Shown: positions 1-64,000, counted from the first letter of the stretch. The stretch: 64,000 nt of DNA from Acidobacteriota bacterium (GCA_963666055.2 CAXWPH010000012.1:384001-448000); one strand, 5' to 3'. A program made the numbers and translations. Notes: generated from the letters alone by a model not told the origin.

Positions 1-1
1 C

Positions 2-322
2 GGCGAATCGACCACAGCAGATCACCTGGATCGAACCGTGCATGAGGCCGACATCGACGCCGTCCGCCGCTGTCTCGTCGATCGAATTCCGACCCTCAAC
101 GGAAGATGGCTCGAGGGCGCTGTTTGCATGTACACCAACACCCCCGACACGCACTTCGTCATCGGGCCGCACCCTGCAGCAGAAGGGGTCTTCATCGCCG
201 CCGGGTTTTCCGGCCACGGCTTCAAGTTCGCGCCGGTAGTGGGCGAGGTCCTTGCCGACCTGGTGGTCGACGGAGCCACCCAGCTGCCCATAGACCCGTT
301 CTCGCCGGCCCGCTTCGGCTGA
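2..322 (+). CDS. solA: Monomeric sarcosine oxidase / N-methyl-L-tryptophan oxidase family, 3' end (runs off the window edge)
   Basis: CMYTNTPD..F.IG..P and GFSGHGFKFAPVVGE motifs of the SoxA/SolA C-terminus. Confidence 0.85.
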   Translation, partial: GESTTADHLDRTVHEADIDAVRRCLVDRIPTLNGRWLEGAVCMYTNTPDTHFVIGPHPAAEGVFIAAGFSGHGFKFAPVVGEVLADLVVDGATQLPIDPFSPARFG

Positions 323-393
323 TCCGCCGGGCGCCGACCGCCACCGACCGCCGCAATCCAGCAGGCCGGGGGTGCAACGATGGCGGGCCAGGG

Positions 394-1356
394 CTACTCC
401 GACAGGTTGGCCACCAGTGCCGGATCAGTATTGCCACCACAAACGAGCACCGCGATACGCTCGCCCGGGCGACACCGAACATCACCGGATACCAGCGCCG
501 CAAGCGCCGTGGCGCCGCCGGGCTCGGCGATCAACCGCAGATGGTTCCACAGCAGGTACTGCGCTCGCTTGATCGAGGCGTCCGAGACCAGCACGGATTC
601 ATCGACCCAACGACTGGCGCTAGCGAAGCCGATATCGCCGATCCGGCTGGCCCCGAGCGAGTCCTTCGCCAGCCCGTCGACCTCGACATCTAGCGGTTTT
701 CCAGCCGCGAGGGCTCGCGAGAGCGTCGGGCATCGCTCAGGCTCGACCGCCACGATAGTGGCCTCCTCACGCAGCCAGGCAGCCGTTCCGCCAATCAATC
801 CGCCACCGCCGACGGCCACCAGAACAGTGTCGAGATCAGGCACCTGTTGCTGTAGCTCGCGACCGATCGTTCCAGCCCCGGCGACGATCTGCGGCTGATC
901 GTAGGCGTGAACGATGAGCGCGCCGGTCTCCAGCGCGCGTTGCTCAGCGGCGTGACGCGCCTCATCGTAGAACTCGCCGATCTGTACAACCTGCGCGCCA
1001 AGCTCGTGCAACCGACGCACCTTGATGGTCGGCGTGCTAGCCGGCACGAAGATCTCGGCGCGGTGGCCGAGCTCTCGCGCTGCGAACGACACGCCCAGAG
1101 CATGGTTGCCTCCCGATGCCGCCAGCACGCCGACCTCCGGAACGTCGGCGGAGAGCAACCGGTTAAAAGCACCGCGAGGCTTGAACGACCCGGTGTGCTG
1201 GAGAATCTCGAGCTTGAGGAACAATTGCACGTCCGATAGCCCGAGCTCCGCACCGGCGATCTCGATGACCGGCGTGCGCCGTACATGGGGCGCAATACGC
1301 GCCGCCGCCGAGTCGATCTCAGCTCGTGACGGAGCCGAGGCAATCGTCACCGGCAT
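394..1356 (-). CDS. PLP-dependent threonine/serine dehydratase
   Basis: KLE.LQ.TGSFKPRGA, ASGGNH, VGGGGLIGG, EPGGA, CGGN motifs; start set at MPVT. Confidence 0.9.
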   Translation of the reverse strand: MPVTIASAPSRAEIDSAAARIAPHVRRTPVIEIAGAELGLSDVQLFLKLEILQHTGSFKPRGAFNRLLSADVPEVGVLAASGGNHALGVSFAARELGHRAEIFVPASTPTIKVRRLHELGAQVVQIGEFYDEARHAAEQRALETGALIVHAYDQPQIVAGAGTIGRELQQQVPDLDTVLVAVGGGGLIGGTAAWLREEATIVAVEPERCPTLSRALAAGKPLDVEVDGLAKDSLGASRIGDIGFASASRWVDESVLVSDASIKRAQYLLWNHLRLIAEPGGATALAALVSGDVRCRPGERIAVLVCGGNTDPALVANLSE

Positions 1357-1548
1357 GGCGGGTGCACAACAATGCGGCGTCGCATCACTCCCCCTGCTGG
1401 TAATCGTCAAGGCTTGCGGGTATCGTCAGCCGCCGGGCGGCGAAGAGCTGATGCCTATTTTCGCATAAGGCCGCTGTCGTAGAGCCCCCACAGGGGGGCT
1501 GGCGTCGCAGCCCGACCCACTTGCTAACGCCCCCCCTGAGCCGACGAG

Positions 1549-3195
1549 ATGCCGCCTCCGGACTCCACCCAAGCCTCGTCGCGTCGTGCCATCGTGGGTG
1601 CGAGCCTCGTCGTGTTCACGAGCTCGGCGTTCATCATGACGCTGGAGATCGTCGCCGCGCGCCTCGTTGCACAGCATCTGGGTGTATCGCTCTACACCTG
1701 GACGGCGGTAATCGGAGTGGTGCTGGCGGGGATCGCCGTGGGCAACTACGTCGGCGGTAAGCTTGCTGACCTGTACCCGCCGCGCGCCCTGCTGACCACC
1801 CTGTTCCTGTTCGCCTCGATATCGAGCCTTTCCGTGCTGTTCGTGGTCGACTGGATGGGCTCCTGGGAGAGGCCGGAAGCCATTTCTTGGCCTTTCTGGA
1901 TCCTTCGCAACGTCGCTCTCACGTTCTTCGCCCCGGCAACCATCATGGGCACGATCTCGCCCGTGGCGGCCAAGCTGGCGCTCGGAGCGCACCGTGACGT
2001 GGGCGCCACGGTCGGAACCCTGTATGCGAGCGGCGCCGCCGGCAGCATCCTCGGCACCTTCCTTACCGGCTACGTGTTGATCGATGCCCTTGGCACCAAG
2101 ACCATCGTCTGCGGCATCGCCGCCGGCCTCGGGATACTGGGCCTTCTAGCGGGACGCGGTTTGCGCCGCAGCCCTGCTTCGTTCTTCGTGGTGTGGCTAT
2201 CGTTCCTGTCTCTGATCTCTGCCCTTTCGGTGGCGCCGTGGGCGTGGAGTGAGCGCTGGGGTCATTTCTTGGGCCTGCGCTTCGCCACCGACCATCTCCA
2301 CTATCAGGACGAGAGCAGCTACTTCACGATCGAGATCTATGACGCCGAGGACTTCGACAACACGCGCGTGCTGGCGCTGGATCACCTTGTGCACAGCTAC
2401 GTGAACATGGACGACGTGACGCAGCTGGAGTACGGCTATGAGACCGTCTACGCTGCGGTGACCCACCACCTGGTAGACACTGACCAACCCTTGCGCGCGC
2501 TGTTCATCGGCGGCGGTGGTTTCACCTTTCCGCGTTATCTCGAGGCGCGTTTCGCGGCAGCAGACATCGACGTCGCCGAAATCGATCCCGCCGTCAAGCA
2601 AGCCGCCCAGGCCGCTCTGGGATTGCCCCCCGACGATGCTACCCGCATCCGGACACACACGCTGGACGCACGCAATTACATCGACGACCTGCGGCGGCGG
2701 AATCGACGCGTCAGGGACCCACATCAATTCGATTTCGTATACGGCGACGCGTTCAACGACCTCGGCGTGCCCTACCACCTGACCACACGGGGCTTTAACG
2801 AACGTCTGGCTGAGGTAATGACGCACGATGGCGTCTACATGATCAACGTCATCGATATCTATCGTGAGGGTCTGGGGCGTTTCTTGGGTGCCTATGTGGG
2901 CACCGTACGATTGACGTTCCCCTTCGTCTATGTATTCGCCGGCGACCCGGACGGACCCACGGACGAGCGCGACACCTTCATCGTGGTGAGCTCCCGACGA
3001 GCCCTACCGATCCTGGAGATCGGATCCAAAGAGAACGTTCCGGACGCCTGGGGCCACCTGTTCGCCTGGGCCGAGGCCGATCGCCTGGGCGGCGAGATGG
3101 CGACAGTGCTGCAGCGCGGCGGTGGGTTGGTGCTGACCGATGACCACGCACCCGTCGACAATCTACTGGCGCCCGTCTTCTCGAATAGCGAGTGA
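1549..3195 (+). CDS. Fused MFS-like membrane domain / spermidine synthase-like SAM-binding protein
   Basis: N-terminal TM region (LEIVAARL, G.SLYTW, GSILGTFLTG) followed by FIGGGG, EIDP, GDAF, PYHLTT and LTDDHAP. Confidence 0.85.
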   Translation: MPPPDSTQASSRRAIVGASLVVFTSSAFIMTLEIVAARLVAQHLGVSLYTWTAVIGVVLAGIAVGNYVGGKLADLYPPRALLTTLFLFASISSLSVLFVVDWMGSWERPEAISWPFWILRNVALTFFAPATIMGTISPVAAKLALGAHRDVGATVGTLYASGAAGSILGTFLTGYVLIDALGTKTIVCGIAAGLGILGLLAGRGLRRSPASFFVVWLSFLSLISALSVAPWAWSERWGHFLGLRFATDHLHYQDESSYFTIEIYDAEDFDNTRVLALDHLVHSYVNMDDVTQLEYGYETVYAAVTHHLVDTDQPLRALFIGGGGFTFPRYLEARFAAADIDVAEIDPAVKQAAQAALGLPPDDATRIRTHTLDARNYIDDLRRRNRRVRDPHQFDFVYGDAFNDLGVPYHLTTRGFNERLAEVMTHDGVYMINVIDIYREGLGRFLGAYVGTVRLTFPFVYVFAGDPDGPTDERDTFIVVSSRRALPILEIGSKENVPDAWGHLFAWAEADRLGGEMATVLQRGGGLVLTDDHAPVDNLLAPVFSNSE

Positions 3196-3261
3196 GAAGC
3201 GCTGCAGAGGGCCCGTGAGTTGCTCTCGACGAAGCCGCCAGACAGGCCACGGCGGCCGGGG

Positions 3262-4047
3262 CTAGACATCCCGCAGCGGCGCCAGAAGGGAGCGCAGGTG
3301 GGCGTGCACGTGCCCGTTCGTCGCCACGAGGTTGCGGCCATGGAGCAGTGTTTGCAGGTCGTCGTTCCCCGCACAGTCGGTCACGCATCCACCTGACTCG
3401 CTCACCAGCAGGATCCCGGCCGCAACATCCCAAGGCTCGAGATGCAGCTCCCAGAAGCCGTCGAAGCGACCACAAGCCACCAGGGCGAGGTCCAGTGCTG
3501 CGGACCCCAGCCGGCGCAGCCCACCCGCCACCGCACCGACGCGGGGAACGTTCTCGAGGTTGTTGTCGGCAAGCGTGTCGCGAGCGTAGGGAAATCCGGT
3601 CGCCAGAATCGCATCGCTCAGCTCGACTGTGTCGGAGACCACTGCAGGAGCACCATCCAGCGTCGTGCCGCCGCCACGCTGGGCCGCGAAAGTCATCTCC
3701 AGCATCGGGGCGTGCACCACGCCCGCAACCAGATCTCCAGCCTCGATCACTGCAATCGCAACGCACCACAACGGGAGCCGATGGAGGAAATTGACCGTGC
3801 CATCGAGCGGGTCGACCACCCATAGGCGATCGGAGCCGCCGCCGCGACGGCCAGACTCCTCGGCCAGCACGTCGTCTTCGTCGGGGATCCGATCCAGAAT
3901 CCAGCGCTCCGTCTCGATATCGGCAGCGCTGACGAGATCGCGCCGACGGCCACCTTTACGATCGGCGTCCGCCGCATCCAGGTTGCCGTAGTACCGCATC
4001 AACACGGCACCGGCACCGTGGGCAAGGTCGATGAGCTGATCCAACAC
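3262..4047 (-). CDS. suhB: Inositol monophosphatase family protein
   Basis: AEES, WVVDPLDGTVNF, GSAALDL, PWDVAAG; GTG start inferred. Confidence 0.88.
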   Translation of the reverse strand: MLDQLIDLAHGAGAVLMRYYGNLDAADADRKGGRRRDLVSAADIETERWILDRIPDEDDVLAEESGRRGGGSDRLWVVDPLDGTVNFLHRLPLWCVAIAVIEAGDLVAGVVHAPMLEMTFAAQRGGGTTLDGAPAVVSDTVELSDAILATGFPYARDTLADNNLENVPRVGAVAGGLRRLGSAALDLALVACGRFDGFWELHLEPWDVAAGILLVSESGGCVTDCAGNDDLQTLLHGRNLVATNGHVHAHLRSLLAPLRDV

Positions 4048-4186
4048 GCGGGGCTCCCGATGACGGTAGGTACCGACCGGGGTAAGCAGCCGTGCGGCTC
4101 GGCGACGCTGCACCCCCGGCAGAATGTCACGCGGGCAGTATCGCCGATCAGGGAGTGGCGTGGGGAAGCACCCTCGGCGCGCCGGC

Positions 4187-4885
4187 TCAGTAAGCTTCGA
4201 GGCGTTCTCTGTCGAGCACCCAGATAACTCGATCGCTCGACTCGACCAGCCCTTCACGACGGAAACCGTTGAACGCCATGCTGGTGGTTTCTCGGGTCGA
4301 TCCCACCAGCTGACCGAGGTCTGTCTGTGTCAACCGTAGTCCGATTCGCAAGCCGCGATCATCGGCAACGCCGCAGTCGTCAGCAAGCCCAACGAGGGCG
4401 TGTGCCAGTCGCGTCCGCACGTCCTCGGACAGCAGCGCGATCATACGGTCTTCGATCGCCGCCTTGCGCTTGGCGATGACCGCCGTGACCCAGCCCGACA
4501 AGTCCGGATGCTGCGCCAGGTAACCCGCGAAGCGGTCACGCTCGATTACGCAGATGAACGCGTCGTCGGCGATCTGGGCGTTGTCGCGGCGCCGATCGGC
4601 ACCGATCAGCGCCGTCTCGCCGAACATCGCGCCGGGTCCCTCGAAACCGAAAATGACCTGCTTGCCGCCGGCAATCTCGCGGTACAACTTCACCGTTCCG
4701 GTACGCAGAACGTAGAAATGATCGCACAGATCACCGGCACGGAAGACATCTTCGCCGCGCTTGAACAGACGCAGGTCGGCGATGTTCACCAACTGCTTGA
4801 GCTCCCAGTCAGCCAGAGTCTTGAACATCCCCATCTGCTTGAGGTGCCAGTACTTGGCCTGCGAGACCGCTAAAGACGCTTCCAT
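4187..4885 (-). CDS. Crp/Fnr family transcriptional regulator
   Basis: cNMP-binding fold (FGE) and HTH LTQTDLGQLVGSTRET; RBS GGAGG upstream of ATG 4885. Confidence 0.9.
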   Translation of the reverse strand: MEASLAVSQAKYWHLKQMGMFKTLADWELKQLVNIADLRLFKRGEDVFRAGDLCDHFYVLRTGTVKLYREIAGGKQVIFGFEGPGAMFGETALIGADRRRDNAQIADDAFICVIERDRFAGYLAQHPDLSGWVTAVIAKRKAAIEDRMIALLSEDVRTRLAHALVGLADDCGVADDRGLRIGLRLTQTDLGQLVGSTRETTSMAFNGFRREGLVESSDRVIWVLDRERLEAY

Positions 4886-5032
4886 CCTTCTCCTCCGCGA
4901 TCGAACTCTCGTGAACACCTTGCACGCCTTCGCTTCCTGCTTTTCATAGGGCGATTTGCCGTCGGTGGCGCGTTGGTTACAGTCCTTTCGCGGCGATTGG
5001 CGACGGCCGCCCGGACGCTTTAGCGAGCGTCG

Positions 5033-5704
5033 CTAGCTGGCGACCGCTTCGCGGCCGTACAGGCTCCAGAGATATCCCAACAGGAACCCGGTCAAGCCCA
5101 GGACCAAGATGCCGCCGGTATGCCCCATCAGCACGTGCGCAGAGTCGGAGTACGGGCAGAACATGCGCCACGATGCCTCAGCGGCGAACCCTGCTCCGGT
5201 GCCGGTCAGAAATCCCGCTATCAGCGGCCGCTGCGGCAACGTGCGAGCCACCAGCCAGGCGATCAGCACCAGCGCTGGCAGGCCGATCAGGGACTCGGCA
5301 CGAAAGCAGGCCATCCACATCGTTACCGTGCCGCCACTCGACATGGGGGCGCGAACGAAGATCAGCAGGTTGACAACGATCTGAAGCGCGTAGGCGGTCA
5401 GGACGAAGGCGAAAATCTTGGTGGACGAGACGTGCCAGCCCGGAATCCCTTCGCGCAGCGCAAAGATCAGCAGTGCGAAGGCGAGCAGTACTTGAATAGC
5501 GACTGGAACCCACGCCAACATCATGCCGAGCTCGCCCGTATCGCGTAGCTGGTTGTACGCGAAGGGCATCGCCATCGCCGCAAGCACCAGCGGCAGCACG
5601 GCCAACAACCGCTTCCAGGGTGACCGCAGCGGCTTCACCGGCTCGAGACGGTCACCGATCGCCAGTCGAAGACGATCCGGCAGATCGGGGTGCGACGCTC
5701 TCAT
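5033..5704 (-). CDS. NrsF/DUF1109-type membrane anti-sigma factor
   Basis: About 6 TM helices, L.PV.PL N-terminus, two conserved Cys (MACF, MFCP) and H.L.GH; overlaps the sigma stop codon. Confidence 0.75.
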   Translation of the reverse strand: MRASHPDLPDRLRLAIGDRLEPVKPLRSPWKRLLAVLPLVLAAMAMPFAYNQLRDTGELGMMLAWVPVAIQVLLAFALLIFALREGIPGWHVSSTKIFAFVLTAYALQIVVNLLIFVRAPMSSGGTVTMWMACFRAESLIGLPALVLIAWLVARTLPQRPLIAGFLTGTGAGFAAEASWRMFCPYSDSAHVLMGHTGGILVLGLTGFLLGYLWSLYGREAVAS

Positions 5705-6264
5705 GCCGGCACCCGGTCGGCGCCGAAAATCTGCCGTAAGTCTTGCATGCCTCGGAACGCTCGAAGTTTGGCGGCACGCTCGCTGATGCCGAGCATGTTA
5801 CCGATCTCCCGGAACGTGAACCCCCAGACGTGATGCAGTAAGAGCGATTCGCGCCGGTCCTCCGCAACATCAAGCAGCGCCTGACCGAGATCTTCACGCT
5901 GTGGAAACAGCTCCGCGATGGGAGCTACGGGGATTTCCGGCAGCACCTCCGGACCCGGTCCCTCATGCTTGGCCAGGCGGGCTGCCGAACGCCGGTACAT
6001 CAGATACACGTGTCGGGCTATCCCGAATGCCCAGGGTTTGACCGGTCGCCCTGGCATGTAGGTGTGACGCGAGCGATGCATTTGCAGAAAAGTCTCCTGC
6101 ATCAGGTCCTCGCCCCGGGACTGATCACGCGTAAGCGACGTGAGGTAGTTGCGTAGCGGCACCGAGAGGACAGCGAACAGCTCCTCGAAGGCCTCGAGCT
6201 TGCCATTCTGGTAGCCGACCATGCATTCGGCCAGCCGATCAGGCGAGACATCGTCTAGTCCCAC
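5701..6264 (-). CDS. ECF sigma-70 factor (SigF-NrsF type)
   Basis: EDLMQETFL, PWAFGIARH and region 4 FREIG.MLGISE.A.K.R..RG; start uncertain. Confidence 0.88.
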   Translation of the reverse strand: MGLDDVSPDRLAECMVGYQNGKLEAFEELFAVLSVPLRNYLTSLTRDQSRGEDLMQETFLQMHRSRHTYMPGRPVKPWAFGIARHVYLMYRRSAARLAKHEGPGPEVLPEIPVAPIAELFPQREDLGQALLDVAEDRRESLLLHHVWGFTFREIGNMLGISERAAKLRAFRGMQDLRQIFGADRVPA

Positions 6265-6520
6265 TTCCGTACCCTTTGCCCTTCGTAGTCCCTTGGTTTC
6301 CGTTTCCCCTCCCCTGTCTCGCTGAAGTCCTTTGTGCAGAACGAAAAAAGGGTTTCGGGAGCGCGGGATCGGGAGATTACCATTCTCACTGACGCCCGCC
6401 CAGCTGCGAGTGCAACCCGTCGCGGCGCCTGTTCCTGAGACCCTGAACCTTTTTGATTTCGTGTAGAAGCGGCCGGCTCCATAGAGCGAGTCGGCCAACG
6501 CGTAGTCGCTGGAGGCTGAC

Positions 6521-7108
6521 GTGAAGAAGCTATTGATCCTGATAGTGCTGGTAACGGCCGGTGCGTTTCTGGCGGTCCCGGCCTGGGCGCAGCAAGACCA
6601 GGAAGCCGCGCTCTTCGGCGGCTACTCCCTCTTGCGACTCAACCAGGGGGATGACCTGGACAAGGCCACCATCCACGGCTTCGTGGTCGACTACACATAC
6701 TTCATGGACCGCCGTTTCGGCTTCGTGGTGAGCGGCAGTTACCACAAGGGGCCGGCGGATGCGGGCGTCGACGTATTCGGCACGCCGGAGTTCGACTTCC
6801 GGGGGTACACCCTACTCGCCGGGCCTCACGCCGTCCTGTGGCGGGGCCACACATCGGAAGCTGGCCTGCGGGCGCTCGCAGGTGCCGGTTGGCGCCGGTT
6901 CCAGACCGCCGATGGAGGCGTCGACGTGAGCGATGACGTCGATTTTACTTGGGCCATCGAGGCACATCTCGACCTGCGGCTATCGGACAACATCTGGCTA
7001 CGCGTCCTACAGCCGGCAATCGTCCGCACGCGGTTCAATGACGTCAAGCGTACCGACTACCGCCTGAGCATAGGCCTGGTGCTGCACGCTGGGAGCATCC
7101 TGCAGTAG
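6521..7108 (+). CDS. Outer membrane beta-barrel protein (hypothetical)
   Basis: Signal peptide ending AWA, FGGYS start, amphipathic strands, terminal YRLSIGLV. Confidence 0.6.
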   Translation: MKKLLILIVLVTAGAFLAVPAWAQQDQEAALFGGYSLLRLNQGDDLDKATIHGFVVDYTYFMDRRFGFVVSGSYHKGPADAGVDVFGTPEFDFRGYTLLAGPHAVLWRGHTSEAGLRALAGAGWRRFQTADGGVDVSDDVDFTWAIEAHLDLRLSDNIWLRVLQPAIVRTRFNDVKRTDYRLSIGLVLHAGSILQ

Positions 7109-7192
7109 GCTCGGCTGGTAGCAACCCTCCACTGGGCGAGTTGCCCCACCGACACCCGGGCCGGCGACAGGATCGACGCCATCGTAGAATCG

Positions 7193-9859
7193 GTGGCAAT
7201 GTCCACCCGCCGCACACCTCTGTCCGAGGTCGACCCGCGCGAAACGCGCGAGTGGATCGAAAGTCTCGAGGCCGTTCTGCACCACGACGGCCCGCAGCGG
7301 GCGGCGTTTCTCCTGGCTCGGCTGGCTGACCGCGCCCGTCTCGACGGAATCGAGGTGTCGACGCTTCCGTCACGCTATACGAACACCATCGGCGTCGACC
7401 GCCAGCCCTCTTATCCCGGCGACCTCGAGCTCGAAGCGCGCATCTCGGCATGTGTACGTTGGAACGCCATGGCGATGGTGGTGCGGGCGAATCGCGAGGC
7501 GCCCGAGCTCGGCGGCCACCTGTCGACCTATGCCTCCGCCGAGGCACTCTACGAGGTCGGCTTCAACCACTTCTTCCATGCTCGCACCGATGAGCACGCC
7601 GGCGACCTGGTCTACTTTCAAGGGCACTCGTCGCCAGGGATCTACGCACGTGCCTATCTCGAAGGACGTCTGAGCGAGGAAGATCTCGACAGGTTCCGAC
7701 AAGAGGCCGGGAGCGGTGGGCTGTCGTCGTACCCGCACCCCTGGCTGATGCGTGACTTCTGGCAGTTTGCCACCGTTTCGATGGGCCTGGGCGCGATCAT
7801 GGCGATCTACCAGGCTCGTTTTCTGCGTTACCTGGAGAACCGCGGCCTCGTTCCTCAAAGCGACCGCAAGATCTGGGCCTTCCTCGGCGACGGCGAGATG
7901 GACGAGCCCGAGTCCCTGGGCGCCATCACGGTGGCGACTCGTCAGGGACTGGACAACCTGGTTTTCGTCGTCAACTGCAACCTACAGCGGCTCGACGGCC
8001 CGGTGCGCGGCAACGGCAGCATCGTGCGCGAGCTCGAGGCAGTGTTCCGAGGTGCCGGGTGGAACGTTCTGAAGGTGCTATGGGGAACCGACTGGGACGA
8101 GTGGCTCACCGGGCCGCACGCCGACCTGCTCGTGCGTCGTATGGAGGAGGCGGTCGACGGCGACTACCAAGCCTATGCCGCAGATGGCAGTGGCAAGTTG
8201 CTGCGTGAGGAGTTCTTCGGCCGCTATCCGGAGCTCGCCAGCCTGGTAGAAGACATGACTGATGCGGAGATCGCCGTCATGCCGTCGCGGCGTGGCGGCC
8301 ACGACGAGCACAAGGTCTACGCCGCGTTCGCCGCTGCCGTGGCGCATCGCGGTCAACCGACGATCATCCTGGCCAAGACCATCAAGGGCTATGGACTGGG
8401 GACTGCCGCGGCGCGCAACCCGACCCACCAGCAGAAGAAGCTCTCCGACGCGGGGATTCGGGCATACCGCGATTGGCTCGACCTACCGATCTCCGACGAG
8501 GAGATCGACGAACTGCCCTACGTCCAGCTCCCTGATGACGCCGCCAAATATCTGGATGAGCGTCGCACCGAGCTCGGCGGCCCGTTTCCGACACGACGAG
8601 TCGTTGCCGAGCCGCTGGAGGTGCCTGCGCTCGACGCCTTCAAGGCGCAGCTGAGGCCATCTGGCGATCGCGAGTTCTCCACCACGATGGTGTTCGTTCG
8701 CATCCTGTCGACGTTATTGCGCAACGAGGTCATCGGTCCACGTGTGGTCCCGATCGTGCCTGACGAAGCGCGCACGTTCGGCATGGAGGGCTTGTTCCGG
8801 CAGGTGGGTATCTACGCTCCATTCGGACAGCTCTATACACCAACCGATCGCGACCAGCTCGCCTACTACCGCGAGGACCAGTCCGGCCAGATTCTGCAGG
8901 AAGGGATCACCGAAGCCGGAGCGTTCTCATCGTGGATAGCCGCCGCGACGGCGTACGTGAACCACGACCTGCCGATGATCCCCTTCTATATTTACTATTC
9001 CATGTTCGGGTTACAGCGCATCGGCGACCTCGCGTGGGCCGCCGCCGACATGCAAGCTCGCGGCTTCCTGCTCGGTGCCACCGCGGGTCGAACCACGCTG
9101 GCCGGCGAGGGCCTACAGCACGCGGACGGGCACAGCCACGTGCTGGCCTCGGCGATCCCTACTTGCAGAGCCTACGATCCAACCTACGCCCACGAGGTCG
9201 CGGTCATCATCCAGCATGGTCTACAGGCGATGTACGTTAACGACGAAGCGGCGTTCTACTACGTCACACTGATGAACGAGAACTACCCGCACCCGGGATT
9301 GCCCGAGGACGCTGCCGCCGGCATCGTGAGGGGCATGTACTTGCTCCGCAGCGCAGCAGCGACACCTCAGGTACAGCTGATGGGTAGTGGCGCGATCCTG
9401 CGCGAGGTCGAGGCTGCCGCAGAGATGCTGGGCAACGATTTCGAGATCGCGGCTGATGTTTGGAGCGTCACCAGCTTTACCGAGCTTGGCCGCGACGGCA
9501 TGGCGGCGGCGCGCTGGAGCCGTCTCCACCCGGAAGCGCCGGCGCGGCGATGTTTTGTGCACCAGCAGCTCGCCGAGAGGCCCGGGCCCGTGGTCGCCGC
9601 GACCGACTACTTGGAGACATTCGCCGAGCAAATCCGGCCATTCGTCGAGCGCCGGTTCGTGGCTCTGGGCACCAACGGCTTCGGGCGCAGCGACACACGC
9701 ACAAAGCTGCGCGCGTTCTTCGAGGTCGATCGTCGCCATGTTGTCGTCGCGGCCTTGAAAGCGCTTGCCGACGACGGCGTAGTCAAGCCGGAGACGGTGG
9801 CCGCCGCTATCAACAAGTACGACATCGACCCCGAAGCTGCCGACCCGGCAACGGTGTAG
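7193..9859 (+). CDS. aceE: Pyruvate dehydrogenase E1, homodimeric type
   Basis: DP.ETREW, FQGHSSPGIYARAY, GDGEMDEPES, NCNLQRLDGPVRGN, VPDEARTFGMEG. Confidence 0.97.
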   Translation: MAMSTRRTPLSEVDPRETREWIESLEAVLHHDGPQRAAFLLARLADRARLDGIEVSTLPSRYTNTIGVDRQPSYPGDLELEARISACVRWNAMAMVVRANREAPELGGHLSTYASAEALYEVGFNHFFHARTDEHAGDLVYFQGHSSPGIYARAYLEGRLSEEDLDRFRQEAGSGGLSSYPHPWLMRDFWQFATVSMGLGAIMAIYQARFLRYLENRGLVPQSDRKIWAFLGDGEMDEPESLGAITVATRQGLDNLVFVVNCNLQRLDGPVRGNGSIVRELEAVFRGAGWNVLKVLWGTDWDEWLTGPHADLLVRRMEEAVDGDYQAYAADGSGKLLREEFFGRYPELASLVEDMTDAEIAVMPSRRGGHDEHKVYAAFAAAVAHRGQPTIILAKTIKGYGLGTAAARNPTHQQKKLSDAGIRAYRDWLDLPISDEEIDELPYVQLPDDAAKYLDERRTELGGPFPTRRVVAEPLEVPALDAFKAQLRPSGDREFSTTMVFVRILSTLLRNEVIGPRVVPIVPDEARTFGMEGLFRQVGIYAPFGQLYTPTDRDQLAYYREDQSGQILQEGITEAGAFSSWIAAATAYVNHDLPMIPFYIYYSMFGLQRIGDLAWAAADMQARGFLLGATAGRTTLAGEGLQHADGHSHVLASAIPTCRAYDPTYAHEVAVIIQHGLQAMYVNDEAAFYYVTLMNENYPHPGLPEDAAAGIVRGMYLLRSAAATPQVQLMGSGAILREVEAAAEMLGNDFEIAADVWSVTSFTELGRDGMAAARWSRLHPEAPARRCFVHQQLAERPGPVVAATDYLETFAEQIRPFVERRFVALGTNGFGRSDTRTKLRAFFEVDRRHVVVAALKALADDGVVKPETVAAAINKYDIDPEAADPATV

Positions 9860-9885
9860 GCCCGACCGCGACAACGGAGACGGAG

Positions 9886-11160
9886 TTGGCTCAAATAAGA
9901 GAGGTCAAGGTCCCGGACGTCGGCGACTTCGACGATGTCGAGGTTGTGGAGCTGCTGGTTGCGCCCGGCGACACGGTATCGGTGGATCAGTCGCTGATCA
10001 CGCTCGAGAGCGACAAGGCCTCCATGGAGGTGCCGTCGCCGGTAGCGGGCGTCGTTGCCGAGCTCCGCGTCGCCATCGGCGATACCGTGGCCGAGGGCAA
10101 CGTGATCTTGACCCTCGAACCAGCCGGCGCCGCATCCGCTGACGAGCCGTCGTCGGGCGGAGATCCGTTCAAGGCGTTCCACCAGGAACCGCGAGCGCCT
10201 GAGCCGGAGATGGCCTCGCCGGTGCCCCCACCTCGTGCGCATGCGCCGCGGGTAACCGCCGAGCCCGTCGATCCAGCTTCCCTTCCCTGGGCGAGCCCAT
10301 CGACCCGCAAGCTGGCCCGCGAGCTCGGGGTCGACCTCTCGACACTGGTCGGCAGCGGACGCGACGGGCGTGTCACACCAGCGGATGTCGAGACCGGCGC
10401 CCGCCGGGCCACGACCACAGGCTCGGCGCTGCCCGAGATGCCGGCGATCGACTTCACACAGTTCGGAGAGATCGAGGTCCAGCCGCTGACTCGTATCCAG
10501 AGGCTAACCGGTGAGAATCTGCACCGGGCATGGCTACACGTGCCGCACGTCACGCAATTCGACGAGGCCGACATTACCGAGCTCGAAGCCTTCCGCAGGG
10601 CACACCTGGCCGAGGCCGAGGGGCTCGGGTTCAAGCTCACCTTCGTCGGCTTCATGCTGACGGCGGCGGCCGCCGCGTTACGCAAGTTTCCACGCTTCAA
10701 CTCGTCGCTCGACCCGGCCGGCGGTGGGCTCATCGCCAAGCGCTACACGCACATAGGCGTGGCCGTTGAGACCCCGAAGGGTCTCGTCGTACCGGTAATC
10801 CGTGACGTCGACAAGAAACGTGTCTTCCAGCTCGCCGAGGAGCTCGCCGACATCAGCTCGCGGGCCCGCGAAGGAAAGCTCACCCTATCCGATATTCAGG
10901 GGGGGAGCTTCACGATCTCCAGCCTTGGAGGCATCGGCGGCACTGCCTTCACGCCGATCGTCAACGCCCCGGAAGTCGCCATCCTCGGGGTCTCGCGCGC
11001 CCAGATGCGACCCGTCTGGCAGGACGGAGAGTTCGCACCGCGCCTCATGCTGCCACTGTCCCTTTCCTACGACCATCGGGTCATCGACGGCGCCGCCGCC
11101 GCCAGGTTCACCACCTACCTGGCCGGCGTGCTTTCGGACATCCGCAACTTGCTGCTATAG
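9886..11160 (+). CDS. aceF: Dihydrolipoamide acetyltransferase E2
   Basis: Lipoyl domain (ESDKASME), E3-binding ASPS.RKLARE, SYDHRVIDG; TTG start with RBS. Confidence 0.95.
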   Translation: MAQIREVKVPDVGDFDDVEVVELLVAPGDTVSVDQSLITLESDKASMEVPSPVAGVVAELRVAIGDTVAEGNVILTLEPAGAASADEPSSGGDPFKAFHQEPRAPEPEMASPVPPPRAHAPRVTAEPVDPASLPWASPSTRKLARELGVDLSTLVGSGRDGRVTPADVETGARRATTTGSALPEMPAIDFTQFGEIEVQPLTRIQRLTGENLHRAWLHVPHVTQFDEADITELEAFRRAHLAEAEGLGFKLTFVGFMLTAAAAALRKFPRFNSSLDPAGGGLIAKRYTHIGVAVETPKGLVVPVIRDVDKKRVFQLAEELADISSRAREGKLTLSDIQGGSFTISSLGGIGGTAFTPIVNAPEVAILGVSRAQMRPVWQDGEFAPRLMLPLSLSYDHRVIDGAAAARFTTYLAGVLSDIRNLLL

Positions 11161-11168
11161 AAACACTG

Positions 11169-12965
11169 ATGACGGATCTGATTGAAGTTCGGGTGCCCGA
11201 CATCGGCGACTTCGACAACGTCGAGGTCACCGAGCTAATGGTGCGGCCGGGCGATGTCGTCGAGGCCGAGGCCTCTCTGATAGTGCTCGAGAGCGACAAG
11301 GCCAGCCTCGAGCTCCCGGCGCCAGTGGGTGGCATCGTGCGGAAGGTGCACGTGACGATCGGAGATACGGTATCGGAGGGGTCGCCGGTCGCCACCATCG
11401 AGCCGAGCGACAGTGCCGACATCCATGCCGAGCCGCCGGCGCCGCAGGTCCGCCAGCAACCCGCCGCGCCGGAGCCCGAGCAGCCATCGCCGACACCTCC
11501 GCCGCGAGCGTCTTCGCCGGCCGCGCCGCTGCCGCAGGAAACACCGTTGCCCACCGCAGACATCCAGACCGAAGTGGTGGTGATCGGATCCGGCCCCGGC
11601 GGCTACACAGCCGCATTCCGAGCCGCCGATCTAGGCAAGCAGGTGGTGCTCGTCGAGCGCTTCGCACGCCTCGGTGGAGTGTGCCTCAACGTCGGGTGCA
11701 TCCCGTCCAAGGCCATGCTGCACGCGGCCGCGCTGATCGACGAGGCGGCCGAGTTCAAGAGTCGCGGCATCGATTTCGGAACGCCGAAATTCGACCTCCC
11801 GGCGCTCGCGAACTGGAAGGACAGCGTCGTCGACGGGCTCACCGGGGGGCTCGTGCAGCTCGCCAAGAAGCGCGGCGTCACCGTGGTTCAGGGACGAGCG
11901 ACGTTTACGGGCGAGCACACGCTGTTGATTCAACAACAGCAAGACCAACGGACGTTGGCCTACCAGAGCGCCATCATCGCCGTCGGGTCGCGCGCCGCCA
12001 TGCTTCCCGGGGTACCCGAGGACGACGACCGCCTATGGACCTCGAACGACGCCATCCGTTTCGACTGCATACCGAATCGCCTGCTGGTGGTCGGTGGCGG
12101 CATCATTGGTCTCGAGCTCGCCCAGGTCTACGCCTCACTCGGTAGCAGGGTCACGGTGGTCGAGCTACTCGACGGGCTCATGCCCGGAGCGGACCGCGAC
12201 CTCGTACGCCTGCTGGAGCGTCGTATCAAGACGCGCTACGAGAACATTTTCACAGCCACGAAAGTCACCGCGATCAAGCCGCTCAAGCGCGGGCTCAAGG
12301 TCACAATGGAGGGCCCGAAAGCACCCGCAGTCGATACTTTCGACGCCGTGCTCGTCGCCGTCGGACGGCGGCCGAACGGCGACCGCATAGGAGCGGAGGT
12401 CGCCGGCATCCACGTCGACACACGCGGCTTCGTTGCCACCGACCTGCAACAGCGCACCAACGTGGCGCACATCTTCGCTATCGGCGACGTCGCCGGCGAG
12501 CCCATGCTGGCCCACAAGGCGACTCATGAGGGAAAGGTCGCGGCCGAGGTGATCGCCGGCAAGGCGCGCGCGTTCGACGCCAGCGTGATCCCGTCGGTCG
12601 CCTACACCGACCCGGAGGTCGCTTGGGTGGGGATCACCGAGGAGGAGGCCGCTGAGCAGGGCGTCCAAGTCGAGAAGGGGCGTATCCCTTGGGGTGTAAG
12701 TGGTCGCGCTCAAGGACTGGGTCGACCCGAGGGGTTGACCAAGCTGCTCTTCGACGCCAAGAACGGTCGCCTGCTCGGCGCCGGTTTCGTCGGTGCGCAC
12801 GCCGGCGACCTCATCGGAGAGGCTGCGCTGGCTATCGAAATGGGGGCCAACGCCACCGATATCGGGCTCACGATACACCCGCATCCGACGCTCTCGGAGA
12901 CGCTGGCCTTCGCTGCCGAGGCCGTCGAGGGCACGCTGACCGATCTGTACCTGCCGAAGCGTTAG
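11169..12965 (+). CDS. lpdA: Dihydrolipoamide dehydrogenase E3 with N-terminal lipoyl domain
   Basis: ESDKASLE lipoyl domain, GGVCLNVGCIPSK, HPHPTLSE. Confidence 0.96.
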   Translation: MTDLIEVRVPDIGDFDNVEVTELMVRPGDVVEAEASLIVLESDKASLELPAPVGGIVRKVHVTIGDTVSEGSPVATIEPSDSADIHAEPPAPQVRQQPAAPEPEQPSPTPPPRASSPAAPLPQETPLPTADIQTEVVVIGSGPGGYTAAFRAADLGKQVVLVERFARLGGVCLNVGCIPSKAMLHAAALIDEAAEFKSRGIDFGTPKFDLPALANWKDSVVDGLTGGLVQLAKKRGVTVVQGRATFTGEHTLLIQQQQDQRTLAYQSAIIAVGSRAAMLPGVPEDDDRLWTSNDAIRFDCIPNRLLVVGGGIIGLELAQVYASLGSRVTVVELLDGLMPGADRDLVRLLERRIKTRYENIFTATKVTAIKPLKRGLKVTMEGPKAPAVDTFDAVLVAVGRRPNGDRIGAEVAGIHVDTRGFVATDLQQRTNVAHIFAIGDVAGEPMLAHKATHEGKVAAEVIAGKARAFDASVIPSVAYTDPEVAWVGITEEEAAEQGVQVEKGRIPWGVSGRAQGLGRPEGLTKLLFDAKNGRLLGAGFVGAHAGDLIGEAALAIEMGANATDIGLTIHPHPTLSETLAFAAEAVEGTLTDLYLPKR

Positions 12966-13100
12966 CCGTTCAGGAAGTGGCTCGCCCCTCCCGTCCGGAC
13001 GCTAGGAAGCTCCGTCAGCCGATACACTCGGGTCGCCGGAAGGGTCCGTTGTCGCCGCTGGTGCCCTACGCATACACCGACCTCCTCGGAGACGCTGCGC

Positions 13101-13970
13101 ATGCGATTCGATCCAATCCTGGGGCCAACTCTGGTGCTCGGCCTGTTGTCGATTCCCGTCGCGGCCACCGCACAGGAAGGCACCTCCCCGCCAACCGAGC
13201 CGGCGGGCTGGTCGGGCACTGCGGAGGCCACGTTCGTGTTCACCGGCGGCAACTCCTCGGCAAGCAGCCTCGGCTTTCGCCTGGCGATTGGTCGCGATTG
13301 GCTCGGCGGCAGCGTGGCGCTGGAGGGTGGTGGAATTCGCGTGAAGTCGAGCACGCGCACTCTGACGGCGATCGGCAACATCGATGACTTCTCGGTACTG
13401 GAGGAGACGTTGACCAGCCTCACTGCGGAGAACTACTACGCCCGCGTGCGCTTTGACCATCCGCTCGGCGGCAACCTCCTTTGGTATGTGGGCGGCGGCT
13501 GGGAGCGCAACCATTTCGCCGGAATCGACAGCCGCTACGCGATCACCGCCGGCCTGGCTCGTATTTGGTTCGAGAACGAGCGCTCGCACTTGCGCACAGA
13601 TCTCGGGCTCACATACACACAAGAGAGCTTCGTTACTTCTATCGACGGCGCCGATTTCGGCGGGTTGCGTTTCTCCTGGGACGTTGGACGAGCGTTGAGC
13701 GACTCCACAACCTTCGAGAGTAAGCTGATCGTAGATGACAACCTTGCGGAGACGGCCGACCTGCGGGCTGATTTCCTCAACTCGCTGGCGGTAGCGATGA
13801 GCGACCGACTGGCGCTCAAGATCAGCTTCCAAGTGATTTGGGACAACCGGCCGGCGCTCGTCGGAATACCCCTGGTACTCTTGGACGGTTTCGTGCCGGG
13901 AGACATCGTACTGACCCCACTCGGCAAGACAGACAGCCTATTGACGCTTGCACTGGTGGTTAACTTCTAG
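13101..13970 (+). CDS. DUF481/YdiY-like outer membrane barrel protein
   Basis: Signal peptide, W.G......TGGNS, F.GIDSR, WDNRP, C-terminal Phe. Confidence 0.7.
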   Translation: MRFDPILGPTLVLGLLSIPVAATAQEGTSPPTEPAGWSGTAEATFVFTGGNSSASSLGFRLAIGRDWLGGSVALEGGGIRVKSSTRTLTAIGNIDDFSVLEETLTSLTAENYYARVRFDHPLGGNLLWYVGGGWERNHFAGIDSRYAITAGLARIWFENERSHLRTDLGLTYTQESFVTSIDGADFGGLRFSWDVGRALSDSTTFESKLIVDDNLAETADLRADFLNSLAVAMSDRLALKISFQVIWDNRPALVGIPLVLLDGFVPGDIVLTPLGKTDSLLTLALVVNF

Positions 13971-14087
13971 CGCTCATGTCCGACGCTGTACGGGTTTACG
14001 GGTTCTTAGCGTCATAGTCCGTCGCTGCTGGCTTTTTCTCCTGGTGATACCGATTCTGTACCTGAGGGGCCCCGCAAATCCCCAGGT

Positions 14088-15698
14088 GTGGATGAGGATC
14101 TCTCGATCGGCCGCAGATGGGCCTCCAAGAAGCGGCGTAAGAACGACCAGCTGCTGCGCGCGATGTTTCAGTTCATCGAGAATTCGGACGGGACCTTCCG
14201 CATCGTCTCTACAAAACACGGCAACTACGCGCTGGATGCCGAGGGGTCTGGCGGCACCAGGAAGCTCATCCTGCGGGATGTCCGGAGTGGTTCATTAGAC
14301 ACCAAGGTCGCGGGCTATCTCACCTTCGAGATAACCACCGGCAGCCCGATCGTCCTGAGCGCAACAGGACGTAAGATGGCCAAACGTCGGTCTGACTTCG
14401 GGGATGATTTCGTCGATGACCCCAGTTGGAAAACCCAGCAGGTAACTCTGCTGAACGGCAGCCTGGTACTGGAAAAAGGCGCGGGCACGCCGATGCGCTT
14501 GTACGCGGCTTCCATCGACCTGGATATCCCATTCGATTTCAACCCGGATGGAACCGAGCGCGTCAGCAACGCCGAGGCAACGCCGGTGGTCACAGAGGAC
14601 AGGGTCTCTGAGACCGCCGGCAAAGTGGTGGATAAATACCAAGCTCAGATTGCAGCGGCTGGCGCCAACGCCGGAACGTCAAGAGCAGCAGCCGCCATGC
14701 TAGCCGCAATCGAGGACGATCTTGCAGCCGAGGGTGCCCAGATGCGTTACCCCGCCGAGTTCTACATGACCTTCCGCGATGGACTCCTCGCGCGGACCCT
14801 CGAATCCTCAGAATCGACCGATGGCGTGCTCGGCCAACTCACCGTGCCGTACGTGTACTTCACCAACGAAACCGACGGTGACGGGGTCCACCATCCCTTC
14901 ATGGTGATCGCTAGTTACGGACTACCCGACAGCCTGGCACTGCTGTGGGATGTGGCAAGGCCACCGGGTGACGGTGTGGATCCTGAGTTCACGAACCAAT
15001 CAGTGACGCGCAGTTTCCACCGAGAAGGCTTTCTGACGAAGATCCCCCTGCGAGATTACGGAGAGGTCGAGAGCCTGACGGAGAATGTTATGAACGCCGA
15101 CCTCGCGAGCGACGTCGGCGTCACGGAATTCACTCACCACAACAGAACGAGCGTGTCGGCGACCGGAATGGCCATTGACGGCGTGATCATATATCCGACA
15201 TTCAACAACTCGCTGCACGTCGCGCAAGCGGACGCGGAGCTCTCGGCCCATGGTATGCACTCCGGACGCGGCCTCGGCTTGCACTATCACGCGGACGCGC
15301 ACAGCGCCAAGGGAGAAGGTCTGAATCTGTACAACGACGCGGATTACGAGGGACGTTCGCACCCTCCCATCGTCAGCATCGGTTTCGACGGTGTGGCGGG
15401 CTACGGTTTCTATCTGGCAGGTGACAGAAAGAGTGACGGAGCCAGAGTCGCCTTGGACGACTTCGGCGGGCATGAACACGGTGGCTACGCCTACCACTAC
15501 CATTCCTTCACGGCGGAGGAAGTTACCGATACTGGCGGTAGACCTGGGGACCCGCCGGGAGGAGTTCCCTACACAGCGCACATGTTGCCACCGCTCGGCG
15601 CCTGGGGGGGGCGCATTAACGACGTCCCCGAGTTCTGGGACAACAGGGCTCCGAACTTTGTCGGCGGGAATAGCGTGTTTCTCGGCACCGCGGAATAG
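14088..15698 (+). CDS. Hypothetical protein with C-terminal YHYH-like domain; 5' end possibly truncated
   Basis: G.AIDGV.IYP, LHYHAD, IGFDG, LDDFGGHEH, YAYHYH; no signal peptide or clear start. Confidence 0.6.
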   Translation: MDEDLSIGRRWASKKRRKNDQLLRAMFQFIENSDGTFRIVSTKHGNYALDAEGSGGTRKLILRDVRSGSLDTKVAGYLTFEITTGSPIVLSATGRKMAKRRSDFGDDFVDDPSWKTQQVTLLNGSLVLEKGAGTPMRLYAASIDLDIPFDFNPDGTERVSNAEATPVVTEDRVSETAGKVVDKYQAQIAAAGANAGTSRAAAAMLAAIEDDLAAEGAQMRYPAEFYMTFRDGLLARTLESSESTDGVLGQLTVPYVYFTNETDGDGVHHPFMVIASYGLPDSLALLWDVARPPGDGVDPEFTNQSVTRSFHREGFLTKIPLRDYGEVESLTENVMNADLASDVGVTEFTHHNRTSVSATGMAIDGVIIYPTFNNSLHVAQADAELSAHGMHSGRGLGLHYHADAHSAKGEGLNLYNDADYEGRSHPPIVSIGFDGVAGYGFYLAGDRKSDGARVALDDFGGHEHGGYAYHYHSFTAEEVTDTGGRPGDPPGGVPYTAHMLPPLGAWGGRINDVPEFWDNRAPNFVGGNSVFLGTAE

Positions 15699-15905
15699 AG
15701 GCTACCGTGGCAGTCCTCGTCGTCCGATTCATCTGGCGCTGCTCTCCCATGGTGAGAGCCGATCTATTCCGCTAGGCGGAGCTGTCGCCCGAGGAGAAGG
15801 CCAAGATCCCAGGGTGCGTATAGGGTGCGGAATGGCTGATACCACTTTGATACCGATTTACCCCCTTTTACCGGCCATTTACCCTTATTCGACCCCTAAA
15901 CCACG

Positions 15906-16502
15906 GTGATTTCATTGATAAAGATTTACGGGTTCGAGACCTCGAACAACTTCAAAATCCGTGTGGCGCTCGGCTACAAGGACATCCCCTACGAGTTCCA
16001 CACCATCGCCCCGGACGACAGGTCCTTGGTGATCGAGGTCTCCGGGCAACCCTTCACCCCGGTGCTGGTCCACGGCGACGTCGTGATCCCTGATTCGGCG
16101 GCGATTCTCCGCTACCTCGACGCCAACTTCCGGGATACTCCGCAGCTGTACAGTCGTGACTACGACGAGCTGCGCGAGATCGAGGAATGGGAAAGCTGGG
16201 GACGTGCCACCCTGGCGCGACCGCTGCTGATGTTGGTTCGTCAGCGGCGGGCGGGTCGAGATGATCCGTCTGAGGTTCAGGAGGCCACGCAGCTCCTGGC
16301 GTCTGCTTGCCTACAACTCGAGGAACGGCTCTGCGACAACGAGTGGCTCGTGGGCAACCGGCTCACCGCCGCCGACGTCACCTGCGGCCCAGTCATGTAT
16401 CGAGCCAGCGAGTCCGGCATGCTGCCGTTGCCCGACAACATAGACGCGGCGCGCCAATGGATGCGCCGGGTGATGATGCACGATGCAGGCACACCACAGT
16501 AG
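15906..16502 (+). CDS. Glutathione S-transferase family protein
   Basis: SNNFKIRVAL, TPVL, DSAAILRYL, WLVGNRLTAAD. Confidence 0.88.
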   Translation: MISLIKIYGFETSNNFKIRVALGYKDIPYEFHTIAPDDRSLVIEVSGQPFTPVLVHGDVVIPDSAAILRYLDANFRDTPQLYSRDYDELREIEEWESWGRATLARPLLMLVRQRRAGRDDPSEVQEATQLLASACLQLEERLCDNEWLVGNRLTAADVTCGPVMYRASESGMLPLPDNIDAARQWMRRVMMHDAGTPQ

Positions 16503-16549
16503 CGTCGAGAGACCGCCGGGATCGCCGCTGAGCCTGCCTTATCGCCTCA

Positions 16550-18007
16550 TCAGCTCGACGCCCACCGGGTCGCCTCAAACTCCTGAAAGCGTTCTCCCAG
16601 CCGACCCAGGAGTCGCTGCTTGTCGCTCGCCGGCAGAAAGCTGTAGGTAATGCTGTTCAGTGACAGGGTCTTCAGCGTTGGATAAGAAACTTCGTCGTTG
16701 CGCGCCGCCAGTGCGAACTGCTGTTGTAGATCAGAGAACATCGGCCCCGGATCGTCGGTGCACAGCACCACCGGCACACCGGCCGACAAGTACTCGAGCA
16801 ACGGGTGCCCTATGGGCCCGACACCGAGCAACTGCCGATTGCTCTCGAGATTGATCTCGACCGCAACGCCTCGCTGCCGCATCTGCGCCATCAACCGGGT
16901 TGGATCAGGATCGGCGTTCAGCGCCACTGCGTGGCCAACGCGTTGGGCGGCCGCGCCGCCCCCAACAGCCGGCGCGACCGCGAGCGCGATGTGCCGCTCG
17001 GCGCCGAGGAGGCTCGCCAGCGCGACGGTCATCTCTCCGGCGTGCAACGTCCGCTTTACCTCCGGATAGAAGGCCGCCATCTCACCGAACATCTTCATGT
17101 GCAGCTCATAGTCGCTCAGCGACACGGGGTGCGTTTCAGGACCGGCAAGGTTGATACCCACAACAATTGGGCTGGCCTGGGCGATCTCGTACGCCAGTAG
17201 GAGTCGGACGAAGAAGCTCGTCGGGTCCACGGTACGGACGAAGAGTTGCTGAAAGCGCACCAGCGTGTCGCACCCCGAGTCGGGGTGTTCCCCGCTGCAC
17301 CTCAGAATCTGGTCGGAGCGAGCCAGCTCTCGAGATAGCGCCTCCACGGTGCGGTCGCGGATCTCACCCAACGCCGGACGGGCGAGAATCGTCTCCCGAA
17401 GCTCGGCAAGATTATCGTCCCACCCCACCGAGGCGATCAGGCGGGCGCGCGCCTCCGGCACCGGTGTGTAGCCGGTCGACGTCTCGAGATAGACGACGCC
17501 TTGCTGGGCCGCTAACGACCTCGCCGCAGCGAGTACGCGCCCGAAGTCGCGTCGCGCCAGGCCAGACTGTTCGAAGGTCGTGAAAAAGTAGTCGTTGGCC
17601 TGGTTTCGGTCGATCGACGTGTTGTCGGACAGATAATCCAGCATCGACCAGCGCCTCTCGATCTCGCGATGGAAGGCGCCGTCGTCGAGCGCCGCCGCCA
17701 CCGGTCGCGTATCGCCGGTGCAGGGCGGTGCTCGCAGGATCCAGACCGACTCCTGGTCGGTCGGCAGACACAGGCCATCTTCGGCGGCGAGGCGAATGAG
17801 CGCTGCCGGACGAACGCCGCCCGACATGTGGTGGTGCAGGTCGCCGCCCAGTGGCATTCGATCGAGGAACTGGTCAAGCCTGACCGGGTCGTCTCGAATG
17901 CTCTCGAAGTAGGCCGCCGTCGCACCCGTAGCATCGCGCGCCGCCCGACCGCCGCAACCGCCGGCGAGGACAGCCACCGCAAGCACGGTGCCCAGCAGTC
18001 TGATCAT
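16550..18007 (-). CDS. Adenosine deaminase family protein with lipoprotein signal
   Basis: DLHHHMSG, LHAGE, RVGHA, TDDPG; lipobox LAGGC. Confidence 0.82.
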   Translation of the reverse strand: MIRLLGTVLAVAVLAGGCGGRAARDATGATAAYFESIRDDPVRLDQFLDRMPLGGDLHHHMSGGVRPAALIRLAAEDGLCLPTDQESVWILRAPPCTGDTRPVAAALDDGAFHREIERRWSMLDYLSDNTSIDRNQANDYFFTTFEQSGLARRDFGRVLAAARSLAAQQGVVYLETSTGYTPVPEARARLIASVGWDDNLAELRETILARPALGEIRDRTVEALSRELARSDQILRCSGEHPDSGCDTLVRFQQLFVRTVDPTSFFVRLLLAYEIAQASPIVVGINLAGPETHPVSLSDYELHMKMFGEMAAFYPEVKRTLHAGEMTVALASLLGAERHIALAVAPAVGGGAAAQRVGHAVALNADPDPTRLMAQMRQRGVAVEINLESNRQLLGVGPIGHPLLEYLSAGVPVVLCTDDPGPMFSDLQQQFALAARNDEVSYPTLKTLSLNSITYSFLPASDKQRLLGRLGERFQEFEATRWASS

Positions 18008-18408
18008 GTCTACGCGGCGTCGTGGCGCGCCGGACCCGACGCAATCCGCACTCGTGTCGGACTGGAGCAAGAGCACGGTCCACGGCGCGCGGGCCATCAA
18101 GACACCCCCCTTCCGCTGCAGCTCGGCGGCTGACTCATCGGTGCCGCCATTCTACGGAACCGGCGCCCGAATGCACCCTCAAGACGGTGTCCCGCAGTCG
18201 GTGACGACGTCTGGTTGAGCATCCAACGCGGCAAGGGATGGACGCGTGCATTGAAGGAGCCTTCCGTGCGAGAATCCTCACGCTCTCTCGTACGGTCGAT
18301 AGCGACTTCATCGTTCCCGCGTCGGCCCCCATGGTTCGTAGGTCGCCCTCGGGCGAAACTCCAGATGCTGGTGTACAGCGCACTCGAGAACAAAATCAGG
18401 TATTCAAC

Positions 18409-18879
18409 ATGAGAGCGATGCGTTTGACGGTGTTCGCTCTGGCCACAGTTCTCTTCGGGTGTGCCCCGGATACCCCACCGACCGTGAGAATGGCCAACGT
18501 CAAGCAGCTGATGAATGCGGTGATCGAACCTGCTGCCGAGGTCTACTGGGACGCGGTGGGAACGATCATCGACGAGAACGGCATACTGGAGATCGCGCCC
18601 AGCAGCGCCGCAGAGTGGCAGGCGGTGCGCAACGCCGCCGTGGTGATGGCTGAGTCCGGCGACTTGTTGATGATGGAGAGTCGCGCCATAGACCAGGGCG
18701 CATGGACGGCCTTGTCGAGGGCGATGAGCAAGGCAGGAGGTCAGGCGCTCGAGGCGGCGGAAGCTGAGGATACAGACGCTGTCTTTGACGCCGGCGCCGA
18801 AGTCTACTACGCCTGCTCCGCTTGCCACACGGCGTACGCGCCCGAGATTCTCAGGCCAAGCGACATCCGCGACGAGTAG
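18409..18879 (+). CDS. Lipoprotein c-type cytochrome (cytochrome c'-like, C-terminal heme motif)
   Basis: Lipobox LFGC, helical sequence, CSACH near the C-terminus. Confidence 0.75.
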   Translation: MRAMRLTVFALATVLFGCAPDTPPTVRMANVKQLMNAVIEPAAEVYWDAVGTIIDENGILEIAPSSAAEWQAVRNAAVVMAESGDLLMMESRAIDQGAWTALSRAMSKAGGQALEAAEAEDTDAVFDAGAEVYYACSACHTAYAPEILRPSDIRDE

Positions 18880-18887
18880 GGACAGGA

Positions 18888-19442
18888 GTGATACTGAGTT
18901 TCCTGGAGTGGTTGGGAAGCACCAGCTGGAGCGTGGCGCTCCTGGAGTCTCTCTACGCGTGGCCGCTGCTGGAATCGACCCATGTCCTCAGCCTGGGTCT
19001 GTTTGTCGGCACCGCCGTGATGAACGATCTGCGCTTACTAGGCTGGACCATGAGGCGCGTCCCCGTTTGGGAGATCACTGGGCGGTTGCTGCCCTGGACA
19101 CGGCTAGGCTTCGTCGTGATGGTGATCACCGGGCTGCTGATCTTCTACTCCAATCCCCTCCGCTACTATCACAACATCTTCTTCCGCGTGAAGGTGGGGC
19201 TGCTGATCGTGGCTGGCCTCAACGCGTTCGTCTTCCACCGCGGAGTTCATCGAGGAGTCGCGGAGTGGGGTCGCGCGGCGCTCCCGCCGCGCCAAGCACG
19301 CGTGGCCGGTGCTGTGTCGCTTGTCGCCTGGGCGCTGATCGTCGTCACCGGGCGAATGATCGCCTACAACTGGTTCGACTGCAGCATCCAGCCGCAGGCC
19401 GACTGGGTCAACTGGGCTGCCGGATGCGTGACTCAACCCTAA
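18888..19442 (+). CDS. DUF6644 family membrane protein
   Basis: WP.LESTH.L...L..G.....DLRLLG, ITGLL.F, N.FF..K, GR.IAY. Confidence 0.7.
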   Translation: MILSFLEWLGSTSWSVALLESLYAWPLLESTHVLSLGLFVGTAVMNDLRLLGWTMRRVPVWEITGRLLPWTRLGFVVMVITGLLIFYSNPLRYYHNIFFRVKVGLLIVAGLNAFVFHRGVHRGVAEWGRAALPPRQARVAGAVSLVAWALIVVTGRMIAYNWFDCSIQPQADWVNWAAGCVTQP

Positions 19443-19505
19443 CGAGAAGTCGATTGTCCGGAATGGCGGGCTTGCTGCACCGACTGAGGGCGGGGCCGTA
19501 ACGTC

Positions 19506-19979
19506 ATGCTGCTGTGGGTGTTCGAATGGTGCGACGCTACCGCCCTGGGGGCGGCAGTCCGCAACTCGCTGTGGCTGTTTCCAGCCATCGAGGCGGTACA
19601 CTTACTCGGCCTCTCGCTGCTCGGCGGAGCGCTGCTGGTGGTGGACCTACGGCTGCTGGGGGTGGGGCTCAAGAGGCAGACGATCGCGGAGCTAGCCGAG
19701 CAGATGCGTCCGTGGCTGTTGGGCGCGCTCGTGGTGATGGGCATGACAGGACTCCTGTTGTTCCTGTCGGAAGCCATCAAGTGCTACTACAACGACGCCT
19801 TCTGGATGAAGATCACGACGCTGCCGGTGGCGCTGCTGTTCAGCTTCACCGTCCGAGCGCGCGTCGCCGGCACCGGCGGACTCGACGCCTCGATGCGCAC
19901 CCGTCTCGTCGGCGCCATCTCTATCGCGCTCTGGTTCATCGTTGCCGCGGCCGGCCGCTGGATCGGCTTCTCTGGTTAG
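19506..19979 (+). CDS. DUF6644 family membrane protein (second paralogue)
   Basis: FP.IEAVHL, DLRLLG, TGLLLF, GRWIGF. Confidence 0.7.
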   Translation: MLLWVFEWCDATALGAAVRNSLWLFPAIEAVHLLGLSLLGGALLVVDLRLLGVGLKRQTIAELAEQMRPWLLGALVVMGMTGLLLFLSEAIKCYYNDAFWMKITTLPVALLFSFTVRARVAGTGGLDASMRTRLVGAISIALWFIVAAAGRWIGFSG

Positions 19980-20021
19980 CGGTCGCTGTCCGTCGGCCTG
20001 CCAGTGTCCTCACTCAGGCCA

Positions 20022-20486
20022 CTAGCATCGCCCTCGCGCCCGCCGCTCTCGCAAGCGCTCGGCGTCGTCCGGGGCACCGGTGCCAGACGAGCCCAGGAAG
20101 ATCTTGGTGCCGTCGGCAAATGTAACGTCGCGGCCGTTCGCACGCTTGAGCGAGTGGTCCTTGGTCTGATAACCGTCGACGATGATCTCGGTGCCGTAGG
20201 TCAGGCAATCGCGTCGCAACCCGCGCCGCAGGAGCACGTTCGGTGTGCCGCCCTCTACCATCCACACCACTGTGGTGCCGTCGTCGCTGACGACCTCCAG
20301 ATGAATCCAGGAGTGGGGGTTCACCCACTCGAGCTTCACCACTTTGCCGGCGAGTCGGATCGGCGCGTCGCGGTCAAACTCGGCGCCAAAGGCATGGTGC
20401 GCCACCAGGGGTGCCGCGTACACGAGAGCTGCGAGGACCACGATGCCCCCAATCAGCGTCAGGCGTTTTGTTGGCATTGTATTCAT
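20022..20486 (-). CDS. DUF6152 family secreted protein
   Basis: Signal peptide followed by AHHAF.AEFD, W.NPH, W..E.G.P. Confidence 0.75.
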   Translation of the reverse strand: MNTMPTKRLTLIGGIVVLAALVYAAPLVAHHAFGAEFDRDAPIRLAGKVVKLEWVNPHSWIHLEVVSDDGTTVVWMVEGGTPNVLLRRGLRRDCLTYGTEIIVDGYQTKDHSLKRANGRDVTFADGTKIFLGSSGTGAPDDAERLRERRARGRC

Positions 20487-21619
20487 CTCGGCACCCTTCC
20501 TTCTTCGGCGGCTCCACGCTCTTGCGCCCGCGCGCCGATCAACACGTTGGACATCGCGTAGTTGGCCTCGTGGCAGGCGTATTCGTAGACCAGATCAGGC
20601 AGCGCCTTGAACGGTACTTGGGCAGTCCATGGACTCGAATAGAAGGCGGGATCGTCCACCGTGAACTCGTAGTTGATGGTGTGCTCATCGACGCGCGTGA
20701 ATCGCTCGGTCACCTTGAAGTGGTCGGAGCCACCGGCGAAATTGCGGTTCCCGTTGAGCTGCTTGCGCGGCAGATTCGTCGTCTCCACGACCAGCGTGTC
20801 GCCTTCCCAGCGACCCCAGGAGTCACCCAGCCAGGGGCGGATGTGCGCCGGCAGCGGCGTGCGCTCACCCAGCCTGATGATGCGCGCGTCGTGCACCATC
20901 TCGGTCATGATCATCACGTGATCGGCAGTCTGCACGATAGTGTAGTTGTTGTTGTAGAAGTAGTTGGGAATCATCGGCGGGCCGGCGTTGGAGCCGAACG
21001 ACAGGAGGCAACGCTCAGCGAGCGGCCGGTTCTCCGGGTTGTCAAAATCGCCGAACTGGGCCTGTTGCGCCTCCAACTCGCTCCGAGCCTTCTCTCCCTC
21101 GGGGCTCAACGGCGGGATGCGGCCGTCCGGCGGGTCGACAACCAGCGAGCTTCGTGGCTCGCCGTCCCAAACCGCCACGCGATCGCCCGGGTCGATGTAG
21201 AAGATGTTGTAGCCACCGGTTCCGCCGGAGGCAGCGTCGTAGAGCGCCGAGGTCTGATCGTAAAGCACCGAGGCCTCATCATCGAGCGAGTCCCCCCAGG
21301 ACACCCCCCCCACCGGCGGTGCCTCGCGATCGGGGTCGCTGTCGGCGGAGTGGATCTCGATGAACGCCGCTCGGTCGCCTTCGAGTGCCGCAACTTGCTC
21401 GGAGGTCAGCGCACGCTCGTATCCGGGCGGTCGCTCTATCAGCGTCATCGTCGCGTTGGTCCAGTTGCCCTGCAGGTCCGGATGGCCATCCGGCGTCCGG
21501 GGCAGGACCCAGGCCTGCGTGGCATCGCCCTGGGTCTGCGCGAGGGCCGGTGATGCAAGCCCCACGGCCAGCGCCACGCAGCCGATCCGCGCCAGCGAGC
21601 TTCGATTCAGAAATTCCAT
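20483..21619 (-). CDS. Secreted hypothetical protein of the DUF6152-associated family
   Basis: PRTPDGHPDLQG.W, PPDGRIP, ERC, GDS.GRWEGDTLVVET, EYACHE.N. Confidence 0.7.
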   Translation of the reverse strand: MEFLNRSSLARIGCVALAVGLASPALAQTQGDATQAWVLPRTPDGHPDLQGNWTNATMTLIERPPGYERALTSEQVAALEGDRAAFIEIHSADSDPDREAPPVGGVSWGDSLDDEASVLYDQTSALYDAASGGTGGYNIFYIDPGDRVAVWDGEPRSSLVVDPPDGRIPPLSPEGEKARSELEAQQAQFGDFDNPENRPLAERCLLSFGSNAGPPMIPNYFYNNNYTIVQTADHVMIMTEMVHDARIIRLGERTPLPAHIRPWLGDSWGRWEGDTLVVETTNLPRKQLNGNRNFAGGSDHFKVTERFTRVDEHTINYEFTVDDPAFYSSPWTAQVPFKALPDLVYEYACHEANYAMSNVLIGARAQERGAAEEGRVPR

Positions 21620-21629
21620 CCCTTTCCCC

Positions 21630-22499
21630 CTACTGACCGACCGGGTGCTTGCGAAGATGCCCGTACAGCAGCTCTTCGACAAACTCCACACACTTGAACT
21701 GACCGAGTCGGGCCTCCGGGTCGATGTTACGGTACAGCGGCATGCGGATCGTCCAAGGGCGCGAGAACGTCTGCGGATCGTCGATGGTGGCCTCGTACCA
21801 GATGTGATCGGGACTCGTCATGTTGTACCGCTCGGTTACCTTCATCGCGCCACTGTGGTGGTTTCCCGCCCGGTCGAACCACGTCTGTTCGATCAAGCCG
21901 GTAACCTCCACGACGAACACATCGCCCTCCCATTGGCCCACCGATTGGCCCATCCAGGAGTCGATCTGCGCCGGGCCCGGGTCTGTGAGATAGATGTCGC
22001 GAACGGCCCCGGCGTACTCGTAGGCGATGAAGAACTTGCTTTCGCTCTGGAAGACTTGAAACGAATGCTGCATGTAGTTGGCCCGCGGCACCCCTGGTAG
22101 ATAGCACTTGATCTCGGGGTCGCGGTCGACCCAGTTGGCGCGATTCTCATTGCGCTTGGCGAGCGCCTCCGGCAGGTAAGGAATCTCACCACCGACGACC
22201 ACACCCTGACCGGAGGGCACGGCGCCGACCGCGCCGAACGCCAGCACCTCGTTCGCCGGCACCGGCACCACCGGACCTGGCTGCAGGGCCAGCGCCGGTC
22301 GGGCCAGATGCGGCTCGATGTCCCAATGCGCGTTGCCCAGCGCCTGCCAGATGCCGTTCATATCGGGCTTGCCTGAGGCGGTTCTGGGAATCTCGGTGCC
22401 CTGAGCGCACCCATAGCTAGCCAACGTTGCAGCTACAAGCAATGTGCCGACGACAGCCCTGCCCACGACACGTACTGGCGATTCAAAGCCGCTCGACAT
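21630..22499 (-). CDS. Secreted/lipoprotein hypothetical protein, paralogue of 20483-21619
   Basis: PRTASGKPD.NGIW, DPEIKC.LPG.PR, G.S.G.WEGD, DDP..F..PW, C-terminal FKC.E. Confidence 0.7.
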   Translation of the reverse strand: MSSGFESPVRVVGRAVVGTLLVAATLASYGCAQGTEIPRTASGKPDMNGIWQALGNAHWDIEPHLARPALALQPGPVVPVPANEVLAFGAVGAVPSGQGVVVGGEIPYLPEALAKRNENRANWVDRDPEIKCYLPGVPRANYMQHSFQVFQSESKFFIAYEYAGAVRDIYLTDPGPAQIDSWMGQSVGQWEGDVFVVEVTGLIEQTWFDRAGNHHSGAMKVTERYNMTSPDHIWYEATIDDPQTFSRPWTIRMPLYRNIDPEARLGQFKCVEFVEELLYGHLRKHPVGQ

Positions 22500-22544
22500 C
22501 AAGCAATCCCCTTCCGGTTCACGTTTGGCGTTGAACGGTGCTCG

Positions 22545-23096
22545 TCATTCACCACGAGCGCCAAACGCCAGCAGAACGTTCCCTGCCATCTGTCCGAAGG
22601 AACCATACCCGCTGTTGACGAAGACGAGCCCGGCGGCGACTACCGGCCCGGGGCCGTCGATGGCGCCACCGTTCCCCGGCACGCCGTTCATTGTTTCGAA
22701 CTCACGTACGGTGTCATACTCCCACAGCGTACTCCCGTCTTCCGTAGAATGCGCCCGAATATGCCCGTCCAATCCGCCCGCGAAGACGACCCCGGGAATC
22801 ACGGTTGGAGCGGCGGAGTTTGCCGCGAAACAGCCTTGTTTACCAGCGCAGGTATCCGTTGACGCCTTGGCGCTCCACGCGACATCACCCGTCATCAGGT
22901 CGAGGGCATAGAGGCCCGGAGTGAGCTGCTGCTCGGGGTTGACATCGACGATCACGACCCCGGGTCGATCCGAGTTAGCGGCAAAGACCAGCTGCCCATC
23001 GGTCGCCATGCCCCAGTGGATGCCACCCAGCGCGCTCCCCTTCCCCACCCGTGTAGACCATAGGACTTCCCCGCCGGCGTCTGGATCGAGGGGCAA
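22545..23096 (-). pseudogene. C-terminal fragment of a PQQ-dependent (polyvinyl-alcohol dehydrogenase-like) beta-propeller
   Basis: GG.HWG.A.DG, ALD..TG...W, GGAIDG.GP, NSGYG..G..GNVLLAF; N-terminal part missing. Confidence 0.7.
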
Positions 23097-23222
23097 GACG
23101 GCATCTGCTGCGCGGCCAGTGTGCTAGCCCAACTCCGCACCTGCAAGGGAACCTCCGTTCCGTCGATGTCCGGGCTAGTCTGGACAGGTCTGGTAGAACG
23201 ACACACGGAGGAGGCTCATAGG

Positions 23223-23681
23223 ATGGAGACCTGGGCTGGCGGCTGCCAATGCGGCGCGATCCGATACGAGCTCGCACCGGCCGAGATACTGACCCTCATC
23301 TGTTGCCATTGCCGCGAGTGTCAGCGGCAATCAGCAAGCGCCTTTGGAATGTCGATCATTCTGCCGCGCTCAGCGTTCAGGCTGCTTCAAGGGACTTTGA
23401 CGAGCTGGGAGCGGCGGTCGGATCGAGGAGCAGTCAACCGAGCGAACTTCTGTCCGACCTGCGGTGTACGGCTGTGTCACGACGGTGGCGACGACAGCGC
23501 CGTTATCAGCGTCAAGGCCGGATCACTGGACGACACCAGTGTGTTGAGTCCCGCCGCCCACATCTGGACCAAGCGTGCGCAGCCTTGGGTGCGCATGCCC
23601 GGCGACGCCTTGTGCTACGAAGGCGAACCCGAAACCGATGACGAGCTATTCGCCGCCTATCGGGGCAGGATTAGTCGTTAG
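23223..23681 (+). CDS. GFA family (glutathione-dependent formaldehyde-activating) protein
   Basis: GGCQCGAIRY, CHCRECQR, FCPTCG, HIWT...QPW. Confidence 0.9.
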   Translation: METWAGGCQCGAIRYELAPAEILTLICCHCRECQRQSASAFGMSIILPRSAFRLLQGTLTSWERRSDRGAVNRANFCPTCGVRLCHDGGDDSAVISVKAGSLDDTSVLSPAAHIWTKRAQPWVRMPGDALCYEGEPETDDELFAAYRGRISR

Positions 23682-23796
23682 CCGGCGGCGGAGCGGGCAG
23701 CGATCGCGACCAAGCTGCAGGCGCCCCTCGTTCCTCGTCGTTGACGCGGGTCGATACATGCAACATCCTCCGGCAACTTTCCATCCGGAGGACCCG

Positions 23797-24333
23797 ATGA
23801 TCTTTGCTCTACACCCGAAGAGCGGCTCGTGTCGAGCGGCGCTCGCGCTCGTCGTCTCGCTCACCGCCTGCGGAGCCCCCGCAGCGCCTCCTACGGCCAG
23901 CATCGATCAGCTCGTCGGGGCGTGGACCCTGGTGTCCTGGGAGCGCACCGCCGAGGACGGCACGGTCACGCAGCCCTACGGCGCAGACGCCGCGGGACAG
24001 ATCGTCTACACGGCCGATGGACGCATGTCGGCGCAGCTGATGCGACCCGGGCGAGAATTCCCCGATCCGCAGTCGGTGACCGGAGAGGAGATGGGGGCCG
24101 CCATCCTCCGGGGCTTCTTCTCCTACTACGGCACCTACGCAGTAGACCAGGAGAACCGTGTGGTTACCCACCATGTACTTGGAGCACTTCTGCCGGACTG
24201 GGTGGGCACACACCGGCCGCGGAGCTTCACGTTCGACGGGCCGGATCGGATAACGCTGAGCACGGCGCCAGACCCCGGCCGCACTGGCGGCGCGATCAGC
24301 GTTCTGGTGTGGGAACGCGTCACCGGCAGCTGA
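23797..24333 (+). CDS. Lipocalin-like (Lipocalin_5) lipoprotein
   Basis: LVGAW.LVSW, G.I.YTADG.MSAQLM, SY.GTY, LVWER; lipobox LTAC. Confidence 0.8.
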   Translation: MIFALHPKSGSCRAALALVVSLTACGAPAAPPTASIDQLVGAWTLVSWERTAEDGTVTQPYGADAAGQIVYTADGRMSAQLMRPGREFPDPQSVTGEEMGAAILRGFFSYYGTYAVDQENRVVTHHVLGALLPDWVGTHRPRSFTFDGPDRITLSTAPDPGRTGGAISVLVWERVTGS

Positions 24334-24371
24334 GCGACGCCAGATCTACAACCGGTTTCCCACGCCAGTCG

Positions 24372-24424
24372 TTGACCAACTGTATCGAAAGTTGATATAA
24401 CCTCATCATTCGAAGTTCGATATA
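24372..24424 (+). promoter_or_regulatory. Putative sigma70 promoter with overlapping palindromic operator (likely PadR autoregulation)
   Basis: TTGACC-18 bp-TATAAC; imperfect palindrome TATCGA-AAG-TTGATA plus a second similar site, TTCGAAGTTCGATATA. Confidence 0.5.
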
Positions 24425-24457
24425 TCTGAACTCGACTGAGAGTTCGGTGAGAGAAGG

Positions 24458-24823
24458 TTGATCAACGTGGCCCAGGTTGCCTCCGCAGCGCAGAAGCCGC
24501 TGACCCCGTCGGTGTTCCAGATTCTGCTGGCGCTCGCCAGCGACGAGATGCATGGCTACGCGATCATGCAGCAGGTGCGCGAGGGCTCGGGCGGGCAGGT
24601 GAAGCTAGGCCCGGGCACGCTCTACTACTCGATCCAGCGCATGCTCGACAAGGGGCTGATCGCGGCGGCCAAGGAGCGGCCTGCGCCGGACGCCGACGAC
24701 GAGCGGCGCATCTACTACCGCATCACCGAAGCGGGTCGCCGAGTAGCCGAGGCGGAGTCGCGACGTCTCGCTGACTTGGTGAAGCTGGCACGCGATCGCG
24801 ACTTTCTGCCGGACGAGTCCTGA
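24458..24823 (+). CDS. PadR family transcriptional regulator
   Basis: ILLAL....HGYAIM, GPGTLY, RR.YYRIT..G. Confidence 0.9.
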   Translation: MINVAQVASAAQKPLTPSVFQILLALASDEMHGYAIMQQVREGSGGQVKLGPGTLYYSIQRMLDKGLIAAAKERPAPDADDERRIYYRITEAGRRVAEAESRRLADLVKLARDRDFLPDES

Positions 24824-27507
24824 TGAGCGGGCTCACCCTAGCAGGCCTAAAGCTGCTGCTTCGCACCTGGCCGCGCGAATTTCGCGATGCTCACGGGCGG
24901 GCCGCTCGCGACGCGGCGGTCGATGAGTTTCGTCACGACCGCCGCCGTCACGGCCTCCTCCTGGCGCTCCTGCGCACCGCGCCCCACCTGATACTCGATG
25001 TCGTCTTGACTGCGCTGCGACTGCGCCGAGACCGGCTATTCGGCAGCAACACGTCGGACCCTCTTTGTCGGCTTCCCCACCCCGAGAAGAATCCGTTGGA
25101 AAACCCGCTGCAGGACATCCGCTACGGCATTCGTTACCTGTTCCGCACCCCCGGAGTGACCCCCGTGGCGGTCGCCGCGCTGGCCCTGGGCATCGGAGTC
25201 AACACGCTGGTTTTCAGCCTGGTGAACGGCATCCTCCTCCAGCCGCTGCCGTTCGAAGAGCCCGATCGCCTCGTCCACCTGTGGGAGACCAACCTGAGCC
25301 GGGGCTGGGATAGCTTCTCGGTGTCGCCGCAGAACTACCGCGACTGGAAGGAGCAGACCGTTTCGTTCAGCGAGATGACCGGGCTGTATGACACGACGGC
25401 GACTATCACGGGCCTCGACGAGCCGGTGCTTGTGGCCGGCGCAATGGTCGCCGACGACTTCTTCCTGACACTCGGCGCAGAGCTCGCACTGGGCCGCGGA
25501 TTCAGCCGCGACGAGCACGTTGACGGTGCCAACGTCGTGGTAATCGGCCCCGGGCTGTGGCAACGACGCTTTGGCAGACAGGCAGATGTGCTCGGAAAGG
25601 AGATCATCGTCGACGGCTCCGGTCGCACGATCATCGGGGTTCTGGCCGATCCAGCCGCTGCCGTGCCGAGCGCAACGGACATTTGGATGCCGATCGATCT
25701 TGACGGCCAATTCACCGTGGGGCGCGGGGCCCACTGGTGGCGCGTGGTGGCGCGAATGCACGCCGGGGTGGCTCTCCAACAAGCCAGCAACGACGTGAAA
25801 TTGGTCGCCGACCGGCTGCCCCTGGGAGAGAGTGGCTGGTCAGCGGTAGCCGCGAGCATGCATGGAGACATCACCGAGCGCGCCAATCGCTCGCTGACCA
25901 TGCTGTTCGGTGCCGTCGGGCTGGTCTTGCTCATCGCCTGCGCCAACGTCGCCAACTTGTTGCTGGCACGCTCGAGCGACCGCGCTCGCGAACTGTCGCT
26001 CCGTCACTCGCTCGGCGCCTCAGCCTCGCGCCTGTTCCGACAGATGATCACCGAGAGCATCGTGTTGTCCTCCACTGGAGCAATCCTCGGGGTTGGCGTC
26101 GCGTTCGCCGGGTTGCGCACGGTCCAGGCGTTCGCCGGCGACACGCTGCCGCGCATGGGCGAGGTCGGCATCGACCTCACCGTGCTGGCCTTCACATTGG
26201 CCGTTGGGCTTGTCACCGGGCTGGTCTTCGGCGTCGTCCCGGCGCTCCGAGGCATGCGGGTCACGCCAGCCGAGGCGCTCAAGGAAGGCGGAGCAGGAAG
26301 CGGCCCCGGGCGCGGGCACGCTCGCCTGCGAAGCGCGCTGGTCGTCGTGGAGGTCGCCCTCGCCATGAGTGTCGTCGCCGTGGCTGGCCTGCTCGCCCGC
26401 AGCCTGGTCGAGCTGCAAGACGTCGACCCTGGCTTCGCCGTAGATCAGCGTGTAAGCGCGCGGATCGCCCTCCCGGAGGGGAGCTATCCGGATCGACCAA
26501 CCCGCATTGCCTTCTACGACGGGCTGCTGGATTCGCTTCGAGTGAGCCCCGCTGTAGTGAGCGCCGGAGCGACCTCGGGACTGCCCCTGGGCGGCAACTT
26601 CAGCATCAGCTTCAGCATCGTCGGCCAGACCGACTCGAACGACGAGAACCGACCAACATCCGAGCTACGCGTGATTGACCCCGATTACTTCGACAGCATG
26701 AGCATCCCGTTGGTGCGGGGCCGTGGCCTGCAGCGGTCTGACACGGCTGACGGCGAACACGTGGTCGTGGTGAACAAGCGATTTGTCGACCGCTTCTTCC
26801 CGGACTCAGAACCGCTCGGCGCCGTGTTGGACATCGGCTACGGCACGGGCGTCGACGGCGACTCCAGAGAACGCCGCATCGTCGGCGTCGTCAGCGACGT
26901 AAAGGCGTTCAGCCTGGGTGACGAGTCGCGCTCGATGTACTACCTGAGTCGGCACCAAACTAGCGTCAGCAACCTGTCGCTCGTGCTCCACACGACGGTC
27001 CCTGGGGAACAGGCGTTCGTGCTGCTGCGCGACGCGGTGCGCCAGGCCGACCCCAACCTGGCCCTGTACCAGGTGCGCACTCTGGGCGAGCTTGTGCACG
27101 AGACCACCGCCGGCGAGCGGCTCCGGCTCGGCCTGATCGCAAGCTTCGCCATTCTGGCGATGGTGCTCTCGGGAATCGGCATCTACGGGATGCTCTCCTT
27201 CGGCGTGGCGGAGCGCCGCCGGGAGATAGGTCTGCGACTCGCAATCGGCGCCGCACCGGCGGACGTGCTACGGCTGATCCTGCGCAATGGCATCGGCCTT
27301 GCTCTGATCGGAGTGGTTGTCGGCTCGGGCGGCGCACTCCTGCTGGGCCGCGCGTTGGCGTCGCAGCTCTATGGTGTTTCGCCCTCCGACCCGCTCACTC
27401 TACTGGCCGTCGGTGCCTCCTTGCTCATCGTCGCCACGATGGCCTGTTGGCTCCCCGCCCGCAGAGCCACGCGCATCGACCCAGCCAGAACTCTGCGCGC
27501 CGACTGA
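24823..27507 (+). CDS. ADOP-type duplicated ABC permease (MacB/FtsX domains)
   Basis: QDIRYG.R, LALGIG.NT..FS, LLIACANVANLLLAR, RRREIG.R.A.GA, PARRA..IDP; translationally coupled to padR. Confidence 0.9.
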   Translation: MSGLTLAGLKLLLRTWPREFRDAHGRAARDAAVDEFRHDRRRHGLLLALLRTAPHLILDVVLTALRLRRDRLFGSNTSDPLCRLPHPEKNPLENPLQDIRYGIRYLFRTPGVTPVAVAALALGIGVNTLVFSLVNGILLQPLPFEEPDRLVHLWETNLSRGWDSFSVSPQNYRDWKEQTVSFSEMTGLYDTTATITGLDEPVLVAGAMVADDFFLTLGAELALGRGFSRDEHVDGANVVVIGPGLWQRRFGRQADVLGKEIIVDGSGRTIIGVLADPAAAVPSATDIWMPIDLDGQFTVGRGAHWWRVVARMHAGVALQQASNDVKLVADRLPLGESGWSAVAASMHGDITERANRSLTMLFGAVGLVLLIACANVANLLLARSSDRARELSLRHSLGASASRLFRQMITESIVLSSTGAILGVGVAFAGLRTVQAFAGDTLPRMGEVGIDLTVLAFTLAVGLVTGLVFGVVPALRGMRVTPAEALKEGGAGSGPGRGHARLRSALVVVEVALAMSVVAVAGLLARSLVELQDVDPGFAVDQRVSARIALPEGSYPDRPTRIAFYDGLLDSLRVSPAVVSAGATSGLPLGGNFSISFSIVGQTDSNDENRPTSELRVIDPDYFDSMSIPLVRGRGLQRSDTADGEHVVVVNKRFVDRFFPDSEPLGAVLDIGYGTGVDGDSRERRIVGVVSDVKAFSLGDESRSMYYLSRHQTSVSNLSLVLHTTVPGEQAFVLLRDAVRQADPNLALYQVRTLGELVHETTAGERLRLGLIASFAILAMVLSGIGIYGMLSFGVAERRREIGLRLAIGAAPADVLRLILRNGIGLALIGVVVGSGGALLLGRALASQLYGVSPSDPLTLLAVGASLLIVATMACWLPARRATRIDPARTLRAD

Positions 27508-27543
27508 GCGATACGAGCCTTCCTGCACGCCGCTGGCCAGTGC

Positions 27544-28935
27544 TCAGCGGATGAGCCGTATTTCCGGGTCCGGCGGATAAGGGAACTCGACGCCGTCTTC
27601 CGTCACTACCGCACCGTCATGGAAGGCGATGTAGATGTGCTTGCCCCTCCCCCACGCGGGTACCGGCATGTGGATCATGTACTCGAACGTGAAGGTGTGC
27701 AGCACCGGGATCGTCATCTCGCGTTCCCAGTCGGAGCCGAGCGGAGAAATCCTGGGAGCAACCAGGCCGCTTCTTCCTACGGCGTGCACATCAAGATGGA
27801 CCTGCGCCTTGTACGGATCGGCAGTCGGGTCGTATTGGTCGACGGGGTTGTAGTGGTAGCCGGCCTCTTCGATCTTCCGGATCAGCAGATCGAGGGTCTC
27901 TCCTGCCGTGCGCCCGGCGACGATGTTGTCGAGCAGCATCTGGCGGGTCTCGAGCGCAACTTGCCAAATCTCTTCGATCTCCGGCGGTGCTTCTGTCTCT
28001 CCCTCGCGCAGTAAATAGGCGTTGCCCCCGAGGTCGGACGAGAAGATCCGGTTGCCGGCGCCGTGAAGAATCGTGAAGACGTCGCCCGGCTGCAGGACAT
28101 AAGGTTGCGGATCGCTCACGTGGAACTCGACGCCGTCAGGATCGCGCCGGAAAACGTTGCCCTCCAAGTCGCGGAGCTCGGTTACTCCCGGCACCACCTT
28201 GCCGAACTCGCGGTCGAGGTTGTCCGCGGCGATCAACCCGAACTGGCGATAGAGCTCGATCTCCTCAGCCACGCGACCGGCCAGGTAGTCGATGATCAGG
28301 TGCTCGGCGGAGACGACACGCCCGGCGTAGGTGTCGCCTAGCGCGTCCATCAAGAGACCGTAGTCGGTATGGGAGAGCCCGTCGGTCAGCGGAGCACGTT
28401 CCGACGCCGCCGAAAGCCCCAAAGCCTCCGAGTAGTTCACGCCGATGCGGTGTGGGTCGCGTTCGGCCACGAATTCCCCCACACCGTCGAAGCGAAACTC
28501 CAGATAGTCGGTCTCATCGCCGCCCGGCTGCTCGGTGATGACACCGTCGACGAAGGTGGGTAGCTCCACGAGCGACCGAGCGATGACGTCATAGGCGGCC
28601 GCGTCGTCGACGTCTCCGGCGAACACGGCCCGCTCTATTCGATCTCCTCCGCGGTCGGTGAAGATAAAGATCCCCGCCGCGCTGCCGAGCTCGAAGCTCA
28701 GCGGGTCGGGAGCCCACGGCCGCATGACATGAATCCACATGTCAATTTCGTTGTCCCGCATGACGCGCGGCAGAACCTGATCGAACTTGCTGTGGCGGAC
28801 CTGGTTTTCCAGCGCCACCGAATCATCGGGCAGCACCGTGGCGGGATTCACCGTCTCGGGATTCTGCGCCCCTACCGCCAGTGCGGCAAGAACGAAACAG
28901 CAAGCAGCGGCCTTCGAGAGTAAGGTCATGGACAT
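27544..28935 (-). CDS. M24 (Xaa-Pro peptidase-like) family secreted protein
   Basis: Signal peptide; LP..MR...IDMW, SDL...AY.LR.GE..P, H..G, D..V...G. Confidence 0.6.
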   Translation of the reverse strand: MSMTLLSKAAACCFVLAALAVGAQNPETVNPATVLPDDSVALENQVRHSKFDQVLPRVMRDNEIDMWIHVMRPWAPDPLSFELGSAAGIFIFTDRGGDRIERAVFAGDVDDAAAYDVIARSLVELPTFVDGVITEQPGGDETDYLEFRFDGVGEFVAERDPHRIGVNYSEALGLSAASERAPLTDGLSHTDYGLLMDALGDTYAGRVVSAEHLIIDYLAGRVAEEIELYRQFGLIAADNLDREFGKVVPGVTELRDLEGNVFRRDPDGVEFHVSDPQPYVLQPGDVFTILHGAGNRIFSSDLGGNAYLLREGETEAPPEIEEIWQVALETRQMLLDNIVAGRTAGETLDLLIRKIEEAGYHYNPVDQYDPTADPYKAQVHLDVHAVGRSGLVAPRISPLGSDWEREMTIPVLHTFTFEYMIHMPVPAWGRGKHIYIAFHDGAVVTEDGVEFPYPPDPEIRLIR

Positions 28936-29155
28936 GTACGGTATCAGCGCGGATCAGGGACCGTGACGCCCGTGTTCGTCTAACAGACACATCGCACCGT
29001 GAAACGGGGCAGGCTCTGACACGACTACATGCCCGGCCCTCTCAGCGGTGTGCTTGTGCTTATCTGCACAGTTCCCTCCGTTGCTCCTCTCCCCTATTCC
29101 TCGATAGCCTCGTGCGTGGTCGTTTCCCGGATCACGGATTCGGAAGGAGGATCGG

Positions 29156-30253
29156 ATGCGGCATGCCCATCGGATAAGTGCGGCGGTAGCGGCCGTCTCG
29201 AGCTTGTTGGCAGTGACGTCGGGCGGGGGGCTGTACGCCCAAACTTCGACGACCAATCCGTATCGCGTCACGCTGGGCTGGGAGAAACTTCCTGAAGGAA
29301 GAACGCTGGGCATCATGAGCGGAGCCTTTCCCGACCTCGATGGCCAGCACCTGTGGATGCTGGACCGGTGTGGCGGGAATCAGTGCGCTGGGACCGACTT
29401 GGACCCGATCCTAAAGTTCGACCTCGACGGCAACCTGGTGGAGAGCTTCGGTGCGGGGATCTTCGCCTTTCCTCACGGCTTCTACCTGGACCACGAGGGG
29501 TTTCTCTGGGTAACCGAGGGAGGGTCACACGGCGACGCCCGCGCGACGCTGGGTGAGAGCCTGGGGTTGGGTCATCAGGTCCTGAAGCTCGACCAGCGAG
29601 GAGAGGTGGTGATGCGGCTCGGTGAGGCCGGGGTCTGGGGAGACGGCCCGGACCACTTCAACGGGCCGTCCGGCGTCGCGGTCGCCAGAAACGGGGACAT
29701 CTGGGTCGCCGATGGACACCGGGGCGGGAACAACCGCCTCGTCAAGTTCTCGAGTGACGGCACCTTCCTTCTCGAAGTGGGCGGTGGCGTCGGTTCAGAG
29801 AGCCGGGAGCCGGGTCGGTTCAGCGACCCGCACGACGTCAAGCTCGACTCCCGGGGCCGCGTCTACGTCGCCGACCGCGGCAACAGCCGGATCCAGGTCT
29901 TCGACCCGGCCGGCAACCTCCTCTACATCTGGACGCAATACGGCAAGCCGAGCGGGCTCTTCATTGACCGCGACGATATCCTCTACGCGGCCGACGGCCT
30001 TTCGGGCACGCCAAGAACCGGCCCCCCCGACCCTTGGCGGAGCAACTTCGGGTGGGAGAAGGGGATCCGAATCGGCGACCTCAAAGAGGAACAGGCTTGG
30101 GTCGTGCACTTCGTTCCCCAACACGACGCGGACGTCGGGCCGGGGCTCGAGTTCCTCGGCGTAGACTTCTCCGGCAACATCTACGCTGGGGAAATCAACC
30201 GCGAGCGTCTGGTGAGATACGTGCCGTTCCGGCCGCTCAACGTGAAGAGGTAG
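29156..30253 (+). CDS. NHL-repeat protein, peptidyl-alpha-hydroxyglycine amidating lyase-like
   Basis: FAFPHG, FNGPSGVAV, F.DPH, VYVADRGNSRIQVFD, GKPSGLFI. Confidence 0.8.
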   Translation: MRHAHRISAAVAAVSSLLAVTSGGGLYAQTSTTNPYRVTLGWEKLPEGRTLGIMSGAFPDLDGQHLWMLDRCGGNQCAGTDLDPILKFDLDGNLVESFGAGIFAFPHGFYLDHEGFLWVTEGGSHGDARATLGESLGLGHQVLKLDQRGEVVMRLGEAGVWGDGPDHFNGPSGVAVARNGDIWVADGHRGGNNRLVKFSSDGTFLLEVGGGVGSESREPGRFSDPHDVKLDSRGRVYVADRGNSRIQVFDPAGNLLYIWTQYGKPSGLFIDRDDILYAADGLSGTPRTGPPDPWRSNFGWEKGIRIGDLKEEQAWVVHFVPQHDADVGPGLEFLGVDFSGNIYAGEINRERLVRYVPFRPLNVKR

Positions 30254-30366
30254 GGCGCGTCCAGCCGTCTCCGGAGGGCAGCTTTTCTCCAAGGAGACCC
30301 GACCCATCGCGGAGGACAACTTGCTCGAGCAAGAAAAGCTCGGCTCAGGCGTCAATGTGTGGCGCT

Positions 30367-30858
30367 TCAGCCGAACACGCTTGTCCGAAGTGCGGCGAAG
30401 AAACTGACGATTCGGTCGATTGCCGGATCGAAGATGCCACTCAGAATCATGGCCACAGCGATGAGGGTCAGGACGACGCCAACGATCGTACGGACCGTCT
30501 CCCTGGTATCGGCGGGCGGAGCATTACGAAACCACGTGATTCCATTGACCACCGAGTAGGGAACCAACGAGATGAACAACAGCGCCCAGGGTGCGATAAA
30601 GACACCATAGAGAACCTGGCGGACGGTATGCGGGATTTCGGCAAACGTATCGATTGCAGCGAATACCCAGAAGAAGACGATCGCGCCCACGAGCCAGGGC
30701 ATGAGTAAGGCTGCAGCCCAAGACATGAGTAGCGCCGCAACCCGTGATCCGTCTTTGTTGTCCTGGGCTGTGGTGTCCGTACCCTCGGAGCGCGCAAGAC
30801 CGCCGGCTTGATCCGCTGACCCTGGCTCGCGCTTGTTCCACCTATCCGCGTCCGACAT
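30367..30858 (-). CDS. Hypothetical membrane protein (3 TM)
   Basis: Three hydrophobic segments; no recognisable motif. Confidence 0.5.
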   Translation of the reverse strand: MSDADRWNKREPGSADQAGGLARSEGTDTTAQDNKDGSRVAALLMSWAAALLMPWLVGAIVFFWVFAAIDTFAEIPHTVRQVLYGVFIAPWALLFISLVPYSVVNGITWFRNAPPADTRETVRTIVGVVLTLIAVAMILSGIFDPAIDRIVSFFAALRTSVFG

Positions 30859-31030
30859 CTTGGCCGGTCTCCCTTGGCCGGGATCGTAGCCGATACTCTC
30901 CGATTAAGCCCAAGGACACGCCCTTCGCCTTGAGACCGTTCACGACAGTTGGCGCGGTAGACAAGCGCCTCACGACGACCGCACAACCTCAGGGGTTACC
31001 CTGTTTACCATATTTGGTTGCGCTGCTCCC

Positions 31031-31202
31031 CTAGCAGGCCGTGGTGAAAGTGTGGTGGGCCTGGCGACAGGGTCTTGCGAGGCGCAGGCAAGGAGAGAGG
31101 AGGAGGCGATGGTTACCCCATCGTTGACGAGGAACGACGCAGCATACGCGCGCAACCCCCTGTCGCCCGATGGGTTACCACACTTTCACCACGGCCTGCT
31201 AG
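31031..31202. mobile_element. MITE, copy 1
   Basis: Perfect 26-bp terminal inverted repeat CTAGCAGGCCGTGGTGAAAGTGTGGT (31031-31056 / 31177-31202), internal stems, no transposase. Confidence 0.8.
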
Positions 31203-31500
31203 ACAGTCTACCGGACAACTGACTGCTGTCTGTGGGGATGCGACCAGGTAAGGTCGCTAGACGGCTCGGTTGCACGTCCTCTGAGCGCCACCTCCGGATG
31301 GTGCCCTACTGAACGACATCGGTGGCCGAGGGCCAGGTCTGGTCAGAGTCCTTGCAGAATGCGGTCTGAAGTTGTTTCCTAATAGTTAAGGGCGATTGAT
31401 ACTAGGCGAGGCAGGTTTATCGAGGCTCGCTATGCCTGCACCACGCGCTGTGGCAGAAGCCAACCTCACGAACCGGTCCGATCCGGACCGCGCGTGCGGC

Positions 31501-32817
31501 GTGCGAAGTCTCGTCACAATACTCGCGCTGTGCTTCCTGGGCTCGGTAGCCGGTGGCTGCGCCAGACCGCCCCAGCGACCGAACATCGTGATATTGGACC
31601 TGGACACGCTACGAGCCGATCACCTCGGCTCCTACGGGTACAAGCGCGATACCACGCCGCACATAGATGCTTTGGCGGACCGTGGCAGCCTCTTCTTGCG
31701 GAACTACGCTCAGGCTGGTTGGACCGGACCATCCCAGACCTCGATCCTCACGTCGATGTACGCCTCGGTTCATAAGGTGATCGAACAGGGCCAGGTCCTG
31801 GACCCGAAAATTCCTCTGCTGGCAGAGGTATTGCAAAACAACGGCTACGCAACCGGCGCCTTCTCCCAGCTAATGGGTCACAGTTTCCGCAGAGGATTCG
31901 ACGAGTACATCTGGCGTGACGGGGAATGGGAGACCGGCCCCGTCGATCCCGACCTCGAGTCGACGCTCAAGGAGATGCAGGAATGGGTCGGCAGGCAGAC
32001 CCAGCCATTCTTCCTATTCATGCACACCTATCAGGTACATCTCGGGTACAAGCCGCTGGAGAAATACAAACGGCGCTTCGTGGCGCCGTACTACGACGGG
32101 CCACTACTCGACCTCGACATCACGGAGAGCTTGATGTCGGAAATGAACTCGAGAGGAGAGACGACCGACGACGATCGAGACTACGTGGTGGCGTTGTATG
32201 ACGCCGAGTTGGCCCATCTCGACGACGTCATCGGACGGTTCCTGGAGTCGCTCGACAGGCTTGGGCTCAGCGACAACACCATCGTGGTCGTCCTGTCGGA
32301 TCATGGCGAGGAGTTCGGCGAGCGTGGCCACATGGCACGTCACGGGACTCTCTACAACGAGGTGCTTCGCACGCCGTTGATCATCGCCGGACCCGACGTG
32401 CCCGTGGGCCGCGAGTTCAATCAGCTGGTCCGCAACATCGATGTTGCCCCGACCCTGCTGAGCCTGGCCGGCGTCGAGATCCCGGAGGTCTGGCAGGGCA
32501 CCAGCCTTGAGCCGATCTGGGCAGGTTCAGAGCAGGAGGCCCGGGAGGTATTCGCCGAGAATCCGAACTGGGACGACGCGACCCTGATCATCGACCGCTT
32601 CAAGATCTTCGCCGACGGTCATCTCATCGACCTTCAGAAGGATCCCGGCGAGTTGGTCAACGTAGCGTCAGAACGACCGATAAAGGGCCGACAGTTGTGG
32701 AACCGCCTGACCGCCATCCGCGAAGCCCTGTGGGAAAAGGCGGGCTACATCGCCGGCCCCGTGGAACTGAGCCAGGAAGAGCTCCGTCAGCTCAAGGCCC
32801 TGGGCTATTTGCAGTAG
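31501..32817 (+). CDS. Sulfatase-like (alkaline phosphatase superfamily) lipoprotein
   Basis: DTLRADHL, WTGPSQTS, H.Y..H, SDHGEEF.E.G, LKALGYL; lipobox AGGC. Confidence 0.85.
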   Translation: MRSLVTILALCFLGSVAGGCARPPQRPNIVILDLDTLRADHLGSYGYKRDTTPHIDALADRGSLFLRNYAQAGWTGPSQTSILTSMYASVHKVIEQGQVLDPKIPLLAEVLQNNGYATGAFSQLMGHSFRRGFDEYIWRDGEWETGPVDPDLESTLKEMQEWVGRQTQPFFLFMHTYQVHLGYKPLEKYKRRFVAPYYDGPLLDLDITESLMSEMNSRGETTDDDRDYVVALYDAELAHLDDVIGRFLESLDRLGLSDNTIVVVLSDHGEEFGERGHMARHGTLYNEVLRTPLIIAGPDVPVGREFNQLVRNIDVAPTLLSLAGVEIPEVWQGTSLEPIWAGSEQEAREVFAENPNWDDATLIIDRFKIFADGHLIDLQKDPGELVNVASERPIKGRQLWNRLTAIREALWEKAGYIAGPVELSQEELRQLKALGYLQ

Positions 32818-32960
32818 GCACCCGGCACTTCCGCCGGCAGCGGCCTCATCGAGAGGTATCGAGTTCTGATATCTCACGATGTGGTAGGTCTGACTCGCGA
32901 GCCGAGCGCCACCTTTGTAGACGGAGTTCACCTGATCGCTGGCGAAGACGCCGCCTTCGT

Positions 32961-33290
32961 TCAAGCCCGAGTGACCTCCGTGATCCATTGGAGGTACGGA
33001 TCAGATCCGGCCGTGATTGGAAGACAGATTACCTCTGGGACATCGTAGGAATGCTCAGATTGGAGGACGGTCTCAATTTCATCATAGAGATCGCGACGGG
33101 TCTTGATCAGTATTAGAGTTTCCGGCTCATTGGCGATCGCGCCTTGCCAAACATAAAGACTATGGATGGGCAGAATCTGAACACATGCCGCGAGGCCATG
33201 ACCAAGTAATGAGGACGCAAGCGAGCGAGCTTGCTCTTGGTCGGACGCAGTGGTCATGACCACGCAGTAGTTTTGATTTTGTTCAGGCAT
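32961..33290 (-). CDS. cutA: Divalent-cation tolerance protein CutA
   Basis: LAACVQ, S.Y.WQG, IKT, HSYDVPE, G...YL.W. Confidence 0.92.
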   Translation of the reverse strand: MPEQNQNYCVVMTTASDQEQARSLASSLLGHGLAACVQILPIHSLYVWQGAIANEPETLILIKTRRDLYDEIETVLQSEHSYDVPEVICLPITAGSDPYLQWITEVTRA

Positions 33291-33736
33291 AGCGTTGTCT
33301 ACTCCTGGTTCGAGGGCAGCAGCGTCATTCTGGACGAGAATCCCTCGTCTGTGCCGGCCGAAGTGGGAGAGGCCCGTCAGGCACCACGACGCACACTGTG
33401 GCTATCATCGACGGTACCGGCCTCCGGATTAGTTGTGCGGCTGGCGATATGGTCCCAGGCCGCGAGCCGCCATCTCTGCCAACGCTTCAGGCGGAGCAAC
33501 GTGTTCGCCCAAATGGCGCGGCCACGCTGGCGCCTGTCATGCTCGGGCTTCTCGAAGCGATCCCGCTGCGGTTCTGTTTCGGCCGTCAGTGGATCCGGCA
33601 CCGACCCGTCAACTGCCCACCGGCCGGTCTCTCGATCGAACTTCACGGCTCCGGTAGTTTGCTTGCTACGCACGTTGGATCGCGAGATCAGGCGGAAGTG
33701 CCTCACGCCCGTCTCGGCAACGAGAGTTCGAAAAAT

Positions 33737-33796
33737 CGTGGGGAATCGAAGCCAGCAAGGACGCCTCCCGACGCCCCCCAACGGATTTGAAGTCCG
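33737..33796 (-). pseudogene. selC: Degenerate 3' half of tRNA-Sec (selC), putative att scar
   Basis: Minus strand reads CGGA-CTTCAAA-TCCG (UCA anticodon), a long pairable variable arm, then TTCGATTCC; D-arm and 5' acceptor strand absent. Confidence 0.7.
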
Positions 33797-34262
33797 AATC
33801 CGGGGATTCCGCGCAAGTCGCTGAAGAACAAGAACTTAACTCAACTCCAAGCGACTCAACCACTTCCGACCAGGGGGACTAGGTGTGCCCTTTGGACTGA
33901 ATGGATGCTTCAGCACCAGAAGCGGCTACGGTAGCGGCTACCGTTCGCCGGCTCGGCGGTTCACACCTCAGAGGAGACCATCCAGCCGCTCGCCGGGCAC
34001 GTCAACCTGGGCGCACCACGCACGTGTCTTCTTGCAGCGGTAGGCCGGACGATTCGGCTGTTCCAGGGATCCAAGAATAGCCCTCGTTTCGGAGCCATTT
34101 GGAGCCGGTCGGTGGTGGTTCCCGTAACCCTAAATAGGTAGAACAAGCTGATTCTCGCCCGTTTGGACGTCGCGGCCCGACCGAGAACGCCCGAGATTCA
34201 AGGGTTTCCGGTCCACGGATCACACCCGCCTCCTCGGATTCCGCTTTCAACTTGACAGTACC

Positions 34263-34787
34263 GACCTACATCCCACTGCAGCGAGGCTTTCTGTACCTGG
34301 TTGCGGTGATGGACTGGGCGAGCCGCAAGGTGCTGTCTTGGCGCCTGTCCAACACGCTCGATGCGACCTTCTGCGTCGAGGCCTTGCAAGAGGCTCTCGA
34401 GCACTACGGTGCGCCCGAGATCTTCAACACGGATCAGGGTAGCCAGTTCACCAGCCTCGACTTCACCGGCGTCCTCAAGGAGGCTGGCATTCGCATCTCG
34501 ATGGACGGCAAGGGCCGCTGGATGGACAACGTGTTCATCGAGCGGGCTGTGGCGATCGCTGAAGTACGAGCAGGTCTATTTGTCGGAGTACGCGACCGGC
34601 TCCGAGGCCCGCGCCGGGATCGGCTGGTGGATCGACTTCTACAACGAGCGGAGACCGCACTCGTCGCTCAACGACCGGACGCCCGACGAGGCGTACACTG
34701 ACGACACGGCTGACAGGAGCCGGGGGCTACGCCCCGTCTCCTGTCAGCCCAAGGCAGCTTGAATCATGAACCCGGATTCCACCTTAA
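34263..34787 (+). mobile_element. IS3 family remnant (transposase C-terminus, frameshifted)
   Basis: TYIP...GFLYL.AVMDW.SRKVLSW, TDQGSQF, DNVFIER / LWRSLKYE..YN..RPHSSL; +1 frameshift near 34545. Confidence 0.88.
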
Positions 34788-35956
34788 GGAACCTCTGATC
34801 AATTCGGGTTCGATGGGATAATGCACGCGGATCCGATCACGCCGCCAGAGGGAGAAGGGAATGCGCCAGCAGACGCTTGCCGAAGGGTCCTTTGAGCAGT
34901 ACCGGAAGGTGACCCGCCGGGAGCGGTTCCTGGCAGAGATGGATCAGGTGGTGCCGTGGGCCCAGCTGTGCGCTTTGATCGAGCCGGTGTATCCGAAGCC
35001 GAAGGGAGCGGGACGGCGCCCAGTCGGGCTGGAGAGGATGCTGCGCATCTACTTCATGCAGCAGTGGTTCAACCTGTCGGACCCGGGGGTGGAGGAGGCG
35101 CTGTACGACTCGCGGGCGATGCGTGCCTTCGTGGGGATCGATCTGGGACGGGAGCCGGCGCCGGACGAGACGACGGTGTGCAAGTTCCGGCACCTTCTGG
35201 AGACCCACGAGCTGGGCGTGCAGGTGTTCCACATCGTTGCCGAGCACCTGCAGGGGCGGGGGCTGAAGGTCAGCACGGGCACCATCGTCGACGCGACGAT
35301 CATCACCGCCCCGTCATCGACCAAGAACAAGGCCAAGCAGCGGGATCCGGAGATGCGCTCGACCAAGAAGGGCAACCAATGGTACTTCGGGATGAAGGGA
35401 CACTTCGGTGTGGACAGCAAATCCAAGCTCATTCACTCGGTCGTGGCCACCGCCGCCAATGTCCATGACAGCCAGGTGCTAGAGGATCTGCTGCATGGGC
35501 AGGAGACGCGGGTGTGGGGAGACAGCGCTTATACGGGCCGACGGGAGGTCATTGTCCGGTGTGCTCCCGGTGCCAAGGACTTCACCAACAAGAAAGGGCA
35601 CCGTCACCGGCCACTGACCGAGCGAGACCGAGCTCGAAACCGCACCAAGTCGAAGGTGCGGGCCAAAGTCGAGCACCCGATGCTGGTGATCAAGCGCATC
35701 TTCGGCTTCAGAAAGGTCCGATACCGAGGGCTCCACAAGAACGCGCACCGGCTCTTCGTGACCTGCGCGTTGGCCAACCTATTCATGGCACGCAAGGTGC
35801 TGCTCGCGCACACCTGAAACAGGCACCCTGAGAGGCCGCCGTCGCGGTTGAACCCGTCGGCAGCAGCTCGGAGGGCGACTGCATTCCCACCCTCATGCCG
35901 ACCAGTTCCTCCAATCAGGCTCCATCCTGACTGACGGCCAATTGATCAGACCTTCC
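34788..35956 (+). mobile_element. IS5 family element, apparently intact
   Basis: TIRs GGAACCTCTGATCAAT / ATTGATCAGACCTTCC, TTAA on both sides. Confidence 0.92.
34861..35817 (+). CDS. IS5 family transposase
   Basis: TRRE.FL.EM..VVPW, QQWFNLSD, PDETT..KFRHLLE, VDATII, QWYFGMK.H.GVD, VEHP. Confidence 0.95.
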   Translation: MRQQTLAEGSFEQYRKVTRRERFLAEMDQVVPWAQLCALIEPVYPKPKGAGRRPVGLERMLRIYFMQQWFNLSDPGVEEALYDSRAMRAFVGIDLGREPAPDETTVCKFRHLLETHELGVQVFHIVAEHLQGRGLKVSTGTIVDATIITAPSSTKNKAKQRDPEMRSTKKGNQWYFGMKGHFGVDSKSKLIHSVVATAANVHDSQVLEDLLHGQETRVWGDSAYTGRREVIVRCAPGAKDFTNKKGHRHRPLTERDRARNRTKSKVRAKVEHPMLVIKRIFGFRKVRYRGLHKNAHRLFVTCALANLFMARKVLLAHT

Positions 35957-36748
35957 TTAACCCGCAGGCTGGCACAGTTCGGCGATGAGGAACGACCGGC
36001 AGCGCTACCATCGACATCCCGTTCCGCCAGAGATCATCAGCCACGCCGTGTGGCTATATCACCGCTTCTGCCTGAGCTTGCGCGACGTCGAGGATCTCTT
36101 GGCGCAGCGAGGAGTGACCGTTTCGCATGAAGCGATCCGGTGTTGGTGCGCCAAGTTCGGGACCATCTACGCGGCCAAGCTACGGCGGCGGCAAGGTCGA
36201 CTCGGCGACACCTGGTTATTGGACGAGGTCTTCGTAAGCATCAGCGGCCAGCGGCACTACCTGTGGCGTGCCGTTGACCAGGCTGGTGATCTTCTCGATA
36301 TCCTGCTCCAACGCCGACGAAACGCCCGCGCTGCAAGGCGATTCTTTCGCAAGCTGCTGGAGGGGCAAGGGACGGTGCCGCGGCGGTTGGTCACCGACAA
36401 GCTCCGAAGCTACGCTGCAGCCCACCGCTCGGTCATGCCGTCAGTCGTTCACGAGACCAGGCGCTATGCGAACAACCTAGCGGAGGTGTCGCACCAACCA
36501 AGTCGTCAACGCGAGAGACAGATGCGCAGATTCAAGTCCGTGGCTCACGCATAGCGGTTTCTGTCCGTGCACGGGGCCGTCCGGAATCTCTTCAACTTGA
36601 GCCGACACCGACTACGATCCGCGAACTACCGGGTGCTTCGGACTCGCGCCTTTGGAACCTGGAGCGAGGTAGTTGCCGCCTAAGGCGACCCGGCTCCAGG
36701 CCGCACCTTGCCCGAATCCGAGCGTCGCGTCATTAACTTGACAGTACC
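35957..36748 (+). mobile_element. IS6 family element; left TIR truncated by IS5, transposase has a premature TAG
   Basis: PPEIISHAVWLY.RF.LS.RDVE, DEVFV, YLWRAVD, TDKL.SY; TAG at 36552-36554, frame continues to 36683; right TIR AACTTGACAGTACC. Confidence 0.9.
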
Positions 36749-36760
36749 TGTTGCGAGGTT

Positions 36761-36774
36761 AACTTGACAGTACC
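36761..36774 (+). repeat. Extra IS6 terminal repeat copy
   Basis: AACTTGACAGTACC repeated 26 bp after the element's own TIR. Confidence 0.8.
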
Positions 36775-36794
36775 CTTCATGACGCAGTCGTGAC

Positions 36795-38787
36795 CTAGGT
36801 CCTCTCCGCCCACGGATACTGGAATTCAGGTCGAATGACGTCGGTCAACAGCTCGTGGACGGCTCGATGGGCTTGGTCAAACGCCGCCTGCGTGAGCGAG
36901 ATCGCCGCGGCATCTGAGTTCGCGATCGCGATGCGCCCGAACCTCTGGCGCCCAACGACCCACGGGGCCTCGTCGTAGCCCCAGTCCGGGTCGTAAAGAT
37001 CGTTGGCTCCCCCGGCGTAGCCGTGCGGCCAGCGGCCGACGGTGATGCCGGCGATATCGCGTGCCGGATCGAAACCGCCCTCGCCCAGGGCACGGCCGAG
37101 CTGGTCGCGGATGTTGCGCTCGAAGGTCTCGAACGGGGTCGCCAGCAGCTCCTCGCGCCCGGCGCGGAACTGGTCGCGGGCCGACAACCCCGGCCGGTTC
37201 GGGGCGCGTTGCAACCACAGCAAGATCGGCTCCTCCGGAGACGCCGAGTGGCGATAGTCCCCCAGGTTCACGCCCCAATCCAGATCGATGAACTCGCAGA
37301 ACCCACCCGGGGTGTGGATGTCTTGAACTCCAAGATTCTGGAAGGCAGTCCAGTTGCGGATCGCGACCTGTGTGTAGACGTACGGCTTGCGCACGGCCAT
37401 TCGCAGCGCCTCGGCCTGCTCGGTTGGCAGTTCCGGGCACAGGAACGGAATTATGGCGTTGTAGCAGGCCATGACACACGTATCGGCGGCCACCGAAAGC
37501 GCCTTGCCGTCCTGCACGTACGTCACCGTTACGCCCGACGAACCGCGACGCTCACCCACGTGTCGCACACCGACAACGGTGGAGTTCAGGCGGATTCGCA
37601 CCGGGCTCGTCGGAAGGTCGAGTTGCGAATAGCGCACCGGCGTGGTCACCGAGTCGTGCATCGTGCTCCCGGGCAGCGCCGACGGGATGAGCCAGCGCAC
37701 CAAGAGGCGCGCCACCCCGGCGTTGCCGTCGGGAAAGTGGAGTCCGTGGAAGGGGTTGCTCTCCGTCCCGGCGTTTCGCGGGGGCCGCGGCAGGCCGAGT
37801 CCCTGGAAGCCGGGAAACGTATCCTCGCGAAACGCGCCCCAGGAGCTGTACGAATCGATGCCCGCCGCTCCGTTCGCGTCGCCCCGCTGCCGCAGGTAAG
37901 GGATCACATCCTCACTCACGCCCACTACGTTCAAGACGTAGTCCTGATAGCTCATCTTCCGCAGACGATCGACCTTCTGCTCCACTGTGAGCTCCGGCAG
38001 GTAGTCGGTTTCATCGGCGAACAGCGTCAGGATGCCGCGCTTGGCGTCGTCCGAAAGCGGCGTCCTGGACAGGTACTCCGTCCACCGCTGGCGCCCTTTT
38101 TCGCCGATCACACCACTGGAGAAGGAGCCCCAGGGCTCGCCAACGACGAGTCGATCTTCACCGAACACTTCGCGGGTGAAGAACACTGCCGACTGGAGGC
38201 CCAGTTCGTCATACAGGCTGCCGGAGCTGCCGCGTGGCAGGTTCGCAGCGTCGAGACCGATGTCCTCAAGCAGCGACACGCCTGCCGGGGGGTAGTGGCC
38301 GTCGATGAACTGGGTTCCGCCGTAGCCGATCAGCTGTCGGCCGTCGACATCGAACTCCACGCGCTTCGCATGCCCGCCGAAGTCGTCGTGGTTGTCGAGG
38401 ATCAGTACGGAGGCGTCGGGGAGCGCTTTGCGGAAGTAGTAGGCGGCGGCAAGGCCGCTCAGTCCGCCGCCGACGATGACCAGGTCGTAGTGCTCGCCCG
38501 AATCCGCCGCCTCGTCCCAAGGTCTTCCCGTATCGCATCTCGTGGGCGACCTCGAAGGACCCGTCGTGGCTTCCCCGCATGCCCGTCAGCTTCGGCGGAT
38601 AGTACGCATCGTCAGATGGGGAGGCATCCTGGTGTAACCCGCCCCCCGCTATCGCCGGGCTGTACTCCTGGGTCGCTCCCAACGCACCGATGGAATCAAC
38701 GCCGCCCACTGCAACGCTTGCCCCGTTGAGAAAGTCGCGACGGGTGATCTCGCGGTTCATACCCAGTTCGCGGTCGCTTTTCTTCAC
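36795..38787 (-). pseudogene. Spermidine dehydrogenase (SpdH)-like Tat-exported FAD oxidoreductase, frameshifted near 38520
   Basis: ITRRDFLNG, YYPP.LTG.RGSH.GSFE.AH, YDLVIVGGGLSGL, HFPDGNA..ARLLV, RWPHGY, IANSDA; one extra base joins the two ORFs. Confidence 0.8.
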
Positions 38788-39146
38788 GATTCGTTCCCTC
38801 GGTTGGTGTTGCTCGGCCGATCAGTACGGGTAGTTCCCCTCCGACCTGACATCGCTTCTGGGAAGCTCATCGGCAAGTCACGCTCGAGTACCGGCAAGCA
38901 CATCTTCTTACATTGACCGGCTGGTCCGCACATGCGTTCTTCATCTCACACGTCCGGCTGGCGAAATACTCAGGTAAACAGAACTGAACTGCGATGGCGG
39001 AGAGCTGCCCCGGCGGGCGAAAGCCCCGCAGTATTGACTGTGGCACTGACCTGGTTACTGGCCGATCCTCCAGCACATCTCCTGTGGAACCCCGAAAGCT
39101 CCGGCGATAGGCTTCATGTGCTCACCCGCCCTACTTCGGGAGCGCA

Positions 39147-39487
39147 ATGGAACCCGGCACCAAACTAGGCCCCTACGAGATCACCGCGCAGCTCGGTGCT
39201 GGCGGGATGGGCGAAGTGTACCTGGCACAGGACACCCGCCTGGGCCGCAAGGTGGCCATCAAGGTGCTGCCCGCCGAGTTTGCCTCTGACCCTGAACGCC
39301 TGGCCCGCTTCGAGCAAAAGGCCCGCGCTGCCGCCGCCCTGAACCACCCGCACATCGCAGCCGTTCACGACATAGGCACCGAGGACGGCACCCACTTCAT
39401 GGTGCAGGAGTACCTGGAGGGAGACGCTCCGGGAGCCGCTGGGCAAGGGTGCACTGCCGCTCAAGAAGGCGCTCGGATTGGCCACCA
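39147..39487 (+). pseudogene. Ser/Thr protein kinase N-terminal fragment
   Basis: GPYEI...[29 protein letters not shown]; frameshift near 39421; ends before HRD. Confidence 0.85.
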
Positions 39488-39615
39488 CCCTCGCCTCTAC
39501 GGCAAGTTCCCCCGCGTATTGGGATACTAGGTGCGCGATCAGCCGCTGCGGTCCCTGGCGGACGCGATCCGCAAGATGACCTCGCTGCCGGCGCAGGTTC
39601 TGCGGCGGCGAGACA
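39486..39615 (+). pseudogene. N-acyl-D-amino-acid deacylase fragment
   Basis: [17 protein letters not shown].....ADAIRKMTSLPA matches the family's C-terminal motif. Confidence 0.65.
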
Positions 39616-39656
39616 ACTTCATAGTGATCACAAGATGGCTCACCGGAGCGGGTTCC

Positions 39657-41726
39657 ATGGCCAAGTATCACGTTGTCCTAGCAAGGCAAGCTAGCTCCTT
39701 CGCCGCAATCATGCTGTTGGCAGGCCTTTCTCACGCCGGCGGGCAGCTGTCCCCGACCGAAAGCCAGATCCTGAGCGCTCTGGATAGCGACAGGACCATC
39801 GCCCTCACCCGCCGTCTCTCGGAGGAACTCGTCAAGAACGACTCGGGTGCGGGTGCCGGCTCGGCCATCGCTGGCAGCGCCGATGAGCGCCTCTTGGCCG
39901 GCTTCATCGAGGCGGAGATGAAGCGGCTAGGTCTGGAGGTGCGGCGGGAGAGCTTCCCCGTGCACGCCTATGACTACGGCGAAGTGTCGCTGATCGCCGC
40001 TGGGAAAAGGCTCCCCGCGATCACCCTGCACACCGCCGCCGGTACCTCGGGTGCAGCCGAGGGAGTGCCCTATTCGAAGGGCAACACCGCGGGCGGAAGG
40101 ACACTGCGGACGAAGCTGGTAGACGCCGAGGATGGGTTTGCCTCGGACTATGCGAAGCTGGACGAAGTGCGGGGCAAAGCGGTACTCGTGCGCCGGCCAG
40201 GATGGCCCAGCGGCTACGTGGTGATGGAAGCGGCACAGCGGGGAGCCTCCGCCATCCTGTTCTACGACTATGGCAATTACAGCGGTGACTCGCCGGAAGA
40301 CGCGTTGCAGCAGATGACCCTCGCGTATCGTGACCCGATCCCTGCAGTGACGATCAGCAACCGCGATGCCGCATGGCTCAAGGAGCGGCTTGCCGAGGGC
40401 CAGGTGATGATCGAGCTGGAGAACCGGGTCGATGTCGACTACGGCTTTTCCGAGAACGTCATCGGCATGTTACGGGGCAGGGAGTATCCCGACGAGTGGA
40501 TCGTGGTCTCGGCACACCATGACCGCTGGTTCCAAGGAGCCCAGGATGACAGCGTTGGTGTGGCCGTCATGCTGGAGCTGGCCCGCGTGATCTCGGAAGG
40601 TTATCGACCGCGGCGCAGCTTCTTGTTCATTGCCTTTGGAAGCGAAGAAGTTGGGGGACTGTGGACCCAGTACGACTGGCTGGCGGGTTCCCATGCGTTC
40701 ATCCGGGCTCACCCCGAGGTCACCTCGCGACTGGCCTACGCCTTCAACGTCGATGGCGCCGGGTGGTCGGGGCGTGAGGGCCGAGTGTATGCAACCCTCG
40801 ACCAGGTTGCCTTGCAGCGCGAATTGCTGGCGGAACTCGATCTTCAGGATCGGGTGACGGTGCGAGCGGGTGTGGCCAGATGGAACGACGCCTGGTCGCT
40901 CGGAGGCGTCCGGGGCGGAGCGGTCTCATATCTCTCCTGGGAGGGTGAATTCGGTCGCTACTACCACACGGAGCATGATGTCTACCGTGCCGAGGACTAC
41001 ACAAACCTGATCGACGACCTGCGGCTCGGAGCACTCGGCGTGCTTCGGGTCGATCAATCGGTCGTTTTGCCAATTCGTTTCTCGGACGTCGCCGACTGGG
41101 TTAGTGGGCAACTCCGGAGCATAGAAGCGAGGCTCTCCGACGTTGCCGGGCCGTCCGAGCTGCTCCGCGAGGCTCAGAAGGGAGCCGACATGCTACGTAC
41201 GCAGGCCGACAAGGCAGAGGCGGCCTATTCGTCGATAGGTGATGCCGCTGATGCAACGTTGCTGAACGCCTTGCTGATGAACACCCGCCACGACCTCGTT
41301 CCTTGGCTACTCAACACAGAAGAGCGCCTGCGAGGAAGCCGCTACGCGGAAGACTTCGCCGCTCTCCAGAGGGCTCGTCTTGCTGCTGCAGCAGGGGATA
41401 CGGAGGCAGCGGCGAGGGCACTCGAGGAAGTCAACACGATGCTGTGGGGCAAGCGGGTCTCAACGGTGACCTACCGCGCAGAAAGACTGCTCTCCTACGA
41501 GCCGATCGGTTGGATGTGGGAGTTTGACCAGCACCCGCGTCCAGTCAGTCCGGAACTCCACACTATCTACTCGCAGCTCAGGGTGGGCGGCAGTAGTTCA
41601 GGTCTGGTCTCCAGGATCACCAGGCTCGAGGCGCAGGCGGAGGGCTCGCTGCGCGAGGCGCTGTTCATAGTGGGCGGCAAACTCCGGGAAGCCGCAAGCA
41701 AGCTTGCCGAGGCTCCGCTACCGTGA
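39657..41726 (+). CDS. M28 family metallopeptidase with PA domain (copy A)
   Basis: ENVIG...G...PDEWIVVSAHHD, GAQDD, GSEE, NVD, YYHTEHD. Confidence 0.85.
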   Translation: MAKYHVVLARQASSFAAIMLLAGLSHAGGQLSPTESQILSALDSDRTIALTRRLSEELVKNDSGAGAGSAIAGSADERLLAGFIEAEMKRLGLEVRRESFPVHAYDYGEVSLIAAGKRLPAITLHTAAGTSGAAEGVPYSKGNTAGGRTLRTKLVDAEDGFASDYAKLDEVRGKAVLVRRPGWPSGYVVMEAAQRGASAILFYDYGNYSGDSPEDALQQMTLAYRDPIPAVTISNRDAAWLKERLAEGQVMIELENRVDVDYGFSENVIGMLRGREYPDEWIVVSAHHDRWFQGAQDDSVGVAVMLELARVISEGYRPRRSFLFIAFGSEEVGGLWTQYDWLAGSHAFIRAHPEVTSRLAYAFNVDGAGWSGREGRVYATLDQVALQRELLAELDLQDRVTVRAGVARWNDAWSLGGVRGGAVSYLSWEGEFGRYYHTEHDVYRAEDYTNLIDDLRLGALGVLRVDQSVVLPIRFSDVADWVSGQLRSIEARLSDVAGPSELLREAQKGADMLRTQADKAEAAYSSIGDAADATLLNALLMNTRHDLVPWLLNTEERLRGSRYAEDFAALQRARLAAAAGDTEAAARALEEVNTMLWGKRVSTVTYRAERLLSYEPIGWMWEFDQHPRPVSPELHTIYSQLRVGGSSSGLVSRITRLEAQAEGSLREALFIVGGKLREAASKLAEAPLP

Positions 41727-41871
41727 GCACTCATCTCTCTAATTGGAAGAGCCGCTTGACTCCATAGAGGAAGGAATGATCGGCTTGTCGAGCTTCACGC
41801 GCTGGTCGACCCATCCCTCCGTGATGTTCCCCGACACTGGCCAAAACCAGATTGGTAGCGGTACCGTTACG

Positions 41872-41922
41872 CTGATCCTCAACTGGTTCGACGAGCTGAA
41901 GCGGCTCGTGGCGACGGATCCG
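41872..41922 (+). pseudogene. C-terminal remnant of a kinase/TolB-like propeller protein
   Basis: LILNWFDELKRLV, the characteristic terminus of acidobacterial kinase-PD40 proteins. Confidence 0.5.
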
Positions 41923-42182
41923 GACTGGTGGAGTATCCGGGTTTGCGGGATACCAGGTCATGATGGGCGCTACCCGTCGATTGGGCAGAGGATCCCTGGA
42001 GAAAGCCGCGAAGCCGTGCTTGAATTCCGATGGCGTGAGACGTCGAACTATGGCCGAATACTCCTATGCATCGAAGGAGCCGTACTCGATTGATGCTCGT
42101 CGCTGGCAGCGATTAGAGTGCGCATGGCTCAGGACGCGCCAACTCCTCAGAGTGCATCGGCGGAGAGAGCTTGGAGGGCGGG

Positions 42183-43502
42183 ATGAGCAAGAAAGAGGAA
42201 GGCAACAAGTCGACCCGGCGTGACTTGGCGCGCAGCGCCGTTGTTGCGTACACCGCCGCCGCCATGGGGTTGCCAAGGAACCTGCTTGCCAGGGATATTC
42301 TAGATACGGGCCAGATGGGCGGCGGGGGATCGGGCGCCGCAGGGTGGCTAAAAAACACTGTTGCCGCGGAGTACTACACGGACGCAGAGCGCTACGCGTT
42401 CGATGAGCGCTTGGTGGCCGATCATTTCTGGCTCATGGCCGATCACGAAAGCAGGATTCCCGACCCGGGCGACTACTTCGCCTTCGAATACGGGCGCAGC
42501 GACAGCATCATCATCCTGCGCGATGACGCCGGCGCGGTGCGCGCTTACTACAACGTCTGCCGCCATCGTGGATCAAGGCTTTGTCGCCACGAAGCCGACG
42601 CCGTCCCGCAGGATGAACGCCTGTCGGTTCGACAGCTCGGGCAGACGGGCAACACGCCGGTCTTCCGATGCCCGTACCACGCCTGGACCTACGACCTCAG
42701 CGGCAAGCTCGTCTATGCCTATGGCATGCAGGAAGACTTCGACCCAGCGGAGAACGGTCTCATCCCCTGCCACGTCCGCTCAGCAGACGGCTTCATCTTC
42801 ATCAACCTCTCGCGAGAGCCGGAACCGCCGGAGTTCGAGTCAGCGATCGAGCCCTTCCGCCGCAAAGTGGGCGGAAAACACGGCACCGCACAATTGAAGG
42901 TCGGCGAACGAGTCTTCGTTCCGATGCACGCCAACTGGAAGCTGGCGCTCGAGAACTTCCTGGAGTGCTACCACTGCGGGCCGTCGCACGAGTACCTTTG
43001 CAGGGTGACCCCAAGCATTGACCTCTCGATACCTGAATCTCAAAGGCCTCCGCGAGGGAAGGCTCCGGGCTTCGTCACCGGCACGCTCGACGGCAAGCCG
43101 GCGGCACCGTTGCTGCCCGCCTTTGAGCGCAGAGAAATAACGTCGAGCCAAACGGCGACGGCTTGGTCGACCGGTTACTGGCTTGGCTACGACGATTACG
43201 TCTTCGCGGTTCGATTCACCCCCCGTGATGTCGACCTCACTGACGTGGAATGCCTCTGGCTCGTGCACCCGGATGCGAAGCGAGGCGTGGATTACGATGC
43301 GGAGAGGCTGAAGGAGTTGTGGTTCGTCACGCTCCTCGAGGATATCTGGTTGTGCGAGAACAACCACGCCGGCATCTGCTCAGGCGCCTACGGGCCCGGG
43401 CGCTACTCCACCCATGAGATTGGCCGGATCTTGCCGGCTAATTTCATCCACTGGTACATGAACGCCGTAGCGGGTGACGTCGGGCCAGCGCTGCCATACT
43501 GA
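42183..43502 (+). CDS. Rieske non-heme iron oxygenase alpha subunit (GbcA/choline monooxygenase-like) with twin-arginine-like leader
   Basis: NVCRHRGS, CPYHAWTY, NWKL..ENFLECYHC...H, ED...CE. Confidence 0.85.
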   Translation: MSKKEEGNKSTRRDLARSAVVAYTAAAMGLPRNLLARDILDTGQMGGGGSGAAGWLKNTVAAEYYTDAERYAFDERLVADHFWLMADHESRIPDPGDYFAFEYGRSDSIIILRDDAGAVRAYYNVCRHRGSRLCRHEADAVPQDERLSVRQLGQTGNTPVFRCPYHAWTYDLSGKLVYAYGMQEDFDPAENGLIPCHVRSADGFIFINLSREPEPPEFESAIEPFRRKVGGKHGTAQLKVGERVFVPMHANWKLALENFLECYHCGPSHEYLCRVTPSIDLSIPESQRPPRGKAPGFVTGTLDGKPAAPLLPAFERREITSSQTATAWSTGYWLGYDDYVFAVRFTPRDVDLTDVECLWLVHPDAKRGVDYDAERLKELWFVTLLEDIWLCENNHAGICSGAYGPGRYSTHEIGRILPANFIHWYMNAVAGDVGPALPY

Positions 43503-43650
43503 CGAGCTACGGTGTCCGAGAGAGTGATCTGCGGTGAAGATCTTGCCGCCGGCGAGGGTCCAGTGGGTGCGCGGTTGACCTGAATCTCCGAGTTGCTGCG
43601 TTAGGTAGCGACTGCGGGCAACCCGCGAACTGCGCGGACCGAAGGTGCAC

Positions 43651-43783
43651 ATGAGAGATCGGGATCTTGATCTGGGAATGCACCGGGAGATCACCCGTCG
43701 CGATTTCGTCTCCGGTATCAGCGTAGCGCTGATTGTCCTGTCGCTATCCAGAGCGCTCAGGATCTGGCTTTCGGTCGGGGAGA
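43651..43783. pseudogene. Chimeric junction: SpdH N-terminus (+) fused to a short M28 5' remnant (-)
   Basis: LGMHREITRRDFVSG on the plus strand; SPTESQILSALDSDRTI on the minus strand. Confidence 0.75.
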
Positions 43784-44112
43784 TCACCTCGTACCCGGCG
43801 CCGACGGTCTCCCGCTCAGCGCGCTCCGTAAACAACAGAGGAGGGTGAACCCTACCCCGAGATCCAGCTAGGACAACGTGAAGAGCGGACTCCCCGAGGC
43901 CTGCAACGTACCGTCTATGTCCAACTGCTGCAGGAGGGTGCAGTTACCTGATGTTCCCAAACCCGAGTCTTTCTCGTTTTCGACGGACCAAAGTTGGGGT
44001 ACACCTCATCAGGAGCGCATATGAGATGGGAAGTGGTACAAGTACAAGTCCTCGGGGCAAGCCAGGCGGAACGGCCGCTCATACGCTACTGATCGAGTAT
44101 CGTTGATTGGGA

Positions 44113-44283
44113 CTAACAGGCCGTGTTGAAAGTGTGATGGGTCTGGTTGCGCCGCCAAGGGTGCAGATGCAAGGTGCCGCGCCGGCGATGCCTTGGCGCA
44201 TCGTTCAGGAGCGGCAACGCCGCCTATGTCCCCTTCGCGGCACAACCTCTACGGGCCACCACACTTCCACCACGGCCTGCTAA
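44113..44283. mobile_element. MITE, copy 2
   Basis: CTAA-CAGGCCGTGTTGAAAGTGTG ... CACACTTCCACCACGGCCTG-CTAA; same ends and length as 31031-31202. Confidence 0.75.
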
Positions 44284-44323
44284 AGGTCACCGCGCCGGAA
44301 TACGCATTGCGGAGGAACTGATT

Positions 44324-45940
44324 ATGAAGGATCAGGTGTTGGCGACGATTCGTGGTATCAGCACTCATAGGAAGCCATATTTGTTTACCTCCCTACTCCT
44401 CCTCTCTTCTGCAATAGCCGCAGGACCACAAGTTTCTTCTGCAATGTCCGCAGGAGCGCAAGTTAGGCCAAACATTCTCTACATAGTGGTCGACAACCAA
44501 CCCGCCTCGATCGTGGGGGCTTATGGAAATCCGGATGTCAGGACGCCCAATATCGATCGACTAGCCAACGAAGGAATACGTCTTACGCGTGTTTTCGCCG
44601 TGCACGGATATTGTTCTCCAACACGTGCAACACTGCTGACCGGACTTATGCCTTCTCAACATGGCGTTCACTCCTGGCTAGATAACGGAAAGATAGAGAA
44701 TTGGCCCGAAGATTGGAATGCGATCAGAGAGTATAGAACGTTACCGTACACACTAAGGACTCGAGGATATCAGACATCATTAATCGGCAAATGGCACCTA
44801 GGTCACACACGCCCGCCGGACGGCTGGTTCGATTCTTGGGTGACGTTCGATGGCGGCCTCACCGCCGATTTCTGGTCCACTGAGATCAATGACAACAGCA
44901 GAACGTACAGGTTAGAGGATAAGCACAGTGTCGAGTTCTTTACCGACAAAGCAGTCGCATACTTGGAGGACTATGATCATCAACGGCCCTTCTTCCTGCT
45001 AGTTACATTCAACGGTCCTTATATGCAACCTCCACCGAACCTCGGTCCCGCCAGGAACCCGCATTATGAATACTATAAGGACAAAGAGTTCCCTTCGTTT
45101 CCTAGAAACAGGATCAACGACAGGATACTCGAGCGGTTAAGGCCCCCCTACTCCGGATGGTACGCCAGCTTGGCTCGCATGCATAACGACCAAGCATCGA
45201 TGGCTAATATAGCGTCAGAGAATACGATGGTGGACGATGGTGTCGGCCGTCTGTTGACAGCACTGAAGGAAACCGGACTCGAAGAAGACACGTTAGTGAT
45301 TTACACGAGTGATCAGGGAACCTTCTTCGGACAACATGGCCTTTGGGGCCATCCCGCTAGCACATTTCCAGCGAGCCTCTACGATACGCCGATGAACGTA
45401 CCGTTCATTGCTCGCTATCCAGGCACCATTAAGACAGGGCAAGTAAGTGATCTGCTCGTTGGGCAATACGACCTTATGCCCACAATACTTGATCTGGCTG
45501 GGTTTGGGGATGTGGAAATAGCCAACTCCCCTGGAAGGAGCTTTGCGGAACACCTGGAAGGGAGGAAGCTCGAGGCATGGGCCGATGCCGTGTATATGGA
45601 TGAAGAGGCAACTCGTGCAATCAGAACCGATCGTTATTCCTATTGGAAACGGCTGAAAGGTACGGGTGAGCATGAGCTCTACGATATACAAGAGGATCCT
45701 GAGCAAATGCACGATCTATACGGGACTCCTGGCTACGCCGAAGCGGTTTCGGAACTGGATGGAAAGCTCACCACGTTCTTCGACACCTATTCTGATGTTG
45801 AGTATGATCTTTGGCGGGGCGGCACCGTGAAGGGATCGACCGACCACGTTCGAGTTTTCAAGTCTCTTTACGGTGAGCAGTGGGAGGAGGAGGCAAAAGT
45901 CAAACCAGCCTTTAGAGAGAACAATGGCGTTGTCCAGTAA
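44324..45940 (+). CDS. Cys-type (FGly) sulfatase, copy A
   Basis: PNIL, CSPTRATLLTG, GKWHLG, SDQG..G.HGLWG; RBS GGAGG. Confidence 0.9.
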   Translation: MKDQVLATIRGISTHRKPYLFTSLLLLSSAIAAGPQVSSAMSAGAQVRPNILYIVVDNQPASIVGAYGNPDVRTPNIDRLANEGIRLTRVFAVHGYCSPTRATLLTGLMPSQHGVHSWLDNGKIENWPEDWNAIREYRTLPYTLRTRGYQTSLIGKWHLGHTRPPDGWFDSWVTFDGGLTADFWSTEINDNSRTYRLEDKHSVEFFTDKAVAYLEDYDHQRPFFLLVTFNGPYMQPPPNLGPARNPHYEYYKDKEFPSFPRNRINDRILERLRPPYSGWYASLARMHNDQASMANIASENTMVDDGVGRLLTALKETGLEEDTLVIYTSDQGTFFGQHGLWGHPASTFPASLYDTPMNVPFIARYPGTIKTGQVSDLLVGQYDLMPTILDLAGFGDVEIANSPGRSFAEHLEGRKLEAWADAVYMDEEATRAIRTDRYSYWKRLKGTGEHELYDIQEDPEQMHDLYGTPGYAEAVSELDGKLTTFFDTYSDVEYDLWRGGTVKGSTDHVRVFKSLYGEQWEEEAKVKPAFRENNGVVQ

Positions 45941-46243
45941 GTTCGCGGGCTAAGCGATCCGTCTGAGGAGCGGACGAGTGAACGCCTTGTCGCCGCCGAA
46001 ATACGGTGGCCTTCGCGCTCGGTGAGGCGGCCCCGTAGCCTTCGGGCTGGAGCCTCTGCGGGTCGGCTTCGTCGGCGCCGGGGGCGATGCGGTGCTAAGA
46101 AGCCAGCTGACTGAGAAATCTCAGTGCAGTGAGTAATGAGTTGCGAATCGGTGACTCGCGGTTTCTACGACTACCCGTGGTGGTTGGTTCCCTCGCTGCT
46201 CGCGGGATGCTTCACATATTTGGTGGAAGCTTGGCCGAGTCAG

Positions 46244-46273
46244 TTGACAGCGGCCTCGGTGCGGTGCTAGTAC
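46244..46273 (+). promoter_or_regulatory. Possible sigma70 promoter for the TonB-dependent receptor
   Basis: TTGACA-18 bp-TAGTAC with a TG extension. Confidence 0.3.
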
Positions 46274-46354
46274 CCCCTTCGAAGCATCAACTAGTTTGAC
46301 ATCGGGTGACGGCGTTGCCCACGGCGCGGGCGTTGCCCAGGAGAAAGAGGTGTA

Positions 46355-49234
46355 ATGCGCGCTACGCTCGCCGTCATGACCCTTGCTATGGTGCTGATAC
46401 TCCCCGCGCAGCTGATGGCGCAGGGCGCGCGGACGACCGGAATTATCGCCGGGGAGGTTCGGGACGTGGATGGTGCGGGGCTGCCCGGCGCCACCGCCAC
46501 CATCGAGGGAGACAACCTCATCCAGGAATCTCTCTCGCAGGTAAGCGACGTCGCGGGGGTTTTCCGGTTTCGTAATCTCAGGCCGGGAAGCTACATCGTG
46601 ACGGTCGCACTCACCGGGTTTCAGACGATGGCCTACAACGTCCCGGTGAGCGTCGGCGCAACCTCAGCCGTGATCGCGGAGCTGCAGCTGGCGGGGGTCG
46701 CAGAGACCGTCACTGTGATCTCCGAGACGCCGTTGATCGACGTGGCGTCGGCATCGCTCGCGACGAATTACACGGCGGATCTGCTGGAAAACGTTCCGGT
46801 GGCGCGTGACTTCACCGAGATGACGAACTTCGCCCCTGGTTTCGCCGACAAGGGAGCCTATGGCGCCGGCGGCAACCACGCCGAGGGCACCAGCGTGCAT
46901 CGGGTGGGTGCGGCAACCAACGGCTACCGGCTCAACGGCGTTGACATCACCGAAAACGAATGGGGTGCCGCCTGGGTCAACCCGAACGTGGATACGATCG
47001 CCGAGATCCAGATTGTCGGTATCGGCGCCAGCGTCGAGTACAGCGAGTTCACCGGCGCGATGATCAATATTGTGACCAAGGGGGGCACCAACGAGTTTCA
47101 TGGCACCGGCGCTTTCTACTTCCAGAACGGCGATTTGAGAGCCGACAACTCGCGCGGCATCGTGGATCTGCAGCGCGGAAAGTTCTCCTACGACCGCGAC
47201 CTTTCCGTCACTATCGGTGGCCCGATTGTGCGCAACAAGGCGCTCTTCTTTGCCAGCGCCGCCCGTCAAGAAACGCTCAAGTCGGTTGTCGCCGACCAGA
47301 TCTGGGTGGACGGTGGAATCTCCGTCGAAGATGCCCAGCAGGGTAACGATAGGTGGACACTGCACGGCAGGCTGGATTTCTTGCTCAACGACTCCAACAC
47401 GCTCGGTTTCATGATCAACTATGATCCGGGCAGAGAGTCCAATAAGGACCTGCGACCAGGTTCGCCGGTCGACATCGGCATGGATAGTAGCTACGGCAGC
47501 ACGACCTTGTTGTTCAGCTGGCAATCCCAACTGGGCGACAACACCTTCACCGATCTCCGCCTCGCAGCCAATAGGGCGGACTACTTGCGCCTCCCGTTCG
47601 TGTGCTGCGAGCTACCCGATTACTGGTACAACGGGTCGAGGAGGATCACCCGGGGCTTCCTGGAGGACGAGGACAACGCCCGCAAAGAGGTCTCGGCAAC
47701 GGTGACCCAGTACGTCGACGACTTCCTGGGCGCCGCGCATGACGTCAAGGTCGGCCTCGGCTACAAGGACAGCTGGGCCAGCTGGCTTGCTAGTTATACC
47801 GGCCTCGGGGGTCTGTTTACCTATGGCTCGTACGTATACGGGTCTGTCTACGACTTTGGCCTCGAGGGCCAACTCCGACCCATGTCAGCCTTTATTCAGG
47901 ATGTCGTTACCCCTAGCGACAACCTCACCCTCAACCTCGGGCTGCGCTATGACCACACGAACGGTTACGAAAGACTCGGTGGGAAGTCAACCGGGAAGGG
48001 TCCGGCGGTAACGTTCAGGAACTTGGCGCCACGCCTTGGTGCAACCTTCGATCTGAGCGGTGATGGCCGTGCCGTTGTGCATAGCAGCTGGGGGCGCTAC
48101 TTCGAAAAGATGACCGTCGGCTTCATCTCTGGCGCTAGCGGCACCGGGTACTCGGACCCATACCAACCCTACTCGTCGTACTTCTTCGTGATACCTGACG
48201 GGTTTTTCCCTGCCGACTACGACCCGCTCAATCCGACCGACGCGCAGTTGTTCGCGCTGCAAGACGCTGTTTTCCGACCCGAAAACCAGACTAGTGTCAG
48301 CGCCGCTATATTTCCGCTCGACCCAAACTTGCAGTCGCTGCACACGGATGTCTGGAACGTCGGATTCGAGTATGAATTCGCCAGAAACTGGGTCGCGGGG
48401 GTCGACTACATCCACAAAGATGACCGCAACATGTTCCGACACAGGAACACCATCGAGCATGTGTACACGCCCTTCGAATTCACCGCCCCCGACGCGACGT
48501 TAGCGGACGGAACCGTGGTGCCCGGGTTGACACAAACGCTCTATTCGAGGGAGAGCGGCGAGTGGGCCCCCATCCGCAGCAACGACGACTTCTATAAGCG
48601 GCAGCACGACATCGTGATGCTGACGCTGGACCGACGGCGAACGGGTTCCGGCCTCAACTTCAGCACCTCGCTCGCCTACCAGAACCACAAGGGAACGTTT
48701 AATAATCGCGACGGCGACAGCGTCTGGGGTGGGGGCTTCGACGCAGCAAACAACCCGAACTTCAGGGGCCACCCGTTCGCCGAGTCTGGTCCGTTGGGCT
48801 TCAGCAGGAAGTGGAGCTGGAAGGTGCTGGGCAACTACAGGCTGCCTGGAGGCATCCTCGCGGGTATGTACTGGAACCTGGCGTCGGGTCGGCCATGGAA
48901 CCTCACGATCAGGCACGGACTCAGGGGGATTCCCCAGTTGCTCACCGCCAACTACAGCACTACGGCCATCGAGCCGGTCCGCAGCAGGACGTGGGACTCG
49001 CATAAGCAGCTCGATCTGCGGCTCTCGAAGTCCTTTGATATGGGGAGTAGTAGCCGGCTAGAGGTGATGGTCGACGGATTCAACATGCTCAACGACTTCT
49101 CCCCGACCGGCGTTGAAGGGCGAATCGACCGAACGTTCGTCGTTGCCGGGGGCTCCGCGGTCGGGTCGCCCCGGCGATCAACCTCACTGCTGCCCGGGCG
49201 GCAGTTTCGGTTCGGGGTACGACTCTCCTTCTGA
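46355..49234 (+). CDS. Oar-like TonB-dependent receptor with carboxypeptidase regulatory-like N-domain (copy A)
   Basis: G.V.D..G..LPGA, N.VTKGGTNEFHG, GGPIVRNK, LNLGLRYD, APRLG, C-terminal RLSF. Confidence 0.9.
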   Translation: MRATLAVMTLAMVLILPAQLMAQGARTTGIIAGEVRDVDGAGLPGATATIEGDNLIQESLSQVSDVAGVFRFRNLRPGSYIVTVALTGFQTMAYNVPVSVGATSAVIAELQLAGVAETVTVISETPLIDVASASLATNYTADLLENVPVARDFTEMTNFAPGFADKGAYGAGGNHAEGTSVHRVGAATNGYRLNGVDITENEWGAAWVNPNVDTIAEIQIVGIGASVEYSEFTGAMINIVTKGGTNEFHGTGAFYFQNGDLRADNSRGIVDLQRGKFSYDRDLSVTIGGPIVRNKALFFASAARQETLKSVVADQIWVDGGISVEDAQQGNDRWTLHGRLDFLLNDSNTLGFMINYDPGRESNKDLRPGSPVDIGMDSSYGSTTLLFSWQSQLGDNTFTDLRLAANRADYLRLPFVCCELPDYWYNGSRRITRGFLEDEDNARKEVSATVTQYVDDFLGAAHDVKVGLGYKDSWASWLASYTGLGGLFTYGSYVYGSVYDFGLEGQLRPMSAFIQDVVTPSDNLTLNLGLRYDHTNGYERLGGKSTGKGPAVTFRNLAPRLGATFDLSGDGRAVVHSSWGRYFEKMTVGFISGASGTGYSDPYQPYSSYFFVIPDGFFPADYDPLNPTDAQLFALQDAVFRPENQTSVSAAIFPLDPNLQSLHTDVWNVGFEYEFARNWVAGVDYIHKDDRNMFRHRNTIEHVYTPFEFTAPDATLADGTVVPGLTQTLYSRESGEWAPIRSNDDFYKRQHDIVMLTLDRRRTGSGLNFSTSLAYQNHKGTFNNRDGDSVWGGGFDAANNPNFRGHPFAESGPLGFSRKWSWKVLGNYRLPGGILAGMYWNLASGRPWNLTIRHGLRGIPQLLTANYSTTAIEPVRSRTWDSHKQLDLRLSKSFDMGSSSRLEVMVDGFNMLNDFSPTGVEGRIDRTFVVAGGSAVGSPRRSTSLLPGRQFRFGVRLSF

Positions 49235-49267
49235 TCGGAATACACGCGAGCGGCGCCGTAACCACCT

Positions 49268-49600
49268 CTAAACCCGGTGCCCCTGGTCGAAGGCGGCCTG
49301 GGTGAGACAGACGGCAGCCGCGTCGGAGTTGGCGGTCGTGATACGCCCGAAGCGCTTGCAGCCCCGGACCCAGGGTGCCTGATCGTACGGCCAGTCCCGG
49401 ATCGTAGAGGTCGTTGCCGGCGCCAGCGTAACCGTGTGGCCAGCGGTTGACGGTGATCGCCCGGATATCGCTGGCCGGATCGAAGCCGGCATCCGAAAGC
49501 GCCCGACCCATCTGGTGCCGGATGTTGCGCTCGAAGGGTCTCGAACCGGGTGGTTGGGGGACCATCGAGTTGTAGCACGCCATGACGACGCCACCGGCGG
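49268..49600 (-). pseudogene. SpdH-like C-terminal remnant with internal deletion
   Basis: MACYN joined to FERNIR.Q.GRAL..GFDPA.DI..ITVNRWPHGY; ANSDAAA..LTQAAFDQ. Confidence 0.8.
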
Positions 49601-49622
49601 CGGAGAGAGCTTGGAGGACGTG

Positions 49623-51443
49623 ATGAGCAATAACGAACGCACCGACGCCGGGCTGAAGCGGACGAAGGGGCAGCATCATCCGCTCGTAATGACGTGGTCG
49701 CGAGTGCTGGGTGTCATGTTGACCAGCCTCAGCGTGCTGGCCTGTCAGCCTTCATCGCAGCCGGGGGCTGGCGGTATCAGCGGTCCTGCTGACCGCGTCT
49801 TGCACGGGGCCAAGATCTTTACGGTGAACGACGACCAACCCTGGGCCGAGGCCGTTGCGATCAAAGGCGGAAAACTCGTCTATGTGGGGGATGATGCGGG
49901 CGTACAGGGGTTCGTTGGCCGCGAAACTGTCGGTCACGATCTGCAAGGGAAACTGGTTATTCCTGGGCTGGTGGATGCCCATACCCATCCCGGGGGCACG
50001 GGCCGCTTCAGCGGGCCTTCGGGAAGCCTGCCGAGAACCAACAAGACAGAAATACTCGCTGCCGTGAAGGCGTATTCAGAGGCGAACCCGGATCTGCCCT
50101 GGATCGTGATGTGTTGCTGGCCAGTGCACCTATACGGCAACGGCAAGGAAGGGCCTCACAAGAGAGATCTGGATGCGATCGTGCCGGATCGGCCGGTTTG
50201 GTTGGGCAGCAATATTGGCCACAGTATTTGGGTCAATTCGAAGGCGCTCGAAATGATGGGTGTTGATCGCCATACGCTCGATCCCGTGCCTGGTCTAGCG
50301 CTCTTTGCACGCGACACCGATGGTGAGCTTACTGGCTGGGTCAAGGAGAGCGCTTATCGTCCCTATCGAGAGAAGTTCTTTGAGGTAGACGAAGAGGCCA
50401 ACCAAGAGGGTATCGTCGGCTTTCTGGATTACCTTGCGAGCCACGGCGTCACCTCGCTCTACGATGGGGGCAATGCCTACTACAACGACGCTGTCTATTC
50501 ATTCCTCGCCGAGCTCGACAGGGCAGGGAAGTTGCCGGTCCGCTATGAAGGCACCTATCACATGTTCCTTCCCGGTCAGGAGGACGTGGCGGTCGAAGAG
50601 CTACTGCGCTTGCGCGACAGCTACGGTGGTGACCGGCTGCGCTTCAACACCATAAAGATTCACTTCGATGGTTCCAACGAGAACCGTACGGGCGCCGTGC
50701 TCCAACCGTTCAGTGACGATCCGGGAAACCGCGGCAATACGCTGTTGAGCACCGACGAGTTGCGCGATTTCCTTCTTCGTTTACACGAGGCCGAGATCGA
50801 CCTGCACTTACATACCGTCGGAGATCGGGCCGTCCGAATCGCGCTCGACGCAGTGGAGGCGGCCCAGGGATTGCTCAGCGGCGATCTCTACACGCGGGTC
50901 ACAGTCTCCCATCTGGACATCATCGATACAGCCGACTATCCGCGCTTCAGGCAACTCGGCGTCATCGCGAGCTATACGCCGGCATGGCACGGCTTCACCG
51001 ACGGCCCTGTTCCCTACGCCTTGGGTGATGAGCGATACAGCAGGACGTTGCTGACGCAACCGCTGTTGGATGACGGTGCCATTGTCACCTTTTCCAGCGA
51101 TTCGGGAATGAGTCGGGCCAGCCCCTACCTGGGGATGCAGATCGCCCACAACCGCCAACACGAGAGACAAGGTGAGGCGGCCCCGATCCGACCGCCCCTG
51201 ACCGAGCGGCTGGCGCTCGAGGATCTGATCAAGGGATACACCTGGAACGGTGCCTATCAGCTGCGTATGGAGGAGCAGCTTGGCTCAATCGAGGTAGGCA
51301 AGCTCGCCGACCTGGTCGTGTTGGATCGCAACCTGTTCGAAATCGATCGCTACGAGATCCACGAGGTTCGACCCGAAGCGGTCATCATGGAAGGCGAGAT
51401 CATCAGGGGAAGCTTAGACGGTGGCGCGGAGATGAGACCATAG
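49623..51443 (+). CDS. Amidohydrolase_3 (YtcJ-like) lipoprotein
   Basis: PGLVDAHTH, GHSIWVNSKAL, KIHFDGS, HTVGDRA, GSIEVGKLADLVVLD; lipobox VLAC. Confidence 0.88.
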   Translation: MSNNERTDAGLKRTKGQHHPLVMTWSRVLGVMLTSLSVLACQPSSQPGAGGISGPADRVLHGAKIFTVNDDQPWAEAVAIKGGKLVYVGDDAGVQGFVGRETVGHDLQGKLVIPGLVDAHTHPGGTGRFSGPSGSLPRTNKTEILAAVKAYSEANPDLPWIVMCCWPVHLYGNGKEGPHKRDLDAIVPDRPVWLGSNIGHSIWVNSKALEMMGVDRHTLDPVPGLALFARDTDGELTGWVKESAYRPYREKFFEVDEEANQEGIVGFLDYLASHGVTSLYDGGNAYYNDAVYSFLAELDRAGKLPVRYEGTYHMFLPGQEDVAVEELLRLRDSYGGDRLRFNTIKIHFDGSNENRTGAVLQPFSDDPGNRGNTLLSTDELRDFLLRLHEAEIDLHLHTVGDRAVRIALDAVEAAQGLLSGDLYTRVTVSHLDIIDTADYPRFRQLGVIASYTPAWHGFTDGPVPYALGDERYSRTLLTQPLLDDGAIVTFSSDSGMSRASPYLGMQIAHNRQHERQGEAAPIRPPLTERLALEDLIKGYTWNGAYQLRMEEQLGSIEVGKLADLVVLDRNLFEIDRYEIHEVRPEAVIMEGEIIRGSLDGGAEMRP

Positions 51444-51608
51444 CGGCAGCTTCGGCTTCGTGCGCGCCTTGCGGGACCGCCTAGTGGCGTCGACGACGAT
51501 GTCGATCAGCTCGTCGGGGGCCACGGCCAGCGAATCCCCAGCCACCACGTCGCTCATCGAAGCCGCTCCAGCTCCTCGTTTCTGATGCCACTCGCAGGCA
51601 GTTGTTCC

Positions 51609-51686
51609 TTATCCACCAGAGCCCGCTGTTTGGACGGCCCCCAGGTACTTGTCGAGGAACGGTAGAGTCTCCTTGATTACCTCATG
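51609..51686 (-). pseudogene. Short C-terminal remnant of an alpha/beta-hydrolase-ending protein
   Basis: EVIKETLPFLDKYLG resembles the termini of kinase/SUMF1-hydrolase fusions. Confidence 0.35.
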
Positions 51687-51754
51687 CCTCGGCCCCAGCT
51701 TCGCATAGTCGGAGGTCGACGCGGAGATCATTCCCTATTTTCTCCTGCGTGGTG

Positions 51755-51931
51755 GAGTTCGACCGCGCCTACGAAGAGGGGACGCTCTTCCTTCTGACCA
51801 ACCATCCGCACATCATCGGTCGACATTCGCGTATCGTCGTGCTCGAGGAGCTCGTGCGGTATATGAGATCGTTCTCCGGTGTTTGGTTCGCGACCCACGA
51901 GGAGGTCGCCCGGGCCGTACAGACGTCGTGA
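51755..51931 (+). pseudogene. Polysaccharide deacetylase (PuuE/PgdA-like) C-terminal remnant
   Basis: EFD.AY.EG..F.L..HPHIIG..SR, VWFATHEEVA. Confidence 0.7.
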
Positions 51932-51942
51932 CGTAGCCAGAG

Positions 51943-52544
51943 GGTACTGTCAAGTTGACCGGCAGCCTGGCAGAGTTCGGCGATGAACACCGTCCCGCAC
52001 AGCTACCGTCGGCATCGGTTCCCGCCTGAGATCATCAGTCACGCCGTTTGGCTATATCTCACCGCTTCTGCTTGAGCTTCCGCGATGTGGAAGACCTCTT
52101 GCGGCACGCGGCATGATCGTCTCCTACGAAGCGATCCGCTGCTGGTGCGCGAAGTTCGGACCCGGCTACGCGGCGAAGCTACGGCGGCGGCAAGGTCGAC
52201 GAAACGCCCACGCCGCCAAGCGATTCTTCCGCAAGTTGCTAAGACGGCAGGGGAGCGAACCTCGATGGCTGACCACCGACAAGCTCGGAAGCTATGGGGC
52301 CGCGCACAGGAGTGTGATGCCCTGTTCAAATCCGCTGCTCAGGCGCAGCGGTTCTTGGCGGTGCGTGGCCTCGTTCGCAATCTCTTCGACCTAAGTCGGC
52401 ACCGATTACGAGCAGCGGACTATCGGACGCTTCGAGGGCGCGCTTTAGCGGCTTGGGTCGAGGTCGCGGCTGACTGAGAAAGGCCAGCTCGATGCCAAGC
52501 AGTCTGACCTGATCTCGAGGCGGCGAAGTTAACGTGCCAGTGCC
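51943..52544 (+). mobile_element. Degenerate IS6 family element with internal deletions and frameshifts
   Basis: TIRs GGTACTGTCAAGTT / AACGTGCCAGTGCC; pieces of HRFPPEIISHAVW, SYEAIRCW, TDKL.SY, FKS..QAQRFL. Confidence 0.88.
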
Positions 52545-52585
52545 GGATAGATCGATCGCTCAGCCCGCGAGCTTACGGGACAATG

Positions 52586-54187
52586 CTACTGTTCTCTAAA
52601 GGCTGGTTTGACTTTTGCCTCCTCCTCCCACTGCTCACCGTAAAGAGACTTGAAAACTCGAACGTGGTCGGTCGATCCCTTCACGGTGCCGCCCCGCCAA
52701 AGATCATACTCAACATCAGAATAGGTGTCGAAGAACGTGGTGAGCTTTCCATCCAGTTCCGAAACCGCTTCGGCGTAGCCAGGAGTCCCGTATAGATCGT
52801 GCATTTGCTCAGGATCCTCTTGTATATCATAGAGCTCATGCTCACCCGTACCTTTCAGCCGTTTCCAATATGAATAACGATCGGTTCTGATTGCACGAGT
52901 TGCCTCTTCATCCATATACACGGCATCGGCCCATGCCTCGAGCTTCCTCCCTTCCAGGTGTTCCGCAAAGCTCCTTCCAGGGGAGTTGGCTATTTCCACA
53001 TCCGCAAACCCAGCTAGATCAAGTATTGTGGGCATGAGGTCGTATTGCCCAACGAGCAGATCACTTACTTGCCCTGTCTTAATGGTGCCTGGATAGCGAG
53101 CAATGAACGGTACGTTCATCGGCGTATCGTAGAGGCTCGCTGGAAATGTGCTAGCGGGATGGCCCCAAAGGCCATGTTGTCCGAAGAAGTTTCCCTGATC
53201 ACTCGTGTAAATCACTAACGTGTCTTCTTCGAGTCCGGTTTCCTTCAGTGTTGTCAATAGACGGCCGACACCATCGTCCACCATCGTATTTTGTGACGCT
53301 ACATTAGCCATCGATGCTTGGTCGTTGTGCATGCGAGCTAAGCTGGCGTACCATCCGGAGTAGGGTGGCCTTAACTGCTCGAGTATCCTGTCGTTGATCC
53401 TGTTTCTAGGAAACGAAGGAAACTCTTTGTCCTTATAGTATTCATAATGCGGGTTCCTGGCGGGACCGAGATTCGTTGGAGGTTGCATATAAGGACCGTT
53501 GAAGGTAACCAGCAGGAAGAAGGGCCGTTGATGATCATAGTCCTCCAAGTATGCGACTGCTTTGTCGGCAAAGAACTCGACACTGTGCTTATCCTCTAAT
53601 CTGTACGTTCTGCTGTTGTCATTGATTTCATTGGACCAGAAATCGAGGGTATGGCCCAAACTGAACGTCACCCAATAATCGAACCAGTCGTCCGGCGGAC
53701 GTGGCTGGCCTAGGTGCCATTTACCGATTAATGATGTCTGGTATCCTCGATTCTTTAGTGTATGCGGTAATGTTCTATACTCTCTGATCGCATTCCAATC
53801 TTCGGGCCAATTCTCCATCTTTCCGTCATCTAGCCAGGAATGAACGCCATGTTGAGAAGGCATAAGTCCGGTCAGCAGTGTTGCACGTGTTGGAGAACAA
53901 TAACCGTGCACGGCGAAAACACGCGTAAGACGTATTCCTTCGTTGGCTAGTCGATCGATATTGGGCGTCCTGACATCCGGGTTGCCATAAGCCCCCAGGA
54001 TCGAGGCGGGTTGGTTGTCGACCACTATGTAGAGAATATTTGGCCTGCCTTGTGCTCCTGCGGGCATCGCAGAAGAAACTTGTGGTCCTGCGCCTATTGC
54101 AGAAGAGAGGAGGAGTAGGGAGATAAACAAATATGGCTTCCTATGAGTGCTGATACCACGAATCGTCGCCAACACGTGATCCTTCAT
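52586..54187 (-). CDS. Cys-type (FGly) sulfatase, copy B
   Basis: CSPTRATLLTG; nearly identical to 44324-45940. Confidence 0.9.
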   Translation of the reverse strand: MKDHVLATIRGISTHRKPYLFISLLLLSSAIGAGPQVSSAMPAGAQGRPNILYIVVDNQPASILGAYGNPDVRTPNIDRLANEGIRLTRVFAVHGYCSPTRATLLTGLMPSQHGVHSWLDDGKMENWPEDWNAIREYRTLPHTLKNRGYQTSLIGKWHLGQPRPPDDWFDYWVTFSLGHTLDFWSNEINDNSRTYRLEDKHSVEFFADKAVAYLEDYDHQRPFFLLVTFNGPYMQPPTNLGPARNPHYEYYKDKEFPSFPRNRINDRILEQLRPPYSGWYASLARMHNDQASMANVASQNTMVDDGVGRLLTTLKETGLEEDTLVIYTSDQGNFFGQHGLWGHPASTFPASLYDTPMNVPFIARYPGTIKTGQVSDLLVGQYDLMPTILDLAGFADVEIANSPGRSFAEHLEGRKLEAWADAVYMDEEATRAIRTDRYSYWKRLKGTGEHELYDIQEDPEQMHDLYGTPGYAEAVSELDGKLTTFFDTYSDVEYDLWRGGTVKGSTDHVRVFKSLYGEQWEEEAKVKPAFREQ

Positions 54188-54517
54188 AATCAGTTCCTCC
54201 GCAATGCGTATTCCGGCGCGGTGACCTTTCCCCCGAGGACTTGTACTTGTACCACTTCCTATCTCATATGCGCTACTGATGAGGTGTACCCCAACTTTGG
54301 TCCGTCGAAAACGAGAAAGACTCGGGTTTGGGAACATCAGGTAACTGCACCCTCCTGCAGCAGTTGGACATAGACGGTAGGTTGCAGGCCTCGGGAGTCC
54401 GCTCTTCACGTTGTCCTAGCTGGATCTCGGGGGTAGGGTTCACCCTCCTCTGTTGTTTACGGAGCGCGCTGAGCGGGAGACCGTCGGCGCCGGGTACGAG
54501 GTGAGCTGGAGCAGACA

Positions 54518-56575
54518 ATGCGCCGAACAAGGCTCGCTAGCTCCTTTGCCGCCATCATGCTGTTGGCGGGGCTTTCGCACGCCGGCGGGCAGCTCTCCCC
54601 GACCGAAAGGCAGATCCTGAGCGCTCTGGATAGCGACAGGACAATCGCCCTCACCCGCCGCCTCTCGGAGGAACTCGTCAAGAACAACTCGGGTGCGGGT
54701 GCCGGCTCGGCCATCGCTGGCAGCGCCGATGAGCGCCTGTTGGCCGGCTTCATCGAGGCGGAGATGAAGCGGATAGGTTTGGAGGTGCGGCGGGAGAGCT
54801 TCCCCGTGCACGCTTACGACTACGGGGAAGTATTGCTGCGGGCATCGGGCAAACAGCTGCCGGCGATCACCCAGCACTCCGGCGCAGGGACCTGGGGTAC
54901 GGTCGAGCGAGTGCCGTACACCAAGGGCAACACGTCTGGTGGGAAGCGCTTGCGGACGGCGTTACTCGATGCAGGAGAAGGCTGGGTCCATGACTACGCG
55001 AACCTGAGCGAGGTGCGCGGTAAAGCCGTGCTGGTGCGCCGCGGAGCGGGTTGGCTCAACAGCCAGGTCGTGATGGAGGCCGCAGAACAGGGAGCGTCCG
55101 CGATCTTGCTCTACGACTACGACAGCGGTGCCGAGGCCCCCCAGGACTCGATCCAGCAGATGAGCATCGTTTACCGCGACCCGATCCCGACCGTGACGAT
55201 CAGCAACCGTGATGCCGCATGGCTCAAGGAACGGCTTGCCGAGGGCCAGGTGATGATCGAGCTGGAGAACCGGGTCGATGTCGACTACGGCTTTTCCGAG
55301 AACGTCATCGGCATGTTACGGGGCAGGGAGTATCCCGACGAGTGGATCGTGGTCTCAGCACACCACGACCGCTGGTTCCAAGGAGCCCAGGATGACAGCG
55401 TTGGTGTGGCCGTCATGCTGGAGCTGGCCCGCGTGATCTCGGAAAGTTACCGACCGCGGCGCAGCTTTCTGTTCATTTCCTTTGGAAGCGAAGAAGTCGG
55501 AGGACTGTGGACACAGTACGACTGGCTGGCGGGTTCCCATGCGTTCATTCGGGCGCACCCCGAGATCACCTCGCGTCTGGCCTATGCCTTCAACGTGGAT
55601 GGCGCTGGATGGAAGGGGCGTGAGGGCCGGTTGTATGCCACCCTCGACCAGGTTGCCTTCCAAAGCGGTTTGCTGGCAGAGCTCGGCCTCGACGAGCGGG
55701 TGACCGTACGTGAGATTATCGGTACGGGCGTCGATGCTTGGTCGTTGGGAGGGGTTCGGGGCGGAGCGGTGGCATACATGAGTTGGATCGGTGACGTCCC
55801 CTTCAGCCGCTACTACCACACGCAGCACGATGTCTATAGCGCGGAGGATTACACCAACCTGCAGGACCACCTGCGAGTCGGAGCACTCGGCGTGCTTCGG
55901 ATGGATCAAGCTGTTGTCCTGCCCGTCGGTTTCTCGGAGATCGCTGACTGGGTCGCCCAACAGCTCGAGAGGATCGAGCAGATACTCTCCGCTCTCTCGG
56001 CACCGACGGAGCTGCTTGGCGACGCTAGACAGGCGGCAGAGCGCCTTCGCACGCAGGCTAAAAGGCTGGCAACGGCTAATGCGTCAGTAGTGGATGTCGA
56101 TCACGCAGCGGTCGTCAATGCTCTCATGATGAGGACCCGACACGATCTCGTTCCCTGGCTTCTGAACACAGAAGGACGCCTGAGAGGAAGCCGTTACGTG
56201 GAAGATTTCGCTGCACTCCAGAGAGCCCGCCTCGCTGCCACGGATGGAGATACGGAGGCTGCAGCGAGAGCGCTCGAAGAGGTCAACACGATGCAGTGGG
56301 GCAAGCGGGTTTCGCCCGGGACCTACCGCGCTGAGAGGCTGCTCTCCTACGAGCCGGTCGGTTGGATGTGGGAGTTCGACCAGCACGCGCGTCCGATCGG
56401 TCCGGAACTCCACACCATCTACTCGCAGCTCGGGGCGGGACGCGGCTCTGATTCGGTCACCGGGATCGCCAGACTCGAGGCGCAGGCGGAGGGTTCGCTG
56501 CGTGAGGCATTGTTCATCGTGAGCGGCAAGCTCCGGGAAGCCGCGAGGGCGCTTGCCGATGTTCCGCTACCGTAA
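54518..56575 (+). CDS. M28 family metallopeptidase with PA domain (copy B)
   Basis: Signal peptide, SAHHD, GAQDD, GSEE, YYHTQHD. Confidence 0.87.
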   Translation: MRRTRLASSFAAIMLLAGLSHAGGQLSPTERQILSALDSDRTIALTRRLSEELVKNNSGAGAGSAIAGSADERLLAGFIEAEMKRIGLEVRRESFPVHAYDYGEVLLRASGKQLPAITQHSGAGTWGTVERVPYTKGNTSGGKRLRTALLDAGEGWVHDYANLSEVRGKAVLVRRGAGWLNSQVVMEAAEQGASAILLYDYDSGAEAPQDSIQQMSIVYRDPIPTVTISNRDAAWLKERLAEGQVMIELENRVDVDYGFSENVIGMLRGREYPDEWIVVSAHHDRWFQGAQDDSVGVAVMLELARVISESYRPRRSFLFISFGSEEVGGLWTQYDWLAGSHAFIRAHPEITSRLAYAFNVDGAGWKGREGRLYATLDQVAFQSGLLAELGLDERVTVREIIGTGVDAWSLGGVRGGAVAYMSWIGDVPFSRYYHTQHDVYSAEDYTNLQDHLRVGALGVLRMDQAVVLPVGFSEIADWVAQQLERIEQILSALSAPTELLGDARQAAERLRTQAKRLATANASVVDVDHAAVVNALMMRTRHDLVPWLLNTEGRLRGSRYVEDFAALQRARLAATDGDTEAAARALEEVNTMQWGKRVSPGTYRAERLLSYEPVGWMWEFDQHARPIGPELHTIYSQLGAGRGSDSVTGIARLEAQAEGSLREALFIVSGKLREAARALADVPLP

Positions 56576-56626
56576 GTACGGATCCCTCTACTTGGAAGAG
56601 TCGGTTGGCTGCGGCCTTGAGCCGGG

Positions 56627-58627
56627 TTACCTCAAGGAGGCAAGCTCGATGCCTCGATCGATCATGCGCTGGACGTCTTCTGGTAACAGCAGGCCCTGTT
56701 GTAACAGTCGGTGGGCGGCTTCTGCCAACCGGCGGACATAGTCTTCGTGGCTCGCATAGCGCTCCGCGATCGACAGCCGTGGATCACCCGTTGCCAAGCG
56801 CTCCTCACGATCCTGAGGAAACGCGATGCTGGACCCGGTGACACCGCAGAGAGCGCCTTCCGCATAGCCCGCACGCCGCAGATTCCAACCAAGATAGGTG
56901 GCAACTGGAACCTCGACCGCCGGCAGCCGAATGCCGGCGATGTCGTTGCCGTCGTCATCTACCGCGGGCACGAACAATGGGTAGGCTGCACCTTCTGGGG
57001 GAGGCTGGGCATCGTAATCGACGACGTGCAGGTGGTTGATCTGGCCGTGGTAGCGCAGACCGGGGATCGCGGGCAAGCCGAAGGTTTTTCGATCGGCAGC
57101 AACCAGCGTCCCATCCGAGATCGTCGGGAAGCGGCTAACGGGCGGCTCGACGCCATCGGTAACCCAACGGTCGAGCGCTACCAGCAAGGCCCGCATCGGT
57201 CCGCCCTTATGGAGCGGATTGCTCGGCTGCTGGCAGGTTCTCGTCGGCGCGGGCAGAGCGTCGATCCTAGCCGAATGCTGGGTGCTGGAGATCAAGTAAG
57301 CGCGCACGTTGCCGGGTAGCTCGATCGGCTTGCCGTCGGTGTCCGTCACCACCAACGACGAACGCGCCTGAAAGAACTCTGTCGACGAGTCGACATGCAT
57401 GATCTTCGGACAGTTTCCTGCCCGCTGGCAGCGGGCAAGTACTCCGTCACGCTTCCCGGTCAGGGAATCGGTCGTGATGCCGTAGGTGAAGGGGAACTGG
57501 TCTCCGGGTTGGAGATGTTCCTCGTGCTGTCGCGAGAACCGACCCGGTTGGGCGAAACGGTGGTTGATGTACGTCTTGCGGCCACCGGCGACGTCGGGGA
57601 TCAGGGCATCGAAGACGACCAACCCCTCTTCGTCTTCATTGAACCCCTGATAGAGGAGGTCACGCAGAAAGCGACCGCTCTGTGAGATACCAAGGGCGTA
57701 GGCACGCTCGATTAGGGGCGCACCGTTGGGAGCCAGCGGATTGGGGTTACCTACCGAGTCCTCCACCTGCCGCCGAAGAAACGCGACCACGTCGCGCACG
57801 GAGGCGAAGGCCAACCCCATGACGACCGGATCTCTGGCCGGGTAGACGATCTCGTAGATTGCCCCGGCATCGAAACCGGCCGGTCTCTGGATCAGGATCT
57901 GACGCGGGTCCCGGTACGAGATTCCGGAGCGGCGAACGCTGAAGTATTCGAAAGACAGATCGTCCGGCGACTGCCGGGGATGCGTTTGCTGCTGGCGGAC
58001 CGTCAGGGACGCCAGCGTCGGATCCATGTCGGCGGCCGGATAGCTGAGCGTCGCCACAACCGGATTGATGTCGTCGTTGAAGATGAACTCGTCCCGACTC
58101 GGACCAGTGATGCCTTTGGCGACCGGCACCGTGAGACTCATGAGCTTCTCTCCCGGACCCAGGTCGCCTTGCCAGCCGGACCAGACGATGGTGTAGCCCT
58201 GTCGCATGAGAAAGCCGTTGCCCGCATCCTCGGCCGTCGTCGGATCATCCTCCCAGGGCCCATCGTTCATCAGATTCAGGCCGATCTTTTCCCCACGGTT
58301 GAGGACATCGTAGAAGATCCGACGGTTGCCGCGCTCCAGGTCGACCGGCTTCAGCAGCACGACATCGGCGATGAACTCGACGTGCCCGGCAGCATTCCGA
58401 GGAGCAGCGGCAAGATCCACGATCCCGGCATTGCATGGTGCCTCCGGATCGACCTCAAGAGTCGCTCTGATGATCAGCTTCTCGTAGACGCCGATGCTAC
58501 CAAAACGCCGACCGTCGAAGGTTGGTGACTCGACCTCGACGATCTCGAATCGTACGACTTCTGCAAGCCCGGTGGCCGCCATCAAGCCGAAACCGAGCTG
58601 GATAACCAGCATCGACTTCCATCGCAT
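56627..58627 (-). CDS. Secreted alpha/beta hydrolase domain protein (Abhydrolase_10-like)
   Basis: G.YEK, KP.D...GN...YDV.NRG, G.SQSGRFLR, GFNEDE, GN..AGIRLP. Confidence 0.75.
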   Translation of the reverse strand: MRWKSMLVIQLGFGLMAATGLAEVVRFEIVEVESPTFDGRRFGSIGVYEKLIIRATLEVDPEAPCNAGIVDLAAAPRNAAGHVEFIADVVLLKPVDLERGNRRIFYDVLNRGEKIGLNLMNDGPWEDDPTTAEDAGNGFLMRQGYTIVWSGWQGDLGPGEKLMSLTVPVAKGITGPSRDEFIFNDDINPVVATLSYPAADMDPTLASLTVRQQQTHPRQSPDDLSFEYFSVRRSGISYRDPRQILIQRPAGFDAGAIYEIVYPARDPVVMGLAFASVRDVVAFLRRQVEDSVGNPNPLAPNGAPLIERAYALGISQSGRFLRDLLYQGFNEDEEGLVVFDALIPDVAGGRKTYINHRFAQPGRFSRQHEEHLQPGDQFPFTYGITTDSLTGKRDGVLARCQRAGNCPKIMHVDSSTEFFQARSSLVVTDTDGKPIELPGNVRAYLISSTQHSARIDALPAPTRTCQQPSNPLHKGGPMRALLVALDRWVTDGVEPPVSRFPTISDGTLVAADRKTFGLPAIPGLRYHGQINHLHVVDYDAQPPPEGAAYPLFVPAVDDDGNDIAGIRLPAVEVPVATYLGWNLRRAGYAEGALCGVTGSSIAFPQDREERLATGDPRLSIAERYASHEDYVRRLAEAAHRLLQQGLLLPEDVQRMIDRGIELASLR

Positions 58628-58856
58628 CGCACACCTCTGCATATGCCAGGCGCCGTCGGCTCCCGCTCTGATCATCGTGAGCGACAGTCGTGCAGGGCGC
58701 TCCCAGTGCCTGCTGTTTGAGGGTTCAGCAAATCTCGGTGGGCCGGTGTTCACAAGCTCTCACCTCAGCCCTCCTGGCGGGGTAAGCGAGACGAGCAGAA
58801 GATCGGTGCCGATCACGAACGGGCCCTCTTCGACATCTTAGAGGCTCAAGCCGAAG

Positions 58857-58933
58857 CGGGATATTGTCAAGTTCGGGATATTGTCAAGTTAAGGACGCGA
58901 CGGTCGGATTCGGGCAAGCTGCGGCCTTGAGCA
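58857..58933 (-). mobile_element. Orphan IS6 right end with tandemly doubled TIR
   Basis: (CGGGATATTGTCAAGTT)x2 followed by about 45 bp matching the reverse complement of the IS6 right end near 36693-36734. Confidence 0.8.
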
Positions 58934-58944
58934 CGTGCTCCGCG

Positions 58945-61356
58945 TCAGCGTTGTATCCCTTCTCGGAGCTGCATCCCAAGACGCGCGTGCTGGTTGGAGA
59001 GCTCGCTTCTCCCGAGTTGATTGTAGATATCCGCCAGTAAGAGATGACCCAGCACCTGGTCCTGCCTGGTGATCTCTTGCGGCACCCCGCTCGCAGTCGC
59101 CGACTCGAGTCGCTCCAGCGCCCCCTCGACGAGCGACACGGCCTCGTCGAGGCGCTCGTTCTTCACCAGGTAGATGCGAGCGAGGAAAAGGCGCCCACCG
59201 GCGAACTGCGGGTCGATCTCGAGGGCCAGACGCAGGTAGCGCTCCTCCTCGACGAGGTCGCCGCGGTTGCGGTAGATGGCGCTGAGTTTGAAGGCGGCCT
59301 CGCCGTTGCGCGGCGCGTTCTCGAGCTCGCGGCGGTAGGCTCCGATCGCCTCGTTCGGCTGTCCCCGGGCCTGGAAAAGCAAGGCGCGATTGAAGTGCAG
59401 ATCGGCGAGGTTATCGTTGAAGCCACGCGCCAGGTTCAGGTGTTCCTCCGCCAGACGCGGGCGGCCGGCGGCCAGGTGGACGGCCCCGATCCCGACGTGT
59501 GCGGCGGCCATGATGTTGTCCGCCGGAACATCCTCGCTGAGGCGCAACGCCTCGTTGAAATAGGTCGCCGCCTCGTCGTATGAGCGCCTGGCCTGCTTGA
59601 TGCGCCCGAGGCTAATATACAGTCGGGCATCCGGCTCCAGGACGTCGATGAAGTCCAGCAACACCTTCTCGGCCTCGTCTATCCGACCGGCCTGCCTCTG
59701 TGTGCGGGCGAGAAAGAGCACCAGGGCCGCATCCTCGGGCCTCATAGAGAGTGCGGTCTCGAAGGCCTCGATCGCCTCGTTGTAGCGGAGCTGCTCGACG
59801 AGCAGGTTGCCGAGCGACTGGTGCGCATCGACCACGCCGGGATCCTCGGCGATAACCCCCCGCAGCAGCACCTCGGCCTCGGCCGGTTCGTTCTGGACGG
59901 TCAGACGGCGGGCCCGCAGCAGGTCGTTGTATATCTCGACCTTGTCCCTCGGGTTAGCGCGCTTGACCTCCGGGTCGTCTGCATCGGCGCTGTAGCCGCC
60001 GATGTACCCGAGCGCGGCGAGCCGCTGGAGAGTCTCCTGGTCGAGCGTGACGGTGTTCGCCGGGTTGGCGTTCTCCTCGAACTGCGCCACCAGCTCCTCG
60101 GCCTCCCGGCGCAGCGCCTCTGCCGTGGCGGCGCGCTCTGATGCGAGGTTCTCCTGCTCCTCGGGGTCCTGAAGAAGATCGTAGAGCTCCGGCTCGGACG
60201 AGATGATGAGCTTGTGGGTGGGCTCGAGGATCGCCTGGAGCTCGCTCCAGCCGAAATGCAGGCGCGGGTAGAAGGTTTCGGCGTAGACACGCTCGTCGGT
60301 CCTGCCCTCGACCTCGGCGTCGTTGGTAAACAGCGGTACCAGGCTCCTGCCATGCACCTGCCCGGGGGTCTCCAGCCCGGTCAACTCCAGCACGGTCGGC
60401 ATGACGTCGATCAACGAGACCAGTTCGTGGCGCCGGATGCCCTGCGGCTCGTCGAATGGGGTGGCGATGATCAGCGGCACCCGGATGGCCGACTCGTACA
60501 GCAGCAGCCCGTGCTCGTTCTCCCCGTGCTCTCCGAGGCTCTCGCCATGATCGGCTGCCACCACCACGTAGGTGTCTTCGGATCGGCCGGAGTCGTCCAG
60601 CCACGAGGTCAGCCGGCCCACCAAGGAGTCGGTCCAGGCGATCTCACCAACGTAGGGGTTGGCGTATCGTGACCTGAAAGGTTCGGGTGGCTCGTATGGG
60701 GTATGCGGGTCGTACAGGTGAACCCACATGAAGAACGGGGTCGTGTCGTCCTCGCCGGCCCACGCCAGGGCGGTATCGACGACCTCTGATCCGGGGCGCT
60801 GCACGCGGCTCAGAAAGATCGCTCGCTGCTTGGGCATCTCGAACTCGTCGAAGTACCGGTCGAACCCCTGGGCCAGGCCCCAGCGCGAGTCGAGGACGAA
60901 GGCTCCGACGAAGGCGCCGGTGCGGTAGCCGGCCTCCTGGAAGCTCTCGGCCAGGGTCTGCAGCCCTTCCGGCGCGACGTGCACGCCGTTGTCGCGCACC
61001 CCGTGGTAGGGCGGGTGGGTGCCAGTGAACAGCGACGTGTGCGAGGGCAGCGTCAGCGGCGTCGAGGCGTAGGCGCGCATGAAGGTGACGCCGCGGGCGG
61101 CAAGACCATCGATGACGGGCGTGTCGACCTGGTCGAATCGGTAGACTCCGATGTGATCGGCCCGCGTCGTGTCGAGCGTCACCAGCAGGACGTTGAGCCT
61201 GCGGTCGCCGCGGAGCTGGTCGAGATTGGCCCCCGGGGACGCTCCCGGGCCACAGCTGATCGTCAGCAGGATGATCGCGGACACGGACGCGAGAACGGCG
61301 AGCGCTGCGATCACACCAGGCCGCGGCATACGCCGACCGCGGTCGAAGCTCGGCAT
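58945..61356 (-). CDS. Sulfatase-like hydrolase with C-terminal TPR repeats
   Basis: DTTRADH, LTLPSHTS, HLYDPH.PY, DHGESLGEHGE, LAALGY, then TPRs. Confidence 0.88.
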   Translation of the reverse strand: MPSFDRGRRMPRPGVIAALAVLASVSAIILLTISCGPGASPGANLDQLRGDRRLNVLLVTLDTTRADHIGVYRFDQVDTPVIDGLAARGVTFMRAYASTPLTLPSHTSLFTGTHPPYHGVRDNGVHVAPEGLQTLAESFQEAGYRTGAFVGAFVLDSRWGLAQGFDRYFDEFEMPKQRAIFLSRVQRPGSEVVDTALAWAGEDDTTPFFMWVHLYDPHTPYEPPEPFRSRYANPYVGEIAWTDSLVGRLTSWLDDSGRSEDTYVVVAADHGESLGEHGENEHGLLLYESAIRVPLIIATPFDEPQGIRRHELVSLIDVMPTVLELTGLETPGQVHGRSLVPLFTNDAEVEGRTDERVYAETFYPRLHFGWSELQAILEPTHKLIISSEPELYDLLQDPEEQENLASERAATAEALRREAEELVAQFEENANPANTVTLDQETLQRLAALGYIGGYSADADDPEVKRANPRDKVEIYNDLLRARRLTVQNEPAEAEVLLRGVIAEDPGVVDAHQSLGNLLVEQLRYNEAIEAFETALSMRPEDAALVLFLARTQRQAGRIDEAEKVLLDFIDVLEPDARLYISLGRIKQARRSYDEAATYFNEALRLSEDVPADNIMAAAHVGIGAVHLAAGRPRLAEEHLNLARGFNDNLADLHFNRALLFQARGQPNEAIGAYRRELENAPRNGEAAFKLSAIYRNRGDLVEEERYLRLALEIDPQFAGGRLFLARIYLVKNERLDEAVSLVEGALERLESATASGVPQEITRQDQVLGHLLLADIYNQLGRSELSNQHARLGMQLREGIQR

Positions 61357-61401
61357 CCTACTCGCCTCCATCGTCAGGGGTCGGAGACGCGCGCGATATC
61401 C

Positions 61402-61491
61402 GGGCGCATCACGATCGCCAACTCCGACGCGGCTGCCGTCTGTCTCACCCAGGCCGCCTTCGATCAGGGGCACCGGGCGGTTCAGGAACTG
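61402..61491 (+). pseudogene. SpdH-like extreme C-terminal remnant
   Basis: GRITIANSDAAAVCLTQAAFDQGHRAVQEL. Confidence 0.75.
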
Positions 61492-61625
61492 CCCCCTGGG
61501 CCGAACGTACCTGAGGGACGCCTCGGTTTGAGCGCTATGAGGCTGCCTGGCCGGGCCTGAAACGCCCGGCCAGGGTAAAGGACTCGAGGTTCATGGATCG
61601 CGAGTTTGGCGCCGATTTTCGAGTT

Positions 61626-61639
61626 AACTTGACAGTGCC
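61626..61639 (+). repeat. Orphan IS6 terminal repeat
   Basis: AACTTGACAGTGCC, 17 bp from the stop codon of TBDR copy B. Confidence 0.75.
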
Positions 61640-61656
61640 GCTCGCGTCCATTCCGA

Positions 61657-64000
61657 TCAGAAGGAGAGTCGTGCCCCGAGCCTAAACTGCCGCCCGGGCA
61701 GCAGATTGGTTGATCGCCGGGGTGACCCGACCGAGGAGCCTCCGGCCACGGGGAACGTGCGGTGGATTCGCTCGCTGACGCCGGTCGGGGAGAAGTTGTT
61801 GAGCAAGTTGAATCCGTCGACCATCAGCTCCAACCGGCCTTGCGCCCCCATATTGAAGGATTTCGACAACCGCAGATCGAGCTGATTGAGCGAGTCCCAC
61901 GTCCTGCTGCCGATCTTCTCGATGTGTGTGCTGCCGTAGGGCATGTTGCGCAAAATGCGAAGTCCCCCCGCTCGGCTGTTGTGATCTACCTGGAGGTTCC
62001 ACGGCCGACCCGACGACAGGTTCCAGTACATACCCGCAAGGATGTCTCCGGGCAGCCTGTAGTTGCCCAGTACCTTCCAGCTCCACTTCCTGCTGAAGCG
62101 CAACGGACCATCCATGGCGAACGGGTTGCCGTTGAAGTTCGGGTGGTTTGCTGCGTCGGGGCCCCACCCCCAGAGGCTCTCGCCGTCGCCATTCTCCAGC
62201 GTTCCCCTGTTGTTCTGGTAGGTGAGGGAGGTGCTCATGTTGAGACCGGAACCCGTTCGCCTTCGGTCCAGCGTCAGCGTCACGATGTCGTGCGTCCGCT
62301 TGTAGTAGTCGTGGTTGCCGAGAAAGGGCGTTCGCAGGCCGTCATCTTTGGAATAGAGCGTCTGCGACGTCCCGGGCACCACGGTTCCGTTCGCTAACGT
62401 CGCGTCGGGGCTGGTGTATTCGAAGGCTGTGTAGTTGTGCGTGATGGTGTCGATCGCCCTGACAAAGTTGCTGTCGTCTTTGTGGATGTAGTCGACGCCC
62501 ACGACCCAGTCGTCGACGAACTCATATTCGAATCCGATGTTGAAGATATCCGTGTGCATCCCCTGCAAGTCTGGGGCGAGCGGAATTGTAGCGGCGTCGA
62601 GCGAAACCAGGTTTCCGGGTTGGAAAACAAGCTCTTGCAGCACCAACAGTTCCGCGTCCGTCGGGTTGTTCGGGTCAGCCAACAAACCGTCAGGTATATC
62701 GAAGTAGTACGACGCGTAGGGTTGGTATGGGTCCTGGTACGCGGTGCCGCTGGCTGTGGAGACGTGTGAGATGACGCTCTTTTCGAAGTAGCGCCCCCAG
62801 CTGCCATGCACAACGCCACGGCCATCACCGCCCAGGTCCCAGGTCCCACCAAAGCGTGGCGCCAAGTAGTTGAGCTGGTGCACCCAGGGGGCGCCGGTCG
62901 GCTTGCCGTCGAGTCTCTCGTGCCAGTTGGTCCTCTCAAAGCGCAGCCCGAGGTTGAGGGTGACGTTGTCGGTAACGGTGACGTCATCCTGAATAAAGGC
63001 TGCGGAGGTTACGGTTTGGCCCTCGAGGCCAATGTCGTAGATAGACCCGTATGTGTACGAGTAGCCATAATAGTTATAGGTAAACAGACCCCCGAGGCCG
63101 GTATAACCAGCAATCCAGCTGGACCAACTGTCCTTGTACTGGAGACCGACCTTGGCGTCATGCGCGACGCCCAGGAAGTCGTCGACGTATTGGGTCACCG
63201 TTCCCGAGATCTCTTTGCGGGCGTTGTCCTCGTCCTCCAGGAAGCCCCGGGTGATCCTCCTCGACCCGTTAAACCAGTAATCGGGTAGCTCGCAGCACAC
63301 CAGAGGGAGGCGCAAGAAGTCCGCCGCATTTGATGCGAAGCGGAGATCGGTGAAGGTGTTGTCGCCCAGTTGGGATTGCCAGGACAACAACATGGTTATG
63401 CTGCCGTAGTCGGTATCCATGGCGACGTCGAGCGGTGAACCTGTTCGCAGGTCGCGGTTCGTCTCTCTGCCCGGATCGTTGTTGATCATGAACCCGAACG
63501 TGTTGGTGTCGTTGAGCAAGAAATCTACCCTGCCGTGCATCGTCCATCTATCGTTACCCTGCTGGGCATCTTCGACGGCGATTCCGCCGTCAAGCCAGAT
63601 CTGGTCGGCGACCACCGAATCGAGCGTCTCATTACGGCCGACGCTGCCGAAGAAGAGCAGCTTGTTGCGCACAATCGGGCCACCGACAGTGACGGACCAT
63701 TCGCGGTCGTAGGAGTACTTTCCGCGCTCGAGATCGATGATGTCGCCGGAGTTGTCACTTCTCAGCGAGCCGTTTTCCCAGTAGAAAGAGCCCGTGCCGT
63801 GAAACTCGTTGGTGCCCCCCTTGGTGACTATATTGATCATCGCGCCAGTGAACTCGCTGTGCTCGGCGCTGGCGCCGACACCGACAATCTGGATCTCGGC
63901 GATCGTATCCACGTTCGGGTTGACCCAGGTGGTACCCCATTCGTTCTCGGTGATATCAACGCCGTTGAGCCGGTAGCCGTTGGTTGCCGAACCCACCCGA
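61657..64000 (-). CDS. Oar-like TonB-dependent receptor (copy B), 5' end outside the window
   Basis: Colinear paralogue of 46355-49234. Confidence 0.9.
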   Translation of the reverse strand, partial: RVGSATNGYRLNGVDITENEWGTTWVNPNVDTIAEIQIVGVGASAEHSEFTGAMINIVTKGGTNEFHGTGSFYWENGSLRSDNSGDIIDLERGKYSYDREWSVTVGGPIVRNKLLFFGSVGRNETLDSVVADQIWLDGGIAVEDAQQGNDRWTMHGRVDFLLNDTNTFGFMINNDPGRETNRDLRTGSPLDVAMDTDYGSITMLLSWQSQLGDNTFTDLRFASNAADFLRLPLVCCELPDYWFNGSRRITRGFLEDEDNARKEISGTVTQYVDDFLGVAHDAKVGLQYKDSWSSWIAGYTGLGGLFTYNYYGYSYTYGSIYDIGLEGQTVTSAAFIQDDVTVTDNVTLNLGLRFERTNWHERLDGKPTGAPWVHQLNYLAPRFGGTWDLGGDGRGVVHGSWGRYFEKSVISHVSTASGTAYQDPYQPYASYYFDIPDGLLADPNNPTDAELLVLQELVFQPGNLVSLDAATIPLAPDLQGMHTDIFNIGFEYEFVDDWVVGVDYIHKDDSNFVRAIDTITHNYTAFEYTSPDATLANGTVVPGTSQTLYSKDDGLRTPFLGNHDYYKRTHDIVTLTLDRRRTGSGLNMSTSLTYQNNRGTLENGDGESLWGWGPDAANHPNFNGNPFAMDGPLRFSRKWSWKVLGNYRLPGDILAGMYWNLSSGRPWNLQVDHNSRAGGLRILRNMPYGSTHIEKIGSRTWDSLNQLDLRLSKSFNMGAQGRLELMVDGFNLLNNFSPTGVSERIHRTFPVAGGSSVGSPRRSTNLLPGRQFRLGARLSF

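Follow-up and report, generated by a model that had tools for sequence, protein, structure and literature searches.

What do the six adjoining genes at positions 18,409 to 22,499 of the window, the 64,000-nucleotide stretch of Acidobacteriota DNA analysed here, do together, and do they form one system at all? A first-pass annotation had described two tight convergent operons encoding an envelope redox or metal module. We recovered all six ORFs, three on the plus and three on the minus strand in two convergent runs, and their translations contained every motif that had been listed (HH, NPH, ExxH, ERC...YACHE, IKC...FKC and a C-terminal CxxCH).

Gene content and co-inheritance of the locus

The plus-strand run opens with G1 (18,409..18,879, 156 aa), a class II cytochrome c of the c'/c-556 type and predicted lipoprotein. 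It is followed by G2 (18,888..19,442, 184 aa), a DUF6644 membrane protein (Pfam, 44 bits) with four predicted helices, whose GTG start is preceded by AGGAG, and by G3 (19,506..19,979, 157 aa), a second DUF6644 membrane protein (95 bits) and putative CopD-clan four-helix repeat. On the minus strand, G4 (20,022..20,486, 154 aa; 100 bits) is a DUF6152 protein with a signal peptide at residues 1–29 and an OB-fold model. Its start is overlapped by the stop of G5 (20,483..21,619, 378 aa), a secreted, putatively calycin/FABP-like barrel protein without a Pfam model and the predicted partner of G4. G6 (21,630..22,499, 289 aa), also on the minus strand and without a Pfam match, represents another subtype of the barrel family to which G5 belongs, has Cys132/Cys270 as its Cys pair and sits just upstream of G5 in most loci. 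Beside it on the same strand, at 22,545..23,117, lies the 3' stump of a PQQ quinohaemoprotein gene encoding the final 190 of ~630 residues; in many relatives this gene is intact and co-directional with G6. The six ORFs have a GC3 of 0.73–0.87 against a GC2 of 0.45–0.50, and artefactual or chance ORFs were ruled out. No NCBIfam model matched the module over its cut-off, and scans for promoters and terminators gave nothing above chance level.

The gene-neighbourhood co-occurrence that the first-pass annotation had named as a check was borne out. All six genes were found together in 51 of 78 related loci, and the set was complete in 46 of the 57 loci with at least 2.5 kb on each side. Because of this co-occurrence the module is more than a chance arrangement: the six genes are one co-inherited system, kept together in bacteria of three phyla. 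The two runs usually converge, though not always (loci L033, L047 and L050 are among the exceptions). Across 151 genomes of the phylum, the four families (DUF6152, DUF6644 over its cut-off, the barrel and this cytochrome) occur in the same 13, and 135 genomes have none of them. The 13 carriers represent four families, with five from one genus, and are thus not independent of each other.

Copy numbers differ widely between the components. Genomes carry 2–6 DUF6644 and 1–4 cytochrome genes, against far more copies of DUF6152 (up to about 30 or more, counting scored copies) and of the barrel (reaching at least 14–15). In the present genome, barrel paralogues outnumber DUF6152 by at least 8 to 1 and six of them have no adjoining DUF6152. 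The barrel family comprises 13,260 clusters at 50% identity; together with genomes holding at least 30 DUF6152 genes, this means that an untouched function fills a visible share of the envelope genes in little-studied lineages. No description of the module families was found, as the first-pass annotation had supposed, and no paper in the literature searched names DUF6152 or DUF6644.

Invariant residues and predicted folds of the subunits

The mature DUF6152 chain had been proposed to start with His-His and to form a copper histidine brace. Judged by the residue rules for signal peptidase, the G4 chain is indeed predicted to begin with HH: the residue before the predicted His1 is Ala or Gly in 74 of 74 orthologues, with L/V/A/I/T at −3, Pro at −6 to −4 in 53 of the 74 and a hydrophobic core, and all 11 alphaproteobacterial copies have Ala directly before HH. 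Tat export was ruled out, the motif being present in 1/74, 3/81 and 0/69 sequences. Across 47 divergent copies (18–83% identity), His1, His2 and the His of NPH (His29, numbered, like Glu49, on the mature chain) are invariant, and Glu49 is retained in 44. The His residues behind the proposed brace are conserved, but the predicted scaffold is not that of CopC or LPMOs. A fold search with the single-chain model (pLDDT 84.5) returned OB-folds throughout the match lists (best Z 8.3, rmsd 3.0 over 86 residues), a viral fold library again gave OB-folds only, and DUF6152 is predicted to have an OB-fold, unlike the beta-sandwich His-brace proteins. In Pfam, DUF6152 was the sole match of G4, with no LPMO or CopC family, and a sequence search of solved structures found no homologue. 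His1 and His2 have a pLDDT below 50 in the single-chain model, and residues 1–3 are unplaced in both models.

The two secreted paralogues, G5 and G6, share 37% identity over 117 aa (profile probability 99.95%). Their two Cys, highlighted by the first-pass annotation, turned out to be family-wide, conserved in 70/71 and 69/71 sequences (Cys204 and Cys349 in G5), but the His of YACHE is limited to the G5 subtype. The two residues would more probably form a disulfide than bind a metal. Also conserved are Gly51 (69/71) and Trp53 (61/71), with the spacing of the GxW that calycin/FABP-like barrels have in their first strand. The top matches in the fold search with G5 were FABP/CRBP, luciferase, nitrobindin and bilin lyase barrels, with a best Z of 8.2 and rmsd of 3.5–3.9 over ~120 (118 for the best) of 351 residues; a Z of about 8 may reflect just a common arrangement. 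Solved structures gave no match to the barrel by sequence.

G2 and G3 are 33–35% identical, each with four hydrophobic segments and one universal His, and DUF6644 genes almost always occur as tandem pairs. Trp8, His32, Gly41, Arg49, Lys102 and Arg156 are invariant in G2. Of the ExxH motif noted in the first helix, the His is invariant, as is Lys102 (both in 19/19 divergent members), but the Glu is found in only 8/19. The G2 subtype has an extra His117 and C-terminal Cys165/Cys180, a pair conserved in 55/57 sequences.

The suggestion that the pair is CopD-like gained support from profile comparisons. With hhalign, DUF6644 matched a single-domain CopD-like profile at a probability of 80% (score 38, where 40 block shuffles reached no more than 26) and the CopD C-terminal repeat at 23% (score 28, where the shuffles reached no more than 20), both also above reversed controls; His32, Gly82 and Lys102 were in register, with the His and Lys on CopD-type helices 1 and 3. 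On this evidence, DUF6644 is a four-helix relative of the CopD clan by remote homology, and 1 of 59 members matched Pfam CopD (E 0.0035). A CopD such as YebZ combines eight helices and two conserved His (135 and 154) within a single chain (PMC11923076), which neither G2 nor G3 does. Solved structures gave no match to DUF6644 by sequence, and the ESM Atlas no usable match for G3. HemJ (UPF0093) and MsrQ-type haem b proteins are likewise small four-helix membrane proteins that have a His in helix 1 and a Lys in helix 3, and HemJ ligates its haem by His/Lys. DUF6644 differs in being a putative heterodimer, with haem binding equally putative, and in lacking a HemJ family match (0 of 59 members); no true HemJ sequences were found among 121 genomes of the phylum.

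By its sequence, G1 is a class II cytochrome c with a C-terminal CxxCH. It shares this motif (C136xxC139H140) and the four-helix type with cytochromes c' and low-spin c-556, but is a predicted lipoprotein (LFGC lipobox with Cys18) and scores below the Pfam cut-off for cytochrome c' (21.8 versus 26.5 bits). At E ≤0.1, PF01322 matched 50 of 65 family members, and the best solved matches of G1 were cytochromes c' (E 3e-4), with its N-terminal part unaligned. The single CxxCH, seen already in the first-pass annotation, is kept in 78–79 of 79 orthologues, Met35 in 78 and Cys18 in 66. Met35 is also present in 7/7 cytochromes of a second set, and in the G1-family cytochrome of Novosphingobium humi (E 3e-21), and is the likely sixth haem ligand. 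In N. humi KACC 19094 the module corresponds to PQ457_RS21820, 21825, 21835, 21840 and 21845. In G1 the Met lies 101 residues before the first haem Cys, a position that would match that of the sixth ligand of c-556 and b562; a paper search on c-556 ligation returned nothing relevant. Within the 151 genomes, the G1 family is found only in the 13 with the full system. The cytochrome gene is present in 63 of 78 loci, including seven without a visible DUF6644. Of seven alphaproteobacterial loci, six lack this cytochrome family within the stretch retrieved.

Predicted docking of DUF6152 on the barrel

In complex predictions with G5, G6 and G4, G4 docked on G5 with a score of 0.76, the best control scoring 0.00. 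At least 76% of contacts agreed between runs and the partner pLDDT was at least 73. Among solved pairs, 116 of 157 attain the mark used for this score, and among mismatched ones 2 of 215; these figures apply only roughly to the present prediction. The predicted interface involves NPH and Glu49 of G4 and Cys204, Tyr222, Asn223, Glu240 and the YEYAC-E-N segment of G5; His1 and His2 fall outside the confidently placed interface residues. Interface residues were not enriched for conservation in comparison with the rest (0.50/0.47, 0.30/0.35 and 0.55/0.54). Genomic arrangement is consistent with the pairing: a barrel gene lies within 1.5 kb of DUF6152 in 38 of 47 cases, and four of 26 longer DUF6152 matches are clean natural fusions with a barrel. 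Where a longer match is preceded by G5-like pieces, it resembles a read-through of a frameshift; such cases were left out of the fusion count. G4 is thus predicted to dock on G5 as a small subunit on a large one. The complex envisaged by the first-pass annotation holds at this level for G5 but finds no support for G6, whose score with G4 after swapping G5 out was 0.00, a value that is no evidence against binding either.

A candidate redox enzyme and its rivals

Our tentative reading, with a confidence just short of even, is that the module encodes a metal-dependent redox enzyme of the periplasm, probably a copper one, to which a membrane heterodimer and a cytochrome would supply electrons. The OB-fold of G4 would hold the metal via His1, His2, His29 and Glu49 and dock on G5, which would bind the substrate; copper is somewhat favoured, with nickel, iron or cobalt as the remaining candidates. 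On its periplasmic side the G2–G3 pair may bind haem b or a metal through His and Lys, and G1 may hold a haem with His/Met ligation. Electrons would pass from quinol through the DUF6644 pair and cytochrome c to the metal site, a direction slightly preferred over the reverse, and a small organic molecule would be oxygenated or reduced there. The loci point to no particular substrate. Scanned neighbours of the module include TonB-type receptors, hydrolases, PQQ proteins and enzymes for the breakdown of aromatic or acyl-CoA compounds, in keeping with such a role. The PQQ quinohaemoprotein could be an optional second electron donor, and many small-plus-barrel pairs with different pockets might share one or few membrane wires.

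The literature points both ways: a His-brace enzyme driven by a cytochrome domain and a PQQ enzyme provides a precedent (PMC5960967), while the newly described N-terminal-His proteins are metal binders with little activity, which counts against an enzyme, and an N-terminal His can also serve nickel (PMC12537917). LPMOs powered by cellobiose dehydrogenase or by CcPDH, a PQQ pyranose dehydrogenase, resemble the module in being secreted, with His1 after cleavage and a further conserved His, and in having a cytochrome and, as at some module loci, a PQQ quinohaemoprotein partner (PMC10952591, PMC5960967). The module differs in its OB-fold in place of an immunoglobulin-like one, in its His1-His2, His29 and Glu49 set, its separate barrel and its membrane pair, and it shows no sign of a polysaccharide substrate. 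DUF4198, DUF6702, Ang-1 and Ang-2 likewise expose His1 by cleavage, and for Ang-1 and Ang-2 there is a link to a membrane permease. Those with a stated fold bind metal with a beta-sandwich, DUF4198 nickel and the anglerases copper; no barrel or cytochrome partner is described for the group, and neither the text nor the supplements searched mention DUF6152 (PMC12537917).

The main rival, unlikely but to be taken seriously, is metal uptake resembling CopCD. DUF6152 would capture Cu(II) or Ni(II) and hand it to the DUF6644 pair acting as one eight-helix CopD, the barrels importing chelates and the cytochrome reducing the metal. The in-register CopD match fits this, as the aligned His would correspond to the uptake His of YebZ, His154, which is required for copper uptake (PMC11923076). 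CopC-CopD, E. coli YobA-YebZ-YebY and B. subtilis YcnJ-YcnI also combine a periplasmic N-terminal-His protein with a CopD-clan protein having a conserved periplasmic-side His (PMC11923076, PMC13344008). Four DUF6152 genes abut DUF6644 with no barrel beside them (L111, L131, L134 and L144), minimal pairs that resemble CopCD; three flanking sensor kinases best match the heavy-metal family, below its cut-off (274, 275 and 220 versus 293 bits), and HupE/UreJ genes adjoin two loci. Yet DUF6152 differs from CopC in both sequence and predicted fold, and CopC had no match among the six genes or 139 scanned neighbours, which also included no copper ATPase, multicopper oxidase or Cus efflux family. The membrane part consists of two four-helix genes with His, Lys, Trp and Arg each, and neither carries the TGH-type His that eight-helix CopDs have further upstream. 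This genome also has a separate CopD-domain gene, as do 9 of 14 DUF6152 genomes. The complementary distribution expected of DUF6644 replacing CopD was not seen. The barrel subunits set the module further apart, and thirty paralogues with diverged barrels are hard to fit with uptake of one metal. The module also has a dedicated cytochrome; we know of none in CopCD systems.

Rather improbable is the capture and release of ligands, in which the barrels bind organic ligands or metallophores via TonB receptors, and the His-tipped subunit and cytochrome strip or sense the load without substrate turnover. The resemblance of the barrel to lipid- and tetrapyrrole-binding calycins and its excess over DUF6152 in this genome speak for it. 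So do TonB-type receptors, which flank many divergent loci, but no receptor family recurs next to the six genes in the 78 closest loci. Calycin barrels also include enzymes (the luciferase, lyase and cyclase matches), and the similarity may be too general to discriminate. Periplasmic repair or thiol-redox chemistry of the MsrPQ or DsbD pattern, with a redox-active barrel Cys pair recharged by the membrane pair, is very improbable. Two near-invariant Cys are found in every barrel subtype, both at the predicted G4 interface, peroxiredoxin or redoxin genes adjoin two sphingomonad loci, and G2 has its own Cys pair. The barrel Cys are nevertheless ~140 residues apart with no CxxC, as in a structural disulfide of a secreted protein, the G2 pair is missing from most divergent DUF6644, and the invariant N-terminal His pair would be left unexplained.

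Returning to the redox enzyme, a narrower version, no likelier than CopCD-like uptake, is that of a widespread, undescribed class of modular periplasmic copper oxygenases: a three-His OB-fold with interchangeable barrels setting the substrate range, dozens of pairs per genome, and a single haem protein of the CopD clan, split in two, that passes quinone electrons on together with a lipoprotein cytochrome. If true, these would provide a new scaffold for His-brace chemistry and a periplasmic counterpart of the P450 expansions in Acidobacteriota, Gemmatimonadota and sphingomonads. If the module is an enzyme, N-terminal-His metal chemistry would gain a further fold and the CopD clan would provide a new membrane electron conduit, and a transporter would bear on the workings of four-helix CopD-like proteins. 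With the parts list, a predicted contact and a cultured carrier, Novosphingobium humi, the system is directly testable either way.

Gene content and distribution of the module

Our re-reading of the open reading frames bore out the six genes, sequence motifs and convergent layout of the first-pass annotation: a cytochrome c (G1, 18409..18879, +) and two DUF6644 membrane proteins (G2, 18888..19442, and G3, 19506..19979, both +) face a DUF6152 protein (G4, 20022..20486, −) and two barrel proteins (G5, 20483..21619, and G6, 21630..22499, both −). G2/G3 and G5/G6 are paralogue pairs. Pfam assigned G2 and G3 to DUF6644 and G4 to DUF6152, matched G1 to cytochrome c' below threshold and gave no match for G5 and G6, and none of the six is named by NCBIfam. 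The nearest named relatives of the module come from Acidobacteriota and Gemmatimonadota MAGs. DUF6152, the DUF6644 pair and the cytochrome each occur once in the source genome, which also carries at least six further G5-type genes and one broken G6–G5 copy (contig C13, 56090-57473; a 3' piece of G6 and a frameshifted G5). The six lone G5-type paralogues, on contigs C15 and C5, lie beside transporters, hydrolases and PQQ genes.

A scan with G4 gave 493 related stretches. In the best 78, a set thus biased to close relatives, the complete six-gene set was present in 51 loci; of the 57 loci with 2.5 kb or more on each side, 46 had it. G5 was found in 73 of the 78, G6 in 68, G1 in 63, G3 in 61, G2 in 57 and a PQQ gene in 15. 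Among 151 genomes of the phylum, each at least 90% complete, DUF6152 occurred in 14, DUF6644 in 15 (13 over the cut-off), the barrel in 14 and the cytochrome family in 13. All four families were together in the same 13 genomes and none in 135, the exceptions being a weak adjacent DUF6152–DUF6644 pair (G153), barrels only (G005) and a single weak DUF6644 (G079). The proposed module does co-occur across genomes, although the 13 genomes span four taxonomic families, with five in one genus, and do not represent 13 independent events. Plasmid records show that cultured Alphaproteobacteria also carry the system: in Novosphingobium humi the four families adjoin one another, and six other alphaproteobacterial loci lack this cytochrome family within the stretch fetched.

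Copy numbers are uneven. DUF6152 reaches 11–16 and 30 scored copies among four genomes and the barrel at least 14–15 per genome, whereas DUF6644 stays at 2–6, nearly always as tandem pairs, and the cytochrome at 1–4. This suggests that many substrate-specific periplasmic units share few membrane hubs.

The predicted periplasmic subunits

The expectation that mature DUF6152 would start with His-His, with a further NPH, is supported. His1, His2 and His29 (of NPH) are invariant in 74 orthologues, a set leaving out loci L001–L009, L017, L018 and chains below 75% length, and in all 47 divergent copies from five other genomes (18–83% identical), where Glu49 is kept in 44 and His33 is not conserved. 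The residue preceding His1 is Ala or Gly in 74/74 orthologues and Ala in 39/47 divergent and 11/11 alphaproteobacterial copies; the orthologues also show a typical −3 residue, a hydrophobic core and, in 53/74, Pro at −6 to −4. By these residue rules, cleavage is predicted to expose His1.

The idea of a His-brace small subunit held for the conserved N-terminal His but not for the scaffold. The G4 model (pLDDT 84.5) adopts an OB-fold (best Z 8.3, rmsd 3.0 over 86), and OB domains make up both structure-match lists, whereas an immunoglobulin-like or beta-sandwich fold is typical of LPMOs and of those recently reported His1 proteins whose fold is given (PMC12537917). Residues 1–3 are poorly placed, so the model does not fix the geometry of the predicted site. 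As a His1 site can prefer nickel (PMC12537917), copper is the likely but not the certain metal.

The G5 family comprises 13,260 clusters at 50% identity, and a scan of 141 members gave no Pfam match better than E 0.03. The G5 model (pLDDT 88, pTM 0.88) contains a calycin/FABP-like barrel, at a middling score (Z 8.2, rmsd 3.9 over 118). The two residues of the Cys pair, which we read as a probable disulfide, are kept in 70 and 69 of 71 divergent barrels and Arg246 in 67, and barrel Gly, Trp and Pro residues persist; Glu240 (43/71) and both barrel His are subtype-specific.

A predicted complex of small and large subunits is supported for G4 and G5, with almost no predicted contacts to G6. A barrel gene lies within 1.5 kb of 38/47 DUF6152 genes, and 4 of 26 longer DUF6152 matches (P0142–P0145) are clean fusions of signal peptide, HH, DUF6152 and a barrel with both Cys. 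Prediction of G5 and G6 with G4 as partner scored 0.76 against 0.00 for the best control, with at least 76% of contacts agreeing between runs and a partner pLDDT of 73 or more; 116/157 solved and 2/215 mismatched pairs reach the mark on this score, rates only roughly valid for this prediction. Almost all predicted G4 contacts are with G5, placing NPH, Glu49 and Asn54 beside Cys204, Tyr222, Asn223, Glu240 and the YEYAC-E-N segment. The confident contacts did not include His1 and His2 of G4 or His350 of G5, and conservation over the whole interface was no higher than elsewhere. The six lone G5 paralogues keep 17–26 of 29 core interface residues and may thus share the single G4 of the genome. Two records show DUF6152 fused to a DUF3089-type (PF11288) hydrolase, and in a third this type of hydrolase is apparently joined to a barrel of G5 type (P0124, P0126, P0147).

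Membrane pair, cytochrome and candidate mechanisms

G2 and G3 each have four hydrophobic segments. The E-x-x-H of the first helix, noted earlier in both, proved not to be a conserved motif, as Glu occurs in only 8 of 19 divergent DUF6644 proteins; the His and a Lys are invariant instead (Trp8, His32, Gly41, Arg49, Gly52, Gly82, Lys102 and Arg151 in all 19) and are retained in all 11 alphaproteobacterial copies. In profile comparisons, DUF6644 matched single-domain CopD-like proteins (80%, score 38; 40 block shuffles ≤26) and, more weakly, the CopD C-terminal repeat (23%, score 28; shuffles ≤20), with its His, Gly and Lys in register with CopD-type profiles. Two His near the periplasmic side of YebZ matter for copper uptake (PMC11923076), and His32 would be the counterpart of the second. 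The positive-inside rule would put Trp8, His32, Lys102 and Arg151 together on the periplasmic side of the membrane, an arrangement that could accommodate either haem b or a metal ion; a haem b site of this kind has a precedent in HemJ. The source genome and 9/14 DUF6152 genomes have a separate CopD-domain gene; in the source genome (contig C14, 374318-375217, 300 aa) none of the ORFs listed within 3 kb of it is a CopC.

G1 is by sequence a class II cytochrome c, its family having a lipoprotein-type Cys18 in 66/79 members and Met35 in 78/79. Met35 precedes the first haem Cys by 101 residues and would thereby correspond in position to the sixth ligand of c-556 and b562, an indication that G1 is a low-spin electron carrier and not a gas-binding c'. 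A second, divergent cytochrome copy (about 30% identical) faces the first in L035, L040, L048, L052, L054, L055, L058, L063, L065, L067 and L072.

We tentatively favour, at slightly under even chances, a periplasmic metal-dependent redox enzyme in which G4 docked on G5 would be the catalytic unit and the G2–G3 pair would pass electrons to it through G1. Were G1 to have His/Met ligation and the pair to carry haem b, the path from quinol to the metal site would be downhill for electrons; the opposite direction of flow is a serious contender, itself short of even. The proposed supply resembles the cytochrome domains that drive LPMOs (PMC5960967). A redox function is preferred mainly because the cytochrome strictly co-occurs.

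CopCD-like uptake or delivery, which we hold to be unlikely, draws its best evidence from four DUF6152 genes that lie directly against a DUF6644 gene and have no neighbouring barrel, and such a minimal pair is perhaps the ancestral CopCD-like form. Loci L111, L134 and L144 have an HHGW-type DUF6152 and a single DUF6644, without barrel or cytochrome. Ligand capture without catalysis is quite improbable, and thiol-redox repair would be the most surprising outcome. The favoured redox enzyme resembles parts of LPMO, CopC and eight-helix CopD in its working, yet the module belongs to none of them. A literature search covering few subscription papers or bioRxiv supplements found no paper on DUF6152, DUF6644 or an OB-fold periplasmic histidine brace, and DUF6152 is not named in the searchable text or supplements of the signal-strapping paper (PMC12537917).

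Genomic neighbourhood

Upstream of G6 lies a truncated PQQ quinohaemoprotein gene (22545-23117, −) retaining the last 190 of about 630 residues, 73–79% identical to whole copies in three relatives; a GFA-family gene occupies the place of its 5' two thirds. Six further full-length homologues, about 33–35% identical, occur in the source genome. The neighbour scan covered 130 of the 240 unannotated ORFs that flank divergent loci, plus 9 representatives taken from core loci. Neighbours with a family match include TonB-type receptors, esterases, amidohydrolases, sulfatases, PQQ proteins, lipocalin-like proteins and aromatic or acyl-CoA enzymes, besides many unrelated genes; none of these 130 and 9 matched a copper ATPase, multicopper oxidase or Cus family. 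Three flanking sensor kinases matched the heavy-metal family best, below cut-off, and OmpR-type two-component systems with the same below-cut-off best match adjoin a lone DUF6152 or the module in L106, L127, L062 and L073. A secreted CxxCH protein family with HH, HxH and DEM/EEM motifs and no matching Pfam family flanks 8 core loci (L030, 8761-10116, and seven others); we take these motifs to be the pattern of peptidylglycine-type copper monooxygenases. In a Sphingobium sp. TomTYG65 plasmid (L145) the module sits within a sulfur-scavenging cluster (sulfonate monooxygenase, TauD, sulfurtransferase, TonB receptor, peroxiredoxin), which may hint at the substrate. Elsewhere in the window, a 536-aa ORF (14088-15698, +) has a His-rich C-terminal part with HxH motifs and no Pfam match, and two ORFs at 34861-36554 have N-termini presumably resembling IS5- and IS6-type transposases.
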